Positions 1 to 57,216 of a stretch of 57,216 bases of DNA are shown one piece after another. A program made the position numbers and the translations under genes. Positions within the stretch are counted from its first letter, which is position 1, and each line of letters starts with the position of its first letter. This stretch comes from an uncultured Candidatus Saccharibacteria bacterium (lineage in GTDB: Bacteria > Patescibacteriota > Minisyncoccia > Phycocordibacterales > UBA2100). The stretch spans positions 1 through 57,216 of the forward strand of contig CAYRHX010000006.1 of the NCBI GenBank assembly GCA_964424265.1, in the 5' to 3' direction. The notes beneath the pieces were generated by a model. It worked only from the letters and a program-made list of their open reading frames with translations. It was not told where the DNA came from and did no database searches.

Positions 1-335
1 TTATCTTCACTCTGTGTGCCGTAATCGGTGCCGGGGTGGCATCCTGTTTTCGGGTAATTTACTTTGTCGGGACTTAAAAACTTCTGCGTAACCTTGAATT
101 TGTCCGCTCGAATTGGGGCGTGCCACTTATTTTTCGACGCAGGATCTAGATTCTCTTTCACGGGCTCAAGATATGTCGCGGCACAAAATCCTTTGGTGCC
201 GTCTGCCAGCGTCACTGCTTTCCAGGTATATTCATCACTCTCGACAACGGTTCCCGCCGTTAGGCTGCCAATTTTCGGACCATCGATACTAGGCCTGGAT
301 CGCATATTAATCGTATCCGTGGCTTTATATTTCAT
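1..335 (-). CDS. Partial CDS (first 111 codons; continues past the left window edge): SH3b-like domain followed by the start of an M23/LytM-type peptidoglycan peptidase
   Basis: Absent from the ORF track because it runs off the edge. My translation of the reverse strand from ATG at 335 gives MKYKATDTINMRSRPSIDGPKIGSLTAGTVVESDEYTWKAVTLADGTKGFCAATYLEPV...KFKVTQKFLSPDKVNYPKTGCHPGTDYG. The first half fits the bacterial SH3 pattern. H-P-G-T-D-Y fits the HxGxD metal-binding motif of M23 peptidases. Confidence 0.6.
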   Translation of the reverse strand, partial: MKYKATDTINMRSRPSIDGPKIGSLTAGTVVESDEYTWKAVTLADGTKGFCAATYLEPVKENLDPASKNKWHAPIRADKFKVTQKFLSPDKVNYPKTGCHPGTDYGTQSED

Positions 336-345
336 ACATCTCTGC

Positions 346-570
346 CTAGTGGCGGAGTCTTCTAAGCGCCTCTCTTAATATCTTTTTTCTACCCTCGCTC
401 GGGCTTATCTTCTTCGCAGCCGCAGTCAGAGCCTCTTTTGCATCTTGCTTTGTTGTCCCTTCAGGGGCTTTATTCTGTAGCTGCTTCACCGCATAGTAGA
501 ACTCCCACTTTTCCTTAAAGCTGATCAGATAGCTGTCTGGTCTGCCTTTCTTTTTCTTATCGTCTGCCAT
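346..570 (-). CDS. Small lysine-rich hypothetical protein (74 aa)
   Basis: ORF 346-651 trimmed to the internal ATG at 570 (MADDKKKKGRPDSYLISFKEKWEFYYAVKQL...). The longer form would overlap the stop (605-607) of the upstream nuclease gene. No family recognised with confidence. Confidence 0.4.
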   Translation of the reverse strand: MADDKKKKGRPDSYLISFKEKWEFYYAVKQLQNKAPEGTTKQDAKEALTAAAKKISPSEGRKKILREALRRLRH

Positions 571-604
571 ACGGAAATTATACTTCCCGTTTGTCGCTCC
601 GCAA

Positions 605-1546
605 TCATCCCGCAAGGTCCCATTCGACGAGCGCGAAGTTTTCGGAATCAAATCCCGATGAAAGAGCTGCTTTGAGCCACTGTGTTTGCGACAGTTGCAC
701 GCGGTCTTTCTTTGAACGTTTCAGCTCGATGAACAAAATACTGTCGTCCTTCCACGCGAGCACATCCCAGCATCCGCCGCTTTTTCCGGTCTTCGCTCGC
801 AGGGATTCGACGACTCGGTTCTGTGCTTCGGGGAGTTCAACGGGTGTGGCGACATCGGGCAACCCGACCCGATACTTCCGTCGGTAGCTGTCCACCCAAA
901 CGCCGTTCCATCCGTGCGACTGGAACAAACACAAAACCGCAAGCTCGGCGAATACCGGCTCGCCGTTCCAGTCGATGACCGCTTTGCCGTTATAGTCGGT
1001 CGGCACAGGTGCGCCCTCCCACTGCTTGAACTGAAGGAGATATTTCTGGACGAGGGTGTGTCCACCGGATGGGAGTGTAAAAATCTCATTGTCCACTCGG
1101 TGCGGAAATATTTCGAGGTCACTTCTATAAAAACTACGTGGAATGATGAGTCGGTGCTTCTTGAACGAATTACATCGCTTGCACGCGAGCGTCAGATTTT
1201 TTATGTGATTGGACCCAAAATCCTGTGCCGCGACTTTTTCCGATGAAACACGCGCAATGTGTCTGAGTTTTTTGTTGAGCTCGTTCGTCGCAAGCGGGAC
1301 GATATGGTCGGGCTCCCAAATTTCTTCCTTGCTGCAATCCGGATGAATGTGGAGCTGGCATTTTCCGCCATGCGTCAGTATCAGCCCTGCGAGCAGTTTT
1401 TTCTTCGTCTTATTAAACTCCCATCGCTTGATGGCTTGGTGTCTGAAGTCGAAGTGTTCAGAAAATTCATCCTCCAATCTTTTTGCATCACCATCGGCGA
1501 GCAGATTGGCGAAGAACTCCCGATCTTCGGGATATTCGAATTGCAT
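605..1546 (-). CDS. Two-nuclease fusion: N-terminal HNH endonuclease domain plus C-terminal VRR-NUC / PD-(D/E)xK-type nuclease domain
   Basis: 313-aa ORF. HNH signature: C-x-L-H...PDHIVPLATNE...NLTLACKRCNSFKKH. The C-terminal GCWDVLAWKDDSILFIELKRSKKDRVQLSQTQWLKAAL fits the D...E-x-K...Q..W layout of VRR-NUC domains. Confidence 0.75.
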   Translation of the reverse strand: MQFEYPEDREFFANLLADGDAKRLEDEFSEHFDFRHQAIKRWEFNKTKKKLLAGLILTHGGKCQLHIHPDCSKEEIWEPDHIVPLATNELNKKLRHIARVSSEKVAAQDFGSNHIKNLTLACKRCNSFKKHRLIIPRSFYRSDLEIFPHRVDNEIFTLPSGGHTLVQKYLLQFKQWEGAPVPTDYNGKAVIDWNGEPVFAELAVLCLFQSHGWNGVWVDSYRRKYRVGLPDVATPVELPEAQNRVVESLRAKTGKSGGCWDVLAWKDDSILFIELKRSKKDRVQLSQTQWLKAALSSGFDSENFALVEWDLAG

Positions 1547-1688
1547 GCACCTTGATACGCAGAGGAGCCAGTGTCTACGGAACGCAGGGTAAGCATATTT
1601 ATTATCACAGCGCTAACCTCGCGATGCGAAGTGGGTGGTCTCCATCCGAACCAATTCCGTTTAGCGAACTCGTCGAAGCATAACTACT

Positions 1689-2402
1689 ATGAACATCGAT
1701 GCATACACATTCCGCGCCCGTTTGGTGCCGGTATTCATCGTGCTGCTGCCGTTGGGGCTGGCTTTTTTTGCATTCTATCCGCTCACCTCGGTAATATCGG
1801 CATTGGTAGGATTGTTTGGAACACTCTCGGTGCAGAGCTTGCTCACACTTCTTTTTTCAGAAATCGGGCGTGATCTTGGGAAAAAGAAGGAGCCGGGACT
1901 GTATGAATTATGGGGTGGTATGCCAACCGACTTTATTCTCTCGTTGCAGTCGTCACTAGATCGTACAACGGTGGAAAGATACAAGACCAAGTTACGGGCT
2001 ATGCTACCGGACGTATCGTTTCCGACGGCAGAACAGGAAGCGAACAACCCTTCTGCGGCACGAGATGTTTATCGCTCATGTACAAATTTCATGCGGGAAA
2101 AGACACGCGATACAGCAAAGTATCCGCTGCTTTTCAGAGAGAACGTTAGCTAGGGTTTCCGTCGAAATCTTTGGGGCATGAAACCGGCCGGTATCACTGT
2201 AACCCTGATCGGATTGACCTCATGTGTATTTTCGCTGACCGCATTTCCAAAGAATGAATACGAAATGATAGTTGCATGGGTAGGCCTAGCGATAAACGCG
2301 GTACTTTTGACCTGGTGGATATTCCGTATAAACCGCCCTTGGATTAGAGTCGCGGGAGACGAATACGCAAAGCAGCTTTTCGCTGCGTGCGAAACCCTCT
2401 AA
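1689..2402 (+). pseudogene. Four-TM membrane protein reading frame interrupted by a single in-frame TAG (2151-2153). It may instead be two adjacent small membrane-protein genes (1689-2153 and 2178-2402)
   Basis: ORFs 1689-2153 and 2178-2402 are in the same frame (both starts are divisible by 3). The only stop between them is the TAG. Translation across it reads ...LLFRENVS*GFRRNLWGMKPAGITV..., with two predicted TM helices on each side. Confidence 0.5.
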
Positions 2403-2633
2403 GTTCCGTAAGGGGTGACGCGAAACCGCCCTTATGCGGGGCGGTCGCGTAACACCGTCTCAGGTTCGTGCGGGGGCAGTAATAATCGAACGGAGTCGGT
2501 CGCCCTTGTACCATTATGGCTTAAGATATGAAAGAATTCGAGGTCTTTTCAGGGTCCCCGCTACGACGCTTGCTTCCTATACGGTTATCTTATATAATCT
2601 CCCATACTTGAAATATGAGATAGCTTACCCGGT

Positions 2634-3689
2634 ATGACCAATCGTCTGAACAACCGCCTAAAGAATTTGCCAGAAAATATCTGGTCACTCGTCAATAAAA
2701 TCGACCTCTTCAAAGGACAATGGATCGGCGGTGCGCAACTGAATCCGCATGCGCTCGGCCGCCTGAAGCGCTCTGTGCTCATAACATCGACTGGTGCCTC
2801 GACGCGCATTGAGGGCGCAGGGCTGTCCGACGAAGACGTGGAGAAATTAATGCGCGGACTCTCGATGCAAAAATTTGCCGATCGGGATAAACAGGAAGTG
2901 AAAGGATACTACGAACTACTCGAAAACGTGTTTAATTCCTGGAAACACATTCCTTTTACCGAAAGCACTATCAAGCACTTTCATAGCGAGCTTCTGAAAT
3001 ATGTGAAGAAAGACGAGCCGCATCGGGGTGAATACAAGAAAAAAGAGAACAAGGTAATGATGATTGACGGGACGGGTAAATCGGTTGGCACTCTTTTCGA
3101 TACGACACCCGCATATCTGACGCCGAAAGAGATGCAAGAACTTGTCGAGTGGGCACAGGAGGAACTTGCGCTTCAAAAAATACACCCGCTCATCATCATC
3201 GGAAATTTTCTGGTGGAATTCCTCAACATCCACCCGTTCGAAGACGGTAACGGGCGTATCTCTCGTGTGCTAACAAATCTTCTAATGTTGCGGTCAGGGT
3301 ATGCATATGTGCCATATGTATCGCATGAGAAGTTGGTCGAAGATAACAAAGCAGAATACTACGTGGCACTACGGAGAAGTCAAAAAACATTCAAATCGGA
3401 TAAAGAAACAATTTGGCCATGGCTGGAATTTTTTCTGAACACGTGCGTGACACAAGCAGAGCAGGCAATTGAACTGCTTTCCCAGGAAAATATCGAGCGG
3501 CTCCTCTCTCCGAAACAGCTCGTTGTATGGCAATATCTTGAGCACATGCCTGAAGCGACGCCGGGGGAGATCGCAAGAGCGACAAAAGTGGCACGTCCTA
3601 CGGTATCGCAAGCACTCGATACGCTTATGCGTCTGAAGAAGGTGGAACGGATCGGCCAAGGCAGGACGACGCGGTATCGAAAGATATAA
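2634..3689 (+). CDS. Fic-family protein (AMPylase-type Fic domain) with C-terminal winged-HTH
   Basis: 351 aa. Canonical Fic motif HPFEDGNGRISR (nt ~3231-3266). The C-terminal PGEIARATKVARPTVSQALDTLMRLKKVERIGQGRTTRY is a typical wHTH. Confidence 0.9.
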   Translation: MTNRLNNRLKNLPENIWSLVNKIDLFKGQWIGGAQLNPHALGRLKRSVLITSTGASTRIEGAGLSDEDVEKLMRGLSMQKFADRDKQEVKGYYELLENVFNSWKHIPFTESTIKHFHSELLKYVKKDEPHRGEYKKKENKVMMIDGTGKSVGTLFDTTPAYLTPKEMQELVEWAQEELALQKIHPLIIIGNFLVEFLNIHPFEDGNGRISRVLTNLLMLRSGYAYVPYVSHEKLVEDNKAEYYVALRRSQKTFKSDKETIWPWLEFFLNTCVTQAEQAIELLSQENIERLLSPKQLVVWQYLEHMPEATPGEIARATKVARPTVSQALDTLMRLKKVERIGQGRTTRYRKI

Positions 3690-3692
3690 GGT

Positions 3693-5804
3693 ATGTACTC
3701 ACGAGAAGAACGGGTCGAGATTTTCAGATCCCTCTTCAAAGGGCGCGAGGACGTGTTTGCTCGACGATGGGAAAAGTGGCAAGGCGGAGTTTCCGGTTAT
3801 TCGCCCTTATATACCGATCAGGATAAGGAATCATATACGCCACTCTCCATTGACTGGATCGAGAAACACCTGACCGGTGCGGCAACACTCGGAGTATACC
3901 CACTCCTTAACGACAATACGTCGAATTTTATAGTGGCAGATTTTGATGGAAAAAGCTGGCAAAGCGTAGTCAGGAATTTCCTTGTCGTCTGTGCACGGCA
4001 TACGCTACCTGTTGCAATCGAACGATCACGTTCGGGAAACGGTGCCCATGTCTGGTGCTTTTTCGACGCTCCATACCCGGCAAGCAAAAGTAGACGGGTA
4101 TTCCTTTCTCTTCTCCGCGGGGCGGGATGCATAGACCCTTTGGAGAAAAACGAGGGCTTCGACCGTCTGTTTCCGAATCAGGATTACTTGTCCGGGAAAG
4201 GACTCGGCAATCTTATTGCGCTCCCTCTTCAGGGTGAATCACGAAGAAATGGCAATACGGTTTTCATTGATCCTGACAAAAGTTTTGAGGCGCATGCAGA
4301 CCAATGGCAATACTTGCATGATCTGCAACGAACGAGCGCGGAGTTTCTCGATGGTTTGTACAAATATACCTATCCTGATCAGGATGAAGCAGTCCCAAAG
4401 AAGAAAGTGCACGCTCATTTCGGGAAGACCATTATCCTCACGCTCGATAATGCTATTTCAATTTCAAAGACGAATCTGCCGCCACATCTCGTCTCGTACT
4501 TGCGTGAGGAACTCAATATTCTCAACATCGGCTATGTGGTAAAGGAACGCGCGGGTTTGCCGACCTACGGCGAAAAGAAATTCATCAAAACACTCGACCA
4601 GACAGATGACTCAATTCTCGTACCGCGTGGTTTTCTTACGAAGCTGTATGCGTGGCTCGACGAACGGAACATCAAATACCGCGTTATAGATACTCGACTG
4701 ACACTTGGTGCAGTGGGTCTCAAATCCACATACACCATGCTCCCCTATCAAGAGTCTACCGTCGCAGCCTTCGACGCGTCAGAACAAGGCATCCTCGTAG
4801 CCCCAGCTGGAGCGGGAAAAACATTCATGGGCCTTGAGATCATCGCGCGTAAGAGGCAGCCCGCGATTATTCTGACGCACCGTAGACAAATATACGATCA
4901 GTGGCTCGAAAGGGTTGAGCAAGGTTTCGGAATCCCGAAAACCAAAATAGGGCAAATTGGCGGGGTGAAGAAAAATCCGGGTCAACTAATAACAATCGCC
5001 ATGGTGCAAACACTTGCGCGCATGAAAGATATCAGTGACATCGCTACGCGTTTTGGCACTGTACTCATAGACGAGTGTCATCATATGCCATCGAGGATGT
5101 TCCGCGATGTGGTTTCGAAATTTCCTGCACGCTATCGATTCGGATTGACTGCCACTCCGTCGCGCAAATACAACGACGAAAAATTGATCGGCGCATATCT
5201 GGGCGAAATCGTGCATACGATCGACAAGGCGCAGGTGCAAAACATTACTGCGCAATCGCACGATGCGACCCTTGTGAGTGACGCTGTCGTCGTGCGGACA
5301 ACGAGCCTCGCAACGCCATTCGGCACCTCGTCTCGTGATTTCCAACTGATGTCGAAAGTGCTTTCGAGCGATGCGAATCGGAATGCGCTTATTGCCGAAG
5401 ATGTTGCGCAGGAAGCGAACAGTGGCAAGAAGTGTCTTGTGCTCACCGAACGTAAAGAACATGCCGAGATGCTGCGTGCATATCTGCGTAAAGATTTTGA
5501 AACTATCATGTTCTCTGGAGATCTGTCTTTTAGACAGCGTTCGTTCGCGCTCCAGAAAATCAAGGGCGGAAGATTCCGGATTTTGATAGCGACCGGTCAG
5601 ATTTTGGGAGAAGGAGCTGATATCGCCGACCTCGAAGTACTTTTCCTCGCGTTTCCAGTTTCATTTCACGGCAAGCTCGCACAATACGTCGGCCGTATCA
5701 AACGCGAAAGCGGACCCAAAAAGGTCTACGACTATCGAGACGCAGCCGTACCAATTCTCGAAAAACTTTGGAAGAAACGTGCAGCGTACTACCGAAAAAA
5801 ATGA
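3693..5804 (+). CDS. Fusion of an archaeo-eukaryotic primase (AEP/PrimPol-like) N-terminal domain with a superfamily-2 DEAD/DEAH-type helicase
   Basis: 703 aa. The ATG lies 3 nt after the Fic stop. N-terminal REDVFARRWEK...GVYPLLNDNTSNFIVADFDG...ERSRSGNGAHVWCFF is AEP-like. Helicase motifs: APAGAGKT (Walker A), LIDECHH (motif II), GLTATP (motif III), and a C-terminal helicase lobe (ILIATGQILGEGADI...AQYVGR). Confidence 0.85.
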   Translation: MYSREERVEIFRSLFKGREDVFARRWEKWQGGVSGYSPLYTDQDKESYTPLSIDWIEKHLTGAATLGVYPLLNDNTSNFIVADFDGKSWQSVVRNFLVVCARHTLPVAIERSRSGNGAHVWCFFDAPYPASKSRRVFLSLLRGAGCIDPLEKNEGFDRLFPNQDYLSGKGLGNLIALPLQGESRRNGNTVFIDPDKSFEAHADQWQYLHDLQRTSAEFLDGLYKYTYPDQDEAVPKKKVHAHFGKTIILTLDNAISISKTNLPPHLVSYLREELNILNIGYVVKERAGLPTYGEKKFIKTLDQTDDSILVPRGFLTKLYAWLDERNIKYRVIDTRLTLGAVGLKSTYTMLPYQESTVAAFDASEQGILVAPAGAGKTFMGLEIIARKRQPAIILTHRRQIYDQWLERVEQGFGIPKTKIGQIGGVKKNPGQLITIAMVQTLARMKDISDIATRFGTVLIDECHHMPSRMFRDVVSKFPARYRFGLTATPSRKYNDEKLIGAYLGEIVHTIDKAQVQNITAQSHDATLVSDAVVVRTTSLATPFGTSSRDFQLMSKVLSSDANRNALIAEDVAQEANSGKKCLVLTERKEHAEMLRAYLRKDFETIMFSGDLSFRQRSFALQKIKGGRFRILIATGQILGEGADIADLEVLFLAFPVSFHGKLAQYVGRIKRESGPKKVYDYRDAAVPILEKLWKKRAAYYRKK

Positions 5805-5856
5805 TTTTTCGTTTTCTGATACTTCCACGACGCTATCGATGCCATTGCAGTAAGGT

Positions 5857-6069
5857 ATGGAGGTACTTTGTTACTACGACACGAAGAAAAACCGGAAGCG
5901 CGACTTTACCAGGTATCAAGTTTCCCACGATGGCTCTTGGTACATATTCGAAGAGCTTAAATGTCATAATTTTGGCAACGAGACAGCTTGTCACGAAATG
6001 CATCGGCAGGAATTTGAAACAGAACAGGAAGCGCGTGCGGTTTACGAAAGCTGTCTGGGCGACAAATAA
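5857..6069 (+). CDS. Hypothetical 70-aa protein
   Basis: ORF only (MEVLCYYDTKKNRKRDFTRYQVSHDGSWYIFEEL...). It lies in the gap between two convergent helicase genes. No recognisable motif. Confidence 0.3.
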   Translation: MEVLCYYDTKKNRKRDFTRYQVSHDGSWYIFEELKCHNFGNETACHEMHRQEFETEQEARAVYESCLGDK

Positions 6070-6090
6070 TTTCCGATACTTCTCTCGTCA

Positions 6091-7794
6091 TCAATTTTCG
6101 ACATCATTGTCATACAACATCCGCGCAAGACGCAGATCGTCATAGGAATAGGTGTTGTCGAGTTTCTCGAAGACGGGCGTGAGACGCTCAAGGCCGAGTT
6201 CTTTGAACGCGGCGTGAATCGTCGGGAGAGACTGCTTGAGCGATTGTGAGACGAGCGGCTCGATGTCGGAACGACTGAGGCGACCTTTTGAGAAGAGGTC
6301 GTAGACATGCGATGAGATGGTTGTTTCGACAAGCCCGCGCGTTTCCGCGATCTCGCGGATTGATTTGCCACTTTTAAGAAGGGCGAATGTCGCTTCGAGG
6401 GTGGAGATACGAACCTCTTTCTTTTTCGGCCCCATTCCCGGCTTACCGCCGCATGCGTGGATAAAGTCGTTGTGCATTATTAAAAGTTCTGCGGGATTGA
6501 TTGCATTGAATTTTTCACGCGCTTTGTCCGATTGTTGGCGAAACTCTGTATCCTTCCCTTGAACTTCGGGGTGTATCTCGAGTGCGCGAGCGTTGAGGCC
6601 AGCGAGCGAGAGCCCAGCGAGCGTGCGTACGCGCGAAAGAGCGACGTAGCCCTGCCCGTACTCAAACGTATCGGAAAGATCCATATGCGCAGCATCGAGC
6701 GACATTCCCTGACTCTTGTGCACCGTCATCGCCCACGCGAGGCGAAGGGGAATTTGAATGATGCGAGCAAGAACGCGTCCGCTGTCTTCGATGTGCCACT
6801 CATCCGGTTCTGCATAGATCGTTCTTCCAGCATTCGTCTTTACGATAGGGTACCCTGTTTCGGAAAATCCGGTAACAGTACCAAGCGTACCGTTCACATA
6901 GCGATGTGTTGTGATGTCATTCTTCGTGAACATAATGCGCGCACCGATCTTGAGCGAAAGAATCTCCGGTGAGAGACATCCGCGCTTCAGTGCGGCGACC
7001 AATTTATCCGGACCGCGGCTTGCCATCTCGAATGTTTTCACTTTGCCCACAAGTTTCGCTAGTTCTGCATCGTTGATCGCGTTGACATCAGCATTGTGCG
7101 AGTAGAGTTGCGTGATTCCATCCTTTGGTTTTGGTGCATAACGTGTGCGCAAGAGTTGACGATGCGGTTCAACGACAATTGCCCGCCGTACCGCCGAGAG
7201 AAATTCCAGAAATACGACATCTTCCTGCCGATGCTGCTCCGAGAGGTAGCAGACCAGTGGATTGAGTGTATTCCAAGCCGGGGAGAAAAATGCGAATTGC
7301 TCTCTGCTTTCCGACTTGACCAGGGATATTTGCTCTTCTTCGCCGTCTTCTCGTTTACTTACAGGCGGCAACTGGAAAAAATCGCCAACTAGAACGACTT
7401 GCAAACCGCCAAAAGGTCCGGGGTTGCGTCGTATCTCGCGACACACCGCTTCGATCATCGAGAAAGTCCGCGCCGAGAGCATCGAGACTTCGTCGATTAT
7501 GAGAATTCGCGCATTGCCGACCCGCCGCACGACATTTCTGTTTTGCGCGATGCGGTCGAGGTCATATGTCGTAAGATCGCGTCGTATGCCGATACCGCTC
7601 CACGAATGGATCGTGAATCCCCCGATATGGGTAGCGGCGATACCCGTCGACGCAGTAATTGCGGGCTCTATGCCGCAAGAGCGCAGATGCGAAACGTACT
7701 GATTAATCGTGTGCGTCTTTCCGCTTCCTGGTTCACCGGTAAGAAATACATTTGCGCCGGTTTTCAGAATCGCAAGCGCTTCGTCTTGAGTCAT
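6091..7794 (-). CDS. PIF1/RecD-like SF1 DNA helicase with C-terminal tandem HTH repeats
   Basis: 567 aa. N-terminal FLTGEPGSGKTH (Walker A), ILIIDEVSML (Walker B), VLVGDFFQLPPV, and the C-terminal helicase lobe WAMTVHKSQGMSLD...YVALSRV, all typical of PIF1-like helicases. The last ~110 aa contain two HTH-like repeats (SIREIAETRGLVETTISSHVYDL...). Confidence 0.85.
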   Translation of the reverse strand: MTQDEALAILKTGANVFLTGEPGSGKTHTINQYVSHLRSCGIEPAITASTGIAATHIGGFTIHSWSGIGIRRDLTTYDLDRIAQNRNVVRRVGNARILIIDEVSMLSARTFSMIEAVCREIRRNPGPFGGLQVVLVGDFFQLPPVSKREDGEEEQISLVKSESREQFAFFSPAWNTLNPLVCYLSEQHRQEDVVFLEFLSAVRRAIVVEPHRQLLRTRYAPKPKDGITQLYSHNADVNAINDAELAKLVGKVKTFEMASRGPDKLVAALKRGCLSPEILSLKIGARIMFTKNDITTHRYVNGTLGTVTGFSETGYPIVKTNAGRTIYAEPDEWHIEDSGRVLARIIQIPLRLAWAMTVHKSQGMSLDAAHMDLSDTFEYGQGYVALSRVRTLAGLSLAGLNARALEIHPEVQGKDTEFRQQSDKAREKFNAINPAELLIMHNDFIHACGGKPGMGPKKKEVRISTLEATFALLKSGKSIREIAETRGLVETTISSHVYDLFSKGRLSRSDIEPLVSQSLKQSLPTIHAAFKELGLERLTPVFEKLDNTYSYDDLRLARMLYDNDVEN

Positions 7795-7930
7795 TTGAGC
7801 ATTCTAAGATTAATCGTCATTTTCACAAAGTTCGAATCCTTTTCGTATTCGGACTTTTTACGTGGACACGGTCGCCCTACCGTCCTTGTTTTAATAGGAA
7901 TCGGTCGCGGTACACGCGTGCCCTAGACTT

Positions 7931-8015
7931 CGGAGAGGGGGAGATTCGAACTCCCGATACCTTGCGGTATGCCGGTTTTCGAAACCGGTGCATTCGACCA
8001 CTCTGCCACCTCTCC
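7931..8015 (-). tRNA. tRNA-Ser (anticodon CGA), long variable arm, no encoded CCA
   Basis: Reverse complement: GGAGAGG-TG-GCAG..-CCGGT-TTCGAAA-ACCGG-CATACCGCAAGGTATC-GGGAG-TTCGAAT-CTCCC-CCTCTCC-G. Cloverleaf folded by hand. Confidence 0.9.
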
Positions 8016-8177
8016 TTCGAGCAGCCGACGGCTGCTCAGGCCACGCCCTAAAAAGGACGAGCCAGAATGATCTGGCTCTGCTCAAAGTACCACACTTTCT
8101 CTTAGGCCGAAAATACGCTAAACTTCGAGTTATTCGTCTGCTTTGAAGGCTTGCCCTCCGAAGCCTCGGCGAAGGAG

Positions 8178-8249
8178 GGCCCTATCGTCTAATGGTCAGG
8201 ACAGCGCCTTTTCAAGGCGTTAATCCGGGTTCGATTCCCGGTAGGGTCA
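8178..8249 (+). tRNA. tRNA-Glu (anticodon TTC), no encoded CCA
   Basis: GGCCCTA-TC-GTCT..GGAC-A-GCGCC-TTTTCAA-GGCGT-TAAT-CCGGG-TTCGATT-CCCGG-TAGGGTC-A. Cloverleaf folded by hand. Confidence 0.9.
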
Positions 8250-8307
8250 AAAATGTTGAGGTATAGGTATTTCGGATGGCGGTGCTACTATTTCTGTACC
8301 TACCTCT

Positions 8308-9216
8308 ATGTCGATGGATCGCATCGAACCTAGGAAAGCGGGGGAACAGATCCCTTTCGACCTTCGCGCATTTGCTCACGCTTCGCAACTAATCCGTGAG
8401 CGTTTTGAGGTTGGTCCGTCAATCGATCGACTCGCATACCACAATCGTGAGCATACCGAAGGCGTCGTACGTCGCGCAAGAAAGATTGCTGAAGCCATGG
8501 ATCTCCCTGCGCGGGAAAAGATATTGGTACAGATCGCGGCTTCTTTCCACGATACGGTGCAAAGGTGGGAGCTTACTCAAAAAGAAGACGGAGCTGCATT
8601 GCGTAAGCGGCAAACTACGACCAACGAACTCGCAAGTGCTGACGAAGCTGTTGCATGGATGAAAAAGCAGGCAGACGCACGCTTCACTAACGAAGAGTGT
8701 GCAATCGTGCACGCCGCTATTCGCGTGACGATCCCGGTGTGGAACGAGGTATATGGGACGGTCTACCAAGATGCGCTTAGGCCTGAGAGTCATCCGGTCG
8801 TGCGAGCTGTAGCGCTTGCAGACATTGGATCGTCGGGAATGGAGCCCTCCGTATTTCAAAAGGAAGGAGATTGGCTTTTTGCCGAACAAGAAATCGACAT
8901 CATCAAGGCGATTCGAAATGCACAAAGCTCTGAAGACATAAGTCCCGAAAAGCAGACGCAGTATCTCGAAAGATACAGAGCGTGGATAAAATCTCAAATT
9001 GGATTTGCGCAGGGACGGCAGGCGCTCTTTGAGGATGAGCTTGGAGATCTTGACGAGGCGAGTACGGATCGTGTCCGGCATCTCTTTGCTCACTTTGCCG
9101 AAGGCATAGAGGCAGCGGAAGAAAATTCGAAGATCGCGGAAAAATGTACTTTTGAGCAAATGGCCCGTCGCCTTGTTCCCACCGCGTTTTCGGCGGGAGA
9201 TAGGGAGTCGCAGTAA
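8308..9216 (+). CDS. HD-domain (metal-dependent phosphohydrolase superfamily) protein
   Basis: 302 aa. YHNREHTEGV ... AASFHDTVQ gives the H...HD pattern. The rest is not recognisable. Confidence 0.6.
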   Translation: MSMDRIEPRKAGEQIPFDLRAFAHASQLIRERFEVGPSIDRLAYHNREHTEGVVRRARKIAEAMDLPAREKILVQIAASFHDTVQRWELTQKEDGAALRKRQTTTNELASADEAVAWMKKQADARFTNEECAIVHAAIRVTIPVWNEVYGTVYQDALRPESHPVVRAVALADIGSSGMEPSVFQKEGDWLFAEQEIDIIKAIRNAQSSEDISPEKQTQYLERYRAWIKSQIGFAQGRQALFEDELGDLDEASTDRVRHLFAHFAEGIEAAEENSKIAEKCTFEQMARRLVPTAFSAGDRESQ

Positions 9217-9223
9217 ATGAGCT

Positions 9224-9619
9224 ATGCCTCCACGCAATTCAATCAAGGTGCTGATGATAGACGACGAGAGGCTTTTGCTCGATATCTACAGGATAAAATT
9301 TGAAAATAGCGGATTCGAAGTATATACATGCAATTCGGCAGATGATGGGGTGGCATTGTTGCGCTCGGGCTATGCTCCGGAAGTGATCTTGCTCGACATT
9401 ACGATGCCTGTGAAGAGCGGATACCAATTTTTGGAGGACGTGAAAAGGGGGAATTTGCGCGGGGAAAGCCTCATCGTCGCTCTTACCAACGAATGGCAGG
9501 AAGGAGAAAAGCAGCGGATGGCAGAACTCGGGGCAGACGCACATCTGGTGAAAGCCCACTATGTGCCGAGTGAAATCGTCGCTGTTGTACGGGAGTTGTT
9601 GGAAAAGAAGAAGAGGTAA
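9224..9619 (+). CDS. Stand-alone response-regulator receiver (CheY-like) protein
   Basis: 131 aa. VLMIDDE...ILLDITMPVKSG...K at the expected receiver-domain positions. Confidence 0.85.
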   Translation: MPPRNSIKVLMIDDERLLLDIYRIKFENSGFEVYTCNSADDGVALLRSGYAPEVILLDITMPVKSGYQFLEDVKRGNLRGESLIVALTNEWQEGEKQRMAELGADAHLVKAHYVPSEIVAVVRELLEKKKR

Positions 9620-9662
9620 TCACCGATTTACACATTCTCACTCGACGCTATACACTTGTGTC

Positions 9663-10670
9663 ATGGCGCTCCAAGGTACGACAGGCTTTACATCGGTCGC
9701 GGCGGCGCTCATCGGCAACACGCTTGTCACGATCATCAAATTCGCGGCGGCGATCGTGTCGGGCTCCAGCTCGATGTTTTCCGAGGCCGTGCATAGCTTG
9801 GCTGATACGCTCAATCAGCTCCTCCTTCTCATCGGCCTTCGGCGTTCGCTCAAAAAGGCAGATGATTATTTTGAATATGGGTACGGCAACGAGCTTTCCT
9901 TCTGGGCACTCATCTCCGCGTGCGGTATTTTTTTCGTAGGCGCGGGTGTGACGGCGTATAGTGGCATTTTCGCTTTTCTCAATCCGCATCACGTCAGCAT
10001 TTCGCCAATAATTTTCGGGGTGCTCATACTCGCGTTTCTCATAGAATCGTACACGCTCTGGGTCGCTGCTTCCCAGTTGGTAAAAGCGTTTCCGCGCTCA
10101 AAGTGGAAGAAGCGTCTTGCGCAAGCAGACCCTTCCACGCTCGCCGTTTTTCTCGAAGACACGGTAGCGGTGATCGGGGTGCTGGTCGCTCTCGTAAGCA
10201 TTACACTTTCGTATTACACGGGTAATACGATTTGGGACGCGATTGGTTCCATCGTGATCGCCGCTCTCCTCGCTGTGGTAGCCGTGATCCTCATTATCAA
10301 AAACCGATCGTATCTACTTGGCCGCTCGATTCCCGAGAGCTTGCAGGAAGAAATCATCGAATCGCTGCTTCACGAGCCCGCGATAGAAAGGGTGCACGAT
10401 TTCAAATCAGCAGTCCTGAGCTTTGGAGTGTATCGCATCAAATGTGAGATTGAATTTAATGGTGCCTCGCTTCTCGGCGATGCGTATCAGCAATCAGCAT
10501 TGCGCGATGAATATGAAGAGGTCCGAGATGACTACGAATCGTTTAAGCGATTTTGCGCAGATTATGCCGATCGCATCCCGCGCTTGATGGGGAAGAAGAT
10601 CGACGAGATAGAAGCCCGCATCCGCAAAGAGTATCCCGGCATCCGCCACATCGATATTGAGATCAATTAG
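9663..10670 (+). CDS. Cation diffusion facilitator (CDF) family metal efflux transporter
   Basis: ORF 9561-10670 trimmed to ATG 9663 (MALQGTTGF...) to avoid overlapping the receiver gene. Six TM segments, a FSEAVHSLADTLNQ motif in TM2, and a C-terminal cytoplasmic domain. Confidence 0.85.
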   Translation: MALQGTTGFTSVAAALIGNTLVTIIKFAAAIVSGSSSMFSEAVHSLADTLNQLLLLIGLRRSLKKADDYFEYGYGNELSFWALISACGIFFVGAGVTAYSGIFAFLNPHHVSISPIIFGVLILAFLIESYTLWVAASQLVKAFPRSKWKKRLAQADPSTLAVFLEDTVAVIGVLVALVSITLSYYTGNTIWDAIGSIVIAALLAVVAVILIIKNRSYLLGRSIPESLQEEIIESLLHEPAIERVHDFKSAVLSFGVYRIKCEIEFNGASLLGDAYQQSALRDEYEEVRDDYESFKRFCADYADRIPRLMGKKIDEIEARIRKEYPGIRHIDIEIN

Positions 10671-10735
10671 GGGCTGCGCGACTTTTGACCCGTATCGTAT
10701 CTCGGTGAGGACGTAGGACAGGTAATACTGAAAAC

Positions 10736-10764
10736 TTGATTTATTGGTTATAGTATGTTATAAT
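10736..10764 (+). promoter_or_regulatory. Near-consensus sigma-70-type promoter (TTGATT - 17 nt - TATAAT)
   Basis: TTGATT at 10736-10741, a 17-nt spacer, TATAAT at 10759-10764. This is about 50 nt upstream of the GGGAGG Shine-Dalgarno and GTG starts of the next gene. Confidence 0.5.
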
Positions 10765-10811
10765 GAAAGCTGGGGCAATTCCGCCCTGTACCTTTAAAAA
10801 AAAGAAGGGAG

Positions 10812-11585
10812 GTGCCCGTGGGCATCGTCAATTTCCTGCTCCCCTGTGCTCTGATGGGCGTGGGGATCGCGATCGATGTGACGATCGCGACGATTTCGAA
10901 ATTCCGGGACGGAAGCCTCGGATTTCGTACGTGGACGGTGCCGATCACGGCCACCCACGTGTTGTTCCCCGCAACGGGGTACTATATTTTTTGGGGGTTG
11001 GGAGAGGTTTTCCCCGCCCTTCACCTCCTCCTCGGGCTGGCCGGCTTCATCCTCGTAGGGTTGTTCATCTACGAGGTCCTCGCCCAGTCGGTGGGGTCGG
11101 AGCCGGTCTTCGGGATCTCGGCCTTCATTGGCCGGGTCTTCGGGCTTGAGGGCGACGACTCACGCCGGTTCATCGCGATTCTCGCGGTGAGCTGGGACGC
11201 TCTTTGGAGCGGACCGGCTAAGGCAGCGCAAGCTGCCGCCGGCCACTGGACGACGAACGAAGTGTTTCTTTCGTTTTTCGTCGCCGGTGCGGTCGTGGCC
11301 GTGATCGCACAATTCGCGCTGCTTGCAGCCTTAGGTCTGCGGCGCGTGAAGTTCGCGGACGCGGTTGCCATGGCCTGCTTCAATTTTTGGGCGAAGTGGG
11401 TCGAACTCTCCGTAATAGGGGGGTTCGGCGTGCTCTCCCTCTGGCAGGGGGTCGCCGGGGAGGGAGACCTCTACTGGTCGATCGCCATTGCGGCGGTTGG
11501 TCTCGGGTTCGTATTCTTATGGTTCCGCAAGGAGCTGATGAAAAATGAGTTCGAGGCGGCCCGAAAGGCGACCGCCCCGCCCTGA
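10812..11585 (+). CDS. Multi-pass membrane protein, MntP/DUF204-like (putative Mn/metal exporter)
   Basis: 257 aa with a GTG start (10812, or 10818 if GGGAGG at 10807-10812 is the SD). Two internal repeats carry Asp-containing TM motifs (GIAIDVTIATISK and LAVSWDALWSG), resembling the duplicated DUF204 repeat of MntP. Notably GC-rich. Confidence 0.55.
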   Translation: MPVGIVNFLLPCALMGVGIAIDVTIATISKFRDGSLGFRTWTVPITATHVLFPATGYYIFWGLGEVFPALHLLLGLAGFILVGLFIYEVLAQSVGSEPVFGISAFIGRVFGLEGDDSRRFIAILAVSWDALWSGPAKAAQAAAGHWTTNEVFLSFFVAGAVVAVIAQFALLAALGLRRVKFADAVAMACFNFWAKWVELSVIGGFGVLSLWQGVAGEGDLYWSIAIAAVGLGFVFLWFRKELMKNEFEAARKATAPP

Positions 11586-11612
11586 TCTCTCTGATCTTTT
11601 TTGACCCACTAC

Positions 11613-11653
11613 CCGCCGCGGTTTTCTTCGGAAAACTCGCGGCGGAGCTTTTT
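11613..11653 (+). terminator. Rho-independent terminator
   Basis: CCGCCGCG-GTTTTCTTCGGAAAACT-CGCGGCGG with an inner stem and UUCG loop, followed by AGCTTTTTA. Confidence 0.6.
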
Positions 11654-11708
11654 ATACAGACACAAGCAACTTTTTACGACAGATACCACTTATACACGAT
11701 ACCTCTAC

Positions 11709-11738
11709 CTTATTATTTCACGGTCGTATATTATAAGG
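11709..11738 (+). promoter_or_regulatory. Operator-like motif, copy A (CTTATTATTTCACGGTCGTATATTATAAGG)
   Basis: Immediately upstream of ATG 11741. It shares CTTAT-AT-T(T/C)CACGGTCGT...ATATAAGG with copy B at 12391-12422. Confidence 0.4.
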
Positions 11739-11740
11739 TA

Positions 11741-12328
11741 ATGGGAAATATAGAGCATGCGGTGCGGAAGCGAGTGAAAAAACAGAATATTCAGAGGGCA
11801 ATTCTCGCCGCAATCAAAGTCGCGGGAATTCTTTCACTTGCAATGATGGCGCCGAACACACTCCAGCTACTCAAGTATGCTCCGGGTATGCGTTCGCGTT
11901 ACGCTACTCGCGTCTCTGAATCGCTGCGTCGGCTTGAAAGCAAGGGTTTGATCAAGATCGAGGGGCGGGGTCCGCGACAGCAGGCACGCCTTACGAAGCG
12001 CGGTGAATCATTACTCGCTCGGCTTGAGATCGGTTCGGCAAGATACAAACCTCCCGCTCGATGGGATAGGAGGTGGAGAATTGTCATGTTTGATATTGCC
12101 GAGAGTCGTCGACCGGATCGCGATCGCCTCCGCCACCTCCTCGTCTCTATTGGGTTCCATAAATTGCAGGATAGTGTGTGGATCTTTCCGTATGATTGTG
12201 AAGATGTTGTCGCGCTTTTGAAGGCGGATTTTGCATTGGGTAGAGAGGTGCTTTATGTGGTGACAGATCAGGTGGAAGGAGAGCGATGGCTTCGAGGACT
12301 TTTTAAACTTCCCTCGGACGAGGTGTAA
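11741..12328 (+). CDS. PaaX-like / Cas2-fold C-terminal domain regulator with an N-terminal wHTH-like region
   Basis: 195 aa. WDRRWRIVMFDIAESRRPDRDRLRHLLVSIGFHKLQDSVWIFPYDC matches the W-D-x-x-W-R-I-V-x-F-D-I-P/A-E...R...L...GF..LQ.SVW..P pattern of PaaX-C-like proteins common in small-genome bacteria. Confidence 0.6.
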   Translation: MGNIEHAVRKRVKKQNIQRAILAAIKVAGILSLAMMAPNTLQLLKYAPGMRSRYATRVSESLRRLESKGLIKIEGRGPRQQARLTKRGESLLARLEIGSARYKPPARWDRRWRIVMFDIAESRRPDRDRLRHLLVSIGFHKLQDSVWIFPYDCEDVVALLKADFALGREVLYVVTDQVEGERWLRGLFKLPSDEV

Positions 12329-12390
12329 CGCTGTGATCAAATCGAATGCCCGCGTAACATATGAGTAAAATCTCACCCGCACTCACTGTA

Positions 12391-12422
12391 CTTATAATTC
12401 CACGGTCGTGGAAATATAAGGG
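12391..12422 (+). promoter_or_regulatory. Operator-like motif, copy B: near-perfect 14-bp inverted repeat CTTATAATTCCACG-GT-CGTGGAAATATAAG
   Basis: Seen directly. The reverse complement of the left arm (CGTGGAATTATAAG) differs from the right arm (CGTGGAAATATAAG) at one position. It lies ~45 nt upstream of the first of two paralogous membrane genes. Confidence 0.45.
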
Positions 12423-12465
12423 AAAGGGAATCCACAGGGAGATCTGATGGAGGTATTGGTAATCG

Positions 12466-13068
12466 TTGGTAAGATGGTCGCTTGTGTATAATTTTCAAAA
12501 CGTCCTTGGAGTGGCCGCTGTTGTGATCGCGCTTGTAAGCTATGTCCCGTACATACGGGATATCCTTCGTGGTAACACAAAGCCGCATCCCGTGTCGTGG
12601 TTTGCATTCGCGCTTCTCATGGCGATCACTTTCGGAGCGCAGGTCGTGACGGGCGCGGGCCCGGGTGCGTGGGTTATGGGAGTGAGTGCGATTTGTATTT
12701 TTGCAATTGCGATTTTTGCAATCGTACGAGGAGGTGTTGAGGTTGTACCATTTGATTGGGCGTGCCTTATCGCCGCGGTTTTCGGCATTGTGCTATGGCT
12801 CGTCACGAATGATCCGCTGACAGCTGTCATCATTGTGACCATAACAGATGCCGTAGCAATGGGGCCGATGTTTCGGAAAGCGTATCTAAAACCATATGAG
12901 GAGACATTAAGTCTCTTTGTCTTATCCATCGCAAAATTTGTAGTCGGCTTCTTTGCTTTTTCAGCGTTTACACTTACCAACGCCCTTTTTCCGAGCGTCA
13001 TTATCGGGCTCAACGTCGCGTTCGTTATTCTGCTCATCTATCGCCGCAAACAGGTTAAGATGACCTGA
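12466..13068 (+). CDS. Multi-pass membrane protein, paralogue 1 (possibly PQ-loop/SWEET-like 3+1+3 topology)
   Basis: 200 aa with a TTG start as called by the track; the exact start is uncertain. Contains PYIRDILRGNTKPHPVS after TM1 and a second similar element, GPMFRKAYLKPYEETLS, in the second half. Confidence 0.6.
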   Translation: MVRWSLVYNFQNVLGVAAVVIALVSYVPYIRDILRGNTKPHPVSWFAFALLMAITFGAQVVTGAGPGAWVMGVSAICIFAIAIFAIVRGGVEVVPFDWACLIAAVFGIVLWLVTNDPLTAVIIVTITDAVAMGPMFRKAYLKPYEETLSLFVLSIAKFVVGFFAFSAFTLTNALFPSVIIGLNVAFVILLIYRRKQVKMT

Positions 13069-13667
13069 TGTACGAGTATCACGTGGTTCTTACGATCGCC
13101 TCCATACTTTTTGGAGTCGTTGGAAACGCTCTCTATATCAGAAGTGTCGTGCGTGGCGCAACGAAGCCTCACGTTTTCACATGGCTGAGCTTTTTTATCA
13201 TAGACATAATCATTTTCGCTGTGCAATTGACGCACGGTGGAGGTCTGGGTGCGTGGGTTACGTTTGCGAGTGTCGTGGCAATTTTCATCATATGTATTCT
13301 CGCGCTCAAGCGGGGAGAGAAAAACATCACGCTATCGGACTGGATATCGTTTGCAGCCGCTCTTGCGGGTATCGTTCTCTGGAGAGTGATGGGGGATCCG
13401 CTCGCCGCGGTCGTACTGCTCACCGCGACCAACACCATCGCGACCATCCCCACGATCCGGAAGTCATACGCGAAGCCGTTTGAAGAATCGATAAGCTTGT
13501 GGAGTCTGGACATTGCAAAATTCACCCTCGGCATCTTCGCGCTCTCTAGCATCACCCTCACAACCGCGCTTTTCCCTGCGGGTATCGTCGTCACAAACTC
13601 CTTTATTGTCGCGCTGATCCTCTTCCGCCGCGCCATTGACAGGAAAAGGGCATCTGGTAGCGTATAG
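13068..13667 (+). CDS. Multi-pass membrane protein, paralogue 2 of the preceding gene
   Basis: 199 aa. The ATG overlaps the upstream TGA by 1 nt (TGATG). It is collinear with paralogue 1: ALYIRSVVRGATKPHVFTW versus VPYIRDILRGNTKPHPVSW, and IPTIRKSYAKPFEESIS versus GPMFRKAYLKPYEETLS. Confidence 0.7.
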   Translation: MYEYHVVLTIASILFGVVGNALYIRSVVRGATKPHVFTWLSFFIIDIIIFAVQLTHGGGLGAWVTFASVVAIFIICILALKRGEKNITLSDWISFAAALAGIVLWRVMGDPLAAVVLLTATNTIATIPTIRKSYAKPFEESISLWSLDIAKFTLGIFALSSITLTTALFPAGIVVTNSFIVALILFRRAIDRKRASGSV

Positions 13668-13764
13668 GAGTTATGCAAAGGTCTTCCGCAGGAATGATGG
13701 AAATGATGATGCTCTCTAGAGCGGAGGTGTTTTGCCTGCATATCTAAAAACTAGACATTCAGAC

Positions 13765-13797
13765 AAAAACCCTCCGCCCGGAGGGTTTTTGTTTTGT
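13765..13797. terminator. Rho-independent terminator with A-tract / T-tract flanks (could act in either direction)
   Basis: AAAAACCCTCCG-CCC-GGAGGGTTTTTGTTTTG. Confidence 0.7.
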
Positions 13798-13908
13798 TCT
13801 TTCTGTTCTTTGACTCGTTCGACAAGCTCAGAACAAGAAAGTTGGGGGCATTAGGCTGGCAGGGGAATCCTTCCTCGTTAGCCAGTGCTTCCAACGAAGG
13901 GGGAAGGA

Positions 13909-14745
13909 ATGACGGTAAAAAAGATTCGGGATCTGCTGCCGGCGGATCTCATATCCGGGATCGGTGACGCTTGCGTCGCGATCCCAGATTGGGCATTCGT
14001 GCCCGATGAGTGGAGTACCGCGTTTTTACGCGGGCTTCTTGCCCTCGCTCCTTCTTGGGAGGGGAAGCGGATTTGGGAGGTGGGAGTTGGGACGGGCATT
14101 AACTTACTCGTTTTGCACCCGCGGGTGCGTGGTGCCCCTGTGTGGTATTTTTCCGATTTCGACGAGCGGTGCGTGCCGCTCGCTGTCGAAAATCTGAGCA
14201 GGAGGAATAGGGAACAGCTCTTCCCGCTCCACGGGAAGTGGGACTTGCTCACACCAAATGGTGGGGAGAGTCCGGATGCTGACATCATCTTCGCCTGCAT
14301 TCCGCAGGTGCCGATGGAGATGGGGCTTGAGGTGGGCGATGCTCTCGCCCACTACTATTGCCCCGAGCGATATCCGAACTCACATCTGCACCCTTGCGGG
14401 CTCGGCCTCGTTGAGGCCCTGTTGCAGCAGGCAAGGGGGGTACTCTCCCGAAGGGGGGAGGTCGTGCTCAACCTCGGCGGTCGCCCAGGCCTCCGGCGGC
14501 TACGGAGCATGTTTGCGGACAACGGCTATCGTCCGCGAGTCGTACACGAGGAGGTTATCCCGCAACACGCGGGCACCTCTCTCAAGGCCCTCGCGGCTCT
14601 CGAGGGCAACGGCCACGAAGATTTCGAATTCTTCGTCGAGCCGGACGGCACCAGCCCGATCTGCGCCTATACGGCGGAGGCGCGGCGCGTGACCGACCTC
14701 CCCGTTTATCACAAAATCTACGTCATCGCGGGCACGATGATGTAG
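13909..14745 (+). CDS. Class I SAM-dependent methyltransferase (specificity unknown)
   Basis: ORF 13885-14745 trimmed to ATG 13909, which follows GGGGGAAGGA. Motif I is IWEVGVGTGINL, with a later FACIPQVP segment. GC-rich relative to neighbours. Confidence 0.7.
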   Translation: MTVKKIRDLLPADLISGIGDACVAIPDWAFVPDEWSTAFLRGLLALAPSWEGKRIWEVGVGTGINLLVLHPRVRGAPVWYFSDFDERCVPLAVENLSRRNREQLFPLHGKWDLLTPNGGESPDADIIFACIPQVPMEMGLEVGDALAHYYCPERYPNSHLHPCGLGLVEALLQQARGVLSRRGEVVLNLGGRPGLRRLRSMFADNGYRPRVVHEEVIPQHAGTSLKALAALEGNGHEDFEFFVEPDGTSPICAYTAEARRVTDLPVYHKIYVIAGTMM

Positions 14746-14816
14746 CGGACATGAGCGCGGTCGGTGCCCCCAAGCACCGACCGCCTCAAAACTTCTATCT
14801 GATAACATTAGGAATT

Positions 14817-15695
14817 ATGAAATTTTCAATACAAAAGCCACTTTTCCTTTCAGGTGCGACAGGTACCGAAATTCAGCGTCGCGGGTTTCCTACCACGTTG
14901 CCACTTTGGTCAGCGCAGGTGCTTTTCGACAGGCCCGACCTCTTGACGGAGATATATCTCGATTACATTCGTGCCGGCGCGGATATCATTACGACCAACA
15001 CATTTCGTACTCAACGACGCACGCTCGCTCTTGCCGGTCTCGCAGATGAGACAGAACGTATCAATCGGCTTGCTGTAGATCTGGCAGTTGCCGCACGAGA
15101 TGCGGAGAAACGTTCAAGGCCTGTATATATTGCGGGCTGCATCACAACTCTCGAAGATTGTTACCGACCTGATCTCGTTCCTGCGCCTGGCGTGTGCGCG
15201 GCAGAGCACGACGAACAGGTTTCGTTGCTAGCCGAAACGCCCGTTGATTTTTTCCTTCTTGAGACGTTCAATACGATCACGGAAGCAGAAATTGCAGCGA
15301 AGAAAGTCGCGAAAACCGGGAGGCCGTTCGCTGTGAGTTTTACTGCAGGGCTCGACGGAAATATTCTCAACGGCGACACATGGGAGAATGCTGTGGTGCG
15401 CCTTGCTCCACTCTCTCCGCTTGTGATCATGGTCAATTGCGTGGCTCCGGATGTCGCTACGCACGCACTGGGTCTCCTCGCACCAGTCGCAAAGGCCCAC
15501 AACATTCCTTTTGGGGCTTATGCAAACGGTACGGGTGTCGCCGGGGGAGAGGAAGGTTGGTTGTTTTCTCAGACGGGATCTCCTGTTCAAGAGTATGCGG
15601 GCGAGTGCAAAAAGTGGCAGAAGATGGGTGCGACTGTTATTGGGGGGTGTTGCGGGACTTCGCCCGAATATACAAAGCTTTACAGCCAGTTATAA
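14817..15695 (+). CDS. Homocysteine S-methyltransferase family protein
   Basis: ORF trimmed to ATG 14817 (MKFSIQKPLFLSGATGTEIQRRG...). Contains GADIITTNTF and the C-terminal zinc-site GGCCGTSPEY typical of the Hcy S-methyltransferase domain. Confidence 0.85.
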   Translation: MKFSIQKPLFLSGATGTEIQRRGFPTTLPLWSAQVLFDRPDLLTEIYLDYIRAGADIITTNTFRTQRRTLALAGLADETERINRLAVDLAVAARDAEKRSRPVYIAGCITTLEDCYRPDLVPAPGVCAAEHDEQVSLLAETPVDFFLLETFNTITEAEIAAKKVAKTGRPFAVSFTAGLDGNILNGDTWENAVVRLAPLSPLVIMVNCVAPDVATHALGLLAPVAKAHNIPFGAYANGTGVAGGEEGWLFSQTGSPVQEYAGECKKWQKMGATVIGGCCGTSPEYTKLYSQL

Positions 15696-15708
15696 ACTGG
15701 CGGAGCCT

Positions 15709-16554
15709 ATGCTAGTATGTCCCCTAATGAGCCGGGATTTTAGACAGCTTTTGGAGAAAAAATGGGAGGAGGGTAAGTTTGTATGTGTCGGGCTCGATAC
15801 TGATTTTGAAAAGATCCCTGAAGTGATCCGCCAAGGAAGCGTGCGAGAGACGGTCGTTGCATTTAATCGCGCGATTATTGATGCGACCAAAGACATTGTG
15901 TGTGCCTACAAGCCCAACAGTGCATTTTACGAAGCGCATGGCGATGAGGGCTTAAGCGCGCTTCGCGAAACGATTCAGTACATCAATGACCAGGCGCCTG
16001 CGGTGCCGGTGATTCTCGACGCTAAGCGCGGGGACATAGGAAATACGAATGGCAAATATGCTGAGGCGGCGTTTGATCATCTGCGCGCAGATGCGATCAC
16101 CGTGCATCCCTACTTCGGCTCAGACGCGCTCAAGCCTTTTTTTGAGCGACGTGAAAAGGGAATTATCATCTTGTGCCGATCTTCGAATCCTGGTTCTGGA
16201 GAAATCCAAGGTCTCGAAGTGGGCGGTAAGCCACTGTATCAAGAGGTTGCTCGTATGGTGGCGGGGCCATGGAATTCGCAAGGCAACTGCTCTGTTATGG
16301 TGGGAGCAACGAACATAGAAGAACTTGCCGCTGTACGCAAAATCGTTGGTGATATGCCAATACTGATTCCGGGGATTGGGGTGCAGGGCGGGGATCTTGC
16401 GAAGACAGTCGCAGCCGGTAAGGATAGTCGCGGTCGAGGAATGATCATCTGCGCTTCGCGATCTGTTATCTTCGCGTCGAATGGAAAAGATTTTGCAGAG
16501 GCGGCGCGTGAGAAAACCACAGAACTCCATAGCGCAATACAGGAAGCGTTATAA
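15709..16554 (+). CDS. pyrF: Orotidine-5'-phosphate decarboxylase (type 2)
   Basis: ORF 15451-16554 trimmed to ATG 15709; ATG 15727 is an alternative. VCVGLDTD...AYKPNSAFYE...ILDAKRGDIGNT...PGIGVQGG. Confidence 0.85.
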   Translation: MLVCPLMSRDFRQLLEKKWEEGKFVCVGLDTDFEKIPEVIRQGSVRETVVAFNRAIIDATKDIVCAYKPNSAFYEAHGDEGLSALRETIQYINDQAPAVPVILDAKRGDIGNTNGKYAEAAFDHLRADAITVHPYFGSDALKPFFERREKGIIILCRSSNPGSGEIQGLEVGGKPLYQEVARMVAGPWNSQGNCSVMVGATNIEELAAVRKIVGDMPILIPGIGVQGGDLAKTVAAGKDSRGRGMIICASRSVIFASNGKDFAEAAREKTTELHSAIQEAL

Positions 16555-16563
16555 AATACTCCA

Positions 16564-17205
16564 ATGGGTATGATGAATGAAGCCGAAGTCCTCGATCTTC
16601 TCCAAAGAGTCGGCGCATTTCGCGCAGGGCACTTCGTTTTCGTCTCGGGCCTCCATGCCGACACCTATGTAAATAAAAATGCGATGTATCCATTCACGCG
16701 GGAAATGTCGAAGCTCTGTCGCAGCATTGCCGAAAGATTTGTGGGAAAAGATATAGATGCGGTGGTCGGCCCTGCGACGGGAGGAATTATTCTCTCGCAA
16801 TGGGTCGCGTACCATTTGTCCGAAATAGAGGGGCGCGAAGTCTATGGCACGTACGCTGATAAAGATGATGAAGGAGGATTTGTGATCAAGCGCGGATATG
16901 ATGGCGTTCTCAAGGGAAAAAATGTGCTCGTCGTCGAGGATCTTGTGACGACCGGAGGGTCCTTGAGGAAAGTGATATCCGCGGCGCGCTCTGTGGGTGG
17001 GAATGTCGTGGGTGCCGTTGCAATATGCAACAGGGGTGGAGTGACTAAGGAAGCTGTGGGTGATCCTCCAGAATTCGTCTCACTGCTCACCGTTCATCTT
17101 GAGCAGTGGCCCGAGAGTGAGTGTGATCTCTGTAAGACCGGCATTCCCGTGAATGTGGATGTCGGGCACGGGAAGGACTTCTTGGCGCGGAAGAAGGCGA
17201 CGTAG
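16564..17205 (+). CDS. pyrE: Orotate phosphoribosyltransferase
   Basis: 213 aa. PRPP-binding loop VLVVEDLVTTGGSL. Adjacent to pyrF. Confidence 0.85.
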   Translation: MGMMNEAEVLDLLQRVGAFRAGHFVFVSGLHADTYVNKNAMYPFTREMSKLCRSIAERFVGKDIDAVVGPATGGIILSQWVAYHLSEIEGREVYGTYADKDDEGGFVIKRGYDGVLKGKNVLVVEDLVTTGGSLRKVISAARSVGGNVVGAVAICNRGGVTKEAVGDPPEFVSLLTVHLEQWPESECDLCKTGIPVNVDVGHGKDFLARKKAT

Positions 17206-17243
17206 TATAATCGCAGACATACTAATATCTAATTTCAATTCTC

Positions 17244-17735
17244 ATGAAACAGATCATGTGGGTAGTCGTAATCGTCATCGTTCTCGGGGGCGCGTATTGG
17301 TTTATGAAGGGTTATCAGGCTCCGATGGGCGGCACAGCATCAGATACTCAAGAAAATGTCGAGGGTATGATGCAACAGGGTATGCCGATCGTTGGAGGCA
17401 ATACGCCCGAAATGATCGTAATGGCCCCCATGTCTGCAACGGTATCGTACGATGGCAGCGCATTTTCTCCCGCAGATGTGACAATTAAGAAAGGGGGTTC
17501 AGTGACCTTCACGAGCACAGGAGTCTCGATGTGGGTTGCTTCTGCCGTTCATCCTCACCATACGAAGTATGCAGAGAACACGCTTGAGGAGCACTGCCCC
17601 GATACAGCAGGGACGGCATTCGATCAGTGCGAGACGGGGGCTACGTACACAATGAAATTTGATAAGGTGGGGACGTGGCCGTACCATAATCACGTGAAGG
17701 GCGGCGCATACGGCAAGATTACGGTCATCGAATAG
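17244..17735 (+). CDS. Membrane-anchored cupredoxin-fold protein
   Basis: 163 aa. N-terminal TM helix, then VTIKKGGSVTFTS...H...YTMKFDKVGTWPYHNHVKGGAYGKITV, which resembles plastocyanin/EfeO-type cupredoxin domains. Confidence 0.6.
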   Translation: MKQIMWVVVIVIVLGGAYWFMKGYQAPMGGTASDTQENVEGMMQQGMPIVGGNTPEMIVMAPMSATVSYDGSAFSPADVTIKKGGSVTFTSTGVSMWVASAVHPHHTKYAENTLEEHCPDTAGTAFDQCETGATYTMKFDKVGTWPYHNHVKGGAYGKITVIE

Positions 17736-17744
17736 CCTCGTTCT

Positions 17745-18143
17745 ATGCACGATTCCAGCGCGAGGGTAGCCAATCTGATCCTTCGCTCCGGACTCGCTTT
17801 CGCCTTCCTTTATCCTCCGATAAACGCAATTTCTGATCCGAATGCGTGGATAGGATACTTCCCGGGTTTTATGTATGGCATTTTGCCGGATCAAGTGCTC
17901 CTCCATTCGTTTGGCTTTCTCGAAGTGTTAATCGCCCTTTGGATTCTCTCTGGGTGGAGAATATTTTTTCCGTGCGCTATCGCGACTCTTATGTTGGCTG
18001 CGATCGTTGTGTTCAATGTGCACAATCTCCAAGTCCTTTTCCGCGACGTATCTATAGCCGCGATGGCTTTGGCTCTTGCTATGGTAAGCTGGCGGGATGA
18101 AGGCCGATCCAGAATTACCAGAGAAGCTCCAGGTGTCGTTTGA
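17745..18143 (+). CDS. Small 4-TM membrane protein, DoxX-like
   Basis: 132 aa, hydrophobic. The [11 protein letters not shown]...[14 protein letters not shown] pattern is reminiscent of the DoxX family. Confidence 0.5.
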
Positions 18144-19092
18144 GCGAAAAGAGGTACTGCGATACGGAGAAAATTCTCATCAGAGCGCGGCCCTCTACCT
18201 CGATTTGAGCAACCCACGCCCTGGCGCTGCTTCTGCGCGCAAAGTGCAAGGGAAAGAGTTGAGTTTCAATAATCTGCAAGACGCTGACGCGGCGTTTGAG
18301 TGCGTGGCGGAATTTGATGAGCCAGCTGCCGTTATCGTGAAGCACATGAATCCGAGCGGTGTTGCCGTTGCAGATAATGCTACAGACGCATATTTGCGAG
18401 CGCTTGCGTGCGATACCGTCTCTGCGTTTGGTGGCATCGTCGCGCTCAATTCCAAGATCACGACTGCACTGGCCACTGAACTCACCAAGATATTTCTCGA
18501 AGTGATTATCGCTCCCGATGCAGAAGACGAGGCCCTTGCGATTCTCTCTGTAAAGCCAAATGTCCGTGTACTTCTGACTGGCACGATGCCCGACGCGTCG
18601 CAACCGCGCGTGACGATGCGATCCGTCGCGGGCGGAATGCTCGTGCAGACGGCGGATGCAATGGTGTTCGACGGTCCCTCGACTAAGCAGGGGGCAAGCG
18701 AGGTCAAAGTTGTTACCAAGCGGTCACCGACCGAAAGGGAACTCGCCGACCTGATATTTGCGTTTACCGTGTGCAAACACGTGAAGTCAAACGCGATAGT
18801 GTACGCCAAGGATGGGGCGACGCTTGGCGTGGGCGCAGGGCAGATGAGTCGCATTTATTCCGCACGTTTGGCGGCTCTAAAGGCGACTGATAGCAACCTT
18901 TCGCTCGAAGGGTCTGTCATGGCCTCCGATGCTTTTATGCCGTTTCCCGATTGCGTGGAAGCTGCGGCGGAGGCAGGTGCGACAGCGATCATTCAGCCCG
19001 GCGGCTCCCTCAAAGATCAAGATTCAATCGACGCCGCCGACGTCGCCGGGATTGCGATGGTTTTTACCTGCATCCGACATTTTAGACACTAG
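18097..19092 (+). CDS. purH: AICAR formyltransferase domain only (C-terminal half of PurH; the IMP cyclohydrolase/MGS half is absent)
   Basis: 331 aa starting about 20 residues before the conserved LRYGENSHQ. Also carries [45 protein letters not shown] and the C-terminal IRHFRH. An in-frame GTG at 18133 is an alternative start that reduces the overlap with the upstream gene. Confidence 0.8.
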
Positions 19093-19242
19093 AGCGTGTT
19101 TGAAGACCTTGGTTTCGAGACGGTATTCCCTCGGAACCCGGATTTTTCTGCTGAAAAATCCTCAATCCTCGCACTCTTCGTGCTGCGGGGATTCCTCGAG
19201 AATACCGTCTCTCACCACCGGTTAAACGTTTTCAAACACGCT
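19093..19242. repeat. Palindromic ~150-nt intergenic element, copy 1
   Basis: Exactly fills the gap between the purH stop (19092) and the dapF stop (19243). Terminal inverted repeat AGCGTGTTTGAA / TTCAAACACGCT. Long internal stem GAGACGGTATTC...GAATACCGTCTC enclosing two hairpins. A second copy is at 27093-27245. Confidence 0.8.
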
Positions 19243-20085
19243 TTAAGGGATATCGACCTCTCCTTCGAAGACGCTCTCTGCCGGGCCCGTCATCTTTACA
19301 GACATCGGGGAATTGTTTTTCTCATTCCAGCGGATAGTGAGTTTACCGCCTGGCATCGAGACGGTGACTGATGTGTCGAGCAGTCCGCGGCGAATGCCGA
19401 CGACTACCGCAGCGCATGCGCCCGTGCCACATGCGAGCGTTTCGCCTGTTCCGCGTTCCCATACGCGGAGTTTGATATTTTTGCGGTCGATAATTTGCAT
19501 ATAGCCGACGTTGGCACGCATAGGGAAGCGCGGATGATTTTCAATCCGTGGCCCCTGCGTCGTTACGGGTGCAGTACGGACGTCGTCGATCACTTGCACC
19601 GCGTGAGGATTGCCCATCGACACTGCCGTTATTTTAATTGTTGTGCCATCCACTTCGAGCGGTTGAATGACATCAAGTGTGCCGTCGGTAAACGGAATGC
19701 GTGCAGGATCAAATACCGGCACGCCCATGTCGACTGACACTTCTCCATTCAATTCGATGCGCGGAACAATAATTCCTGCTCTGGTCTCGACGCGGATTTC
19801 CTTCTTCAACGTTAGTTTCTTATCGCGTACAAAGCGTACAAAACATCGCGCGCCATTACCGCACTGCTCTACTTCGCCGCCGTCAGAATTCCATATTCGA
19901 TAGCGGAAGTCGGCATCAGCACTTTGCGCCTTTTCGACAAGGAGTATCTGGTCGCATCCGATGCCGAAGTGTCGATCCGCGAGTTTGCGGGCCAGCCTAC
20001 GCGTGATGTGAATCTTTTGATTGATGCCGTCGAAAACGATGAAGTCATTGCCGAGTCCGTGCATTTTAGTGAATCGAGCTTTCAT
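19243..20085 (-). CDS. dapF: Diaminopimelate epimerase
   Basis: 280 aa. [13 protein letters not shown], two catalytic Cys contexts ([10 protein letters not shown] and ACGTGACA). Confidence 0.9.
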
Positions 20086-21281
20086 AGCGCCATCGTGAAA
20101 TGTTCTTGTATTGAGCGGACTGCGCGTTCAATTGTATTCCGGCTTCCAAACGCCGAGAGTCGCATGTATCCCTCGCCTCCTGACCCAAATCCCGATCCGG
20201 GAGTTGTGATGACGTGAGCTTTCTCGAGGAGATCGTCGAAGAAATCCCACGAGGATCTTCCCCCGGGGCATTTGAGCCAGATGTAAGGCGCATGGACACC
20301 TCCGAAGACAGTAAAACCCGCAACCACAAGACCTTCTCGAATAATCCGCGCGTTGTCCATGTACCATTCGATCTGCGAATGCGTTTGTCGTTGTCCTTCG
20401 GCAGAAAGGGCAGCGAGCCCGCCCTCTTGGGCAATATTAGACGCGCCGTTAAACATTGTCGTTTGTCGCCTATTCCACGTCTGATTCAATATTCCAGTGT
20501 GCGTGCCTTCTACAATCAGCGCCTTCGGCACGATGGTCCATCCTAGTCGTACGCCCGTAAATCCCGCCGATTTTGAAAAGCTCTGTATTTCAATGGCGCA
20601 CTTCTTCGCCTCATCGATCTCGTAAATGCTTTTGGGAAGTAGGGGATCTCGAATGTACTCGGAATATGCCGCGTCGAAGATGATGATGGCCTTTTTCTTG
20701 AGTGCGTAATCGACAAACGTGCCAAGCTGCTCTTTTGTCGCCACGGCTCCCGTAGGGTTGTTGGGGCTGCAGAGGAAAATAAGGTCAACGTGCCCCTTTG
20801 GGAGCGCTGGTATGAATCCGTTTTCTTCCGTTGCAGACATATACACAACTTTGTTTCCTGCGAGGAGTGCCGCATCTCGATATACGGGGTATACAGGATC
20901 GCTGATTGCGATCACACTGTCTCCCGAAAAGATAGAGGAAATGTTTGCGCAGTCGGATTTTGCTCCATCACTCACGAACACCTCGGTCGCTTCTAGGTCG
21001 ATGCCGCGGTTTGCATACGATTGCGCGATAGCTTGTCGCAGCCTCGCGTCGCCTTGCTCGTCTCCGTATCCCGTATACGTCTCTCGTTTACTTAGTTTTG
21101 CCACGCCTCGCTCGAGACCTTTAATTACAGCCGGCACAATCTCCTTCGTCGTATTGCCAATCCCAAGCTTGAAAAGTTCAACGTCAGGGTGAGAATCGAT
21201 AAATGCTCGAGCTCGTTTGGCTATTTCGGAAAAAAAGTAGCTCTCTGATACGTCGCTGAAGTGTGGGTTAATTTTTGCCAT
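20082..21281 (-). CDS. dapL: LL-diaminopimelate aminotransferase (DapL-type)
   Basis: 399 aa. N-terminal [20 protein letters not shown]...LGIGNTT resembles DapL. PLP-lysine context [15 protein letters not shown]. Confidence 0.85.
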
Positions 21282-22173
21282 GTTTCATCAACTCAAGATC
21301 CTTGAGGCACTGTTTGACGGCGGGCCTGTTCTTTTTTTCGAGCGGCACGAGCGGTAATCGTAGGGATTCCTCGATCATTCCCATCATTGCGAGCGCTGAT
21401 TTCACGGGAATGGGGTTGGATTCGATAAAGTTGATATTCATAAGATTCAGCAGGCGAAAATGCATGTCTCGCGCCGTTTTCCAATCGCCTCGTAGTGCTG
21501 CCTGGCAAAGAAGTGTAAAATCTCGCGGCGCCTCATTAGACACCACGCTAATACATCCTTTGGCCCCGAGCGCCATCGCGGGGAGTGTGAGAGAGTCGTC
21601 GCCCGAGAGGACACTGAAGTTTCGGGGAGCGTTTTGCAAAAGTTCCCCAAACTGATTGATGTTGCCCGATGCTTCTTTTATTCCCACGACGTGCGGCACC
21701 TCTTTTGCTATTCGCAGCACCGTTGCAGGGAGTGCGTTCATGCCCGTTCGGCTTGGGACGTTATAGAGAATTATGGGAAGATAGACTGCTTTCGCGATCG
21801 CACGGTAATGAGCGACGAGTCCGTTGGGGGTAGGCTTATTGTAAAACGGTGTCACGTGGAGTAGGGCGTCGACGCCCTCCTTCGCCGCGAGCTGCGACCA
21901 CTTGATGGCCCTCGCCGTGTTGTTTGAGCCGGCGCCCGCGATCACGCGCACCTTTCCGTCGACGATCTTGACCGTGTGGCGAATCACTCGGGAATACTCT
22001 TCCTCGCTCAGAGTCGCCGCTTCGCCTGTCGAACCGCAGACGACGATGCCGTTGATTCCGCCATCGAGTTGGTAGGTGAGTAGTCGCGTGAGGGCGGGAA
22101 GATCAATGTTTCCGCTTTTCGTAAATGGTGTCACGATCGCAGTAAACGCTCCTTCCAAGGGGATCTTTTTCAT
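21268..22173 (-). CDS. dapA: 4-hydroxy-tetrahydrodipicolinate synthase
   Basis: 301 aa. VCGSTGEA, TPFYNKPT, GIKEASG. Confidence 0.9.
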   Translation of the reverse strand: MKKIPLEGAFTAIVTPFTKSGNIDLPALTRLLTYQLDGGINGIVVCGSTGEAATLSEEEYSRVIRHTVKIVDGKVRVIAGAGSNNTARAIKWSQLAAKEGVDALLHVTPFYNKPTPNGLVAHYRAIAKAVYLPIILYNVPSRTGMNALPATVLRIAKEVPHVVGIKEASGNINQFGELLQNAPRNFSVLSGDDSLTLPAMALGAKGCISVVSNEAPRDFTLLCQAALRGDWKTARDMHFRLLNLMNINFIESNPIPVKSALAMMGMIEESLRLPLVPLEKKNRPAVKQCLKDLELMKHGKN

Positions 22174-22907
22174 ACAATGTGTTTGCTCTGCATCACGTCG
22201 TCAAATGTAAAGAGTCCTTTTTTATCCTGAATGAATTCGGCGGCGAGGATGGATCCTTCGGCAAAACCCCGCCTATTGTGGGCAGCATGACTGATCGTAA
22301 TCGAATCGACTGCACTGTCGAAAACTACTTGGTGAAAGCCCGGATTTCGACCACCTCTCACAGAGGCAAAGTGAAGTTCGTCGGTGTGGATTTCTCGATC
22401 AAGTCTCGCGGTCTGCAACACTTTCTTCGTCGAAGAGTTATCCAATACTTCTTTCGCCGCTCGTAAGGCGGTGCCCGACGGGCTGTCTTTCTTACCCGCA
22501 TGATGTACTTCAAGGCCGTATGTATCGTAGGTGCCAAACACCGATGTCATTCTTGTCGCGTGTGCGATTAGACGAAGGAAAATGTGTGCACCGATGGAAA
22601 AGTTTGCTCCGTATACAAGGCCGACCCCGCTTTTTCTCACGATATCTTCCACAGTGGGAAGGTGATCGTACCAGCCGGTTGTTCCGATTACCATATTTTT
22701 TCCAGCGGACACGATGGCCCTGATATTCTGCAAGACTACTTCCGGGGAAGTGAAGTCGACGATCACATCTGCAGCTTTGACGAGCGTCGCGTCGATAGTG
22801 CCTCCCTTCTCCGCAAGAGTCACTGAGATGGCGTGTGTGCCTTTTTCTCGCGCGACGTGCTCGATTTCATGCCCCATTTTGCCGTGCCCCAGAAGTAGAA
22901 TGTTCAT
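22170..22907 (-). CDS. dapB: 4-hydroxy-tetrahydrodipicolinate reductase
   Basis: ORF trimmed to ATG 22907 (MNILLLGHGKMG). EVHHAGKKDSPSGTAL motif. Confidence 0.9.
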   Translation of the reverse strand: MNILLLGHGKMGHEIEHVAREKGTHAISVTLAEKGGTIDATLVKAADVIVDFTSPEVVLQNIRAIVSAGKNMVIGTTGWYDHLPTVEDIVRKSGVGLVYGANFSIGAHIFLRLIAHATRMTSVFGTYDTYGLEVHHAGKKDSPSGTALRAAKEVLDNSSTKKVLQTARLDREIHTDELHFASVRGGRNPGFHQVVFDSAVDSITISHAAHNRRGFAEGSILAAEFIQDKKGLFTFDDVMQSKHIV

Positions 22908-23017
22908 GTAGGTATGCAGGGCGAATGCGCCCGATGCGCACAGTACGGGCACAAACGAGAAAAGAGAAACTTTGGTTCAATATTTACAAATTTATTACGA
23001 ATTGTTATATTTGTAAC

Positions 23018-23668
23018 ATGAGAACCGTGAGCCAAGTCGTGGAAGAGGTGATTCAACGTTCTCCTTTCTTGGCGGAGGCTATTGCAGAGGGCGTAGCAAA
23101 TAACGCGCATATTGCTCGTAGGATCAAACCCGCTGTAGAAAAAAGGCTTATGGAAGGCGTCTCTGAATCTGCAATTGCGATGGCGCTCCATCGGATGACG
23201 AAGAGCTTGCGCCTACCCGCGTTCGGCATGCGTTTCTTGAAGCAGCTCAACGACATCACCGTTCGCTCGCGTCTCGTCGAATTCGTGTGTCCGAATTCGG
23301 AGGAGCTTTCAGAGCTACTGGATGCAATATCGAAAGGCGCTCGTCGACGCAAAGACACATTTGTAAATTTCTCCCGTGGACTTCACGAGTCGCTCCTTAT
23401 CGTCGATGATGTGTCGGCGCGAGATGTCGCAGCCGTTCTCCCGACGCATAAGAAGATCATCCGCAAAGATGATCTTTCTGCAATCACGCTTCGGCTTCCG
23501 GAATCGAGTCTCAATGTCCCAGGCCTGTACTATCCAATTTTAAAGGCACTCGCTTTTGAAGGAATTAGTTTTGTCGAGGTCATGTCCATTCGCACAGAGC
23601 TCAGCATCATTTTTGAGGACGCGGATGTGGACCGCGCCTTTTCTGCGCTGAAGCGGATTACGTCGTAG
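23018..23668 (+). CDS. Hypothetical protein with a C-terminal ACT-like domain
   Basis: ORF 22835-23668 trimmed to ATG 23018, because the longer form overlaps dapB. The C-terminal ...GLYYPILKALAFEGISFVEVMSIRTELSIIFEDADVDRAFSAL resembles the ACT domains of aspartokinases. Confidence 0.5.
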   Translation: MRTVSQVVEEVIQRSPFLAEAIAEGVANNAHIARRIKPAVEKRLMEGVSESAIAMALHRMTKSLRLPAFGMRFLKQLNDITVRSRLVEFVCPNSEELSELLDAISKGARRRKDTFVNFSRGLHESLLIVDDVSARDVAAVLPTHKKIIRKDDLSAITLRLPESSLNVPGLYYPILKALAFEGISFVEVMSIRTELSIIFEDADVDRAFSALKRITS

Positions 23669-23670
23669 CG

Positions 23671-24816
23671 TTAGTCGACCAAGACCTCTTTTGGTTTGTC
23701 GCGCAGATTGTAATCTGAGCTCATGGTGTAGCCGTAGGCCCCAACGTCGGCAAGGAGAAGCATGTCGCCGATCTCTGGCTTCGGTATTTTCCGGTCAGTC
23801 GCAAATCGGTCGGAAGATTCACAGATGTTGCCGACGACCGTAACGACCGCTGGCTTTGCATTCGGGCGCGTGAGATTGAAGATGTGGTGGTAGGAGCCGT
23901 AGAATGCAGGACGGATGAGGTGGTTGAATCCAGAATTAATGCCAACAAACGTATGTTTTGGCGTCTTTTTGATATCAACGACAGTGGCAAGGAGGCATCC
24001 CGATTCCGCGACGATATACCGACCAGGCTCGAGGCGTAGTTCGAGATCACGGCCATAGGATGTACAGAACTTCGCAAAGGTCTCCCCGAGCTTCTTTCCA
24101 AGGATCGCAATATCGAGAGCCTTCTGATCTGGCTTGTAGGGGATGCCGAGTCCTCCGCCAAAATCCATAAATTGAAGGTCGGGGAATCCTTTTGCTGACT
24201 CAAGCAGCAATTTCATTGCGCGGATAAACGCGCCGGGGTTCGAGATATTCGATCCGATGTGTTGCTCAAGGCCAATGACGGTAAGGCTATATTGCTTTGC
24301 GATCTTTCGCGCTCTAGGAAGGTCGGTGTAGTAGATACCAAATTTGCTTTCAGGGCCACCGGTAATGATGTGGCTTGTGGCTCCTGCGCCGAATCCACGA
24401 TTTACGCGCAGTGAGACTTTGGAATGCGGTTTCATCTCTCCCCACCATTCGAGTTGCGTAAGTGAATCGAGGTGTACTGAGCTCACGTGCGCCGCTACCC
24501 ATTTGAGTTCCTCTCTGGAGATATAGGAGCAAGTATACGAGATGCGCTCACGTGGGAACCCGACACTGATCGCTCGTTCCACTTCTCCACGGCTCACGCA
24601 CTCGATAGATGAACCAGCCTCTTTCAATAGGACGAGAATTTCTTTATTAGAGTTGGCTTTGCATGCGTAGTAGAGCTTCGTCTTTGGGTACTGGATAGAT
24701 TTTAGGAGATTCTTGTACTGATTTTCGATAACACCCCTTTTATACACATACAGTGGTGAGCTGTGTTTGCCCATAAGTGCTTTCGCCTCAGAGGTATTCA
24801 AAAGTGGCTTTTTCAT
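23671..24816 (-). CDS. lysA: Diaminopimelate decarboxylase
   Basis: 381 aa. YYACKANSN (PLP-Lys), GGGLGIPY, EPGRYIVAESG, and the C-terminal CESSD motif. Confidence 0.9.
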   Translation of the reverse strand: MKKPLLNTSEAKALMGKHSSPLYVYKRGVIENQYKNLLKSIQYPKTKLYYACKANSNKEILVLLKEAGSSIECVSRGEVERAISVGFPRERISYTCSYISREELKWVAAHVSSVHLDSLTQLEWWGEMKPHSKVSLRVNRGFGAGATSHIITGGPESKFGIYYTDLPRARKIAKQYSLTVIGLEQHIGSNISNPGAFIRAMKLLLESAKGFPDLQFMDFGGGLGIPYKPDQKALDIAILGKKLGETFAKFCTSYGRDLELRLEPGRYIVAESGCLLATVVDIKKTPKHTFVGINSGFNHLIRPAFYGSYHHIFNLTRPNAKPAVVTVVGNICESSDRFATDRKIPKPEIGDMLLLADVGAYGYTMSSDYNLRDKPKEVLVD

Positions 24817-24964
24817 GAGGCGAGCATAGCATAATGAGTAAAAATGTGGAGGCAGGGTGTACCGATTGACAGAAAAGTCTTATGCGTGTTACATGGATCC
24901 CTATCCGCATCCTGCGGGTATAGTTCTTCGCCGCGCGGAGCGGCATTATGAGGAAGAGGAAAAA

Positions 24965-25177
24965 ATGACCGACGAAGAAGAGGCAAAAAAAATTGCCGAG
25001 GCCGCCACGATTGTGGCGGCGAAAGTGAGACTCCTTTCCGTCACCGAAGAGGTGACGAAAGGACAAAAAATTGGAATCGCCCGCGAGGCGGCGGGCTTCG
25101 TGGGGCTGCAAATTGCCCCGAACGGCGGGGAAGAGCCGCACTCGACAGTACGGGCGATCCTCGAGCGGGTCAGGTAA
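24965..25177 (+). CDS. Hypothetical 70-aa acidic protein
   Basis: Internal ATG of ORF 24857-25177, preceded by GAGGAAGAGGAAAAA. Followed by a hairpin plus T-tract at ~25203-25240. No family recognised. Confidence 0.3.
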   Translation: MTDEEEAKKIAEAATIVAAKVRLLSVTEEVTKGQKIGIAREAAGFVGLQIAPNGGEEPHSTVRAILERVR

Positions 25178-25236
25178 CTCACTCAGATTGGGCACGCTCC
25201 AGGAAGCGAGACGCCACTGCGCCTCGCTTTCTTCTT

Positions 25237-25275
25237 TTATATCCCCTGCGGCTGGTGGCGGAGGTAGGCGTTATA
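25237..25275 (-). repeat. Relic copy of the trxB 3' end, a direct repeat of 26087-26125
   Basis: 28 of the first 30 nt are identical to the last codons plus stop of trxB located 850 bp to the right. In the trxB frame the relic still reads YLRHQPQGI-stop. Confidence 0.7.
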
Positions 25276-25436
25276 TGTGCTTTTCTCTTGAATCTTTGGC
25301 TTCTCAATTTCCACAGTCTACGGTGGCCCGCATTGACTAGATCTCTCTGAGGCGATATATTGTTGCTCATACACGCCCCAGCCGACCGCAAGGTTCGCTG
25401 GGGTTTTTCGTTGCCTATTGCTACAATTTGGAGCAC

Positions 25437-26060
25437 ATGCAAACGATACTGCTCATAGACGGCGAGAACATCAAAGGCAAAATCCGTTCTGTTTTTAAGG
25501 ATGCCGATAAGGGAAAGCCCGTATGGCACGAGTACGATTTTCGAGGACTTTTGGATAAGGTGTTGGAGGGCATGAAGAGAGATCGGGAAGTATTTTACTT
25601 TGCGCGTATCAAGGAGCACGAACAGAGCAAAGAGAAATCGAGACAGCTCATCGAAGACCAGCGACAGCTCAAGACGCATTTAGAGAAGCAGGGGTTTGAG
25701 GTGATTTTGAGCGGACGAGTACGCGGGCAGTTCGAGGACGGGCAAGGCGGCAAAAAGGTGCTGGTCTTCAAGGAGAAGGGCGTAGACGTGAAAATCGCCG
25801 TTGATATGGTCAGCTTATCGTGCGAGAAGAAGGTCAAAGAGATAATCCTCGGTAGTTCCGATAGCGATCTTCAACCGGCGATCAAAGAAGTGCGCGACCG
25901 CGAAGTCAGTTGTGTGTACCTTGGGTTTGAGGCACAGCCGAACAAAGGAATGACGTTTACGACGAATAGGACTATTTTGATACGGAACTCGGAACTCTTT
26001 GAGTTCGAGAAAATCCAACCCACGCTCATCAGCACCGCACCGTCAGGCCCCGAACATTAG
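25437..26060 (+). CDS. NYN-domain (LabA/PIN-like) putative RNase
   Basis: MQTILLIDGENIKG...KGVDVKIAVDM...ILGSSDSDLQPAI matches the conserved acidic positions of NYN domains. The track start at 25428 is a TTG, and ATG 25437 is preferred. Confidence 0.8.
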   Translation: MQTILLIDGENIKGKIRSVFKDADKGKPVWHEYDFRGLLDKVLEGMKRDREVFYFARIKEHEQSKEKSRQLIEDQRQLKTHLEKQGFEVILSGRVRGQFEDGQGGKKVLVFKEKGVDVKIAVDMVSLSCEKKVKEIILGSSDSDLQPAIKEVRDREVSCVYLGFEAQPNKGMTFTTNRTILIRNSELFEFEKIQPTLISTAPSGPEH

Positions 26061-26086
26061 TTGGGATCATTGCGGACAGGGGAAAT

Positions 26087-27031
26087 TTAAATCCCCTGCG
26101 GTTGGTGGCGGAGGTAGAGGTAGATGTCTTCTAGTGCTTTTACAGCATCGCCAGCGGCGATGTTGTTTTGATGGTAGAGGCCATCGGTGCAATCGCCCGC
26201 GGCCCAGATGCGGGGATGTGAGGTGCGGTGGGTGCGGGGGTCGACTTTGATTTGTCTCACCTCGTTCATCTCTAGTGCGTTGCCGACCCACTCGGTGTTG
26301 GGAAGAAGGCCGATCTCGACGAAGATTCCTTCGACGGGAAGTAATTCTTCTTTTCCCGTTTTCGAATCTTTCCATCGTAGGCCGGAGACAAATTGCGCTC
26401 CTTCGACCGCCACGATCTCAGAGTTTTTCACGACGCGCATGTTGGGGTGAGCGAGAGCAGCGGCGATGCTGATTTCGTCGGCGCGGAATGCGTCACCGCG
26501 ATTGAAAAGCGTAACCGTTTTGCAATAGGCGAGGAGCTGTAGCGCCGTCTCGAATGCGGCGTTGCCACCTCCGATCACTGCTACGTCTTTATCGGCAAAG
26601 AGCGGGCCGTCGCACGAGGCGCAGTAGGTGAGGCCCTTTTGGTCGTACTCTTTTGCGCCAGGAATCTCAAGTTTGCGCCGAGTCGCTCCCGTTGTAATGA
26701 GCGCGGCTTTCACGTTAAACGTCTGCTTGTCTTTCAGGATGATATCGACGGATTCGTCGTGCGGTACGAGCGAGGTGGCATATGCGGGTGCCACAATAGT
26801 GAGCCAATCGCCCACGTATTCTTCAACGTGTTTTTGGAGGTTTACTGCGAGATCAGAGCCCGTGATCGAAGGGGTCCCGATCCAGTTTTGAATTTCGGTA
26901 GATGTGGTGCTTTGTCCCCCCCACTCAGCGGTGATGAAGACGGTCTTCAGACGTTTGCGGGCGGCGTATATGGCGGCGGCGGCCCCTGCGGGGCCGCCGC
27001 CAACAATTGCGAGTTCGTATGTATGTGTCAT
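26087..27031 (-). CDS. trxB: Thioredoxin-disulfide reductase
   Basis: 314 aa. GGGPAGAAAA FAD motif, redox-active CASCDG, GGGNAA NADPH motif. Confidence 0.9.
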   Translation of the reverse strand: MTHTYELAIVGGGPAGAAAAIYAARKRLKTVFITAEWGGQSTTSTEIQNWIGTPSITGSDLAVNLQKHVEEYVGDWLTIVAPAYATSLVPHDESVDIILKDKQTFNVKAALITTGATRRKLEIPGAKEYDQKGLTYCASCDGPLFADKDVAVIGGGNAAFETALQLLAYCKTVTLFNRGDAFRADEISIAAALAHPNMRVVKNSEIVAVEGAQFVSGLRWKDSKTGKEELLPVEGIFVEIGLLPNTEWVGNALEMNEVRQIKVDPRTHRTSHPRIWAAGDCTDGLYHQNNIAAGDAVKALEDIYLYLRHQPQGI

Positions 27032-27092
27032 GAAGTATTATTGGCGACTACAGGACCGCCGCGATTAACACGGATGTATTCTACTACACTCT

Positions 27093-27245
27093 AGAGCATG
27101 TTTCTAAACCTTCGCTTCGAGACGGTATTCCCTCGGAACCCGGATTTTCTTGCTGAAAGATCCTCAATCCTCGCACTCCTCGTGCTGCGGGGATTCCTCC
27201 GGGATACCGTCTCTCAGACCGGTTAAGCGTTTTCAAACATGCTCT
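27093..27245. repeat. Palindromic ~150-nt intergenic element, copy 2
   Basis: Highly similar along its whole length to 19093-19242. The block CGAGACGGTATTCCCTCGGAACCCGGATTTT and the core TCCTCAATCCTCGCACT-N-TCGTGCTGCGGGGATTCCTC are shared. Lies between trxB and the ftsZ stop. Confidence 0.8.
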
Positions 27246-27256
27246 AAAAACAACCC

Positions 27257-28456
27257 TTATTTTCTCCTCAAGAAGGAAGGAAGCCCGCCCCAGTTGTCAT
27301 CCGCATCCTCGGGCGCTGGCTTAGAAGTAATTTTGGGTGGTTCAACTCTTGGCATGTCCTTGAGAGGAGCGTGCTTCTCGACTACGATCTCATCTCGCTT
27401 CATTTCTTCGCGCGCTCGCGGGCTTACAGGAGGCACATCTTGATCTTTCTTAGCTACGAGGCGTTGAGAGCCTGCGAAAAGAGTGGAGCGTTGGCCGGGC
27501 TCTGGAAAACCCGTAGCGATAACGGTAACGCGAATCTGACCTTTCTTGAGTGTGTCGTCGGTCACAGCGCCGAAGATGACCTTCGCGTCTGGGTCGATAG
27601 CCTCTGTAATGACGTTGGCGGCATCTTGTACCTCCAGCATACCCAAATCCTCGCCTCCGGCGACGGAGAAGAGCACCCCTTTGGCACCATGGATCGACAC
27701 CTCGAGAAGAGGAGAATTGATCGCAGCGCGGGCGGCCATCTCGGCACGGTGCTCACCAATCGCGGTACCGATGCCCATGAGTGCGCTCCCGGCATTCTGC
27801 ATGATCGCGCGTACGTCGGCGAAGTCGACGTTGATGATTCCCGTCGTAGTGATGAGATCGGAGATCCCCTCGACGGCCTGCTTCAAGATGTCGTCGCACA
27901 TAGCAAACGCATTTTTGATTCCGGTTTCGCGCGAGACGATCGCGAGGAGTTTGTCGTTGGGGATTATGATGAGCGCGTCGACGGCCTTGCGCAATTCGGC
28001 AAGTCCGGCCTCGGCGAGTCGCATGCGCTGCTGTCCTTCAAATCCGAAAGGGCGCGTCACCACTCCGACCGTGAGTGCTCCGAGCTCTCGCGCGATCTTC
28101 GCCACCGCGGGTGCCGCGCCTGTCCCCGTGCCTCCGCCCATGCCACATGTGATGAAGACCATGTCGGAGCCTTTGATCGCTTCTTGTATATCCTCGCGCG
28201 TTTCTTCTGCCGCTTGTTTGCCGATCTCGGCGTTCATTCCTGCGCCCAATCCGCGAGTAATGTTTTTGCCGATGTGAATTTTGCGCTTCGCCTTTGATTT
28301 ATGGAGGTCCTGCGCGTCGGTGTTGATGGCAATGAAATCGACGCCCATGACGTGCGTATTCACCATGTGGTTGACGGCGTTGCCACCGGAACCTCCCACT
28401 CCAATAACTCGTATCCTTGCAAACGACTCTACATCCGGCTTTACTTGTTTGCTCAT
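27257..28456 (-). CDS. ftsZ: Cell division protein FtsZ
   Basis: ORF trimmed to ATG 28456 (MSKQVKPD...[12 protein letters not shown]). Tubulin signature [10 protein letters not shown]. Confidence 0.95.
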
Positions 28457-28554
28457 AGTGAGGACATAATAGCACCTTCTTGTTCTAGGCAAACTTGACC
28501 ATGTTTCAGTCCAATGTTCGAGTTTCGCTCATGTATTTGCGGATAATTCGCATG

Positions 28555-29727
28555 TTACGGGAGGAAAGAGCGGAGGGTTTGGAGAAATGAATCCCATGCG
28601 TCGCCTGCGATACTGCCGAAGGAGCGGTGGCTGCCGCTCACATCTTCTGCGTACCCCCAACGGCATAGTCCAAACGCGACGGCCCATGTCGCATCGATCC
28701 CGGCTGATCGTGGAAGGTGACCGATCTGAGAAATCTGTGAAGGGAGTTGCAAGACGGCGCGCGCGATGTCGGATGCCGAAGAAAGACCCGAGCCGCCACC
28801 AGTGATCACGACTCCCGCGGGAAGAAGGCGATGACGATCAATGGTTTTTAAATGAGCGTTTACGAGCGTGTACATTTCTTTGAGGCGCGCACTCACGAGT
28901 GTATACATTTTTTTCTCGGGTACGTCGCTCCCCGTTACGCCTCCGCGTTTTAAGCTTTCGGCTTCGGGAAGTGGAATCTTGAATGAGAGCGCGATGGATT
29001 CGGTGATGTTCGACGAGCCTGTGGGGAATATTTTTAAAGAAATAGGAGTGTCGTTTTCAAATACTGCTACAGAAAGGGTCTCCGCGCCAATGTTTGCAAG
29101 GACCACGCCAGCGGTCTTTTGCGCCTTGGTGAGCGTAACAAGGCTCGCCGCGAGAGGCGATGCCATAACTCCCTCGACCTCAATGCCGACAGCTTCCACT
29201 GCTTCCACGATGTCTTCTTGGTGCTGCGATAGCATGGTGATGAGGAGTGCGTCGATCGCAAGGCGGGTGCCCTGGAGTCCGAGTGGGCTGCCGAAAACCT
29301 TATTTCCGTCGATTCGGTACTCGAGGGGGATTGCGTGTATCACCGATCTGTTGGTGAGTTTGGATGAGGCGCGCTTTTCTGTCTCGCGCAGAGCGCGCTC
29401 AATTTCGCGGTCTGTGACGATGCCTCCGGAGGCCGTGAGCGGTATTTCACCGGAACTTCGAATCTCGTCGAGCCCGATCCCTCCGAGGCCGACGCGACAT
29501 GTGCGGACCTTTACTTTGGCCGCGCCTACGGCGCGGCCCAGCGCCTCGCGGATCGCCTTTGTCGCCTCTTTCTTATCAATGATGTACCCGTGTCGCAGGC
29601 CGCGCGAAGCAGAAGTGCCGGTGCCGATGATGGTGAGGGGGAATTCTGGGTTTTCTCCGGGTGCTGCAATGACCACTTTTACGTGGTACGTGCCGATGTC
29701 TATGCCTGTGTAGAATTGCCGTGCCAT
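28555..29727 (-). CDS. ftsA: Cell division protein FtsA
   Basis: ORF trimmed to ATG 29727 (MARQFYTGIDIGTYHVKVVIA). Actin-like ATPase motifs. Located upstream of ftsZ. Confidence 0.9.
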   Translation of the reverse strand: MARQFYTGIDIGTYHVKVVIAAPGENPEFPLTIIGTGTSASRGLRHGYIIDKKEATKAIREALGRAVGAAKVKVRTCRVGLGGIGLDEIRSSGEIPLTASGGIVTDREIERALRETEKRASSKLTNRSVIHAIPLEYRIDGNKVFGSPLGLQGTRLAIDALLITMLSQHQEDIVEAVEAVGIEVEGVMASPLAASLVTLTKAQKTAGVVLANIGAETLSVAVFENDTPISLKIFPTGSSNITESIALSFKIPLPEAESLKRGGVTGSDVPEKKMYTLVSARLKEMYTLVNAHLKTIDRHRLLPAGVVITGGGSGLSSASDIARAVLQLPSQISQIGHLPRSAGIDATWAVAFGLCRWGYAEDVSGSHRSFGSIAGDAWDSFLQTLRSFLP

Positions 29728-30101
29728 TCGAAAGAGAAAGCGCGCAGCGTGTCGCGCTCCTTGCCCTCCATTGTACGCCCATGTTGAAGCCCCTTCAAAT
29801 GATAACAACCGTGGACAAACAGGAGCGCCATACGTTCGCGCGCAGCAATGCCGAATCGACGCGATTCACGTTCTGCTTTGCGCAGGTTCAAAAATATTTC
29901 ACCCTCGTGTTTTGAAAGAGAAAACGAAAGTACGTTGGGCGCGTAGGTCTTTTTGCGGTGCTCGCGATTCATGCGGCGCGCGAGTGTATCGGCGCAGACG
30001 ACGAGAGAGAGGTCATAGTCGCGCCCGAGTATTGCGCGCGCTATTTGTTGAAACGGTACACGCGGCGCGCGGTCGCGGATTGTCTTGGTGATACTTGTCA
30101 T
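29700..30101 (-). CDS. ybeY: rRNA maturation endoribonuclease YbeY
   Basis: ORF 29700-30386 trimmed to ATG 30101 (MTSITKTIRD...). Zinc motif HGCYHLKGLQH. The 3' end overlaps the ftsA start by 28 nt. Confidence 0.85.
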   Translation of the reverse strand: MTSITKTIRDRAPRVPFQQIARAILGRDYDLSLVVCADTLARRMNREHRKKTYAPNVLSFSLSKHEGEIFLNLRKAERESRRFGIAARERMALLFVHGCYHLKGLQHGRTMEGKERDTLRAFSFEWHGNSTQA

Positions 30102-30107
30102 GGCACT

Positions 30108-30130
30108 ATAACGACTTCGTAAGTCGTTAT
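30108..30130. repeat. REP-like hairpin ATAACGACT-TCGTA-AGTCGTTAT (orphan copy)
   Basis: 9-bp stem and 5-nt loop in the 37-nt gap between ybeY and rpsU. It has the same ATAACGAC...GTCGTTAT arms as the hairpins flanking the RAYT gene at 41.1-41.9 kb. Confidence 0.6.
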
Positions 30131-30138
30131 GCGTTTTG

Positions 30139-30459
30139 TTAGCGAGCGATCGGGGTCGCTTCAGCGGGCTTCGGAGTCGTTGGCTGCTCACGATTGAAAG
30201 ACGGGCGGCCACCGCGTCCGCGACCGACGGGGGTCTCGGAGACTTTGCCTTCTTTGACGAGTTGTTTGAATTCAGCGCGGCGTTTGATGAGCTTGAGCGC
30301 GCGCTTCTTTTTAACGATTTTGGATGCGCTGCGAACATGGTAGCGCTGGCCGCGGACAGTTCGTATGAGTCCGGTGCCCTGTACACGACGGCTGAATTTG
30401 CGAATGGTAGAGAGCGTGCTCTCGTTGCCGCTCTTTGAGACTTCTGCGTTGATCGACAT
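30139..30459 (-). CDS. rpsU: 30S ribosomal protein S21 with a basic/Pro-rich C-terminal extension
   Basis: ORF trimmed to ATG 30459. The core is GNESTLSTIRKFSRRVQGTGLIRTVRGQRYHVRSASKIVKKKRAL. The tail is ...GRGRGGRPSFNREQPTTPKPAEATPIAR. Confidence 0.8.
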   Translation of the reverse strand: MSINAEVSKSGNESTLSTIRKFSRRVQGTGLIRTVRGQRYHVRSASKIVKKKRALKLIKRRAEFKQLVKEGKVSETPVGRGRGGRPSFNREQPTTPKPAEATPIAR

Positions 30460-30756
30460 GTGGAGAGACAATATCAGAGATGCCTAGAAAAGTCCACTAT
30501 TCTGCCTTACCGAATCTCGTACGTTACCGTCACGTTGGATGTGATTTTGTTCTGACCAGTTGGAGTCTCAGGAGGCGGGGCGCGCTCAGCGCCACCCATT
30601 CCCACGGCATCCATGCTCAGCGCTTTCGCAATAGTAGATCGGCCCGCCACCTCCGCTCTCGCTAAATCCGACGATCCGCACTCCGAGTGACTCTCCTACC
30701 GAGGTTTAACCTCGGTGGATTTAATGTAAGGCCTGGAGAGGTAAAAGTTTGTTACG

Positions 30757-31698
30757 TTACTTGACCGTAATGTCAGCAATCTTCGTCGTTTGCTCGAGTA
30801 CGGTGGATGAGTTGAGGCTTTGGTCATAGGTTGTGATTTTGAAACTGATCATCGTCGAGTACGGTAGCCACCCGGTGTCTGGCAGGCGGACAGAGATGTA
30901 CGATTTCTCCACGAAATCATCGGATGTAATGGTAGTGAACGCACCCGCTCCGTTCGTAATATCGTGATAGTTGTATTTAAGATTGATTTTTACAGGCTCA
31001 CTTGCTCCAATAGTAAATTCCAGGAATGAATTGCCCGCAGTCCTACTAATGGCGACCGCATCTATTACGGGTGCGACGTTGTCTACAGGCGTTGTAATGT
31101 CTTTCTGCTCGGATGATGCAACTTGACCGCTTGGCGAATTTACTTCAACTACATAATGATATGTTTTGTCAGGAAATGTTGGGATTTTTACTTGATGCGA
31201 TGTTGTGTCGGTCGTATATGCGATGGTATTACCCGTCACAGTCGCCGTAGGCCACAGCACGACCTTACCGTTGGAGTTTACGTTCGTGTTCCACTGAACC
31301 AATATTTCGTGGGAGTAAGGAATTACTCGCACATTTGTCAGCTCCAGCTTCGGTTCACTCGGCGTTGCTGGCGTTTGAGTGCCAGGTGATCCGCCTTGTT
31401 CAATCAGCTTAGTTTGAACAGGAAAGGGTTTCGGAGGTATTGTCGATTTTTTCTGTGCTGCTTGTCCACTCTTTAGCATTTCCAACTCTTTTCGTAGTCG
31501 CTCTATTTCCAATGATTCACTGGTAGTGGCGATAGATTGCTCGGCCACTTGTAAAGAGGATGCAGTTTCCGGTGTTTCCTGCTGCTGTGAGGGTACGGCC
31601 GCCTTTGAAGCGCCCGAAAAAAGAATAACCACACTCGTTACGGCGGCGGCTATTTTGATTGCAATTGAGTGGAAGAAATTAAACATAGTCACAGTCAA
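30757..31698 (-). CDS. Secreted or membrane-anchored protein with a coiled-coil and Fn3/Ig-like beta domains
   Basis: 313 aa. N-terminal hydrophobic signal/anchor, a LEIERLRKELEMLK coiled coil, and a beta-rich C-terminal part (VRVIPYSHEILVQWNTNVNSNGKVV...). Confidence 0.5.
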   Translation of the reverse strand: MTVTMFNFFHSIAIKIAAAVTSVVILFSGASKAAVPSQQQETPETASSLQVAEQSIATTSESLEIERLRKELEMLKSGQAAQKKSTIPPKPFPVQTKLIEQGGSPGTQTPATPSEPKLELTNVRVIPYSHEILVQWNTNVNSNGKVVLWPTATVTGNTIAYTTDTTSHQVKIPTFPDKTYHYVVEVNSPSGQVASSEQKDITTPVDNVAPVIDAVAISRTAGNSFLEFTIGASEPVKINLKYNYHDITNGAGAFTTITSDDFVEKSYISVRLPDTGWLPYSTMISFKITTYDQSLNSSTVLEQTTKIADITVK

Positions 31699-31704
31699 TT
31701 GTTT

Positions 31705-32931
31705 TTACGCGTGCGCTTCGGTCTTCCACGCGCCGATGCGGCGGCGGCGGAGGTAACCGGGGAGATCGGCGAGGGGGATGGCATCCTGAGAATTTGTCGC
31801 GACTTCGCGCACGAGAATCGTACCTTCTACGGCTTCTTTATGTCCCATGATGAGTATGTAGGGGACACTCAATTCGCGCGCAGAATTCATTTGTTCGGCG
31901 ATGCGTTCGTGCCATAACCCTTGATGCACGGGAATAGCGGCTCGTCGCAAATTCTCCATGACCGAAAGCGCACGCCTCCGCGCCTCGCCCCCTAAGTGGG
32001 CAAAGTAGATCGATGGTTGGGCCTCTCCTTGTGGCACGCGCTTCTCTTGAGGTGCGCGTGTTTTGCCGCGTATTTCACACGTTATCGAAATCATCGCGGC
32101 GGATGCAGGGGTCCGTGCAAAACGACTTGCAAGAGGGTCATATCGTCCGCCAAAGGCGAGGGGCACGCGTGCTCCGCTTTCCGCGTCTGAGGTAGAGATT
32201 TCGAAAAGTGAATGCGACCAACAATCGCGGCTTCCGAGAATGTGCGCGTTTAACTCGTACGGCAGGCCAAAGATTTCGAGGTACTCCAGAAATTCCCAAA
32301 AGCGCCTTCGTTCTTCCTCGGTCAGGTATTCCATCGCTTGCGGCGCGCGCGGAGTGGCGGGATGGCCGCGTTCAATGAGCTGCACGAGAGTGCCAAGAGG
32401 ATCGGTCGCAGCACGAGGACGAAGCGTAGGTGAGATAGATTCGATGTGTTTGCGTAGATACAGACCGACGTCACGAACAAAACGATTCGACGATTCCGAA
32501 GAGCCGATGTTGTTGACGGAGAGGACGCGTTCTTTGATTCCCGACTCCTCAGCGATTGCGTTGGCCACTACTACGAGGAGTGCCTCCGCGATCGCGCTTG
32601 CAGGTCCTACGATGTGAAGCTCGAGAGACACAGAAGGAAGGGTCGCGTTGTTTTCAAGGATTTTCCACGCGAGCAGCGCGCCGTTTTTCTGAGCCGAAAT
32701 GAGACATTTGCGTGCCGAAGAAAGTAGGGTGCGCTCGTCGCGTCGCGCAAAAGAGATCTCCGACTCTACTTTTGAAAGCGGGAGAATGGGTTGTCGCGCG
32801 ATTCCTTCTATAGAGGCTGGTGCGCGTGCTGCTGTCTCAAGCGGAGAGAATCCATAATACTCGGCGACGCGGATAGCGGCGCCCAGAAACGCTGCCGTGT
32901 TCTGATGCTGTGTGTCTTTCAATCGAATCAT
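31705..32931 (-). CDS. Histidyl-tRNA synthetase-like protein (class II core with degenerate motifs plus an anticodon-binding domain)
   Basis: 408 aa. GGRYDPLASRF (the GGRYD region of HisRS/HisZ). The C-terminal IYFAHLGGEARRRAL...YILIMGHKEAVEGTILVREV is a typical HGTP anticodon-binding domain. The N-terminal motifs 1 and 2 are not recognisable. Confidence 0.6.
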   Translation of the reverse strand: MIRLKDTQHQNTAAFLGAAIRVAEYYGFSPLETAARAPASIEGIARQPILPLSKVESEISFARRDERTLLSSARKCLISAQKNGALLAWKILENNATLPSVSLELHIVGPASAIAEALLVVVANAIAEESGIKERVLSVNNIGSSESSNRFVRDVGLYLRKHIESISPTLRPRAATDPLGTLVQLIERGHPATPRAPQAMEYLTEEERRRFWEFLEYLEIFGLPYELNAHILGSRDCWSHSLFEISTSDAESGARVPLAFGGRYDPLASRFARTPASAAMISITCEIRGKTRAPQEKRVPQGEAQPSIYFAHLGGEARRRALSVMENLRRAAIPVHQGLWHERIAEQMNSARELSVPYILIMGHKEAVEGTILVREVATNSQDAIPLADLPGYLRRRRIGAWKTEAHA

Positions 32932-32942
32932 ACGATGTAATG

Positions 32943-33581
32943 TTATTCGCGGGTGGTCAGGTCGGGCGCGTATGTGGAGTGAGAGGGCAATATGCTTATC
33001 GCATTAAATGGGTAGAGTCGAAGCACAACACGCCCTACTATTTCGTCTTGTGGCAATACGCCCCAGATTCGTGAGTCGGCCGAGACGCGTCGATTGTCTC
33101 CGAGCACAAAATATTCTCCCGATGCGAGCGTGACTCGCTGATTGGATGCTCCGCCAAGATTCGCGGTGCTCAGATAGGGTTCTTCAAGGGTAAAACCTTC
33201 CGGATGCTCTTCATTGATGATGCTGACTTCGTTGCCGGACAGCGCGACAGTTTCTCCAGGGAGGCCGATCACGCGCTTGATGAGCGCTCTCGAGGTGTTT
33301 TGTGGCAAATCGAAGATCACGACATCTCCGCGAGCGGGTTTGTCGAATTTGTATGTGATTCTGTCGACGATCAAATACTCCCAATCATGAAAGTTGGGCT
33401 CCATGGAGGCGCCCGAGACTACATAAGGAGCTGCAATGAAGAAACGGATGAAGAGCGCGAGGCCGAGCGCGACTACCGTGTATGTAAAGAGGGAATGATC
33501 TGTCTTTTTTATTGGGACAATTTCTTCTGGAACAGATTGTGATGAACTCTCGTGCATCACAGAATCATTCATGTGCGACAT
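32943..33581 (-). CDS. lepB: Signal peptidase I
   Basis: 212 aa. TM anchor, catalytic SGASMEP, KRVIGLPGE, GDNRRVSADSR. Confidence 0.85.
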   Translation of the reverse strand: MSHMNDSVMHESSSQSVPEEIVPIKKTDHSLFTYTVVALGLALFIRFFIAAPYVVSGASMEPNFHDWEYLIVDRITYKFDKPARGDVVIFDLPQNTSRALIKRVIGLPGETVALSGNEVSIINEEHPEGFTLEEPYLSTANLGGASNQRVTLASGEYFVLGDNRRVSADSRIWGVLPQDEIVGRVVLRLYPFNAISILPSHSTYAPDLTTRE

Positions 33582-33715
33582 TCTACAGCTTCTTCCACGT
33601 TGACATCAAGTGGTTAGTAGTTTGTAGATGATAATTTTGTAGTTTATAGTTGCGGGGAGAGGCGTGTGCGCGATCTTTACTCCCAAGGTACAAACTGAAA
33701 ACTAAAAATCACTTT

Positions 33716-34306
33716 ATGGCATGGATACTTGTAGGTTTAGGCAATCCTGGAGAAGAGTACGACTCGACGCGGCACAATGCCGGGCGCATGGCGCTCGATT
33801 TCTTTGCAAAAGAGCAGAAGTTTGGCGATTGGAAGGAGGATAAGAAGGCTAAAGCGCGTGTCGCGAGTGGTATGGTGGGGAAAAATACTGTCGTTTTGGT
33901 CAATCCCGACACCTTCATGAATAAATCGGGCACTGCAGTTCTGAAATTTGTAAAAAGTCTGAAGGCAGCGGAGCGTATGGTGGTGCTCTACGACGATATG
34001 GATCTGCCGCTTGGCACGATCAAGCTCTCGTTTGATAGGGGAAGTGGCGGGCACAAAGGCGTGGAGTCGATTATGCGAGCAGTGAAGACCAAAAAGTTTG
34101 TTCGTGTGCGTATCGGCGTCTCGCCGACGACCCCGGGAGGTACGCTCAAGAAGCCGCACGGGGAGAAAGACGTGATTCGATTTATTCTCGCGAAGTTTAA
34201 ACCTGCTGAGCTGGCAGAATTAAAGCCGTTGTGGAAAAAGATCGGGCAGGCACTGCAGGTGATCGTGTCGGAGGGTCGCCAACGCGCGATGAATCAATTC
34301 AACTGA
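33716..34306 (+). CDS. pth: Peptidyl-tRNA hydrolase
   Basis: ORF trimmed to ATG 33716 (MAWILVGLGNPGEEYDSTRHNAG). Confidence 0.9.
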   Translation: MAWILVGLGNPGEEYDSTRHNAGRMALDFFAKEQKFGDWKEDKKAKARVASGMVGKNTVVLVNPDTFMNKSGTAVLKFVKSLKAAERMVVLYDDMDLPLGTIKLSFDRGSGGHKGVESIMRAVKTKKFVRVRIGVSPTTPGGTLKKPHGEKDVIRFILAKFKPAELAELKPLWKKIGQALQVIVSEGRQRAMNQFN

Positions 34307-34336
34307 AAAGCCGCCGCGCAAAGCGCGGCGGCTTTT
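34306..34336. terminator. Bidirectional rho-independent terminator between convergent pth and rpsA
   Basis: AAAAGCCGCCGCG-CAAA-GCGCGGCGGCTTTT. Confidence 0.75.
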
Positions 34337-34350
34337 CTTTCTCACACAAT

Positions 34351-35481
34351 TTAGTTTATCGGCTTGAGAGTCATTCTCCTGTCTTTTGGCTCGAAGAAGG
34401 TGATAGTGAATGGGTATACCTTGCCGAGCTCGAGTTTGGCTCGGAGGTCTTCTTCATTTGCAAATTCCGAGACATGCACAAGCCCCGCGACCCCTTCTTC
34501 GATGGAGGCAAGTGCGCCGTGTTTGTTGTATTTGATAACTACAGCTTCCACGCGTTGATCCTTCTTGTATTTCGCGCTGGCCGCCTTCCATGGATCGTCG
34601 AGTAGCGCTTTGATCGAGAGAGAGATCTTGCCGTCTTTGATCTCGATGACCTTCACCTTCACGCGATCACCCGCGCGGTAACGCGTCTTTGGGTTTTCCA
34701 CGAGCGCCCAATCCATTTCAGAAATGTGCACAAGACCTTCGAGGCCTTCTTCGAGCTTCACGAACACGCCAAATTCTGTTGCACCGGTGATGACGCCGTC
34801 GAGCGCGTCGCCGATATGATATTTTTCCACCAGCGAAGAACGCTCTGTAGTGCCAGCGCCTCGCTCGCTGAAGATGAGCTTCTGCTCCTTTGGGCTCGCT
34901 GTGATGACCATGACTTCGATTTTTTGTCCGACCATCTTCTTGAGCTCGACGAAAATCTTGTCTTTATCGCCATCAGGTACGCGCGGATAGTGCGCTGGTG
35001 CGAGCTGGGACGCGGGGAGGAATCCGGCGAGGCCGTTCCACGTAATGATGAGGCCACCCTTATTTGCATCGGTGACAGGAAGCTCGAAGACCGTCTTCTT
35101 CTGCATCGCCTGCTCTGCTTCATTCCAAATGACAGCCTGGCGCGCTTCGCGCAGAGAGACTTCTATGTAGCCATCGGCGTTGTCGAATCCCACGACCTTC
35201 GCGGTCACGGTGTCGCCGATGTTTACATTCTTCAATGCCTCACGAGCTGAGAGGTATTCGCGGCCATAGATGATGCCGGTACCAAACGGCGCGAGGTCGA
35301 TAAATACGCGTGCACGGCCGATCGCGACCACCGGGCCTTCTACCACGTCATCTACTATCGGGGGAGTCGCCGATTTCTCGAGCAACTCTGCCATCGGTCC
35401 CTGCTTTGCCAAGACTTCGGAGGGCATGCCCTCTTCGCCTTCTTCAGTTAAAACAACCTTCTCCTCTTTTTCTTTTACCAT
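34351..35481 (-). CDS. rpsA: 30S ribosomal protein S1 (four S1 domains)
   Basis: 376 aa. Repeated S1-domain pattern (G..V.G.V......G.FV....EGL.H.SE). Confidence 0.9.
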   Translation of the reverse strand: MVKEKEEKVVLTEEGEEGMPSEVLAKQGPMAELLEKSATPPIVDDVVEGPVVAIGRARVFIDLAPFGTGIIYGREYLSAREALKNVNIGDTVTAKVVGFDNADGYIEVSLREARQAVIWNEAEQAMQKKTVFELPVTDANKGGLIITWNGLAGFLPASQLAPAHYPRVPDGDKDKIFVELKKMVGQKIEVMVITASPKEQKLIFSERGAGTTERSSLVEKYHIGDALDGVITGATEFGVFVKLEEGLEGLVHISEMDWALVENPKTRYRAGDRVKVKVIEIKDGKISLSIKALLDDPWKAASAKYKKDQRVEAVVIKYNKHGALASIEEGVAGLVHVSEFANEEDLRAKLELGKVYPFTITFFEPKDRRMTLKPIN

Positions 35482-35640
35482 TGATATTTTGGTCCGGACT
35501 ATCTCGCTTGCGCTACCGTCTCTGAGTGCGAGGAAGTATTACCGAACGCCTATTAATTAATAATCGCCCCTCAGGGCGTATGCACAATATATATGATGAG
35601 TACTCAAGGCGCAAGCTCACGTATAATTTGAAAAACCCGT

Positions 35641-35674
35641 AAAAAAAGAACGTGTACCCGAAGGTAACCGTTCT
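35641..35674 (-). terminator. Rho-independent terminator for a minus-strand transcript coming from the ORF-free region
   Basis: The plus strand reads AAAAAAAGAACGTGTACCCGAAGGTAACCGTTCT. On the minus strand this is AGAACGGTTACC-UUCG-GGTACACGTTCT followed by U7. Confidence 0.6.
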
Positions 35675-35753
35675 TAGGTTGCCCCCGGGCGGGGAATTCT
35701 CTACTAGAGCAACCTATCTCGGAGAATATTCCTTTATTGCAAAAGGTCAAGTG

Positions 35754-36049
35754 AGCAGAAAGTCTGGGTGTGTATAAAAATGGTGGGGGATGGTAGAGCT
35801 GGCCGAAGCGCAGATATCCATCCCCCGGTATTTGGCCTTGCGGCCTTCGGCTCACGAGAGCCGAAATCGTGCGCGGCATGCCGCGCTGGTCCTCTTGCCC
35901 GGGCGCATCAGTGCGCCCGGTATGTTAGCAGCTGTCGATCACTTTTTGCCCACCTCCTTTCCGAATTGGAAAATGCCATTGTCTACGATGATTACGGGCT
36001 CATCGTTGACTCTGGCACCCGCCACGCTACTCTCTCTACTCATTCGTCA
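35754..36049. ncRNA. Candidate structured RNA, module 1 (family unknown, strand unresolved)
   Basis: No credible ORF. Consecutive GC-rich hairpins at 35785-35826, 35834-35845, 35848-35863, 35871-35886 and 35899-35920. Bounded by motif P (GGGTGTGTATAAAAAT, 35766-35781) and motif Q (CGCCACGCTACTCTCTCT..CTCATTCGTCA, 36020-36049), both repeated in module 2. Confidence 0.4.
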
Positions 36050-36198
36050 ATTCTCTCCGCGGAGGATTTTTTGTTATCTAAAAGTATTTACGGTAGAAGC
36101 GGACGATGGATTCGGAAGCTCTGTAATCGGTGTTGTTTGTAACGTGCTATAGCACGTCGTAAACAACACTTCTTACTCGAGACATCGGGGTTAGACAA

Positions 36199-36567
36199 GC
36201 AGAAAAAGTTAGGGTGTGTATAAAAATTGAAAGGTTGCGGCGTCTGGATCGAAGATCCAATACAGTGAGATGTCATCTCACTGTATAAAAAGATCGAAGG
36301 CGGTCCCAAACGGGAGCCGCCTTCTCATCGTCGGGCAGGGTAGGAACCGGGATTACCCCGCCTCCCGGAAAAAAGATCGTATAAGAGGCCCACAAAGTGC
36401 AAATGTTTGTTGGGCTTCCAACCAGATTTGCACCAATGCGTTGGCGTACCAGGCCCACCTCGGTTTTCTTCCTCCATTAAGTTTGCTCCAAGTGCCACGC
36501 ACGGCAGAGAGTGTGCACAACACCGAAGACTGTCGCCACGCTACTCTCTCTCTCTGCTCATTCGTCA
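36199..36567. ncRNA. Candidate structured RNA, module 2 (paralogue of module 1)
   Basis: Motif P at 36212-36227 and motif Q at 36534-36567. The shared internal GCCCACCTC is at 36453-36461 (35948-35956 in module 1). Hairpins at 36261-36285, 36296-36324 and 36397-36433. Confidence 0.4.
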
Positions 36568-36609
36568 GCCATTCGGAGTGGGGTAGGGTTTCTGCTATAC
36601 TGGCAAAAT

Positions 36610-37014
36610 ATGATTGAACACATCAGCAAGCTTTCAGGTGCACAGCAAAATGCACTCGAAAATATCGGTGTGGTTTTGCTCTATCTGCATGGTTCCGTGG
36701 CTTCTGGAAAGGCGCGAAGTGATAGTGATGTCGATGTGGCGGTGCTTTTTGCACAGACTCCGCGCGATACAGTGCAGGCGACCACGAACATCGTCGAGGC
36801 ACTGAGGGGATACGAAAGTCCGCGTGAGATGGATGTTGCGATACTCAATGATGCGAGTCCACTTCTTAAGCAAAGTGTAGCGGCCCACGGAGTGTTACTT
36901 TTTGCACGGAGCGAGCAAGACGATCTTGAGTTTCAAATTCGCACCATGCACGAGTATGAAGCTTCTCGTCGCATTGTTCGTATCGGGCAGGAGGCGATAC
37001 TTGCACGCATATGA
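36610..37014 (+). CDS. MNT-type nucleotidyltransferase (antitoxin of an MNT-HEPN pair)
   Basis: ORF trimmed to ATG 36610 (MIEHISKL...). LYLHGSVASGKARSDSDVDVAVLF fits the GS-x10-D-x-D nucleotidyltransferase motif. Confidence 0.85.
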   Translation: MIEHISKLSGAQQNALENIGVVLLYLHGSVASGKARSDSDVDVAVLFAQTPRDTVQATTNIVEALRGYESPREMDVAILNDASPLLKQSVAAHGVLLFARSEQDDLEFQIRTMHEYEASRRIVRIGQEAILARI

Positions 37015-37433
37015 CCGAATTTGCCAGAGGACAGCTTGCAGAGAAAATCACGCAATGCGCTGAGGCTCTTGCCGATTTGCAGAAGTATCAAGCGGTAGGA
37101 TCGCTCGAATATCTTCGGGCGCATCCCGATACCTACTATGCGGTGTGTTTTCGATTCATTAGTGCGATCGAGTCTCTCTTCGATGTCGGGCAGTACATCC
37201 TCTCAGATCGGGACGTTCGGGCAGAAACGCAACGCGAGATTCCGGCACTTCTTGCTCGAAAGGGCGTAATCGACGAGGGAATAGCCCAGAGATTTGCGAA
37301 TATGTACGGCTTTCGTAATCGGCTCGTGCATGCCTACGGGACGCTTGATGATGCGAAGGTTGCCGATTTTCTCAAAAACAATCTTGGAGATATAGTACAG
37401 ATTCTCGCGACAGCAAAAACTTACTTACAATAA
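37011..37433 (+). CDS. HEPN-domain (DUF86/HepT-like) toxin
   Basis: 140 aa. ATGA overlap with the MNT gene. R-x4-H motif in FRNRLVHAYG. Confidence 0.85.
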   Translation: MTEFARGQLAEKITQCAEALADLQKYQAVGSLEYLRAHPDTYYAVCFRFISAIESLFDVGQYILSDRDVRAETQREIPALLARKGVIDEGIAQRFANMYGFRNRLVHAYGTLDDAKVADFLKNNLGDIVQILATAKTYLQ

Positions 37434-37440
37434 AAATACT

Positions 37441-38061
37441 ATGATTCTCACATTTCACGAAGGGGCATGTATTCGCGCGAGCGCGGGCGACACGACGCTC
37501 GTGTTTGGTCCCGTTTCAAAAGCTTCGAAGAATTTTAAGCCGACCAATTTTGGGGCAGACGTAGCGTTCGTCTCGTTCAATCACCCAGACATGAATGGCA
37601 CTCACGAGGCGGGGCGCGGTGATAAAGAGCCGTTCATTGTTTCTGGCCCTGGTGAATATGAGATAAAGGAATCGACTGTAGCGGGATTCAGCACGGGTTC
37701 TACCTATGGCGGGACGCCGCGCATCAATACCGTTTATTCCGTGGCATTCGACGGTATGTCTATTTTGTACCTTGGTGCGCTCGGCGATCTCGATCTTCCC
37801 GGCGATGTGCTCGAGATGGATTCTCCCGATGTGCTCATCGTGCCGATCGGAGGTAATGGTGTGTTGAATGCGGCGGAGGCGCAGAAGCTTGCGGTGAAGC
37901 TCGAGGCGAAAATCGTGATTCCGATTTTGTACGACGACAAGTCTCTCAAGCAATTTTTGAAAGAATCGGGAGAAGAGAATGTAAAACCGGTCGACAAACT
38001 GACGATCAAGCCGCGTGATCTTGTGGGTAAGGAGAATGATGTGGTTGTCCTCAGTTCATAG
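37441..38061 (+). CDS. MBL-fold (beta-lactamase-like) protein with a degenerate metal motif
   Basis: 206 aa. Overall UPF0173/MBL-like layout (TLVFGP...VAFVSFNHPDMNG...VIPILYD), but the canonical HxHxDH is replaced by NHPDMN. Confidence 0.55.
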   Translation: MILTFHEGACIRASAGDTTLVFGPVSKASKNFKPTNFGADVAFVSFNHPDMNGTHEAGRGDKEPFIVSGPGEYEIKESTVAGFSTGSTYGGTPRINTVYSVAFDGMSILYLGALGDLDLPGDVLEMDSPDVLIVPIGGNGVLNAAEAQKLAVKLEAKIVIPILYDDKSLKQFLKESGEENVKPVDKLTIKPRDLVGKENDVVVLSS

Positions 38062-38137
38062 CGCAGATATTTCAAATCTCGCCTACCGATGCGTTACAAT
38101 TCTCGTATACGTGGGGTGTGTCCACGAGTAGTTTCTT

Positions 38138-38554
38138 ATGGTAGTACGGAAAGCAATTCATCACATGCGGCAACAGCCAGATGCGGATAAGTATGCCGTT
38201 GCGAGCGGGATTGCGTTTGGGGTTGTTGCCCTGCTTTTTCTGGGCTGGGCGGTTATTTTTTTCAGAAGCATTCAGGGTAGTCTGCCCGCCGCAGTGTCTC
38301 CAGCAAGCGAAGAAATATTCGATGCGATTAATCGTGTGAGCAATGCTCCTGTGGTGCCGCCACAGCTGCCAGACACCTATCTGCCGATCGCGGAGCCTTC
38401 TCACGCTGATGCATCTTCAGGCCCCTCTCCCACATCCGCACAACAAAAATCGTACGAAGATTTGATGAGGGAGGATGAGGCAGCGATGCGAGCGCTCCGA
38501 GGCGACATCGTCCTTCCAAAGCCCGGCGCCACGACCTCGCCCACGGGTCTGTAG
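38138..38554 (+). CDS. Hypothetical single-pass membrane protein
   Basis: 138 aa. One TM ([18 protein letters not shown]) followed by a low-complexity Pro/Ser-rich tail. Confidence 0.4.
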
Positions 38555-38618
38555 ACTCCCTTTTGAGCCTCTTTTGACTGGCGCTGAGGCCGGTTTTCTG
38601 CTATTATTGATCCCACTT

Positions 38619-41120
38619 ATGGCACGCAAAAACGAGGAAAAGGAGCCAGCTGACGCGGTGCCAAGACGAACCGAGGGGGTAATCTCCCGAAGCATCACGA
38701 CCGAAATGCGCGAATCGTATCTCGACTATGCGATGTCGGTGATCACGGCTCGCGCGCTTCCTGATGTGCGCGACGGGCTGAAGCCGGTGCACCGCCGGAT
38801 TTTGTACGCGATGCAAGAGGCGGGACTCACAGTATCTGCGAAGACCCGAAAATCAGCGACAGTGGTAGGCGATGTGCTCGGCAAATACCACCCGCACGGC
38901 GATGCGTCTGTCTATGATGCGATGGTGAAAATGGCGCAGGATTTTACGATGCGCTATCCGCTTATCGTTGGGCAAGGCAACTTCGGCTCGATCGACGGCG
39001 ATGGAGCGGCGGCTTACCGATACACGGAAGCCAAGATGTCGCGACTCGCGGGCGAAATGATGCGCGATATCGACAAAGAGACTGTGCTTTTCACTCCTAA
39101 CTACGACAACACCAAGATGGAGCCATCTGTCTTGCCTGCGGCAACGCCCAATTTGCTTTTGAACGGCACGCTCGGGATCGCGGTCGGTATGGCGACCAAC
39201 ATCCCGCCACACAACTTGCGCGAAGTGTGCACAGCGTCCATTCACCTTATTGAGAATCCGGGTGCGACGACCGACGACCTTTTGCAGTTCGTACAGGGGC
39301 CAGATTTCCCTACGGGCTGCATCGCGTTTAATCAAAAAGACATTGCGCACGCGTATGCGACAGGCCGCGGAGGCGTGGTCGTGCGCGGAGACGCCGAAAT
39401 CGTGGAAGGGAAGAAGGGGGACTACCAAATCATCGTCACCTCGATCCCTTTTCGCGTCAACAAATCCGATCTGCTCACGAAAATCGCCGACCTTGTGCAC
39501 GAAAAGAAGCTCGAAGGCATCCGCGACATCCGCGATGAATCGACCAAAGACATTCGGATTGTGATCGAGCTCAAGAACAACGCAAACGCGCAGACCGTTT
39601 TGAATTATCTCTACAAGCACACGCAAATCGAGGAAACCTTCCACTACAATGTCGTGGCGCTCGTCGATGGCGTCCCGCAGACGCTCTCACTCAAGGCTTT
39701 GCTCGAATATTTCATCGCGCACCGTAAAGATGTGGTAACAAAGCGCGCGCGATACGATCTCAAGGTGGCGCAAGCCCGCGAGCATATATTGCTCGGTCTC
39801 AAGAAGGCGCTCGATCATATCGACGAAATCATTAAACTCATCAAGAAGAGCAAGGATGTGGATGAGGCGCGGACGGGCCTCATGAAAGTGTTTAAATTTT
39901 CCGAAATTCAGGCACAGGCGATTCTCGACATGCGTCTGCAAAAGCTTGCGGGCCTCGAGCGCAAGAAGATCGAAGATGAATTGAAAGAGGTGCAGGCGCT
40001 CATCGAGGAGCTCACGGCCCTTTTGAAGAGTGAGAAGAAGCTTATGGAGCTCATCAAGAAGGAGATTCGCGAAGTGATCGAAAAATATGGCGACGATCGC
40101 CGCACGAAAATTGTGAAGCGCGGAGCCACGATCCTTTCGGCGGAAGATTTGATCGCCGACGAGGAGTCGGTGCTCGTGCTGACGCAAGGCGGCTACATCA
40201 AGCGGACGAATCCGAGCGAATACCGCCGTCAAAAGCGCGGAGGAGTGGGTGTCGTCGATCTCGATACAAAGGAGGAAGATTTTGTTACTCAATTTTTGAC
40301 CGCGAGCGCGCACAGCGACCTCCTTTTCTTCTCCGATCGCGGCAAGGTGTATCAGCTCAAAATGTATGATTTGCCGGAAGGGAAGCGTGCCACGAAAGGC
40401 AAGTCCATCATGAATTTCATTTCGCTCGAGCAAGGCGAACAAATCACCTCGATTCTCGCGATGCCAAAGGAGAAGAAGGCCGTCGATGGGCTCTCGCTCC
40501 TCATGGTGACGCGGGGTGGTACGGTGAAGCGCGTCGCGGCTTCACAATTTCACGAAGTGCGTCGTAGCGGATTGATCGCCATCGGACTCGACAAGGGTGA
40601 CGCGCTTATTTCCGCTCAGTTTGTATATACAGGAGACGATGTGGTGCTTGCGACATCGAAAGGGCAGGCGATCCGTTTTGCCGCCAAGGATGTGCGCGAG
40701 ATGGGCCGACAGGCTGCGGGTGTGCGCGGAATGAAGCTGAAAAGTGGCGATTCAATAGTGGGCTCAGGCGTCGTTCCCAAATCTGCGAAGGATGCCGAGT
40801 TGCTCGTGCTTTCATCGACCGGTTACGGTAAGAAAACTAAACTCACCGGATACAAAACGCAGGGAAGAGGCGGAGGCGGCATGAAGACTATGTCGATCAC
40901 GCCCAAGACCAAACAGCTCGTGGGAGGCGCCGTTGTTTTGGCTCCCGGCGGCGAGCTTGTTGCGATGTCCAAAAAGAGTCAGACGATCCGCACGGGACTC
41001 GATGAGATCCCCACGCTTTCCCGCGCGACCCAAGGCGTACGCGTAATGAAAATGCGCGAAGGCGATCAGGTAGCCTCGTTTGTGGTGTTTGAATCAACAG
41101 AAGGATCCTCACAGCTATAA
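38619..41120 (+). CDS. gyrA: DNA gyrase subunit A
   Basis: ORF trimmed to ATG 38619. [37 protein letters not shown], catalytic [10 protein letters not shown], and C-terminal beta-pinwheel repeats. No gyrB is adjacent. Confidence 0.95.
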
Positions 41121-41170
41121 CGACCTACGATGTCGTTAGAGATACCATAACGACATCGTAGGTCGTTATG
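41118..41170. repeat. REP doublet: two inverted copies of the TAACGAC-N7-GTCGTTA hairpin
   Basis: TAACGACCTACGATGTCGTTA (41118-41138, overlapping the gyrA stop) and CATAACGACATCGTAGGTCGTTATG (41146-41170). The cores are exact reverse complements of each other, so the pair forms one long palindrome. Confidence 0.7.
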
Positions 41171-41174
41171 CGAG

Positions 41175-41858
41175 TTATTCGAGAAAGCGGACGGGGAAGG
41201 ATTCGTTGGAGTGCTTACTCATACTGCCGAGATACGCGGTCGTCTCTTTCTCAATGTTTCCGATCGACGCTTTGAAAAAATCAGTTGTAAGAATCGATGG
41301 AAAATTTCGACGTCCGCAATAGTCTGCATAACTACTCCACCGATAGTGGCGCAGCTGATCTTTCGCCTTTGCGGAATCGACGATCCGGGCGCTTCTCCAG
41401 GATTGAGCTCCGGAGACGTAGTCGAGGGGATTCAGGTGAATATAGTGCAAAATGTGCAGAAAATGAGTCTCCGAGTGAATATGTACTTTCTTTGTGCGAC
41501 CTTGGAAGACGTAACCACTGCGCCGGTATCGCGCGTTAAAGTATTTCGCATAACCCACATTCAATTTTCTAATAAAGGTCGTTATGCCGTTGTCGACAAG
41601 TTCTGAGAGAAGAAGGTGATAGTGGTTTTTCATGATGCACCATCCGTGGATATTTACGACGCGTCCTTTCCCATAACGACCTCGTATGTCGTTAATTTCT
41701 TCCATTTCATGTTCAAGGAGATAGGTGGTGTTATTGGCAGGGCGTGCGGTGTTGAACAATCCCAGGCCGTGAACGAATCTAAACCGATCACGATCGTCGA
41801 GAAAAATATTTCGCTTCTCGACCCCCCTGTTGAGCACATGGTAAAGTTCCACCAGCAA
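41175..41858 (-). CDS. REP-associated tyrosine transposase (RAYT; IS200/IS605 Y1-transposase superfamily)
   Basis: 227 aa (TTG start as called; a GTG two codons later is also possible). YHVLNRG...IF, HUH motif NHYHLLL, catalytic Tyr region HYIHLNPL. Flanked by REP hairpins on both sides. Confidence 0.85.
   Translation of the reverse strand: MLVELYHVLNRGVEKRNIFLDDRDRFRFVHGLGLFNTARPANNTTYLLEHEMEEINDIRGRYGKGRVVNIHGWCIMKNHYHLLLSELVDNGITTFIRKLNVGYAKYFNARYRRSGYVFQGRTKKVHIHSETHFLHILHYIHLNPLDYVSGAQSWRSARIVDSAKAKDQLRHYRWSSYADYCGRRNFPSILTTDFFKASIGNIEKETTAYLGSMSKHSNESFPVRFLE
41673..41694. repeat. REP hairpin copy inside the RAYT coding sequence
   Basis: ATAACGACCTCGTATGTCGTTA is identical to the first 22 nt of the copy at 41864-41886. 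On the coding strand it encodes ...NDIRGRYG... Confidence 0.6.
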
Positions 41859-41863
41859 AGTAT

Positions 41864-41886
41864 ATAACGACCTCGTATGTCGTTAT
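41864..41886. repeat. REP hairpin immediately upstream of the RAYT start
   Basis: ATAACGAC-CTCGTAT-GTCGTTAT, 6 nt from the called start codon. Confidence 0.7.
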
Positions 41887-41939
41887 GAGGTGTTGATGGG
41901 GTCGTGTGGACAGGTAAGTTAGCGGTATAATGCTACGTA

Positions 41940-42512
41940 ATGCAAACGCAGTCACCGTTACATACGGCAGGTTTCGCGCATCCGCGTCGCAACGTCGCAG
42001 CACTCGGTGTGAAGCCTGGGATGTCGGTTGCTGATTTTGGATCCGGAAGCGGTATCTATGTGCTCCATATTGCGGAGGCGCTCGAGCATCGTGGTCACGT
42101 GTATGCGATCGATATTCAGCGGGACCTGCTTCAACGAATCAAAAATGAGGCGCATCGACGCGGATTTCAAAATGTGGAGATCATCTGGACAGACCTCGAG
42201 TACGCTGGATCTTCCAAGCTTGCCGATGCATCTATAGACATTGTTCTCATATCCAATCTGCTTTTCCAGGTCCATAATAAGGCGGCTCTCTTCAGAGAAG
42301 CGCTTCGCATACTTCGTCCGAGCGGACAGCTTGTCGTCATCGACTGGCGAGAGTCTTTCGGCGGTATGGGGCCACGAAAGGAAGATGTTGTCTCGAAAGA
42401 TGCAGCTGAAGCGCTCGCGCACGCAGAGGGTTTTGAGCCGGTGCGCTCATTTCCCGCAGGCGCACACCATTATGGGATTATCTTTCGTCCAAGCACGAAG
42501 AAAACGATATGA
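41940..42512 (+). CDS. Class I SAM-dependent methyltransferase
   Basis: 190 aa. Motif I VADFGSGSGIY, motif II-like DIVLISNLL, and RPSGQLVVIDW. Confidence 0.75.
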   Translation: MQTQSPLHTAGFAHPRRNVAALGVKPGMSVADFGSGSGIYVLHIAEALEHRGHVYAIDIQRDLLQRIKNEAHRRGFQNVEIIWTDLEYAGSSKLADASIDIVLISNLLFQVHNKAALFREALRILRPSGQLVVIDWRESFGGMGPRKEDVVSKDAAEALAHAEGFEPVRSFPAGAHHYGIIFRPSTKKTI

Positions 42513-43801
42513 ATAAGCCCTCAGTATTTCGAATGGTCCTCTTGATTTTGTTCGGAGCGTTTACCGTGGCCGGAGTCCTTGTCTTTGCGCTCTTTGTGGG
42601 AAACGGCAGTAGTGCTACGATCAGCCCCGTCACTGTTTGGGGCACGCTCGATGAGGGCGCGTTCCAAGACCTTGTGCGTCGCCAAGCAGAAAACCATGGT
42701 CAGCTCGCATCGCTTACGTACGTGCAAAAAGATCCTGAGACGTACGAGCGTGCTCTTACCAATGCACTTGCAAATGGTGAGGGGCCAGATCTCTTCATCC
42801 TTCGACAAGATCAAGTCATACGAAATGCGGGTAAGACCTTCGTCATCCCATTCGACATGTATCCACGAGATCAATTCGAGAACACTTTCGTGGAAGCAGC
42901 AAAACCCTTCTACACGCCGCTTGGCGTAGTCGGCATCCCCCTTGTGGCAGATCCTCTCGTCCTCTATTGGAATAAAGACCTGCTCGCGGCGGCGGGGTTT
43001 GCGCAGGCGCCGAAATATTGGGACGAGCTTTTCAACATATCGCAGAAGATTACGATCAAAGACGATTCGGGCACTATCAAGCGCTCTGCCGTCGCAATGG
43101 GTGAATACAAAAATGTGACGAATGCAAAAGATCTGCTCGCTACGCTCATTCTCCAAGCGGGTGGAACGATCACAGCGAGAGATAGCGCAGGAACCCTGAT
43201 CTCAGCCCTCGGGAGAGACGAAGGGAATGCCAGCCCTACTGTGTCCGCGCTGAGGTACTATAGTGACTTTGCCGATTCATCGAAAGAAATCTATACCTGG
43301 AATCGATCACTTCCGGATGCAGCGCGCGCTTTTGGCAGCGGGGATCTTGCCCTGTATGTCGGATACGCAAGCGAGGAGTCTGTGATCCGGGGCTCGAACT
43401 CCAATCTGAACTACGCCGTAGCGCCTCTTCCTCAGATCCGATCCGGCGCGCCGATGACCGTGGCACGGGTGTATGGGGTGGCGGTGTCTCGCACCGGGAA
43501 AAATGTGAACAATGCGATCACCGCCGCATTCTTGCTTGCCTCATCTGATTCCGCAACGACACTTTCGAGTGGGCTTGGTATATCGAGTGCGCGGCGAGAC
43601 CTTGTGAGCATATCTTCAGGAGGAAATGCAGAGCTTTACAACAAGCAGGTAATCATCGCTCGTTCCTGGATGGATCCTGATCCTGAGGGGACGGCGGAGG
43701 TATTTCGCGGTATGATCGAAAACACCACGAGCGGGCTGCTTCTCATCAACGAGGCCGTGAAGCGCGCGGATCAAGAGCTCTCGCAGGTGTTAAGTATATG
43801 A
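42509..43801 (+). CDS. Membrane-anchored extracellular solute-binding-protein-like protein (ABC SBP family 1-like)
   Basis: 430 aa. ATGA overlap with the upstream gene. N-terminal TM anchor. GPDLFI, PLVLYWNKDLL, KYWDEL and LALYVGY segments are typical of sugar-type SBPs. No permease or ATPase genes are nearby. Confidence 0.7.
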   Translation: MNKPSVFRMVLLILFGAFTVAGVLVFALFVGNGSSATISPVTVWGTLDEGAFQDLVRRQAENHGQLASLTYVQKDPETYERALTNALANGEGPDLFILRQDQVIRNAGKTFVIPFDMYPRDQFENTFVEAAKPFYTPLGVVGIPLVADPLVLYWNKDLLAAAGFAQAPKYWDELFNISQKITIKDDSGTIKRSAVAMGEYKNVTNAKDLLATLILQAGGTITARDSAGTLISALGRDEGNASPTVSALRYYSDFADSSKEIYTWNRSLPDAARAFGSGDLALYVGYASEESVIRGSNSNLNYAVAPLPQIRSGAPMTVARVYGVAVSRTGKNVNNAITAAFLLASSDSATTLSSGLGISSARRDLVSISSGGNAELYNKQVIIARSWMDPDPEGTAEVFRGMIENTTSGLLLINEAVKRADQELSQVLSI

Positions 43802-44166
43802 AAACCATCAAAAAAATTGCCTCTCGCTGCCTCGCCCCGCTCACTATGACGCTTCTTTTCGTAACGGTCGCGCACGCGCAGAGCGCAGGTATCCAAAACC
43901 CTCTCAACAGTGCTTCGAGCGACATTCCGAAATTCATTGCGAGCGCGCTCAAAGCGCTTGTCATCATTGCTCTCCCCGTTATCTCCCTATTTGTCGTCGT
44001 GTCAGGATTTATGTTTGTCTTTGCGCGAGGCAATGAGGCGGGGCTCACGAAGGCGAAAAAGAATTTCCTCTACGTAGTCATAGGCGCGCTCCTCATTTTG
44101 GGCGCCGCTGCTTTGTCGGCGCTTGTAGGAAGTACGATAACGCAGATCGTGAAGCCACCGGTATGA
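43798..44166 (+). CDS. Small secreted 2-TM protein, TrbC/VirB2-type (T4SS-pilin-like)
   Basis: 122 aa. ATGA overlap with the SBP gene. Signal peptide ending AHAQS, then two TM helices separated by the short loop ARGNEAGLTKAKK. Confidence 0.6.
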   Translation: MKTIKKIASRCLAPLTMTLLFVTVAHAQSAGIQNPLNSASSDIPKFIASALKALVIIALPVISLFVVVSGFMFVFARGNEAGLTKAKKNFLYVVIGALLILGAAALSALVGSTITQIVKPPV

Positions 44167-44468
44167 TCAAAAGAATCGTACCCATAGTCCTCCTCTGTAT
44201 CCCCGCAGTTGCCCTCGCGGCCCCAAACACATTCAAAGATTTAGCGAATGTTCTTGTGGGTCTCATGAACGCAAGTGTTGGTTTGCTCGTTGCTGCGGGG
44301 CTTGTGATATACCTCTTCGGCATGTCATTCAACATCTTGGAATTTGGTACAAATAGCAAAGACAAGGTCAAAGCCTATTTCTTCTGGGGGATCATTGTCA
44401 TCACCGTCATGGTTTCAGTGTGGGGGCTCGTCGCCCTGCTTCAAAATACGCTTTTTCCTAAGGGCTAA
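44163..44468 (+). CDS. Small secreted 2-TM pilin-like protein (paralogue family FxWG...M(V/I)SVWGL(V).LLQ.T(L/F))
   Basis: 101 aa. ATGA overlap. Signal peptide ending ALAAP. The C-terminal WGIIVITVMVSVWGLVALLQNTLF is shared with 45037-45423 and 45492-45761. Confidence 0.6.
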   Translation: MIKRIVPIVLLCIPAVALAAPNTFKDLANVLVGLMNASVGLLVAAGLVIYLFGMSFNILEFGTNSKDKVKAYFFWGIIVITVMVSVWGLVALLQNTLFPKG

Positions 44469-44474
44469 GTCATC

Positions 44475-44906
44475 ATGTTCACCACCGCGAACAAAAGAAT
44501 GGGATTTAAGATTCTGGAGGCATTTCCTGTTGCGCTTCTGTTTTTCGCGTTGCCACATGTGGTCTACGCGCAAGTCGTTGCCAAATCCATCGGTGTCTTA
44601 AACATCTTTATCGGGCTAATGCTTATCGCAGCACTTGTGACGTATGGGATCGGACTCGTGCTGTGGGCTACACGCCTCGGCAGCTGGCCGTCGTATCGCA
44701 CGGAGGCCATTGTAGTCTTGGAATGGTCCGTGGCCATGCTCTTTGTGCTCGTGGTACTTATTTCGGGCATACAGTTTTTCCAGAATCATTCGCAGGTGGC
44801 GTACCGTATCGTTACCGGCATTATCGGTATATCTGTAATAGCGTACATATTCATCAGTCTTGCGGTACCAAAGGCCAAAAAACCCGAGGATGAGGAGCAC
44901 AAATAA
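44475..44906 (+). CDS. Small 4-TM membrane protein
   Basis: 143 aa. Signal-like N-terminus (...HVVYAQV), hydrophobic helices, and a charged tail KAKKPEDEEHK. Confidence 0.5.
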   Translation: MFTTANKRMGFKILEAFPVALLFFALPHVVYAQVVAKSIGVLNIFIGLMLIAALVTYGIGLVLWATRLGSWPSYRTEAIVVLEWSVAMLFVLVVLISGIQFFQNHSQVAYRIVTGIIGISVIAYIFISLAVPKAKKPEDEEHK

Positions 44907-45036
44907 GCCCTTACACCCGGTAATTCCGCGCCCTGGTTATCCACACAGAGCCGTCTATGGGCATTGTGTTTTCGGTTGCCACCTATAGGATTGAGGTACT
45001 TAACAGATAGAAGATCGTAATCGCTTTAATACAATA

Positions 45037-45423
45037 ATGACTATGCGGAAATTTATCACAACGTCTATTCTTGCTCTCAGCACAATGACAGTTCCTGTAA
45101 TTGCATTGGCACAGGTCAGTCCTGCATCAGTTACGACGGGATTGTTGGGGGCTTTAGGTGGGATCTCAGTTCTTTTGAATGGTCTTATCGGAGTAGCCAT
45201 CACACTTGCAATCGTCGTCTTTTTCTGGGGACTAATCAAATACTTGTTTGTGGGTGGCGCAGAGGGGAAGGCTGAAGGTCTCAAGATTATGTTTTATGGA
45301 GTCGTGACAATCTTCGTAATGATTTCTGTCTGGGGTCTAGTTGAGTTGCTTCAATATACATTTGGCGTACGGGGGATTGGCTCTCCGTCCACGAGCGGTT
45401 TGCGAGTTATGCCCACTTTCTAG
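45037..45423 (+). CDS. Small secreted 2-TM pilin-like protein (paralogue)
   Basis: 128 aa. Signal peptide ending ALAQV. FFWGLIKYL...YGVVTIFVMISVWGLVELLQYTFG. Confidence 0.6.
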   Translation: MTMRKFITTSILALSTMTVPVIALAQVSPASVTTGLLGALGGISVLLNGLIGVAITLAIVVFFWGLIKYLFVGGAEGKAEGLKIMFYGVVTIFVMISVWGLVELLQYTFGVRGIGSPSTSGLRVMPTF

Positions 45424-45491
45424 CCCAACAGAAGAGAAGGTGATTGAAATATTTAAGTTCAACATCTGATAAAAAGGGTTATTGGAAAAGT

Positions 45492-45761
45492 ATGGATACG
45501 TTGGCTGCGGGTATCATGGATAGGATATCCAGCTACATACTCGATCCCGCAATAGCCGTTGTTTTTACGGCGGGATTGGTCGTGTTTCTCTATGGTCTCG
45601 TAGAAGTCCTTTGGGGCTTGAACTCTGGAAAGGTGGATGAAAAGGGGAAAAATCACATGATTTGGGGGATCATAGGTATGACCATCATGGTGTCTGTGTA
45701 TGGCATCATCAGCCTGCTCAACAACACATTTGGGCTTGGGCACAACATCGTCAGGCCATAA
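45492..45761 (+). CDS. Small 2-TM pilin-like protein (paralogue lacking an obvious signal peptide)
   Basis: The track ORF at 45444 has a non-ATG start, so it is trimmed to ATG 45492 (MDTLAAGIMDRI...). WGIIGMTIMVSVYGIISLLNNTFG. Confidence 0.5.
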   Translation: MDTLAAGIMDRISSYILDPAIAVVFTAGLVVFLYGLVEVLWGLNSGKVDEKGKNHMIWGIIGMTIMVSVYGIISLLNNTFGLGHNIVRP

Positions 45762-45872
45762 GGATCGAAATCTGCGCTGTAGAAAGGTTATGTTCTGTGT
45801 GGGCATCGCTCTGCCTTTCGAGCTCCCACGCTGCATGCGCAGGCATGCAGCTTCTGCCGCTCGCTTCGCTCG

Positions 45873-45954
45873 TGGGCAGAGGGAGACTCGAACTCCCATC
45901 CCTTGCGGGGCCAGCTCCTAAGGCTGGTGCGTCTACCAATTTCGCCATCTGCCC
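45873..45954 (-). tRNA. tRNA-Leu (anticodon TAG)
   Basis: Reverse complement: GGGCAGA-TG-GCGA..-CCAGC-CTTAGGA-GCTGG-CCCCGCAAGGGAT-GGGAG-TTCGAGT-CTCCC-TCTGCCC-A. Confidence 0.9.
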
Positions 45955-46058
45955 TTCTTGAGCATCCTAGCACGGGACGCGTAGTCTTAGATACTTTATC
46001 CATCAGCCGCAGAGGTCTTTTCTTTGTCGGTAGTGCTGCGTGATGCTATTATGATGCA

Positions 46059-46874
46059 ATGAATCCAAACAAAGCATTGTGGGAAAAGGGAGATTTTACA
46101 GAGATTGCCGCCTTTATGCGCCAGTCTGGAGAGGCGCTCGTTGCGTCTCTTGGAGTGACGCCGTCGATGCGGGTCTTAGATCTCGGCTGTGGAGATGGCA
46201 CGACAGCGATTCCCCTAGCCCGCTTGGGTGTTGAAGTTGTTGGAATCGATATCGCCAAAAATCTCGTTGACGCCGGGAACAAGCGCGCCGCGGAGGCAGG
46301 TCTCAGCAACCTCAAATTTCAAGAAGGCGATGCATGTGACTTACAAGGAATCCCCGACCACTCGTTTGATTTAACGCTTACGGTATTCGGCGCGATGTTT
46401 GCCCCCAAGCCCTTTGAGGTTGCAAAAGAGATGGTGAGGGTCACAAAGCCAGGCGGGCGCATCGTGATGGGCAACTGGATACCCAACGACCCCACCTCAT
46501 TCGTCTCGCAGCTCCTCAAGATAAGCGCTTCGTTTACACCTCCGCCTCCGGAAGGCTTCGTGAGTCCTATGACGTGGGGCGTGGAAGATCACATCATTGA
46601 GCGATTCGGAAAGGCCGGAGTCCCCAAAGAAAGCATATCCATGGTCAAAGACACATACTCATTCGTATCAAGCGACAAAACCCCGGCAGAATTCATCGAA
46701 TTGCTGGAGCGCTTCTATGGCCCAACGATGAATGCAATTGAATCTGCCCGGAAGAATGGAAAAGAGGATGAGCTTCACAATCAACTTCTTGAGTTAGCGA
46801 AAGCTCAGAACAAAAGTGTGGACGGCAGCACCTCAATACCCGCCACATTCATGCGGGTGACAGTAACCCTCTGA
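46059..46874 (+). CDS. Class I SAM-dependent methyltransferase
   Basis: 271 aa. Motif I VLDLGCGDGTTA, plus FDLTLTVFGAMF and KPGGRIVMGNW. Confidence 0.75.
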   Translation: MNPNKALWEKGDFTEIAAFMRQSGEALVASLGVTPSMRVLDLGCGDGTTAIPLARLGVEVVGIDIAKNLVDAGNKRAAEAGLSNLKFQEGDACDLQGIPDHSFDLTLTVFGAMFAPKPFEVAKEMVRVTKPGGRIVMGNWIPNDPTSFVSQLLKISASFTPPPPEGFVSPMTWGVEDHIIERFGKAGVPKESISMVKDTYSFVSSDKTPAEFIELLERFYGPTMNAIESARKNGKEDELHNQLLELAKAQNKSVDGSTSIPATFMRVTVTL

Positions 46875-46890
46875 GATCATCGCAGTAGGT

Positions 46891-46963
46891 TCATTATTTT
46901 TCCGCCCACCTGGATTCGAACCAGGGACCCACTGCTTAAGAGGCAGTTGCTCTACCAGCTGAG
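46891..46963 (-). tRNA. tRNA-Lys (anticodon CTT)
   Basis: Reverse complement: CCGCCTA-TA-GCTC-AGCTGGTA-GAGC-A-ACTGC-CTCTTAA-GCAGT-GGGTC-CCTGG-TTCGAAT-CCAGG-TGGGCGG-A. By my fold it has a C1-G72 first pair. Confidence 0.85.
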
Positions 46964-47056
46964 CTATAGGCGGATGGAGAGATACTAGCATTGTAATCAA
47001 AAAAAAGAAGTGCCCATGCGGCAGAGTTTGTCGTCCAGACGATGTCTCGTGCGAGG

Positions 47057-47638
47057 TTACTTGACCCGCAGATAATCTGTAAGCAAAAGATAGAGGGGCC
47101 CCGCGATCACATAGAAGACGTGAATAAAGGGTGGGCCGTGAATGATGCCGAGTCCAAGGAGAGATGGAGAATCAGGCGCAATACGAATTCCCACTAGATA
47201 GTATCCAATGTACTCGAGGCTAAATAAGATGAGAAGATATAGTGCGCTTGTGATGAGCCAACGGTGTGGAATGTGAATCCGCTCATAAACCTCTCGCAAC
47301 AGCACCAAGCCAGCCGTCCACGCAACGAGTGGAAAGACATTGATATGTCCCAAGAGTACGTTGTTACCGACGTATATGTATGGCCTATATGATGTGACGA
47401 CGAGGGCGAAGAGAAATGCGATTAGAAGCTCTTGCCCGATTTCTTTCCGGTGCAGCATATATGCGATAGCGCAAAAAACGAACGCAAGCCACGTTATCGC
47501 CGACTTCGGATCATACGCCGCGATGATCGGGACTGGGGTGAGGGCAATAGCGGATCCGAGAAAGATCGTCATGCCTCGTCTCGTATTCAACGATCGGTGG
47601 AGATTGTGACGAAAAAAAGTCAGGAGGCGAGCTCTCAT
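47057..47638 (-). CDS. Hypothetical multi-pass membrane protein
   Basis: 193 aa, five or six hydrophobic helices. An internal ATG (47572, MTIFLGS...) is an alternative start. Confidence 0.5.
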   Translation of the reverse strand: MRARLLTFFRHNLHRSLNTRRGMTIFLGSAIALTPVPIIAAYDPKSAITWLAFVFCAIAYMLHRKEIGQELLIAFLFALVVTSYRPYIYVGNNVLLGHINVFPLVAWTAGLVLLREVYERIHIPHRWLITSALYLLILFSLEYIGYYLVGIRIAPDSPSLLGLGIIHGPPFIHVFYVIAGPLYLLLTDYLRVK

Positions 47639-47760
47639 TGGGAGAATTTTATCACATTACTTAAGCGTTTGGATCCGCGTGCTGCATTCTCCGTCGCGAA
47701 TTGTACTTGTGTGTAATGCACAGTGGCAGTCTTATGTAATGCACCAAAAGAAGCCAAAAT

Positions 47761-50184
47761 TTACCGGATGCTATACAGGTAGTTGAGTACTACGTACGCA
47801 ACAGTTTCCATGCTTTCAGCGCTGCACTTGTCGAGCGTGTCCTCCGTCGTGTGGAAATACGGGTAGTCAAAATCGATCACGAGAAAACTTGGCACGCCTG
47901 CTTTATTGAGCGCCGAGTGGTCGTCTCCAATTGCGGGACCGACGCGATTTTGGAAAATCCTACCGTTGACTTTTTGAGCGACTCCCCAAAATGCATCCAC
48001 TTGCGATGCAGCGTCTTTCACAGACGTTTGTTCTTTGGTGATGTTCAGATTCTTGTCGCACACCATATCCAGCACGATGCCGCCGATGGGCTTTTTGTCT
48101 CCGTAGATTTCTTGCAGATGCTCCGCAAAGTACGTTGAGCCGAGCGGCTTCCAATGCGCGGCGGCACCGCTCAAATCCTCCTCGCCCTCTTCGCCGTCAA
48201 AAAAGACAATGTCTACTCCGACATTCGGTATCACATGCGACGTGCCGAGCTTTCGCGTTAATTCCACAAGCGCCGCGACGCCCGACGCCGAGTCATTGGC
48301 ACCGGGCACGGGCTGATCGGGCGCGTTTTTGTCTTTGTCAGCAAACCTCTTGCTGTCATAATGCGCAGCGAGCACAATGCGGCGCTCCTGAGTGGGGTAC
48401 AAGCGGCCGATGACATTTGTTAATTCGTACGTCTTTCCGTCAGCTGCCACGTGCTTCCACGTCTGGGTTTTTACTTCCTGAGTCAGTTCTTTCATTTCGG
48501 CAACGAGAAAGTCCCGTACTTTCTTGTGTCCGGGCGCACTCAAGTAGCGCGGTCCGTAGCGTAATTGCTGGTCAATAACCGCTAGCATTTCATTGCCGTC
48601 AATAAACGGCCTATCTTCAAACGATCGTTGCAGCACTTGCGCGGTAAGATATTCGACGGGAGAGAAATTGTCCGTCAGAATCGGGTATGGGGAAAGGTCA
48701 AATCGCTTTACGTCAATGATTTTATTTTGCAGAGAGCCAAGAATAGGGTCTTGATGTCCGGCGATAGCCTTAGAACTAACATCTATTTTCTTATCGCTGT
48801 TATAGCCGACAAAAATGATATTTTGCGATTCGGTTCCTTCTGGCGTCTCAACGGCGAAAAAATAGCTGTTCGGGAAGACGCGCTGAAACGTCTTTATCTC
48901 CGCCATAATGAGGGACGGCTGCTGGCGGGACAAATCTCCAATCATACTCGCGATGAAAACTCCGTCTGGACTCAATTTATTTTTTGCGACTGTAAAGAAT
49001 TCCTTCGTTGTAAAGTGGGGTGGGACGGAGAAAAGCGAGTAGTACACGTCGCTGAAAATAAAATCATATTTTGTGTCGGTATCGCGAAGAAAGCGGCGGC
49101 CGTCCTCGACGAAGTTTTGCATTCGCGGTGTATCCTCCACTTGAAAATATTCTTTCGCGAGGTCGAACAAAGATGGTTCGATTTCAGCAACGTCAACGTT
49201 CGCATTCGGCAATTCATGCACCAATGCTTTCGGAATCGAGTATGCGCCGCCGCCTATGACAAGCGCGTTCTCGACGTGAGATGTAAAGAGTTTGTAGAGC
49301 GAATAGTATTTTGTGTAGTCGTACACCAAATCCGTTGGGTCGTCGGAGTCGAGAAACATCGCGCCAGAAAGACTCCGGTCTTGTTGAAAGAATCTCGCCG
49401 GCCTTCCGGCATACGAGCCGTCGTAGATCGTTATTTTTTCGTAAACACCGTCCTTGCTGTAGAGAGTATGTGCACTTGTACGTCCATTTGCGAACCAAAC
49501 AACGCCAAGTACGATAGGGAGCGCGACTAGAGCAATGTACAGATACTCTTTTTTGATATGAAGCATTAAAAGCGGTATCAGACCGAGCAGAAACAACCCT
49601 ACGCCAGTCGCAATCAGAATCTGATCGATGCCGAAGTTGGGAATGAGCACGAAACCCGCCGCCAGGCTGCCGACGATGCTTCCCAAGGTAGACCAAAAGA
49701 AAATCGTGCCTGCGGCACTCCCGATGCCTTGCTCGGGAAAATGGACGCTCTGTAATTTAACCGCGTATGGAGACAGCGTGCCGAGAAGAAGCGCGGGAAG
49801 AAGAAAAAGAAGCGCGGCGGAAATCAGCGGGCCGACGGTAATGGAGAGAGCAGTACTTAAAACAGGTAACGCAATTGAACCAAATGAGTAAAACAAAAGA
49901 AGCACCGATCCGCTCACAAGGATTATGCCAAAAAACCATTGCAAAGTCGGATACCAATCAGCCAATTTCCCTCCCAAGTAGTACCCGAAGCTTAACGCGA
50001 GAAGAACGATACTAATGACGCTCGACACTGTAAAAATCGTGTTGCCGTAGTACGGAGACAGGACGCGAACAGCGACCACTTCGACAATTAGGACGGCTGC
50101 GCCCGTGATGAAAACGACGATAGGTAATATGCTGCGTTGTAGAGATTTTGACATAAAATCGTTCTTCATACAGAGTCCCATCAT
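47761..50184 (-). CDS. Three-part fusion: polytopic membrane domain, spermidine-synthase-like aminopropyl/methyltransferase fold, and M28-family peptidase / glutaminyl-cyclase-like domain
   Basis: 807 aa. About 230 aa of TM helices, then ALVIGGGAYSIPKAL...VDVAEIEPSL...DGRRFL...YDFIFSDVY (spermidine-synthase-like), then VLAAHYDSK...PGANDSASGVAALVE...IVFFDGEEGEE...DDH (M28 metal ligand pattern). Confidence 0.75.
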   Translation of the reverse strand: MMGLCMKNDFMSKSLQRSILPIVVFITGAAVLIVEVVAVRVLSPYYGNTIFTVSSVISIVLLALSFGYYLGGKLADWYPTLQWFFGIILVSGSVLLLFYSFGSIALPVLSTALSITVGPLISAALLFLLPALLLGTLSPYAVKLQSVHFPEQGIGSAAGTIFFWSTLGSIVGSLAAGFVLIPNFGIDQILIATGVGLFLLGLIPLLMLHIKKEYLYIALVALPIVLGVVWFANGRTSAHTLYSKDGVYEKITIYDGSYAGRPARFFQQDRSLSGAMFLDSDDPTDLVYDYTKYYSLYKLFTSHVENALVIGGGAYSIPKALVHELPNANVDVAEIEPSLFDLAKEYFQVEDTPRMQNFVEDGRRFLRDTDTKYDFIFSDVYYSLFSVPPHFTTKEFFTVAKNKLSPDGVFIASMIGDLSRQQPSLIMAEIKTFQRVFPNSYFFAVETPEGTESQNIIFVGYNSDKKIDVSSKAIAGHQDPILGSLQNKIIDVKRFDLSPYPILTDNFSPVEYLTAQVLQRSFEDRPFIDGNEMLAVIDQQLRYGPRYLSAPGHKKVRDFLVAEMKELTQEVKTQTWKHVAADGKTYELTNVIGRLYPTQERRIVLAAHYDSKRFADKDKNAPDQPVPGANDSASGVAALVELTRKLGTSHVIPNVGVDIVFFDGEEGEEDLSGAAAHWKPLGSTYFAEHLQEIYGDKKPIGGIVLDMVCDKNLNITKEQTSVKDAASQVDAFWGVAQKVNGRIFQNRVGPAIGDDHSALNKAGVPSFLVIDFDYPYFHTTEDTLDKCSAESMETVAYVVLNYLYSIR

Positions 50185-50248
50185 ATCAGGAATTTATGCG
50201 CCGAGACGCGCAGACGTGGGGGCGAGCCCTACCCTGCAATTTCCTACT

Positions 50249-50334
50249 TGGTGCCGGGGGTGGGACTCGAACCCACAAACCTTTTACGGTCAAAGATTTT
50301 AAGTCTTCCGCGTAAACCATTCCGCCACCCCGGC
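50249..50334 (-). tRNA. tRNA-Leu (anticodon TAA), the only tRNA here with a genomically encoded CCA
   Basis: Reverse complement: GCCGGGG-TG-GCGG..-GAAGA-CTTAAAA-TCTTT-GACCGTAAAAGGTTT-GTGGG-TTCGAGT-CCCAC-CCCCGGC-ACCA. Confidence 0.9.
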
Positions 50335-50358
50335 CTCAGTACTACTATATACGATTTG

Positions 50359-50431
50359 AGGCCTGGGCGGGATTCGCACCCGCCTATAGCGGTTTTGCAG
50401 ACCGCCGCGTTGACTTCTTCGCCACCAGGCC
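50359..50431 (-). tRNA. tRNA-Cys (anticodon GCA) with a non-canonical T-loop (TGCGAAT)
   Basis: Reverse complement: GGCCTGG-TG-GCGA..-GCGGT-CTGCAAA-ACCGC-TATAG-GCGGG-TGCGAAT-CCCGC-CCAGGCC-T. Confidence 0.8.
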
Positions 50432-50454
50432 GTGTGGCTAATATATCACGCTCC

Positions 50455-50778
50455 TTAGTCCCTGGTTAATTCGTCGATGCGTTGGCGATTCTTTTCGCCC
50501 AGATCGATCTCGAAGTCGACCAGCGGGATCGGATGGAGGTAGCTGTTTTTCTTTACATACGCGCGAAAATCGGTGCGACACCGTTTGGCAAATTTGAGTG
50601 CCTGCGCCTCCATCGAAACTGGTAAAACGGTGAAATATATCGTCACGTCTTTGAAAGTCGGGGATACCTCAGCGTGCGTGACTGTGATGAGGGCTTTGAC
50701 GCCGGATTCGCGCGCCAGAAAGTCCATCGCGAGATGTGCCAACGTTTCCTCCACCTGAGTTTTTCTGTGCGAAGACAT
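50455..50778 (-). CDS. rbfA: Ribosome-binding factor A
   Basis: 107 aa. ITVTHAEVSPTFKDVTIYFTVL is the typical RbfA KH-like core. Lies downstream of infB. Confidence 0.8.
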   Translation of the reverse strand: MSSHRKTQVEETLAHLAMDFLARESGVKALITVTHAEVSPTFKDVTIYFTVLPVSMEAQALKFAKRCRTDFRAYVKKNSYLHPIPLVDFEIDLGEKNRQRIDELTRD

Positions 50779-50783
50779 ATACG

Positions 50784-52292
50784 CTATTTCATTGATGCGG
50801 TAAACGCTTCAAGCACGTCACCCTGCGCAATCTCAAATTCTGCCGCAATGCGAGCTCCGAATTCACGCTCGACCTCTATGCGCGCCACATCCTCTTTGTT
50901 GGTTTGAATGTTCCTGATCTTGCCAATCCCCACCTCCGCATCGCGGCGCATCACACGCACGTCGGCTCCACGAGCAAGGAAACCTTCCACGACCTTGCCA
51001 CCCACCACTTGCTCGTCTTTCCTGCTTGAAAAGTGCTTGAGGATACGAGCTCGCCCCAGTATCTCTTCCACGAGCCGCTTCGGAGCATTTTCAACCAACA
51101 GCTCTTGAAGCCGCTCGGTAAGCTTATAGATAATGCTGAACGTGTGGATGCGGATGCCGTGTTGGAGAGCAAGCGCTGATGCGATCGGATCACTCCCGAC
51201 ATTAAAACCGATAACTACTGCGGGAACATCGCTCGCGAGCGCTGCCCTGATGTCATTCTCGGATATGGTGCCGATGCCGGATTGGACGACGTTGACCCGA
51301 GCATGTTCGTCGCCGAGCTTAGAAATTTCTTGCACGATCGCCTCAAGAGAGCCGGAGACGTCCGCGCGGATTATGACAGGCATCGAAAAGGGGACGATCT
51401 GTCCTTCTTCCGCTACTGCCGGCGCTGGACGTTGCGAAATCGCTGGGGGAGCCGGGCGCGCTGCTTCGGCATCCTTCTTGTTTTTATACGCGCAAAATTC
51501 TTCGCCGACCTCGGGAAGTGTGTCGAATCCAATAAGCCGCACAGGGCTTGAGAAACTTGCCGAGGAGAGTGCATTCCCCGCGTGATCTTCCATAATTCGC
51601 ACGGGCGCGAGCGCGCGACCCGCAAGCACTGCCATGCCCGAGCGGAGGACTCCATCCGTAATGATGAGCGTAGCCGCGAGTCCGCGCTTTTGATCGCGGT
51701 GCGCTTCGATCACGTATCCTTTTGCCGGCGCAGAGACGTCGCCCGTAAACACCTCGATCTCCGCTACGAGCAGTATCAAATCAAGCAGTTCTTCTACCCC
51801 TTCGCCCGTTTTTGCAGATACGGCGACCCACGGCACGTCGCCTCCGTATTTTTCGAGGAAGACGTCTTGATCGAGGAGTGATCGAATAGCTCGCTCTCTG
51901 TCGGCGTTTGGTTTATCAATTTTGTTTATAGCGACGATGAAAGGGGTCCCCGCGTCGCGGATACTTTTCAGTGCTTCTAATGTTTGGGCCTTGACCCCGT
52001 CGTCTGCGGCGACCACAAGTATCGCGATGTCGGCGGCGGTGGCGCCGCGTGCGCGAATAGCACTAAATGCTGCATGACCCGGGGTGTCGATAAAGGTGAT
52101 GCGTTTCCGCGCTCCATTCTTCTCGCGCTCAACCTCGTATGCTGCGACGTGTTGCGTGATACCACCGGCCTCTTGCGCGACCGTATTTGATTTACGAATG
52201 AAATCAAGAAGCGTCGATTTGCCGTGATCGACGTGTCCCAAGACAGCCACAATCGGAGGCCTTTCTGTTGTTTGTGCGGTATCTTTTTTCAT
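50784..52292 (-). CDS. infB: Translation initiation factor IF-2 (short form without the N-terminal extension)
   Basis: 502 aa. PPIVAVLGHVDHGKSTLLD, DTPGH, NKID G-domain motifs. C-terminal domains are present. Confidence 0.9.
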   Translation of the reverse strand: MKKDTAQTTERPPIVAVLGHVDHGKSTLLDFIRKSNTVAQEAGGITQHVAAYEVEREKNGARKRITFIDTPGHAAFSAIRARGATAADIAILVVAADDGVKAQTLEALKSIRDAGTPFIVAINKIDKPNADRERAIRSLLDQDVFLEKYGGDVPWVAVSAKTGEGVEELLDLILLVAEIEVFTGDVSAPAKGYVIEAHRDQKRGLAATLIITDGVLRSGMAVLAGRALAPVRIMEDHAGNALSSASFSSPVRLIGFDTLPEVGEEFCAYKNKKDAEAARPAPPAISQRPAPAVAEEGQIVPFSMPVIIRADVSGSLEAIVQEISKLGDEHARVNVVQSGIGTISENDIRAALASDVPAVVIGFNVGSDPIASALALQHGIRIHTFSIIYKLTERLQELLVENAPKRLVEEILGRARILKHFSSRKDEQVVGGKVVEGFLARGADVRVMRRDAEVGIGKIRNIQTNKEDVARIEVEREFGARIAAEFEIAQGDVLEAFTASMK

Positions 52293-52388
52293 ACGGCCTT
52301 GTCATAGGTACACTGGATGAGAGAAAAAACGAGTATACAACGTAATGGAGGATTTGTAAAAGAGCCTGCTCGCGTACACAATAGGAAG

Positions 52389-53573
52389 ATGTTTGGAAGA
52401 CACAGACGTGTATACGTGGATTACGCGAGTGCGACTCCGCTCATTCCCGAGGCGCTCCGGGCGATGAATGATGCCGAGAAATGTTTCGGCAATCCTGGGT
52501 CTATCCACACTGAAGGCGTGGTCGCCATGCAGACGCTTGAGCGTGCGCGCGAAGGCGTTGCGCATGAATTGGGATGCAAATCGCGGCAGATCATTTTTAC
52601 GTCTGGCCTATCCGAAAGCAATAATCTTGCCATTTTAGGCTTCGCGCGAAGGAGGGGAATTTCTGGGGAAAGTCTCACGGGGACTCACTGGATCACAAGC
52701 TCGATCGAGCACGATTCTGTGCTGGAGTGCTTTGGGGAAATTGAGCGATTGGGAGGAAGTGTCACGTTTGTTGATCCACATCCGAATGGCATGATTACTC
52801 CCGAAAGTATCGCGCTCGCGCTTCGCGCCGAGACCGTCCTCATATCTATCGGATGGGGGAACAACGAAATAGGCACGGTACAAGAGCTTTCCAAAATAGC
52901 CCGGGTGATACGCGCGCATGAGAAAAAGTATCAGACAAGAATCTTCTTTCACTCCGACGCCGGGCAAGCTCCACTCTACATTTCGCCGCAGGTGCATACG
53001 CTTGGGGTAGACATGCTCGCACTCGGATCGGGTAAGCTCTACGGACCCCGATCCATCGGCGCCCTCTACGTGGGTGACGCGCAATCAATAGCCGCTTTGA
53101 TCCTTGGCGGCGGACAGGAAAAAGGGCTTCGCGCGGGGACCGAAACGGTAGTTCCTGCCATAGGATTTGCAAAAGCACTCGAGGTAATCTCTAAGGAGAG
53201 GAGTGAAGAAGGGAAGCGTTTGCGAATTTTGCGTGATGATTTTGCCCGCGAGATCATTGCGCGAATTCCGGGGGCCGTGATCAACGGTGATCTGCGACAC
53301 GCATTGCCTCACATGCTCAATATTTCTGTTCCCGGAGATCGAAATGGCGAATATCTCGTGCTGCAACTCGATCATGCTGGGGTCGCGCTTTCCACCAAGA
53401 GCGCTTGCAGGGCGGGCGAGGCGCGATCGCACGTGGTTTCTGCTCTTGCAGGCGACTCCCCAACGATCGGATGGCGTGCAGAGAACACGCTGCGGTTTTC
53501 TTTTGGGCGCGCAACGACGGATCGTGAAATTGCATACGCCAGCAAAGCGCTTTCGCGACTTTTCCCACATTGA
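52389..53573 (+). CDS. Class V aminotransferase / cysteine desulfurase (NifS/IscS-like)
   Basis: ORF trimmed to ATG 52389, preceded by AGGAAG. VYVDYASATP, PLP-Lys context LGSGKLYGPRSIGALYV, and an active-site Cys loop STKSACRAG. Confidence 0.8.
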   Translation: MFGRHRRVYVDYASATPLIPEALRAMNDAEKCFGNPGSIHTEGVVAMQTLERAREGVAHELGCKSRQIIFTSGLSESNNLAILGFARRRGISGESLTGTHWITSSIEHDSVLECFGEIERLGGSVTFVDPHPNGMITPESIALALRAETVLISIGWGNNEIGTVQELSKIARVIRAHEKKYQTRIFFHSDAGQAPLYISPQVHTLGVDMLALGSGKLYGPRSIGALYVGDAQSIAALILGGGQEKGLRAGTETVVPAIGFAKALEVISKERSEEGKRLRILRDDFAREIIARIPGAVINGDLRHALPHMLNISVPGDRNGEYLVLQLDHAGVALSTKSACRAGEARSHVVSALAGDSPTIGWRAENTLRFSFGRATTDREIAYASKALSRLFPH

Positions 53574-53602
53574 TTTTTGGGTGTTTGTGGTACGATGCGG
53601 AT

Positions 53603-54415
53603 ATGAACATCGAACAGCTTACGAAATCTCAGATCGTTCTCCTCACGCTCCTCGTTTCCTTCGTCACATCGATCGCGACAGGAATCGTCACCGTGTCGCT
53701 CATGGATCAGGCGCCTCCCGCGATCGCACAGACCGTCAATCGAATCATCGAGCGAACCGTCGAGAAGGTGGTGCCTCAGGGCCAGAGCGCCGCAAGCGTC
53801 ATAACGCAAGAGAAGACCGTTGTGATCAGGGAGTCGGCCCTTATTTCGCAGGCCATTAGTCACATAGAACCATCCGTCGTTCGTCTGTATACGAGCGTTG
53901 TAGAAGATCCCGAATTTCTCGGCTTTGGAATAGTGACCGACGGCAAGGGCACCATTGTAAGTGGAGCAGTCTTGGGAGAGATGGAAAGCGCCGTCGCCGA
54001 ACTTGACGACAAGAGCCGCGTACGCGCATATGTCGATTCCACGGATGCGAAATCCGGTCTGGTCTCATTTGCGACTGCTACGACGACCGTCGATGGAAAG
54101 TCAATCACGTGGCACCCCGCATCCTTTGCGGGAAAAGCTCCGATGCTTGGCGAGACCGTGATCGCTCTCACTGGGAAGTCCGTATCACGTATAGCGGCCG
54201 GGCTCGTTACCACACTTCTCCCGCCTACCGATGAGGTATTACTACAAACCATCGACACCGACATCGACCCCAACTTGATTCTCCCCGGTTCGCCGATTGT
54301 TGATGCGGATGGGAGTTTGGTAGGTATAAGTACCTCCATATCGCGCGCGGTTTCAACCTCCGGGTTTATACCGGCCACCATTCTCTTAAAACCTGAAGAA
54401 AAAGAGGCTCCCTAA
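53603..54415 (+). CDS. Membrane-anchored trypsin-like (HtrA/S1C-like) domain protein
   Basis: ORF trimmed to ATG 53603. N-terminal TM. PSVVRLY...GFGIVTDGKGTIVS...LPGSPIVDADGSLVGIST resembles the chymotrypsin fold, but the GDSGGP-type serine box is reduced to PGSP. Confidence 0.55.
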   Translation: MNIEQLTKSQIVLLTLLVSFVTSIATGIVTVSLMDQAPPAIAQTVNRIIERTVEKVVPQGQSAASVITQEKTVVIRESALISQAISHIEPSVVRLYTSVVEDPEFLGFGIVTDGKGTIVSGAVLGEMESAVAELDDKSRVRAYVDSTDAKSGLVSFATATTTVDGKSITWHPASFAGKAPMLGETVIALTGKSVSRIAAGLVTTLLPPTDEVLLQTIDTDIDPNLILPGSPIVDADGSLVGISTSISRAVSTSGFIPATILLKPEEKEAP

Positions 54416-54479
54416 CGCGGGTCATTGGCTTTTTTCCACAAATGTCGTATAGTATTAAGCAGCAGTAATTACAAAGAAT

Positions 54480-57191
54480 ATGGCACCATTCAACAATTAC
54501 ACAACTAAAGCAAAGGAGGCAATACACCGCTCGCATCAGCTCGCGGTCGAACGCGGCCACAACCAAGTTTCCACGCTCCATCTTTTTGCGGCGCTTTTGA
54601 TGCAAGAGGAAACGATGGTGTTGCCGATGCTCGAGCAAATAGAGGTAGACATCGCGCACCTCAGCGACTCAGTTCTCGAGCTGATCGAGGGTGGGGGAGG
54701 TAATACCGCCGTGTCGCCTTCGTTTCAGCTGTACCTCACTCCTGAACTTGTGCGCGTGTTTGAGGCGGCGCCACGAATCGCGGCGTCTTTCAATGATCAA
54801 TTCGTGTCTCCCGAGCACCTCTTGCTTGGTCTCGCAGAGCATCCTGGGCCGGCAGCCGAAATACTCACGCGCTTCAAGATTGATCGTACTGCGCTCGCGC
54901 GTGTCCTCACGGATATAAAAGAGGGAAAGATTCGCGAGACCGAGACTACATCCAAATCACGTGCACTAACGCGCTTCGCTCGATCGCTTACGGATCGGGC
55001 GCGTGAAAATAAGCTCGACCCTGTCATCGGTCGCGACACCGAGATTACGCGCGTGATTCAAATACTGTCGCGACGAACAAAAAACAATCCTATATTGATC
55101 GGTGAGGCCGGAGTGGGTAAGACCGCCGTTGCGGAGGGTTTGGCCCAACGTATCGCGAGCGGGGACGTGCCCGAGTCGCTGCGAGACAAGGAGTTGGTCC
55201 AACTTGATCTCGGGCTTTTGATTGCGGGCACTAAATACCGAGGAGAGTTTGAAGAGAGACTTAAGGCAGTCATGAAGGAGGTAGAGCGATCAGAAGGCAA
55301 AATCATCCTCTTCATCGACGAGATTCATACGCTCGTCGGCGCAGGCGCGGCCGAAGGCTCTATGGACGCATCAAATATGTTGAAGCCGGCGCTCGCGCGA
55401 GGAGAAATTCGAGTCGTTGGCGCCACGACACTCAAGGAATATCAGAAACACATTGAGCACGACGCAGCGCTCACGCGGCGATTTCAGCCGGTCTATGTAA
55501 ATGAGCCGACAGTCGAAGACGCTATTTCTATTTTGCGCGGCCTTAAAGAGCGTTACGAGCTCTACCACGGAGTGCACATTACGGATGACGCAATGGTGGC
55601 AGCGGTACAGCTTTCTGCGCGCTACATTACGGAGCGATTTTTGCCGGATAAAGCGATCGATCTGATCGACGAGGCATCGTCCGCTTTGCGGCTCTCACTC
55701 GAAAACAAACCCCCGATCCTTGAAGAGGCGCATCGTAAGGTGTCGCGACTTGAGATCGAGCGCGAAGCTCTAAAGAAGGAAGCGGAAGCGAGTGAAGGAA
55801 AAGCTCGTGCGCGAGTGAAGTCCATAGAGAAGGAGGTGGCGGATTTGCGCGATTCGACACGCGAACTTGAGATGAAGTGGAAAAATGAAAAAGAGACGCT
55901 CGCCGAGATCAAGCGCGCGAAAGGAGATCTGGAGAAGAGTCGACTCGAAGCTGACGCCGCAGAAAGCATTTCAGATTTCACGAAAACTGCAGAGTTGCGG
56001 TACGGAAAGATCCCTCAGCTCGAGCGTGAAATAGACGTCGCACAAAAGCGGCTCAAAAAGCTGCAACAGACGCGCCGAGTTCTCAAAGAAGAAGTTACCG
56101 AGGAAGACATAGCCGCCGTGGTTTCTCGCTGGACTGGTGTGCCTGTATTTCGCATGCTCGAGGAAGAGGCAGAGAAGCTCTCACGCATGGAGGTTGAGCT
56201 GAAGAAGCGCATCGTTGGTCAGGAGGAGGCGGTGCAAAAGGTCTCCGACGCGATCAAGCGTTCGCGCGCGGGGATTGCTGATCCAAATCATCCGGTAGGT
56301 TCTTTCTTGTTCCTCGGTCCGACAGGAGTCGGAAAGACCGAGCTGACACGCGCGCTCGCAGAGTTTCTCTTCAACAGCGAAAAATCACTCATTCGAGTTG
56401 ATATGTCGGAATATATGGAGAAGCATTCAGTATCGAAGATGATAGGTTCTCCTCCCGGCTACGTCGGTCACGATGAAGGAGGAGGGCTCACGGAGCTCGT
56501 GAGGCACCGCCCGTATTCCGTCATTCTTTTTGATGAGATCGAAAAAGCGCATCCCGAGGTATTCAATGTGCTCTTGCAAGTGCTTGACGACGGACGACTC
56601 ACCGATGCAAAGGGTCGCACGGTCAACTTCAAGAACTGCGTCATCATCATGACCTCAAACATTGGCTCTGAACATATCGACAAAATGTCGGGTCTTGGAT
56701 TTGGAAGTGGCCTCACGCGTACTGAAGACGAACGCTACACGCAGGTGAAGGACAAGGTAATGGGTTCGCTCAAAGATTTCTTCCGCCCCGAGTTTCTCAA
56801 TCGCCTCGACGAAATTGTCCTCTTCAACATTCTGTCGAATGATGCGATCTCAGACATTGTGCGCATGCAAATCGAAATTGTCGCGAAGAGATTGGAGGAA
56901 AAACAAATCGCACTTTCGCTCACCGACGCCGCTCTCGCCCACCTCGCGAAGGAGGGATACAACCCTCAATACGGCGCCCGCCCGCTCAAACGTCTCATTC
57001 AGACCAAGATTCTCACCACCGTCGCAAATCTCATGGTCGCACGAGGTATCCTCGAAGGAGGGTCCGTCACTGTGGATTTCAAACCGGAGGCGGGGGCTGA
57101 TGGGAAGGGAGATTTCACTTTCGACATTCGCAAAGGTCCTGAGCGTCAACGCGGCGTCCGAGCTCGCGCAAAGAGCTCTGTTGGTGCATAA
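54480..57191 (+). CDS. clpB: ATP-dependent chaperone/disaggregase ClpB
   Basis: 903 aa. Clp N-repeat, two AAA+ modules (GEAGVGKTA and GPTGVGKTE), a long coiled-coil M-domain between them, and a GARPLKR sensor. Confidence 0.95.
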
Positions 57192-57216
57192 TATCCGCAC
57201 TGCGTCGGTGGCAGAG

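Follow-up and report, generated by a model that had tools for sequence, protein, structure and literature searches.

The locus described here raises the question of whether a Fic protein and a large primase-helicase, encoded one directly behind the other, act together, and if so to what end. It lies in the window, by which we mean the whole stretch of 57,216 nucleotides that was analysed, from a contig (CAYRHX010000006.1) of an uncultured Candidatus Saccharibacteria bacterium. The original prediction had seen in the two genes a candidate conflict system, in which the primase-helicase would be the sensor and Fic the effector.

The two proteins and their control region

The pair consists of a gene for a Fic-wHTH protein (2634..3689, forward strand, 351 aa), followed by one for an AEP-TOTE primase/XPB-like SF2 helicase (3693..5804, forward strand, 703 aa). 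The junction reads TAA ggt ATG, i.e. a gap of 3 nt, and a scan found no promoter- or terminator-like site in it. Coordinates, spacing and motifs of the two ORFs are as first described, and the catalytic motifs are all intact in both proteins. The features of the locus are as follows.

2412..2456, forward: GC-rich hairpin (inverted repeat I1/I2), 3' of an upstream 74-aa ORF
2570..2621, forward: candidate promoter/operator of the operon (sequence and conservation)
2634..3689, forward: Fic-wHTH, class II (self-inhibited) AMP-transferase type, 351 aa (Pfam, PADLOC, PDB match)
2799..2816, forward: inhibitory-helix motif STRIEG ([S/T]xxxE[G/N]), aa 56-61 (sequence)
3231..3266, forward: Fic catalytic motif HPFEDGNGRISR, aa 200-211, fitting HxFx[D/E]GNGRxxR
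3504..3680, forward: C-terminal wHTH of Fic, aa ~291-349 (Pfam)
3693..5804, forward: AEP-TOTE PrimPol fused to XPB-like SF2 helicase, 703 aa (Pfam, PDB matches, fold)
3708..4349, forward: AEP (primase-polymerase) domain, aa 6-219 (PF22548, E=1.4e-72; fold)
3936-3950, forward: AEP motif I, ADFDG (sequence)
4032-4055, forward: AEP motif II, SGNGAHVW (sequence)
4158-4184, forward: AEP motif III, FDRLFPNQD (sequence)
4431..4697, forward: alpha/beta linker domain, aa 247-335 (AF2 model)
4734..5705, forward: SF2 helicase core (ResIII, Helicase_C, PDB match, motifs)
4806-4823, 5070-5084 and 5148-5159, forward: HD1 motifs, Walker A AGAGKT, DECHH and TAT (motif reading)
5682-5696, forward: HD2 motif QYVGR (motif reading)
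5857..6069, forward: 70-aa Cys/His-containing ORF downstream of the helicase, no Pfam family

Pfam bears out the domain calls for both proteins, with matches to Fic and wHTH, AEP-TOTE, ResIII and Helicase_C. The Fic domain is matched at E=9.5e-17, and the wHTH (aa 300-341) scores 27.8 bits with MarR_2 (cut-off 27) and 23.1 bits with HTH_IclR (cut-off 22), while the Pfam SoFic-like_C model has no match in this protein. The closest solved structure is 8uqu (E=2.9e-33). The inhibitory-helix motif is kept in 29/29 helicase-linked Fic proteins examined, and a Fic with its own inhibitory helix needs no separate antitoxin. We have also considered a toxin-antitoxin pair with the helicase as the antitoxin; it was rejected, as Fic is self-inhibited and close Fic homologues occur without a downstream helicase.

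In the second protein, the AEP domain scores 244 bits against PF22548 (cut-off 27), which confirms the membership of the AEP-TOTE family that had been proposed. Motifs I-III (DxD, sxH, hD) are intact, and residues D83/D85, H119 and D157 show no variation among 22 homologues. All motifs quoted earlier for this protein were found, and ADFDG, SGNGAHVW, AGAGKT, DECHH, TAT and QYVGR are invariant across the 22 homologues (47-82% identity). The modelled AEP fold matches the CAPP Prim-Pol structures 7nqd/7nqe with a TM of 0.80-0.83. The helicase part is matched by ResIII (E=8e-25) and Helicase_C (E=1e-9), carries SF2 motifs I, II, III and VI, and has XPB as its top PDB match by both sequence and fold. 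In a Foldseek alignment, ~490 columns of the C-terminal part correspond to archaeal XPB over its whole length (~437 aa), and in the model the linker (aa 247-335) would sit where archaeal XPB has its N-terminal (damage-recognition) domain.

The candidate promoter has a −35 element TTGCTT (2570-2575), a 17-nt spacer and a −10 element TATAAT (2593-2598). An inverted repeat with the cores ATCTC (2597-2601) and GAGAT (2617-2621) is a candidate operator, assigned by conservation: the promoter/operator block is kept 5' of Fic in 14 loci in which the more distal upstream DNA is unalignable. At locus L091 the repeat is a perfect one of 9 bp (AATCTCATA N9 TATGAGATT), and another Fic lineage has a different half-site (AATCG.../ATCGGATA). 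The operator sequence thus co-varies with the lineage of the wHTH, which is the region that diverges most between Fic lineages. This conserved, co-varying operator suggests that the helicase is probably expressed under Fic autoregulation. A generic scan detected no promoter of the helicase's own; the same scan also missed the Fic promoter, because its −35 element matches at just 3/6. Further upstream, the hairpin is the probable boundary of the preceding transcription unit, as judged from its sequence. The 70-aa ORF has homologues (phmmer) only in the nearest relatives (L146, L092/L139, L091 and L094); it is possibly an accessory gene of the cassette, with uncertain membership.

The surroundings had been called a nuclease-rich island, and this description holds only in part. 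One neighbour (605..1546, reverse strand) has HNH and VRR-NUC matches, both of them below the Pfam cut-offs, and the others are two small membrane-like ORFs, the 70-aa ORF and a PIF1-HTH_40 helicase. The locus sits among housekeeping genes, and no R-M, CRISPR or other known system was found immediately beside the pair.

Recurrence of the pair and exchange of the upstream gene

The expectation that Fic and AEP-helicase genes would be recurrently adjacent was upheld by a survey based on 120 non-redundant loci, in which the pairing is also specific in position. Fic is directly upstream (−1) on the same strand in 21/111 non-redundant loci, compared to 4/829 other slots (odds ratio 48, Fisher p=5e-17, a value that overstates independence because the loci are phylogenetically related). 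The neighbouring genes were called in a crude way, by a greedy ORF finder using table 11, and loci of UGA-recoding lineages (e.g. Gracilibacteria, L037) were possibly miscalled. In the clade of the window, 13 of the 17 members have Fic upstream, mostly at a gap of 3 or −4 nt and with unrelated flanks, and relatives of 60-84% identity retain the 3-nt junction despite these flanks. A gammaproteobacterial MAG and a Mucilaginibacter likewise have Fic in front of the helicase. In ultra-small (CPR) bacteria, Fic and the primase-helicase constitute a conserved operon of two genes, which is transferred between genomes as one unit.

The helicase family extends much further. A search limited to 8,000 candidates gave at least 7,859 matching clusters (90% identity, E<=1e-10), and the range covers CPR bacteria, Bacteroidota, Proteobacteria and large plasmids, with 98 plasmids carrying a copy. 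Most of the 120 top entries listed, and of the ~200 loci retrieved (587 genome-collection matches), represent the full AEP-XPB fusion, and many of the helicase genes have no toxin neighbour.

It is important to note that the slot occupied by Fic is not reserved for it. Among the best 80 of at least 587 genome matches, the Pfam counts for the upstream neighbour are AbiEii 9, Fic 6, RhuM 4, HipA 3 and HepT 1. In other lineages the slot holds AbiEi/AbiEii (at 62% helicase identity), HigBA, RhuM, HipA, HepT or AlbA_2, and on an Acinetobacter plasmid HigB and an HTH regulator are directly upstream of the helicase. The Fic and helicase phylogenies are incongruent, with the breakpoint exactly at the gene junction: at locus L085 the helicase has 83% identity and Fic 44%, and at L055 the values are 46% and 72%, respectively. 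These comparisons indicate that whole promoter-operator-Fic cassettes are swapped in front of a conserved helicase, and the Fic gene is probably an exchangeable "toxin plus promoter" front end. The neighbours across homologous loci include type I R-M genes, integrases, SMODS/SAVED, a methylase and HsdS.

Possible functions of the operon

The reading that we favour, and to which we give about an even chance, is that the operon is a mobile and modular two-arm conflict cassette, directed against phages or plasmids. It would be composed of known parts in a new arrangement, with a function that is predicted from the sequences. One arm would be protein AMPylation by Fic and the other the DNA-acting PrimPol-helicase. 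SoFic has been reported to bind its own promoter and to AMPylate EF-Tu (bioRxiv 10.64898/2026.07.09.737422); by analogy, the Fic-wHTH would repress the shared promoter and thereby tie helicase expression to Fic. Infection or stress would then relieve the autoinhibition of Fic, and the released enzyme could AMPylate a core target, possibly EF-Tu as for SoFic, such that growth stops. The XPB-like translocase would open or track DNA on which the PrimPol could synthesise, and their action would interfere with the invading replicon. The arms would be complementary and loosely coupled, through regulation, back-up or addiction and with no specific sensor-effector complex, like the Fic/Doc or RhuM toxins beside restriction enzymes. 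Against this reading, the Fic family is very common in CPR genomes, often without the helicase, so that Fic may have a housekeeping regulatory role; the position of the window locus among housekeeping genes and the lack of a PADLOC model for the full-length helicase also speak against it.

The dedicated sensor/effector pair, in which the AEP-helicase would sense or process foreign DNA and directly activate an obligate toxic Fic by contact or through a synthesised nucleic-acid ligand, is unlikely in the light of these results. The tightly conserved 3-nt junction and the strict gene order are in its favour, as is the fact that a self-inhibited Fic requires an activating signal. The activity of other Fic-HTH enzymes does depend on DNA binding or oligomeric state (PMC10628234; bioRxiv 10.64898/2026.07.09.737422), and in CbFic2 it is DNA binding via the HTH that switches the activity (PMC10628234). 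However, the two proteins do not co-diverge, since Fic alleles at 44% identity pair with helicases at 83% and the breakpoint falls at the junction. Moreover, AbiE, HigBA, RhuM and HipA take the same slot, many helicases have no toxin neighbour, and the helicase is absent next to 2/4 sampled Fic homologues. The part of the original prediction that concerned a dedicated pair is therefore not supported.

Another option that we consider unlikely is DNA repair or damage tolerance, in which the PrimPol/XPB-like enzyme would reprime or repair host DNA and the Fic-wHTH would be a stress-responsive regulator. XPB and PrimPol are repair enzymes, and there are precedents in eukaryotic PrimPol and in the MGE-derived AgaPP, a PrimPol of mobile-element origin acting with a partner helicase in repair and replication (PMC11724360). 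In ~14 CPR contexts, an HTH_40 helicase of the RecQ or PIF1 type is encoded no more than a few kb away, and ligase, Pol I and glycosylase genes are frequent in CPR flanks. Against this, the distribution is patchy and horizontally mobile, including the 98 plasmids, and the upstream partners are toxin or abortive-infection modules and not repair regulators. R-M and CBASS-like genes and integrases are found among the neighbours, and the complete catalytic site argues that Fic is more than a repressor.

A variant in which the primase-helicase is the sensing arm for many HTH-toxin front ends is quite unlikely. On foreign or stalled DNA the helicase would remodel the DNA or synthesise a short nucleic acid, which would titrate the Fic-wHTH off its operator and alter its oligomeric state. 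The operon would thereby be derepressed and Fic switched from an inhibited or de-AMPylating form to the AMPylating one, shutting down translation. One helicase could in this way serve Fic, AbiE, HigBA, RhuM and HipA through their shared DNA-bound autorepression.

It is decidedly improbable that the two are functionally unrelated genes, brought together in one defence island or operon through hitch-hiking or chance. Each gene is found without the other, SoFic acts as a single gene (bioRxiv 10.1101/2022.05.11.491447) and defence genes generally cluster, but position, strand and 3-nt spacing are strict, the pair is kept through changes of context, the junction survives replacement of the Fic allele, and the helicase lacks a detectable promoter of its own.

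A replication module of an integrated mobile element, with the Fic-wHTH as its regulator or addiction gene, is the least probable, and very improbable: large serine recombinases one to two genes upstream of Fic (L085/L089 and L139/L174) or ~3.7 kb downstream of the helicase (L170), 11 full-length matches in IMG/VR contigs, and plasmid copies near tra genes and recombinase trios speak for it, but the full-length fusion occurs in 0/50,697 phage genomes, the helicase is a monomeric SF2 of the XPB type, the protein having neither a hexameric replicative helicase (SF3, SF4 or DUF927) nor a PriCT domain, the window island yielded no integrase or att repeat and neither rep nor par genes, and the plasmid copies examined are not beside replicon genes, so that the clustering with phage or plasmid replicative primase-helicases near origins or partition genes that had been named as an alternative was not found.

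If the two-arm cassette is indeed defensive, a very large helicase family, with members in CPR bacteria, Bacteroidota and Proteobacteria and on large plasmids, would gain a function, and a polymerase-based DNA-level mechanism would be added to prokaryotic immunity. Few immune modules have been documented as common in Patescibacteria, a group with a poorly known defence repertoire, and the cassette would then be one of them. An interchangeable, self-regulated toxin front end would exemplify how an enzyme that acts on DNA as a first line can be coupled to an arm for dormancy or suicide. Were the function repair instead, it would still be unusual for a PrimPol fused to an XPB-type translocase to be controlled by a repressor that is an AMP-transferase.

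Comparison with known systems

No paper or PADLOC model describing the Fic/AEP-helicase pair was found, and PADLOC has no model for the full-length helicase. For Fic, comparison with the defence catalogue supports the suggested likeness to single-gene defence proteins: the PADLOC model of SoFic, a stand-alone defence gene of Shewanella oneidensis (bioRxiv 10.1101/2022.05.11.491447), matches nearly the full length at E=3.3e-45. Both proteins are of class II and have the inhibitory [S/T]xxxE[G/N] helix, the motif HPFx[D/E]GNGRxxR and a C-terminal wHTH, and the binding of SoFic to its own promoter parallels the conserved candidate operator. The relationship is, however, a remote one (PDB 3eqx at E=7.6e-6, core only), and the orthology test failed (NCBIfam equivalog NF046030, 46.6 bits vs a cut-off of 550). 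The small gene downstream of SoFic is its reported antitoxin AS1 (PMC12249575), whereas the Fic considered here is translationally coupled to the large primase-helicase gene.

The AEP domain belongs to a Pfam family (PF22548) that is named after the TOTE conflict systems (TPR, OB, TBP, Effector; Aravind, Iyer and Burroughs 2022, as quoted in PMC12458937). With TOTE defined from this second-hand quotation, the locus is not such a system, because the partners are absent. No TPR, OB-fold (CSD/S1) or TBP was found among the window ORFs scanned (605..1546 to 8308..9216) or in the 20 kb around the helicase. The same holds for the 71 upstream and 68 downstream neighbours, as judged from their top families, at the 80 top-ranked loci of a genome survey with at least 587 matches. 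Unlike in TOTE, the partner slot holds toxin-antitoxin or abortive-infection modules.

The closest solved structure to the AEP domain is CAPP, the CRISPR-associated Prim-Pol from Marinitoga (PDB 7nqd, 7nqe, 7nqf, 7p9j; 26-28% identity). PADLOC's model for Cas-associated PrimPol is hit at E=7e-61, while NCBIfam PrimPol_Msp gives 94 bits against a cut-off of 200. CAPP differs in that the AEP domain here is fused to an XPB-like helicase, and no cas genes or CRISPR array were found beside the pair among the called genes. For aa ~220-703, the best sequence and fold matches are archaeal XPB (with Bax1) and eukaryotic XPB/Rad25/Ssl2, which appear to share an N-terminal alpha/beta domain before two RecA-like lobes. 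The identity is only 15-18%, the NCBIfam XPB equivalog gives 79 bits vs a cut-off of 610, there is no Bax1-like nuclease neighbour, and the primase is fused N-terminally.

At the level of the operon, one parallel is AbiE, the AbiEi/AbiEii type IV toxin-antitoxin abortive-infection system (PMC3985639). It differs from Fic in protein fold and is absent from the window, but this autoregulated module of a wHTH and a nucleotidyl-transferase toxin takes the exact Fic slot upstream of homologous helicases. The other parallel is with type I R-M operons, where Fic/Doc and RhuM occupy equivalent slots in a "multilevel defence" together with PrrC (PMC3710099). The DNA-acting partner differs, being here a PrimPol/XPB-like helicase without a nuclease or methylase domain. 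In the R-M operons as here, a protein- or RNA-targeting toxin stands beside an NTP-dependent DNA-tracking enzyme, with Fic and RhuM interchangeable.

The Fic protein and the AEP-helicase

The pair consists of the following two genes:

2634..3689, + strand, Fic-wHTH, ORF of 351 aa
3693..5804, + strand, AEP-helicase, ORF of 703 aa

The two ORFs are separated by 3 bases (…AAG ATA TAA ggt ATG…). The Fic protein matches the Pfam family Fic (E=9.5e-17) and has the catalytic motif HPFEDGNGRISR (aa 200-211) and, as its class-II inhibitory motif, STRIEG (aa 56-61). Its C-terminus is a winged helix, for which MarR_2 and HTH_IclR each exceed the Pfam cut-offs, and the PADLOC model of SoFic covers the protein almost end to end (E=3.3e-45). 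In the helicase protein, aa 6-219 match AEP-TOTE (PF22548, E=1.4e-72), followed by ResIII and Helicase_C. All three AEP motifs and the SF2 motifs I, II, III and VI are present, and their residues are invariant across 22 homologues of 47-82% identity. The original prediction thus described both sequences correctly in every detail, and the HMM annotation it called for finds Fic, AEP-TOTE, ResIII and Helicase_C.

In their sources, the closest homologues are labelled Candidatus Kaiserbacteria, Uhrbacteria or Paceibacterota, and the window accordingly belongs most likely to a Patescibacteria (CPR) chromosome. In sequence, archaeal XPBII/XPB and eukaryotic XPB/Rad25 are the nearest matches to the helicase half, and the AEP half is nearest to the Prim-Pol domain of CRISPR-associated Prim-Pol (CAPP, 7nqd/7nqf). 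An AlphaFold2 model of the protein (mean pLDDT 81) aligns with whole archaeal XPB (6p4o/6p4f) over ca 490 columns at E~1e-21, and its AEP domain agrees in fold with CAPP at a TM of 0.80-0.83. The model has an additional alpha/beta domain, aa 247-335, at the position of the XPB N-terminal domain. The protein falls far under the NCBIfam equivalog cut-offs for both XPB and CAPP; it is like both and an orthologue of neither.

Several members of the family, found at surveyed loci (denoted L), deviate from this plan. At L022-L081 (Bacteroidota and others; e.g. L050:5983-8964 and L029:5983-9369), many of the Bacteroidota homologues reach 990-1,140 aa, and their C-terminal extension of 280-420 aa gave no Pfam match, nor did the 375-aa N-terminal extension of L108:3888-7154. 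In the Kaiserbacteria MAG at L005:3192-7791, two ORFs encode the AEP domain (240 aa) and the helicase (435 aa) separately, and 3 nt upstream lies a SWIM-zinc-finger SNF2 helicase (822 aa) instead of Fic. Proteins of 1,205 aa and 1,405 aa, both without a Pfam match, lie directly 5' of the AEP-helicase at L016:2372-5986 (a Liptonbacteria MAG) and L021:1682-5896 (a Saccharicrinis MAG), respectively.

Recurrence of the pair and exchange of its first gene

Recurrence was surveyed in 80 species-level genome loci from an alignment-based scan (at least 587 matches, of which the 80 best were retained) and in 79 metagenome loci of closer relatives, the latter survey being weighted to close relatives, together with several look-ups with precomputed Pfam annotation. 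Removal of near-identical copies left 120 full-length loci. Neighbouring genes were called by a simple longest-ORF greedy procedure (table 11) and labelled by phmmer, which remote family members can escape.

The same-strand slot directly 5' of the helicase is occupied by Fic in 21 of the 111 loci with a called upstream gene, compared to 4 of the 829 remaining slots up to six genes away (Fisher p=5e-17, odds ratio 48; the loci are interrelated, and the p value overstates their independence). In the clade of the window (at least 62% identity), Fic is upstream in 13 of 17 non-redundant members, mostly with a gap of exactly 3 nt or a 4-nt overlap, while the flanks are wholly different: DNA ligase/GatC, serine recombinase, SpoU/DoxX, RelB/YafQ or RNase Y/HU. 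Fic also takes this position in four further clades of the helicase tree, for example in a gammaproteobacterial MAG (L013, 4-nt overlap) and a Mucilaginibacter genome (L034). The fixed slot, the recurrence across clades and the unlike flanks indicate that the pair is real, recurrent and transferred as a unit. The adjacency, whose absence from other genomes was to count against the original prediction, is therefore recurrent.

The view of Fic and the helicase as an exclusive pair, on the other hand, does not hold, because other genes fill the slot, Fic also occurs without the helicase, and the two proteins do not co-diverge. In the genome survey (71 upstream neighbours), the most frequent Pfam families are AbiEii 9, Fic 6, RhuM 4, HipA_C 3, DUF4143/AAA_14 3 and HATPase_c_4/AlbA_2 3; HepT occurs once, and AbiEi lies one gene farther upstream than the AbiEii slot. 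A CPR (Patescibacteria) relative with 62% helicase identity has AbiEi/AbiEii exactly in the Fic slot, at a 6-nt gap, and on an Acinetobacter baumannii plasmid HigB and an HTH regulator lie 25 nt 5' of the helicase. On the downstream side, AlbA_2/HATPase_c_4 proteins, DUF6088, integrases and YhcG nucleases are among the neighbours; several loci have type I R-M subunits nearby, and many helicase loci have no toxin-like neighbour. The Fic family is far more abundant in CPR than the helicase (more than 120 clusters at >=74% identity). When four Fic homologues were picked solely by the length of their contig, two had an AEP-TOTE helicase directly downstream (gaps of 12 and 2 nt), one of them beside SMODS/SAVED genes, and two did not.

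As to divergence, L085 shares 83% identity with the window in the helicase and 44% in Fic, whereas L055 shares 46% and 72%, respectively. In such discordant pairs Fic is divergent over its whole length to the stop codon, the wHTH being the most divergent part (25-30%), while identity in the helicase is 85-88% right from the start of the protein. Whole Fic alleles have thus been replaced, with the gene junction as the breakpoint.

In one CPR genome (L228-L230, 1-3660), the Fic/AEP-helicase pair adjoins divergent SMODS-like and SAVED-domain genes (CBASS-like), and is thus located in a recognisable defence island.

Candidate promoter region and neighbouring genes

Upstream of Fic, the following candidate promoter and operator elements are found:

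2570-2575, 5' of Fic, -35 element TTGCTT, 17 nt before the -10 element
2593-2598, 5' of Fic, -10 element TATAAT
2597-2601 and 2617-2621, inverted-repeat cores ATCTC and GAGAT, beginning inside the -10 element and extending past it

This block is kept 5' of Fic in 14 loci with a window-type Fic, where the DNA farther upstream is unalignable; two of these (L225 and L227) are without the helicase. At L091, the repeat is a perfect 9-bp palindrome, AATCTCATA N9 TATGAGATT. In a second Fic lineage, whose wHTH differs strongly, the block is built alike but with other half-sites (TTGACA-17-TAcAAT within AATCGnATAcAATCgGATA). The conservation suggests that the block is an operator, and the co-variation with the DNA-binding domain of Fic is what autoregulation would lead one to expect. 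The predicted operator is also in line with the reported binding of SoFic to its own promoter (bioRxiv 10.64898/2026.07.09.737422). A search of the Fic-helicase junction found no promoter-like or terminator-like site, and the expression of the helicase is therefore probably governed by the Fic-controlled promoter.

The gene order in the window is an HNH/VRR-NUC-like gene, two small ORFs, Fic, AEP-helicase, a 70-aa ORF, a convergent PIF1-HTH_40 helicase, tRNA-Ser and tRNA-Glu, with ordinary genes up to 10 kb on each side (Sua5, HhH-GPD, GTP cyclohydrolase I, DAG kinase, M23 peptidase, a response regulator and a cation efflux protein). Of the nuclease-rich island originally described, one nuclease-like neighbour is left, 605..1546 (-). 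Its 313-aa product has an HNH-like motif at aa ~111-133 and a C-terminal VRR-NUC/Hjc-like PD-(D/E)xK region at aa ~250-302, both under the Pfam cut-offs, and appears from these motifs to be a double-nuclease fusion. Among the non-redundant loci, phmmer labelled only the window's own copy beside a Fic-helicase pair.

The 70-aa ORF, 5857..6069 (+), directly 3' of the helicase, contains Cys and His residues, matches no Pfam family and is kept only in the nearest relatives (L091, L092/L139, L094 and L146; E 1e-28 to 1e-39). A small anti-SoFic antitoxin gene has been reported 3' of SoFic elsewhere; an AS1-like antitoxin was considered for this ORF and set aside in view of its limited conservation and the missing family match.

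The PIF1-HTH_40 helicase gene lies at 6091..7794 (-). In about 14 independent CPR contexts, and almost never in non-CPR loci, a helicase with a C-terminal HTH_40, either PIF1 (SF1) or RecQ-HRDC (SF2), is found no farther than ca 3.5 kb from the AEP-helicase:

PIF1-type: window, L084, L085, L091, L096, L109, L116, L148, L149
RecQ-type: L092/L139/L174, L101, L168, L226, L018

At L101, there is a 4-nt overlap between the RecQ gene and the AEP-helicase stop. The nearness of the HTH_40 helicases could be due to synteny or to a hot spot of insertion, or they could be a third component. The PIF1 helicase was left out of the proposed system, as position and strand vary and RecQ takes its place at other loci.

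A 15-nt motif, GGAGTCGGTCGCCCT, occurs at 2492-2506, 7864-7878 and 7897-7911 (copies 87% and 80% identical), in intergenic positions flanking the Fic...PIF1 block on both sides, 5.4 kb apart; it may be a chance recurrence, a boundary motif or a regulatory motif. The search of the window for an integrase and for a direct repeat of the tRNA-Ser 3' end found neither, only short 14-23-nt repeats of doubtful meaning.

Proposed function and relation to known systems

The locus is most likely a modular two-arm cassette with a putative function. In the first arm, Fic-wHTH would be a self-inhibited AMP-transferase that also acts as the operon repressor, and relief of the inhibition would, by analogy with SoFic, lead to AMPylation of EF-Tu and translation arrest. 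SoFic acts against phages as a single gene, AMPylates EF-Tu and is toxic if unrestrained (bioRxiv 10.1101/2022.05.11.491447, bioRxiv 10.64898/2026.07.09.737422, PMC12249575), and in a related Fic-HTH enzyme DNA binding switches the activity (PMC10628234). In the second arm, the PrimPol/XPB-like protein would open DNA or track along it and carry out synthesis on it. Since the front end is swappable (Fic alleles, AbiE, HigBA, RhuM, HipA), a generic coupling, through shared regulation, back-up or locus stabilisation, is more likely than a specific protein interface.

A DNA repair module is a less likely alternative, favoured by the relatives of the enzyme, which are repair proteins, by the RecQ- or PIF1-type HTH_40 helicases a few kb away in about 14 CPR contexts, and by the precedent of an MGE-derived PrimPol that acts in repair with a partner helicase (PMC11724360). 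However, toxin partners predominate and the neighbours are of the defence-island type, which argues against a purely housekeeping role.

The evidence goes against a replication module of a mobile element, the outcome that a link to phage or plasmid replication primase-helicases was to signal. The full fusion is found in 0 of 50,697 phage genomes, where the matches are helicase-only, and matches in a viral structure library cover essentially the helicase half only, one 792-aa uncultured-phage protein being aligned over 766 columns. Furthermore, the helicase is XPB-type and not of the replicative hexamer type, and element boundaries were not found in the window. Other facts favour mobility rather than replication. 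Full-length homologues of ca 33% identity are present on 98 plasmids, in some cases in the vicinity of tra genes, DUF736 and tyrosine-recombinase trios; a large serine recombinase is encoded 1-2 genes 5' of Fic in two close relatives and ca 3.7 kb 3' of the helicase in a third (L170); and eleven IMG/VR contigs carry a full-length homologue. The "viral" label of one such contig, from a close relative, was set aside, as the surrounding region of 14 kb contains a methylase, a serine recombinase, RecQ, HsdS and, of phage type, only a sub-threshold terminase-like match, which is insufficient as evidence for a phage.

Two large conjugative plasmids of alphaproteobacteria (L172 and L173) carry distant homologues (ca 33% identity, 812-852 aa) flanked by DUF736 genes, tyrosine-recombinase pairs or trios and, in one case, traA/C/D/G, unlike the toxin-linked chromosomal loci.

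Chance co-location of the two genes is contradicted by the fixed position, strand and spacing, and by a junction that survives Fic allele replacement.

The two-arm cassette can finally be compared with known systems. The original prediction linked the AEP-helicase architecture to TOTE-type loci; the AEP domain indeed belongs to the TOTE-named family (PF22548), but the TPR, OB and TBP components of the TOTE definition, as quoted in PMC12458937, are absent from the neighbours scanned, and by that definition the pair is not filed as a TOTE system. No mention of AEP-TOTE or PF22548 was found in the open literature. The Thermus ICETh2 Ppol-Hel and AgaPP were considered as possible relatives and set aside. 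The Fic protein is SoFic-like without being an orthologue of SoFic. Neither the whole helicase nor the pair is represented by a PADLOC v2 model, and no published description of a Fic + AEP-helicase system was found, in line with the original expectation that the pair has no characterised precedent. The cassette resembles the arrangement in which Fic/Doc, RhuM and PrrC toxins lie beside type I restriction enzymes (PMC3710099). Its parts are known and defence-associated, and they are combined in an arrangement that is conserved, modular and so far undescribed, with a putative function.

Follow-up and report, generated by a model that had tools for sequence, protein, structure and literature searches.

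Displacement of C-terminal ends, with orphan 3' ends left behind, is known from rhs, CDI, and T6SS effector loci, where it has been traced to homology-facilitated illegitimate recombination (Kirchberger et al. 2017, PMC5361080). As cited in that paper, Jackson et al. (2009, PMC2935791) describe the same orphan-3'-end phenomenon. The locus studied here, at the 3' end of a trxB gene, resembles these cases in several respects: a new 3' end together with cargo lies behind a conserved gene body and the old end has been shifted downstream as a relic; repeated events lead to arrays (here at the locus L081); no recombinase is encoded by the element; and most exchanges leave no relic. It differs in that the gene is a housekeeping reductase to which the cargo is unrelated, in that the displaced piece comprises only 10-22 codons and has no toxin or immunity function, and in that the host is an uncultured CPR bacterium, for which we infer the mechanism. 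The scar at the trxB end is of an ordinary kind, a further example of a known phenomenon.

A second comparison is provided by islands and integrative elements that enter tRNA or protein genes at the 3' end, restore the gene, and duplicate their att site. The direct repeat over the 3' end of an intact gene is shared, and relatives that lack the insert, as judged by gene order, would be a second likeness. In contrast to such elements, the insert described here is a single-gene segment of 0.8 kb without an integrase, the length of the repeat varies by lineage, there are no conserved arms, and no reuse of an att core was found in the window or among the trxB relics of three other lineages.

The cargo itself encodes a predicted nuclease of the NYN/LabA-like type (PF01936, DUF88), a group within the PIN-like superfamily (Matelska et al. 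2017, PMC5499597). The Pfam match, the conserved acidic residues, and the predicted fold are all as in this group. Unlike other members, the proteins considered here stand alone at 198-207 aa, form a tight family, and are preceded by a conserved promoter-hairpin leader.

A duplicated trxB end brackets a single gene

The window, meaning the whole stretch of DNA analyzed, comprises 57,216 nt (57 kb) from an uncultured bacterium recorded as Candidatus Saccharibacteria and Kaiserbacteria-like in this analysis. The features around the 3' end of trxB are as follows.

23671-24816, minus strand: lysA, with the small ORF the native neighbor of trxB
24965-25177, plus strand: small ORF that converges on trxB, 70 aa when started at the ATG at 24965 (94 aa in public contigs)
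25201-25232, plus strand: terminator-like hairpin and T-run of the small ORF (centroid stem, z -2.3), abutting the relic
25236-25267, minus strand: left repeat copy, a non-coding trxB 3'-end relic
25268-26085, no strand: inserted segment between the copies, 818 nt, absent 3' of trxB in 160 related loci
25437-26060, plus strand: NYN/LabA-like nuclease gene, 207 aa (Pfam NYN, PF01936)
26086-26117, minus strand: right repeat copy, the functional trxB end
26087-27031, minus strand: trxB, thioredoxin-disulfide reductase type, 314 aa (Pfam Pyr_redox_2, 5.9e-42)

Each copy of the direct repeat spans the final 10 trxB codons, the stop codon, and 1 nt past it, and the two copies agree at 30 of 32 positions with a spacing of 850 nt. 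An initial annotation of this DNA had described the leftward duplication, a relic still reading YLRHQPQGI-stop in the trxB frame, a single gene between the copies, and the lack of a recombinase. Each of these observations was reproduced. NYN is the sole Pfam-supported ORF between the copies (a 166-aa antisense ORF at 25179-25679 overlaps it and has no Pfam match), and recombinases were found neither in the segment by Pfam searches nor in the 57-kb window, where the tblastn queries were a tyrosine integrase from CPR, a serine recombinase, and an RT.

The 27-nt core of the repeat occurs exactly twice in the window, against an expectation of 0 from 100 shuffles, and no second gene end in the window is repeated in this way. 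Further copies of the repeat, suggested earlier as a possible sign of an attachment site, were absent from the rest of the window. With gaps allowed the alignment can be stretched to ~46 nt with a score of 55 (shuffles 15.5 +/- 2), but the extension gains just 1 score unit, so we regard 32 nt as the solid repeat. Beyond it, no similarity was found between the two flanks, such as a relic of the small-ORF end or of the spacer, and the stretches of 37 and 55 nt that separate the repeat copies from the conserved NYN unit gave chance-level matches only.

The left copy lies inside no ORF of at least 40 aa, and 59 nt separate it from the stop codon of the small ORF on the opposite strand. These data support its identification as a displaced trxB end in the native position of that end. 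The arrangement is no artifact of assembly: unitigs from four public runs cover 24300-26173, including both junctions, with 0 differences, and three more contigs have NYN, the small ORF, and lysA in unchanged order. Contigs of runs X1-X4, which are blind to rare variants, contained no joint that skips the repeat.

The trxB locus in related genomes

The trxB gene is the last of a conserved ftsA-ftsZ-trxB block, and this synteny holds throughout the fetched trxB loci wherever the contig extends upstream. Its NCBIfam matches, to TRX_reduct and to the AhpF type, both fall under the curated cut-offs. The small ORF has no Pfam family above threshold; its C-terminus resembles that of a 74-aa ORF in the related locus L001, in an alignment judged by eye.

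All 160 related trxB loci lack NYN behind trxB, as opposed to a scenario, raised with the initial annotation, in which relatives would all carry the gene here without a repeat. In L001, trxB is followed after 70 nt by the stop of the homologous small ORF and then by lysA, and in L088 and L121 lysA comes directly after trxB. Judged by gene order, then, these three loci lack the insert, which is as far as the suggested search for an empty site reached. No relative exceeded 80% TrxB identity (best 80% in the genome scan and 79% in the metagenome scan), so the sampled relatives provide neither a true empty site nor a donor with adjacent trxB and NYN. No record with the exact TrxB was found among public sequences, and the public contigs with identical LysA all have the insert.

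Across relatives, between 3 nt and 2.1 kb separate trxB from its downstream neighbor, which is one of four genes (purH, orf277, obg, or lysA). The spot downstream from trxB is a recurrent site of gene gain and loss across Kaiserbacteria-like lineages, and small genes are often acquired there. The absence of NYN from all 160 loci and the position of the relic near the small-ORF stop support the earlier proposal of an insertion at the trxB 3' end, with 25268-26085 as a lineage-specific insertion relative to every sampled relative and the repeat as its scar.

An old, constrained NYN gene in many contexts

The NYN gene matches Pfam PF01936 at 52.7 bits (cut-off 24.2; E 8.8e-14). Homologues are ~198 aa in length, and the TTG at 25428 chosen as start by the ORF caller is probably too early. 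Residues D8, N11, D117, D142, and D144 are invariant among 50 sequences. A search of solved structures by sequence returned no match and the fold search alone succeeded: the AF2 model (pLDDT 93.4) has as its top Foldseek matches 2QIP, the structure of VPA0982 (1.1e-7), and the NYN domain of MARF1 (5YAA; 5.7e-5). The protein is thus predicted to be an intact nuclease fold with conserved acidic residues, and it is most likely an RNase.

The protein is 75% identical where FtsZ is 58% identical, and dN/dS is 0.03-0.08. Synonymous sites are saturated between most copies, as in distant pairs, and even the nearest copies have a dS of 0.56-1.7. Sites this close to saturation give no indication that NYN spread recently, and we rejected recent horizontal spread. 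A phage origin was likewise set aside, as viral contigs contain no relative. The family is tight, with 414 clusters at 50% identity and ~2000 at 90%. The initial annotation had pointed to NYN nucleases as frequent toxin or defense effectors, for which we find a weak hint at most. PADLOC gave weak matches only (HEC-09, 7.6e-10; NYN, 1.7e-7) and no other family. The NYN gene changes more slowly than ftsZ, evolves as a strongly constrained old gene, and does not look like a typical toxin.

NYN belongs to a conserved unit with its own leader:

25305-26031, plus strand: conserved NYN unit, consisting of a promoter, a hairpin, a second promoter, and the ORF through ...FEFEKIQPTLI

The interval 25331-26031 is 82-84% identical in nucleotide sequence to NYN loci in unrelated contexts, with weaker similarity reaching to ~25305. 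The final nine NYN codons (STAPSGPEH) lie outside the unit, and the C-terminal tails of homologues diverge after TLI. The unit is compact (~725 nt), with sharp conserved borders and its own promoters, and it occupies at least eight distinct contexts, different in almost every lineage. For instance, it is found after gyrB, between ftsZ and ftsA, and in TA islands, and some NYN loci adjoin integrase or serine-recombinase genes. Flanking repeats are absent in 9 of ~11 contexts (L084, L085, L167, L169, L171, L173, L180, L181, and L182); duplicated gene ends bracket NYN in two, the window and L081.

trxB-end relics around other cargo

Relics of the trxB end also occur in three other lineages (L016, L021, and L098), each around unrelated cargo without NYN, and the background distribution of alignment scores lies far below theirs. 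The relics measure 64 nt in L016, 67 nt in L098, and 69 nt in L021, where the duplication also takes in the intergenic region and a relic of the obg end; counted with flanks, lengths reach ~250 nt. The copies in L021 are mosaic, being 96% identical, then unalignable, then 100% identical, a pattern that fits two alleles and not a simple target duplication. In L016, a relic of the purH 3' end is joined to the trxB relic through clear microhomology. No conserved element arms were found beside the trxB relics, and most occupied sites downstream from trxB have no relic.

In all three lineages the relic begins at the same trxB codons, N-I-A-A-G-D (ATCGCCGCCGGCGAC), over a GC-rich near-palindrome. 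This start lies ~68 nt before the stop, whereas the window repeat begins 31 nt before the stop codon ends. At L081, one inner boundary is common to several relics of the 5' end of a glycosyltransferase gene, and cargo units lie between these relics in an array-like arrangement.

Scars that are sometimes kept behind trxB record the mechanism of joining, and the microhomology join in L016, the mosaic duplication in L021, and the array in L081 offer a testable handle on recombination in unculturable organisms.

Origin of the scar

We lean, by a modest degree, toward a lineage-specific insertion of the NYN unit at the trxB end by homology-anchored, partly illegitimate capture at a recombination hot spot. 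In the ancestor, ~60 nt would have separated the stops of trxB and the small convergent ORF, with lysA beyond, the order seen in L001. About 820 nt carrying the self-contained NYN unit and a trxB end would have entered at the last 10 trxB codons, so that trxB would retain an intact end (26086-26117) and the old end (25236-25267) would be displaced 850 nt downstream as non-coding sequence. The incoming DNA, with its trxB 3' end and cargo, may have been anchored through trxB homology, and the other side may have been closed either by an illegitimate join (homology-facilitated illegitimate recombination) or by a single crossover of a circularized fragment. No element-encoded recombinase would be necessary, and the cargo is an old, strongly constrained unit of promoter, hairpin RNA with its U-run, extended -10 promoter, and NYN. 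The variable gap and changing neighbors behind trxB speak for a hot spot, and the microhomology in L016 and the mosaic copies in L021 for illegitimate joining. The locus is a clean, verifiable case of a streamlined CPR genome acquiring a gene without visible mobile-element machinery. Against capture, the sampled relatives offered no true empty site and no donor, a homology of 32 nt is close to the lower limit for RecA-type exchange, and beyond the repeat the junctions in the window share just 1 nt of microhomology. Further, capture leaves unexplained the relic start common to L016, L021, and L098, for which a site-specific cut or crossover would be more natural.

That common start over a near-palindrome is one reason to consider site-specific integration, with the trxB 3' end as an attachment site for a small element that carries a replacement trxB end and NYN and is moved by a tyrosine or serine recombinase encoded elsewhere, or with the segment as the remnant of a larger, decayed island. 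A direct repeat that overlaps a gene end and leaves the gene intact would follow, the array-like relics at L081 with their common inner boundary would be accommodated, and integrase or serine-recombinase genes lie beside some NYN loci. We nonetheless consider this unlikely. The dedicated attachment site or recombinase-in-trans cassette proposed in the initial annotation is not supported: neither a recombinase nor another copy of the repeat was found in the window, relics elsewhere differ in length, and the junction in L016 is a microhomology join. The window repeat starts at a different trxB position from the other three, repeat lengths are unequal (32, 64-69, and ~250 nt), the cargo is different every time and comes without conserved arms, and relic-free trxB sites and repeat-free NYN contexts predominate.

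A more far-reaching reading, which we regard as rather improbable, is a recombinase-free cassette system of Paceibacterota in which small units sit at conserved gene ends and the duplicated ends act as portable homology or attachment sites. It would take in the NYN unit, the cargo of L016, L021, and L098, and the array at L081; the N-I-A-A-G-D boundary would be a site of cleavage or crossover, and the hairpin-NYN pair would aid its own spread or retention. An integron cassette seems improbable from a reading of the alignments, in which the unit carries promoters of its own and its 3' border lacks a palindromic attC-like site.

The chance that the NYN unit is itself mobile appears slight. In such a case, nuclease-driven homing or a transposition-like insertion would open a staggered break, and filling in would yield a long target duplication. 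A compact unit with sharp borders and its own promoters, at a new intergenic site in nearly every lineage and with duplicated gene ends around it in the window and L081, is what this would predict. The synonymous divergence of even the nearest copies speaks against it, however, as does the lack of a flanking duplication at most copies; in addition, NYN/LabA-type domains are known as RNases, in keeping with the top fold matches (2QIP and MARF1), the trxB relics of other lineages surround cargo without NYN, and viral contigs yielded no instance of the unit.

Finally, a functional element that resembles the trxB end by chance or constraint (part of the small-ORF terminator or a regulatory site, for example), or an assembly artifact, is very improbable and already largely refuted: the left copy does abut the terminator-like hairpin of the small ORF, and its 32 nt are well preserved next to 5' sequence without real trxB similarity, but 30/32 identity against 0 expected matches, with frame and stop kept, the absence of any other such element in L001, where the homologous ORF adjoins the real trxB end, the order confirmed by unitigs of four runs and three further contigs, and the same phenomenon in L016, L021, and L098 all weigh against it.

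The conserved leader of NYN

The leader of the NYN unit contains three elements.

25333-25361, plus strand: P1, promoter-like (TTGACT-17-TATATT), ending ~7-13 nt before the hairpin
25375-25408, plus strand: 12-bp hairpin capped by a GNRA loop; a C.C or U.C mismatch is conserved, and a U-run comes next
25419-25427, plus strand: extended -10 element (TGcTACAAT), 9 nt before the ATG

The P1 hexamers and their spacing are kept in 10 unique NYN loci. The hairpin is co-conserved with NYN in 10 loci, always behind the conserved promoter, and the TGnTAnAAT element is present in 10 of 10, at 7-11 nt from the ATG. The NYN mRNA started from this last element would have no leader or almost none.

The hairpin (25375-25404) is closed by a GCAA loop and has a folding energy of -21.9 kcal/mol (z -4.1). 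In the alignment 97.5% of cells are paired, against 24-62% in slid controls, and four pairs have compensatory changes. It had previously been taken for a strong terminator; a GC-rich stem and a U-run are indeed present, but it is not the terminator of the upstream gene, since it lies ~198 nt past the stop of the small ORF, a separate hairpin at 25201-25232 serves that ORF, and the structure travels with NYN. Rfam searches left the hairpin and leader unmatched (best permissive E 6.1), and only tRNAs passed the gathering threshold in the window. Extra copies of the first 19 nt of the hairpin in L171 looked like chance matches on inspection.

Within the NYN unit the hairpin may act as an attenuator or as a small RNA. 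The most likely role of the leader is to restrict or sense expression of NYN, through attenuation or autoregulatory cleavage. The order of elements, with a promoter, a short structured RNA with a terminator-like U-run, and a nuclease gene, is that of type III toxin-antitoxin systems (ToxIN). Unlike those systems, the conserved leader has one hairpin and no tandem RNA repeats, and the protein has a NYN fold, not that of ToxN/AbiQ, and evolves very slowly. The promoter-hairpin-NYN module is an undescribed motif; the unit is widespread, very conserved, and unannotated, and it combines a putative new cis-regulatory or small RNA with a nuclease. The hairpin pattern was found at NYN loci only.

A displaced trxB end beside the NYN gene

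The region around the trxB 3' end is organized as follows:

23671-24816, minus strand, lysA
24965-25177, plus strand, small ORF convergent with trxB
25236-25267, left copy of the direct repeat, a non-coding relic of the trxB end
25437-26060, plus strand, NYN/LabA-like nuclease gene
26086-26117, right copy of the repeat, the true trxB end
26087-27031, minus strand, trxB

The initial annotation held that the 3' end of trxB is duplicated about 850 bp to the left, and this is confirmed by a 32-nt direct repeat (identity 30/32, spacing 850 nt). The 27-nt core of the repeat occurs exactly twice in the 57-kb window, with no additional copy, and in none of 100 shuffles; a window-wide scan detected no second gene-end repeat of this kind. 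A gapped alignment can be extended to ~46 nt (score 55 vs. 15.5 ± 2 for shuffles), but because the extension contributes almost nothing, we take the solid repeat to span the ten terminal trxB codons with their stop plus a single base past it. The right copy ends an intact 314-aa ORF that matches Pyr_redox_2 and, in both cases under the curated cut-offs, NCBIfam TRX_reduct and AhpF-type models. The left copy retains the trxB frame (YLRHQPQGI-stop) and lies outside any ORF of at least 40 aa. An assembly artefact was ruled out, as unitigs from four public sequencing runs span 24300-26173 with zero differences, and three additional public contigs carry NYN, the small ORF, and lysA in identical order.

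The closest TrxB proteins are at most 80% identical and come from uncultured Kaiserbacteria/Paceibacterota (CPR) genomes. Among 160 trxB loci fetched from other genomes, ftsA-ftsZ-trxB synteny is kept wherever the contig extends upstream, and the gene 3' of trxB varies (purH in 40, an unnamed 277-aa gene in 17, obg in six, lysA in six), at a distance of 3 nt to 2.1 kb. In the closest relative (L001), trxB is followed after 70 nt by a small convergent ORF, judged by eye to be similar to that of the window, and then by lysA; in two other loci (L088 and L121), lysA comes immediately after trxB. In the window, 59 nt separate the relic from the stop of the small ORF, whose terminator-like hairpin it adjoins, and from this spacing and the relative loci the relic therefore occupies the native trxB-end position. 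The 818 nt between the repeat copies are extra DNA. The proposed insertion at the trxB 3' end is thus supported by the NYN-free order of these three loci and by the absence of NYN behind trxB in all 160, and insertion is strongly favored over many parallel losses.

On the other side of trxB, inverted repeats are nested in the interval from the ftsZ stop to the trxB start (27092-27246): arms of 18 nt, spaced 119 nt apart and 89% complementary, enclose arms of 23 nt. Together they could form a ~155-nt structure, for which Rfam gave no match.

A conserved unit of leader and NYN gene

NYN loci of other metagenomes share 82%-84% nucleotide identity with window positions 25331-26031 and none outside them. 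Alignment of ten distinct loci (window 25333-25436 with L083, L084, L086, L168, L170, L172, L179, L180, and L190) revealed a fixed leader architecture upstream of every NYN gene examined.

Leader elements in the ten-locus alignment
Start of leader: putative promoter, cATTGACt, 17 nt, TATAtT
About 7 nt after the promoter: ATAC(A/C)CG, then a hairpin with 12-bp stem, GNRA loop, and conserved C.C/U.C mismatch
Behind the hairpin: U-run
7-11 nt upstream of the ATG: candidate extended -10 element TGnTAnAAT, then the ORF

The predicted folding energy of the hairpin is -21.9 kcal/mol (z -4.1); 97.5% of cells are paired, compared with 24%-62% in slid controls, and four pairs show compensatory changes. 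Its pattern was found at NYN loci only, and neither hairpin nor leader matched any Rfam family. Because it is co-conserved, covarying, and restricted to NYN loci, we assign the hairpin to the NYN unit, in which it may have a regulatory role, and its earlier description as a terminator, presumably of the upstream gene, is not borne out. Conservation of the unit ends at ...FEFEKIQPTLI; C-terminal tails vary among loci, and the last nine codons of the window gene derive from flanking DNA. In two of the public runs (X2 and X3), a contig matches window 25369-25413 only, with a hairpin at least 90% identical, unrelated flanks on both sides, and sequence directly 3' of the hairpin that starts unlike NYN.

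The protein matches Pfam NYN (E 8.8e-14), residues D8, N11, D117, D142, and D144 are invariant across 50 sequences, and the confidently predicted structure (pLDDT 93) is closest to 2QIP, which is LabA-like, and to the NYN RNase domain of MARF1; RNA rather than DNA would be the probable substrate. The family is tight (~2000 clusters at 90% identity, 414 at 50%). Between the window and a Vogelbacteria locus (L180), NYN is 75% identical, compared with 58% for FtsZ, 51% for TrxB, and 38% for FtsA; dN/dS is 0.03-0.08, with dS of 0.56-1.7 for the closest copies and saturation for all others. NYN is thus extremely constrained. Such constraint does not mark an element that has spread recently or a toxin that evolves fast. 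The suggestion of a toxin or defense effector is accordingly not supported, and defense-system models match NYN weakly.

Placement of the unit differs in nearly every lineage, and it was not found in viral contigs.

Genomic contexts of NYN units in other genomes and metagenomes
L173: behind gyrB
L180: ftsZ-ftsA interval
L181-L190: upstream of an HTH gene
L169: polysaccharide cluster
L167, L171: close to integrase or serine-recombinase genes
L085: adjoining a zeta toxin and a reverse transcriptase
L081: toxin-antitoxin island

In L180 (1-6100), the division cluster around the unit is otherwise conserved, and its trxB and ftsZ are separated by a gene for a PemK-type toxin.

Gene-end relics in other lineages

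Three further lineages (L016, L021, and L098) carry a trxB-end relic 3' of intact trxB, each around unrelated cargo and with scores far exceeding the scan background. In L021, a 118-aa gene is bracketed by two ~250-nt copies (6858-7095 and 7683-7925) of a segment made up of 69 nt of trxB, the entire intergenic region with its perfect 36-nt palindrome, and 19 nt from the obg end. The copies are mosaic: a stretch of 96% identity gives way to one that cannot be aligned, which is followed by 105 nt at 100% identity. In L016, a 96-aa membrane-protein gene is followed by a 39-nt purH 3'-end relic, on the minus strand, fused to a 64-nt trxB relic with microhomology GAAgAcCATcGC (3841-3937, same as L112), and the functional trxB has an unusual extended C-terminus, …RRSQPERP. 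In L098, 67 nt are duplicated, bracketing 1.4 kb. All three relics, which are independent of one another, start at identical trxB codons, N-I-A-A-G-D (ATCGCCGCCGGCGAC), a GC-rich near-palindrome that codes for a conserved FAD-binding motif; the window relic starts 37 nt downstream of this point.

Other loci share a promoter-like motif, AAGACTTGGCTTATTT(G/C)C, before different small cargo genes 3' of trxB (L002, ~6990-7020; L003, ~7095-7125), and L021 has the similar GGCTTATTTGC at ~7120.

In L081, whose NYN is among the closest copies (92% amino acid identity), five copies of a GT4 glycosyltransferase 5' end (start codon and upstream region; 4479-9257) lie between cargo units: 23S_rRNA_IVP with a 116-aa ORF; NYN; a 116-aa ORF with RelB/YafQ; and PIN. 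Three of these relics have one common inner boundary. The locus looks like an array from repeated gene-end displacement.

Origin of the scar

We infer that DNA was captured at the trxB end by a homology-anchored process, with a second step that would be either illegitimate joining or a single crossover, because repeat length varies, copies are allelic mosaics, one joint shows microhomology, the cargo is unrelated, and relics are only occasional. Homology-anchored, illegitimate joining of this sort is the explanation put forward for orphan 3' ends at rhs and T6SS loci (PMC5361080), which resemble the displaced trxB end of the window. The scar is a further example of an already known event type, and what deserves attention is the promoter-hairpin-NYN module, along with the gene-end relics that recur across these genomes.

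The integration model of the initial annotation stands as to an insertion with a displaced trxB end. Its site-specific form, in which a cassette uses an att site and a recombinase, possibly acting in trans, is not supported: the majority of occupied sites 3' of trxB have no relic, nine other NYN contexts lack a flanking repeat, relic lengths vary, and no recombinase gene was found in the insert, as had been claimed, or anywhere else in the 57-kb window. A site-specific process nevertheless stays a rival, though a less likely one, because the identical start codons of the L016, L021, and L098 relics and the common inner boundary of the three L081 relics would sit more naturally with it, and both run against homology-anchored capture, which leaves them unaccounted for.

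Elsewhere in the window, three diverged copies (66%-72%) of a 65-nt coding stretch occur at spacings of 910 and 368 nt (44385-45727), which suggests a small tandem family of paralogous short genes.

Follow-up and report, generated by a model that had tools for sequence, protein, structure and literature searches.

Paralogous tandem modules with promoter-like and terminator-like ends in a variable gap upstream of rpsA in a CPR bacterium

Within the window (the whole 57,216-nt stretch of contig CAYRHX010000006.1 that was analysed), the longest gap free of genes holds two paralogous modules, which share a promoter-like motif at one end, a terminator-like motif at the other, and little in between. 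The reading that we favour, to which we give about an even chance on the sequence, is that the modules are paralogous small accessory units, brought into tandem through recombination and now non-coding or decayed. Within this hotspot of a Candidatus Kaiserbacteria genome, two or three short units would follow one another on the minus strand toward rpsA, namely module 2, its paralogue module 1 and a further unit of ~75 nt (unit A).

A variable gap between divergent promoters

The gap (35482-36609) measures 1128 nt, against 604 nt for the next longest on a provisional gene map. The initial annotation had described it as ORF-free and as the longest non-coding stretch; the second part stands, and the first has to be amended, since mechanical plus-strand ORFs of 115-124 aa are present. 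These ORFs have no Pfam match and no homologue besides themselves among 5.8 billion proteins (the 120-aa ORF matches itself only). Neither module is a recognisable decayed protein gene, as had been proposed: Pfam searches with seven ORFs of the region from both strands gave no match, protein searches gave none either, and tblastn with the cassette proteins and peptides of relatives returned noise only.

The block as a whole is an insertion/deletion hotspot between divergent promoters. The synteny gyrA-x-Lactamase_B_3 <> rpsA-pth is kept among relatives, and the hotspot lies between the rpsA and Lactamase_B_3 promoters, the latter serving MNT-HepT-Lactamase_B_3 in the window. In relatives it is 222 nt (L129), 448, 548, 1481 or 1567 nt (L126) long with differing contents, and whole units are missing from it in L129 and L143. 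Two contigs of the same species (L001 and L002) match the window at 100% identity, so that three independent assemblies agree without variation; this sequence was also obtained by assembly from ERR3094295 and ERZ27247817. The conserved rpsA leader and promoter region lies outside the modules (Table 1).

On the opposite side, the extended -10 element TGCTATACT is, going by its sequence and recurrence, the predicted native promoter of Lactamase_B_3. It also immediately precedes Lactamase_B_3 in L126, L129 and L133 and precedes MNT in L143, and promoters of this extended -10 type stand before tRNA genes and many other genes of the window. A decayed copy of this MNT/lactamase promoter follows the first copy of motif Q, and the repeat is longer than first described. 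The suggestion that the modules co-occur with MNT-HEPN did not survive the comparison of loci, as L143, in which MNT-HepT stands behind this promoter and the intergenic region is minimal, lacks modules, and L126 carries a module but no MNT-HepT. L141 carries a YafQ/YoeB-like pair where the window has MNT-HepT. Between the modules stands a solo palindrome whose centre resembles the TGCTATAnT promoters of this genome; in L126 a PaaX_M-like gene has copies with 80-83% identity to it on either side, and in L195-L197 this gene is flanked by other members of the palindrome family.

Table 1. Positions of the features in and around the two modules (numbering of the window).
Feature	Position	Strand	Description
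rpsA 5' leader and promoter region	35482-35601	-	81-88% conserved with L126 and L129; sequence farther upstream diverges
Small hairpin CGCCCCTCAGGGCG in rpsA leader	35565-35578	-	Listed by strict terminator scan
Unit A terminator-like hairpin	35636-35674	-	cUUCGg loop, then U7; -19 kcal/mol, relaxed terminator scan
Unit A promoter-like site TTGACC-16-TATTCT	35723-35750	-	Promoter scan; predicted transcript of ~75 nt to the 35674-35636 terminator
Motif P1	35754-35781	-	AUUUUUAUACACACCC..CUGC, putative U-tract and tail after module 1 terminator hairpin
Module 1 putative terminator hairpin	35785-35826	-	9-bp GC stem, inner cUUCGg hairpin, then ACCAUUUUUAU; -21.6 to -23.1 kcal/mol
Four consecutive perfect stem-loops	35834-35845 (GCAA loop), 35846-35865, 35871-35886, 35899-35920	-	Module 1
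Shine-Dalgarno-like box AAAGGAGGTGGGC (= GCCCACCTC, 35948-35956)	35925-35959	-	GTG 10 nt on, 5-codon ORF (35942-35925)
Imperfect 18-bp stem-loop	35974-36017	-	Presumed 5' end of module 1 transcript; inverted repeat and folds
Motif Q1	36020-36050	-	TTGACG (36050-36045), 15-nt spacer with (AG)4, TAGCGT (36029-36024)
TTTTTTGTTATCTAAAAGTAT, decayed copy of the promoter after Q2 (TTTCTGCTATACTGGCAAAATAT)	36067-36087	+	Local alignment 58 vs 23.8 ± 4.2 shuffled
Solo 40-nt palindrome GTGTTGTTT..GTGCTATAGCAC..AAACAACAC	36130-36169	not assigned	Between the modules
Motif P2	36199-36227	-	Second putative terminator-tail copy; preceded by weak hairpin only
Hairpin GGATCGAAGATCC and perfect 13-bp palindrome (36260-36286)	36246-36286	not assigned	Inverted-repeat search
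Module 2 putative terminator	36283-36324	-	Hairpin 36296-36324, then GAUCUUUUUAUAC; -21 to -23 kcal/mol
Nested hairpin	36397-36433	-	Module 2, fold
Degraded Shine-Dalgarno-like box (GAGGTGGGC)	36453-36461 (within 36397-36461)	-	Module 2; no ATG after it
Motif Q2	36534-36568	-	CTGACG (36568-36563), 19-nt spacer with (AG)6, TAGCGT (36543-36538)
Extended -10 promoter TGCTATACT (36593-36601)	36590-36609	+	Ends 8 nt before the MNT ATG

The shared ends of the modules

That the modules are real paralogues is borne out by what they share, namely motifs P and Q, each in exactly two copies and in the order first described, and GCCCACCTC, which is present at 35948-35956 and 36453-36461. The two copies of motif P (AAAGT[CT][TA]GGGTGTGTATAAAAAT) occupy 35759-35781 and 36205-36227 and agree at every position of the 16-nt core (16/16; 21/23 overall), which has four matches in the window at up to three mismatches against 0.22 expected, the other two having three mismatches each. 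Motif Q (CGCCACGCTACTCTCTCT), for which 0.05 matches are expected in the window, lies at 36020-36037 and 36534-36551 and is followed by CTCATTCGTCA (36039-36049 and 36557-36567), the (CT)n being four bases longer in copy 2. Both of these parts are identical between copies (18/18 and 11/11).

Read on the minus strand, Q (here Q') follows the pattern TTGAC(G/T)–N–GAGTAGC(G/T)T, of which eight copies from six lineages were found in ~138 kb scanned on both strands, all of them in this hotspot. In the window the conserved block runs from TTGAC to 4 nt past TAGCGT, and L133/L141, L138a and L195 retain TTGAC(G/T) and TAGCTT as hexamers around 17-nt spacers of unrelated sequence; the spacer is 15 nt long in L126 and 27 nt in one L138 copy. 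Conserved hexamers around a free-sequence spacer make Q' look like a sigma-70-type promoter, with TAGCGT or TAGCTT as its putative -10 and without the TGn extension typical of this genome's promoters. Depending on copy or lineage, an (AG)n of four, five or six units gives a spacer of 15, 17 or 19 nt, and it is because of this CT/AG repeat that the spacers in the window measure 15 and 19 nt. Both are non-optimal lengths, and neither Q1 nor Q2 appears in the list of a consensus promoter scan. In the genome collection the exact Q 18-mer had three single matches (Clostridia, Desulfovibrionales and Hymenobacter), unrelated and attributable to chance; in the viral collection the full motif had none, and degenerate Q' and the palindrome arms had only unrelated matches at chance level.

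Motif P on the same strand (P') looks like the U-tract and tail of a putative intrinsic terminator. Hairpins of -19 to -23 kcal/mol that are followed by U5-U7 within 2-5 nt occur only on the minus strand, at 35650, 35780 and 36293. A strict terminator scan, which needs a U-run within 0-2 nt, listed none of these three sites, because their U-tracts start 3-5 nt beyond the stem or their stems are interrupted. The hairpin and UUUUUAUA form also ends a plus-strand gene (11613-11660; site 11649) as well as units in L126 and L138. According to alignments the outer stem and tail of the module 2 terminator are kept in its L126 orthologue, and in L126, L130, L133, L138, L141 and L195 a terminator equivalent to that of unit A comes shortly before the rpsA promoter. 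At the place that matches the promoter-like site of unit A, L126 has TTGACC-16-TAAACT after a P-like tail (by eye). However, P is identical for about 16 nt past the U-tract, so a pure terminator is insufficient as an explanation; the additional sequence could be the upstream region of the next promoter, or could reflect RNA that reads through. Among at least 120 matches to the P 16-mer in the metagenome collection all are due to chance, except possibly one in L086 (27 nt, one mismatch), which lies inside a HExxH protein gene with no further similarity and was treated as coincidence. A resemblance of GAAAGUCUGGG in P to RNase P was discarded, as no RNase P model scored.

Hairpins, short ORFs and homology

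The hairpins listed by the initial annotation were confirmed. Perfect stems of at least 7 bp number six, against 0.54 ± 0.74 in 300 dinucleotide shuffles (maximum 4), an ~11-fold excess, and reach a density of 5.3 per kb against ~1 per kb elsewhere in the window. Folds of the modules are slightly better on the minus strand, with MFE z-scores of -6.6 and -4.4 (plus strand, -5.6 and -3.8), and two cUUCGg loops and one GCAA loop form on the minus strand only. The strand, which had been left undecided at first, can now be given a preference: minus is favoured by all three strong hairpin and U-tract sites, by the loops (cUUCGg and GCAA) and by G-U pairing.

Over six units from five lineages, RNAalifold gave 0 consensus pairs, and Q alone is conserved. 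The core of module 2 is weakly orthologous to the unit in L126, the closest relative (z ~4.5; no other orthologue was found), and its terminator stem is maintained there, the terminator hairpin being the only one common to both; the core of module 1 found no match in the window, the loci of relatives or the protein search. Rfam 15, in a search that covered RNase P, tmRNA, SRP, 6S, OLE, GOLLD, HEARO, ROOL and raiA, returned nothing at gathering thresholds for 35300-36800 and only six tRNAs in the window overall. At E<=10 the best match was FinP with 23.4 bits against a threshold of 45, and the rest was miRNA/lncRNA noise. The modules thus match no known RNA family in Rfam, as had been expected. 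The further proposal, that conserved ends and a divergent core mark a structured-RNA family, finds no support, in view of the 0 consensus pairs, the promoter-like character of Q, the resemblance of P to a terminator tail, and the Shine-Dalgarno-led ORFs that the units of relatives carry.

These ORFs encode 3-35 aa, or else proteins of 149 to 176 aa whose N-termini are signal-peptide-like (by eye). Shine-Dalgarno and ATG combinations in the hotspots of relatives occur nine times in the rpsA direction and once on the opposite strand, where shuffles give 1.8 ± 1.3. The Shine-Dalgarno-like box of module 1 aligns with the Shine-Dalgarno/start regions of L126 (AAAGGAGGGTCGCCATG) and L195 (GAGGGAGGTTGGCGATG); no Shine-Dalgarno and ATG site was found in the modules of the window. 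Shine-Dalgarno sequences are otherwise hardly used in this genome.

Several kinds of mobile or repeated element were considered. A MITE or IS element is at odds with P and Q being direct, unlike ends, and the window, the loci of relatives and the collections of genomes and viruses yielded no further copies. Scanning the genome and metagenome collections for the exact motifs likewise brought up no other module members. As a terminal inverted repeat, P and Q share only an 11-nt low-complexity match at chance level. The hairpins of the region all differ, unlike REP/RAYT palindromes, and do not resemble ATAACGAC..GTCGTTAT at 30108, 41117, 41146 and 41864. For an integron/attC reading there is no integrase nearby, and each unit has its own (putative) promoter.

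From the motifs and their distribution we infer that each module would be transcribed from Q' (TTGACG, (AG)n spacer, TAGCGT), acting as a sigma-70-type promoter. The predicted transcript would have a 5' stem-loop, then a purine-rich Shine-Dalgarno-like box (GAGGTGGGC) and a run of GC-rich stem-loops, and would finish at an intrinsic terminator whose U-tract and tail are P. In the window the ORFs are missing or cut down to five codons and the spacers of the putative promoters are 15 and 19 nt instead of 17, which makes it most likely that the modules are either non-coding transcripts, small and structured, or what is left of micro-ORF units in decay. The near-perfect identity of P and Q next to unrelated cores, however, points to selection on both copies and is a poor fit with plain decay. 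The tandem arrangement probably arose by recombination, unequal or allelic, at the conserved promoter and terminator blocks, and this would account for the identical ends, for cores that are unrelated, and for the second, decayed lactamase promoter.

Rival readings and known systems

The same patchwork could be read as inert recombination debris (old terminators, an orphan operator palindrome and a dead promoter copy, with no functional transcript now), and the variability of the hotspot, the missing whole units in L129 and L143, the decayed promoter copy after Q1, the relatives of the solo palindrome that flank a PaaX_M gene elsewhere, the off-optimal spacers and the lost ORF starts are all consistent with it. 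We nevertheless hold it unlikely. Neutral decay would not leave P and Q identical beside unalignable cores; perfect stems need a recent origin or selection, and there is 100% identity among three independent assemblies. A long leader or small RNAs on the plus strand, with P (TGTGTATAAAAAT) as an extended -10-like promoter and the RNA ending at the CU-rich Q, are distinctly improbable. In this model the CCUCC/CUCUCU of Q could pair with purine-rich targets, and the weak hairpin after Q1, followed by UUUUUUG (a T6 run), would be the terminator. Conservation upstream of the TATAAA of P and divergence just downstream are as expected of a promoter, plus-strand z-scores are strongly negative too, and module 1 contains on this strand CACCTCCTTTC, which equals the usual consensus of the 16S 3' tail. 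Yet the TG of P abuts TATAAA, whereas the TGnTAnnnT promoters of the genome have a one-base gap; no terminator follows Q2, the Q of L126 or that of L133; the minus strand is favoured by the strong hairpin and U-tract sites, by the UUCG/GNRA loops and by G-U pairing; and Q is kept across lineages as two hexamers with a free spacer, unlike the 3' end of an RNA.

There is also a slim chance of a lineage-specific structured ncRNA class, in which the (AG)n of Q' would pair with the CUUUCUGCU part of P' in a terminal helix that closes a variable multi-hairpin body. An end helix of 11 to 14 bp does form on the minus strand in the MFE and centroid folds of both modules, the three differences between modules within it all keep pairing via G-U, P is conserved past its U-tract, and the minus-strand z-scores are low. 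Being of low complexity (AG against U/C), this helix is by our estimate a chance-level inverted repeat in 1.1 kb; moreover, it was not found in the L126 orthologue, and the alignment of six units, Rfam and the exact-motif scans yielded no consensus pairs, match or further members. A pair of the type I toxin-antitoxin or cis-antisense kind, with a Q' micro-ORF mRNA facing a convergent plus-strand antisense RNA from P and repeated in tandem like E. coli ldr/rdl, would draw together the tandem repeats of ~450-515 nt, the opposed promoter-like elements at either end, the highly structured RNA with possible 5'-3' pairing and the Shine-Dalgarno-led short ORFs of relatives. We regard it as very improbable, since the peptides of relatives are neither conserved nor hydrophobic (by eye), the ORF after the Shine-Dalgarno-like box in the window has at most five codons, and the plus-strand promoter is doubtful.

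Read as small accessory units, the modules do not overturn current knowledge. They do yield concrete predictions of the positions of transcription signals in a CPR bacterium; for this group, to our knowledge, hardly any promoters, terminators or small RNAs are mapped so far. They also suggest that 1.1 kb of "non-coding" sequence in a streamlined genome is accessory and prone to recombination and not a conserved RNA gene. Two features deserve attention, namely (i) Shine-Dalgarno-led micro-ORF units in a genome that hardly uses such sequences and (ii) the (AG)n repeat within a putative promoter spacer. A bolder conjecture, to which we give a small chance, is that a lineage-specific Kaiserbacteria family just upstream of rpsA consists of small RNAs or micro-ORF transcripts that evolve fast and are highly structured, with strong Shine-Dalgarno boxes and an unusual -35-dependent promoter whose (AG)n could act as a slippage switch; such RNAs could act on ribosomes or S1-dependent initiation.

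Among known systems, REP/BIME and RAYT-associated palindromes share with the region dense extragenic palindromes, and the genome encodes a palindrome-flanked Y1 transposase (41117-41886); the hairpins here, however, differ in sequence, are unrelated to the palindromes beside the Y1 gene and are not repeated elsewhere in the window. The long direct repeats of E. coli (ldr/rdl) are likewise tandem intergenic repeats of ~500 nt, with an own promoter (putative here), a short ORF (here in relatives) and a highly structured RNA, but the modules have no conserved hydrophobic peptide, their cores are unrelated between repeats, and an antisense RNA is hypothetical here. In Haemophilus influenzae, the (TA)n of hif is a dinucleotide repeat in the spacer of a phase-variable promoter. 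Similarly, (AG)n between the two hexamers sets a spacer of 15, 17 or 19 nt, although the promoter is putative here, the repeats have 4-6 units only and the three identical assemblies show no length heterogeneity. The module promoter type, with window spacers of 15 and 19 nt, departs from the housekeeping promoters of this genome (extended -10, TGCTATAnT), and four or five extra perfect stem-loops before the terminator set the modules apart from ordinary small units. Ordinary sRNA or micro-ORF units are nevertheless resembled in the TTGACG and TAnnnT hexamers (17 nt apart in three lineages), the GC-rich hairpin with its U-tract, the length of 250-370 nt and the short Shine-Dalgarno-led ORFs of relatives.

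A hairpin-dense region outside known families

On a provisional gene map, the interval between rpsA and the MNT-HepT-Lactamase_B_3 operon is the longest gap in the window, as the initial annotation had it, and its description as ORF-free needs correcting, for it contains mechanical ORFs, which reach 124 aa. Six perfect hairpins (stems of at least 7 bp) were counted in the region, against 0.54 +/- 0.74 in dinucleotide shuffles, and at roughly fivefold the density seen elsewhere in the window, and the reported hairpin richness is thus borne out. The end motifs shared by modules 1 and 2, the two tandem hairpin-rich units, are equally real: the core of motif P (the plus-orientation start), GGGTGTGTATAAAAAT, has two mismatch-free copies and a total of four matches when up to three mismatches are allowed (0.22 expected in the window scan), while the 18-mer of motif Q (the end), CGCCACGCTACTCTCTCT, occurs twice without mismatch (0.05 expected), each time followed by CTCATTCGTCA, with a CT run that is 4 nt longer in the second copy. 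Two copies therefore exist, but the repeat runs past Q. Specifically, the side of the first Q aligns with that of the second across the entire MNT/lactamase promoter, up to the start-codon position (score 58 vs 23.8 +/- 4.2), which indicates that a block of Q and promoter was duplicated and that the upstream promoter copy has decayed.

Searches of the region with Rfam 15 gave no match at gathering thresholds and only noise at E<=10 (top: FinP, which scored 23 bits where 45 would be required). None of seven ORFs, drawn from both strands, had a Pfam match, and a 120-aa ORF called by one assembly's gene caller matched itself alone among 5.8 billion proteins; exact-motif scans of two large DNA collections returned chance matches only, and viral scans nothing relevant. 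The features of the region are real, and are neither a known RNA nor, as already argued, a recognisable pseudogene. A 27-nt match (1 mismatch) to the extended motif P1, GCAGAAAGaCTGGGTGTGTATAAAAAT, on the 2156-nt metagenome contig L086 lies in frame within the gene of a HEYAHH-motif protein (chance probability roughly estimated at 0.001-0.01), and was taken as coincidence because there was no further similarity.

Positions of features in the window and in compared loci (L-numbers, mostly relatives), with lengths of the Lactamase_B_3/rpsA intergenic region
Feature	Locus	Position or length	Strand	Remark
S1/rpsA-like gene, 376 aa	window	34351-35481	minus	borders region 35482-36609
MNT/HepT/Lactamase_B_3 operon	window	36610-38061	plus	other border of region
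rpsA leader	window	35482-35601
P core	window	35766; 36212
Q 18-mer	window	36020; 36534
Strong sites, relaxed terminator scan	window	35650; 35780; 36293	minus
Putative terminator of unit A	window	35674-35636	minus
Hairpin+UUUUUAUA	window	11613-11660	plus	end of gene
Palindrome, 15 bp	window	34305-34337
40-nt palindrome, solo	window	36130-36169		inside region
40-nt palindrome	L126	7213-7252; 7859-7898		flanking PaaX_M-like gene
40-nt palindrome	L195	4905-4944; 5550-5589		flanking PaaX_M-like gene
PaaX_M-like gene	window	11741-12328
Y1_Tnp ORF, 227 aa	window	41175-41858	minus
Palindromes flanking Y1_Tnp ORF	window	41117-41886
Further copy of these	window	30108-30130
tRNA genes with extended -10	window	45873; 46901; 50359
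Toxin-antitoxin insertion hotspot	window	36590-37440
Toxin-antitoxin insertion hotspot	L141	2517-2984
Toxin-antitoxin insertion hotspot	L143	32-903
ORF, 176 aa	L126	5205-5735
ORF, 149 aa	L138	2349-2798
P1 match	L086	1822-1848
Intergenic region	L129	222 nt		two promoters and rpsA leader, nothing else
Intergenic region	L130	448 nt		short ORF unit
Intergenic region	L133	548 nt		short ORF unit
Intergenic region	L138	1481 nt		two units, one bearing the 149-aa ORF
Intergenic region	L126	1567 nt		single module-like unit and 176-aa ORF

A variable hotspot between rpsA and Lactamase_B_3

S1 homologues place the lineage in Candidatus Kaiserbacteria (Patescibacteria/CPR). Across the region, two further assemblies from this species show 100% identity; relatives with S1 85-94% identical retain the order gyrA – small ORF – Lactamase_B_3 <> rpsA – pth, and their Lactamase_B_3/rpsA intergenic region is highly variable. 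In L143, as in the window, MNT-HepT is preceded by the TTCTGCTATAAT promoter, and there the upstream region is minimal and free of modules. Given this locus and the variable lengths, the modules are accessory hotspot DNA that does not travel with MNT-HEPN, contrary to the co-occurrence that had been raised as a point to check. Module 2 shows a weak yet significant similarity (z about 4.5) to the L126 unit in the same position, adjoining the lactamase promoter, with the outer stem and tail of the terminator conserved and the inner stem changed; the module 1 core resembled none of the compared sequences.

Several other elements lie nearby. The site that directly follows the Lactamase_B_3 promoter is a hotspot of toxin-antitoxin insertion: it is occupied by MNT-HepT in the window and L143 and by a YafQ/YoeB-like pair in L141, and has no such pair in L126, L129, L130 and L133. 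The rpsA leader, 81-88% conserved across species, carries the hairpin CGCCCCTCAGGGCG and then an AT-rich run, and may be an S1 autoregulatory leader, and a perfect palindrome, GAAAAGCCGCCGCGC AAA GCGCGGCGGCTTTTC, between convergent pth and rpsA has the appearance of a bidirectional terminator. Members of a family of 40-nt palindromes (GTGTTGTTT-N-TGCTATAGC-N-AAACAACAC) lie on both flanks of a PaaX_M-like 193-aa gene that in two relatives is inserted between rpsA and pth; the window's own PaaX_M-like gene (46% identical) has none. The centre of the palindrome is similar to the extended -10 promoters of the genome, so the element may serve as a promoter/operator or mark the boundary of a cassette. 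Next to gyrA, an ORF matching Pfam Y1_Tnp (IS200-like; 27.5 bits, cut-off 23) has on either side palindromes of the form ATAACGAC..TCGTA..GTCGTTAT, of which one has a stem of 22 bp, in what looks like a REP/RAYT-type arrangement; in the relatives L133, L134 and L129 the corresponding place also has an ORF.

Putative transcription and translation signals

On the minus strand motif Q reads TTGAC(G/T)–N–GAGTAGC(G/T)T, and has eight occurrences in six lineages (two each in the window and L138, one each in L126, L133, L141 and L195). A scan of some 138 kb of Kaiserbacteria DNA, both strands, found it confined to the hotspot, save two coding-sequence look-alikes that lack GAG. In L133/L141, L138a and L195 both hexamers persist at a distance of exactly 17 nt around unrelated spacers (TATATATAGAGAGAGAG, GATACATCGCGAAGGAG and AACCAAGAAGACGGGAG), and sequences diverge immediately downstream of TAGCTT. 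Such a pattern of two kept hexamers, a free spacer and abrupt divergence appears to be what a sigma-70-type promoter would show, rather than the end of an RNA; the (AG)n run of the window sets the spacer at 15 nt in module 1 and 19 nt in module 2, one repeat unit below and above 17.

Motif P on the same strand is a U-tract and tail (AUUUUUAUACACACCC…) behind a strong hairpin, and the hairpin+UUUUUAUA form also ends a plus-strand gene of the window and the homologous units in L126 and L138. A relaxed terminator scan gave three strong sites in the region, all on the minus strand, and a single weak one on the plus strand; a strict consensus scan listed none of them, and P is for that reason a putative terminator tail. 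Two cUUCGg loops, a GCAA loop and slightly better folds on the minus strand, beside the terminator sites, favour transcription in that direction.

In the hotspots of relatives, a Shine-Dalgarno-like box with an ATG 4-10 nt after it occurs nine times on the rpsA-direction strand (minus in the window) and once on the other, against 1.8 +/- 1.3 (maximum 6) in shuffles. The ORFs that these boxes open are either short (3 to 35 codons) or have lengths of 149 and 176 aa. The two long ORFs, mutually unrelated and without a Pfam match, have N-termini that are signal-peptide-like as judged by eye, and may encode lineage-specific secreted proteins. The window's own hotspot copies have no such box with ATG (in module 1 a GTG opens five codons), and the GCCCACCTC element of the initial annotation is probably the remnant of a Shine-Dalgarno-like box (boxes compared: AAAGGAGGTGGGC, module 1; CCGAGGTGGGC, module 2; AAAGGAGGGTCGCCATG, L126; GAGGGAGGTTGGCGATG, L195). 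Otherwise the genome makes little use of Shine-Dalgarno sequences: a weak Shine-Dalgarno-like 4-mer or better precedes just 7 of 50 window genes. Housekeeping promoters of this genome are of the TGCTATAnT extended -10 type, often directly before ATG; the TGCTAnnAT type stands at many genes and tRNAs, often 6-12 nt before ATG, a proximity that suggests leaderless or near-leaderless mRNAs.

Possible small transcription units and competing readings

The main model, given roughly an even chance, is that of small minus-strand transcription units, in which module 2, module 1 and the ~75-nt unit A (from a TTGACC-16-TATTCT promoter to its terminator) would form a tandem array in the accessory hotspot, with Q as promoter, P as terminator tail, and the hairpins as terminators or stabilising stem-loops. 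Recombination between different alleles via conserved blocks would most simply explain identical ends around unrelated cores. The window's copies may still make functional RNAs or may be relics, and the perfect conservation of Q and of P, including 16 nt past the U-tract, argues for some selection. That the stretch is inert recombination debris is judged unlikely. Small RNAs starting from P on the plus strand are considered quite improbable.

Slightly less credible again is a true class of structured non-coding RNA, the reading originally proposed. On each strand, the folds of both modules are much more stable than those of shuffles (z -3.8 to -6.6), and a minus-strand helix that pairs the (AG)n tract with CUUUCUGCU closes both folds; this helix is low-complexity and was not seen in L126. 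Consensus folding of six units yielded zero consensus base pairs. A single orthologue of module 2 was obtained, so that covariation had no power. Type I toxin-antitoxin-like pairs are regarded as very improbable, and the peptides of the relatives' units are not conserved. The reading as a novel structured RNA family is thus not borne out, and the pattern would be better accounted for by ordinary transcription signals that flank small, fast-evolving units.
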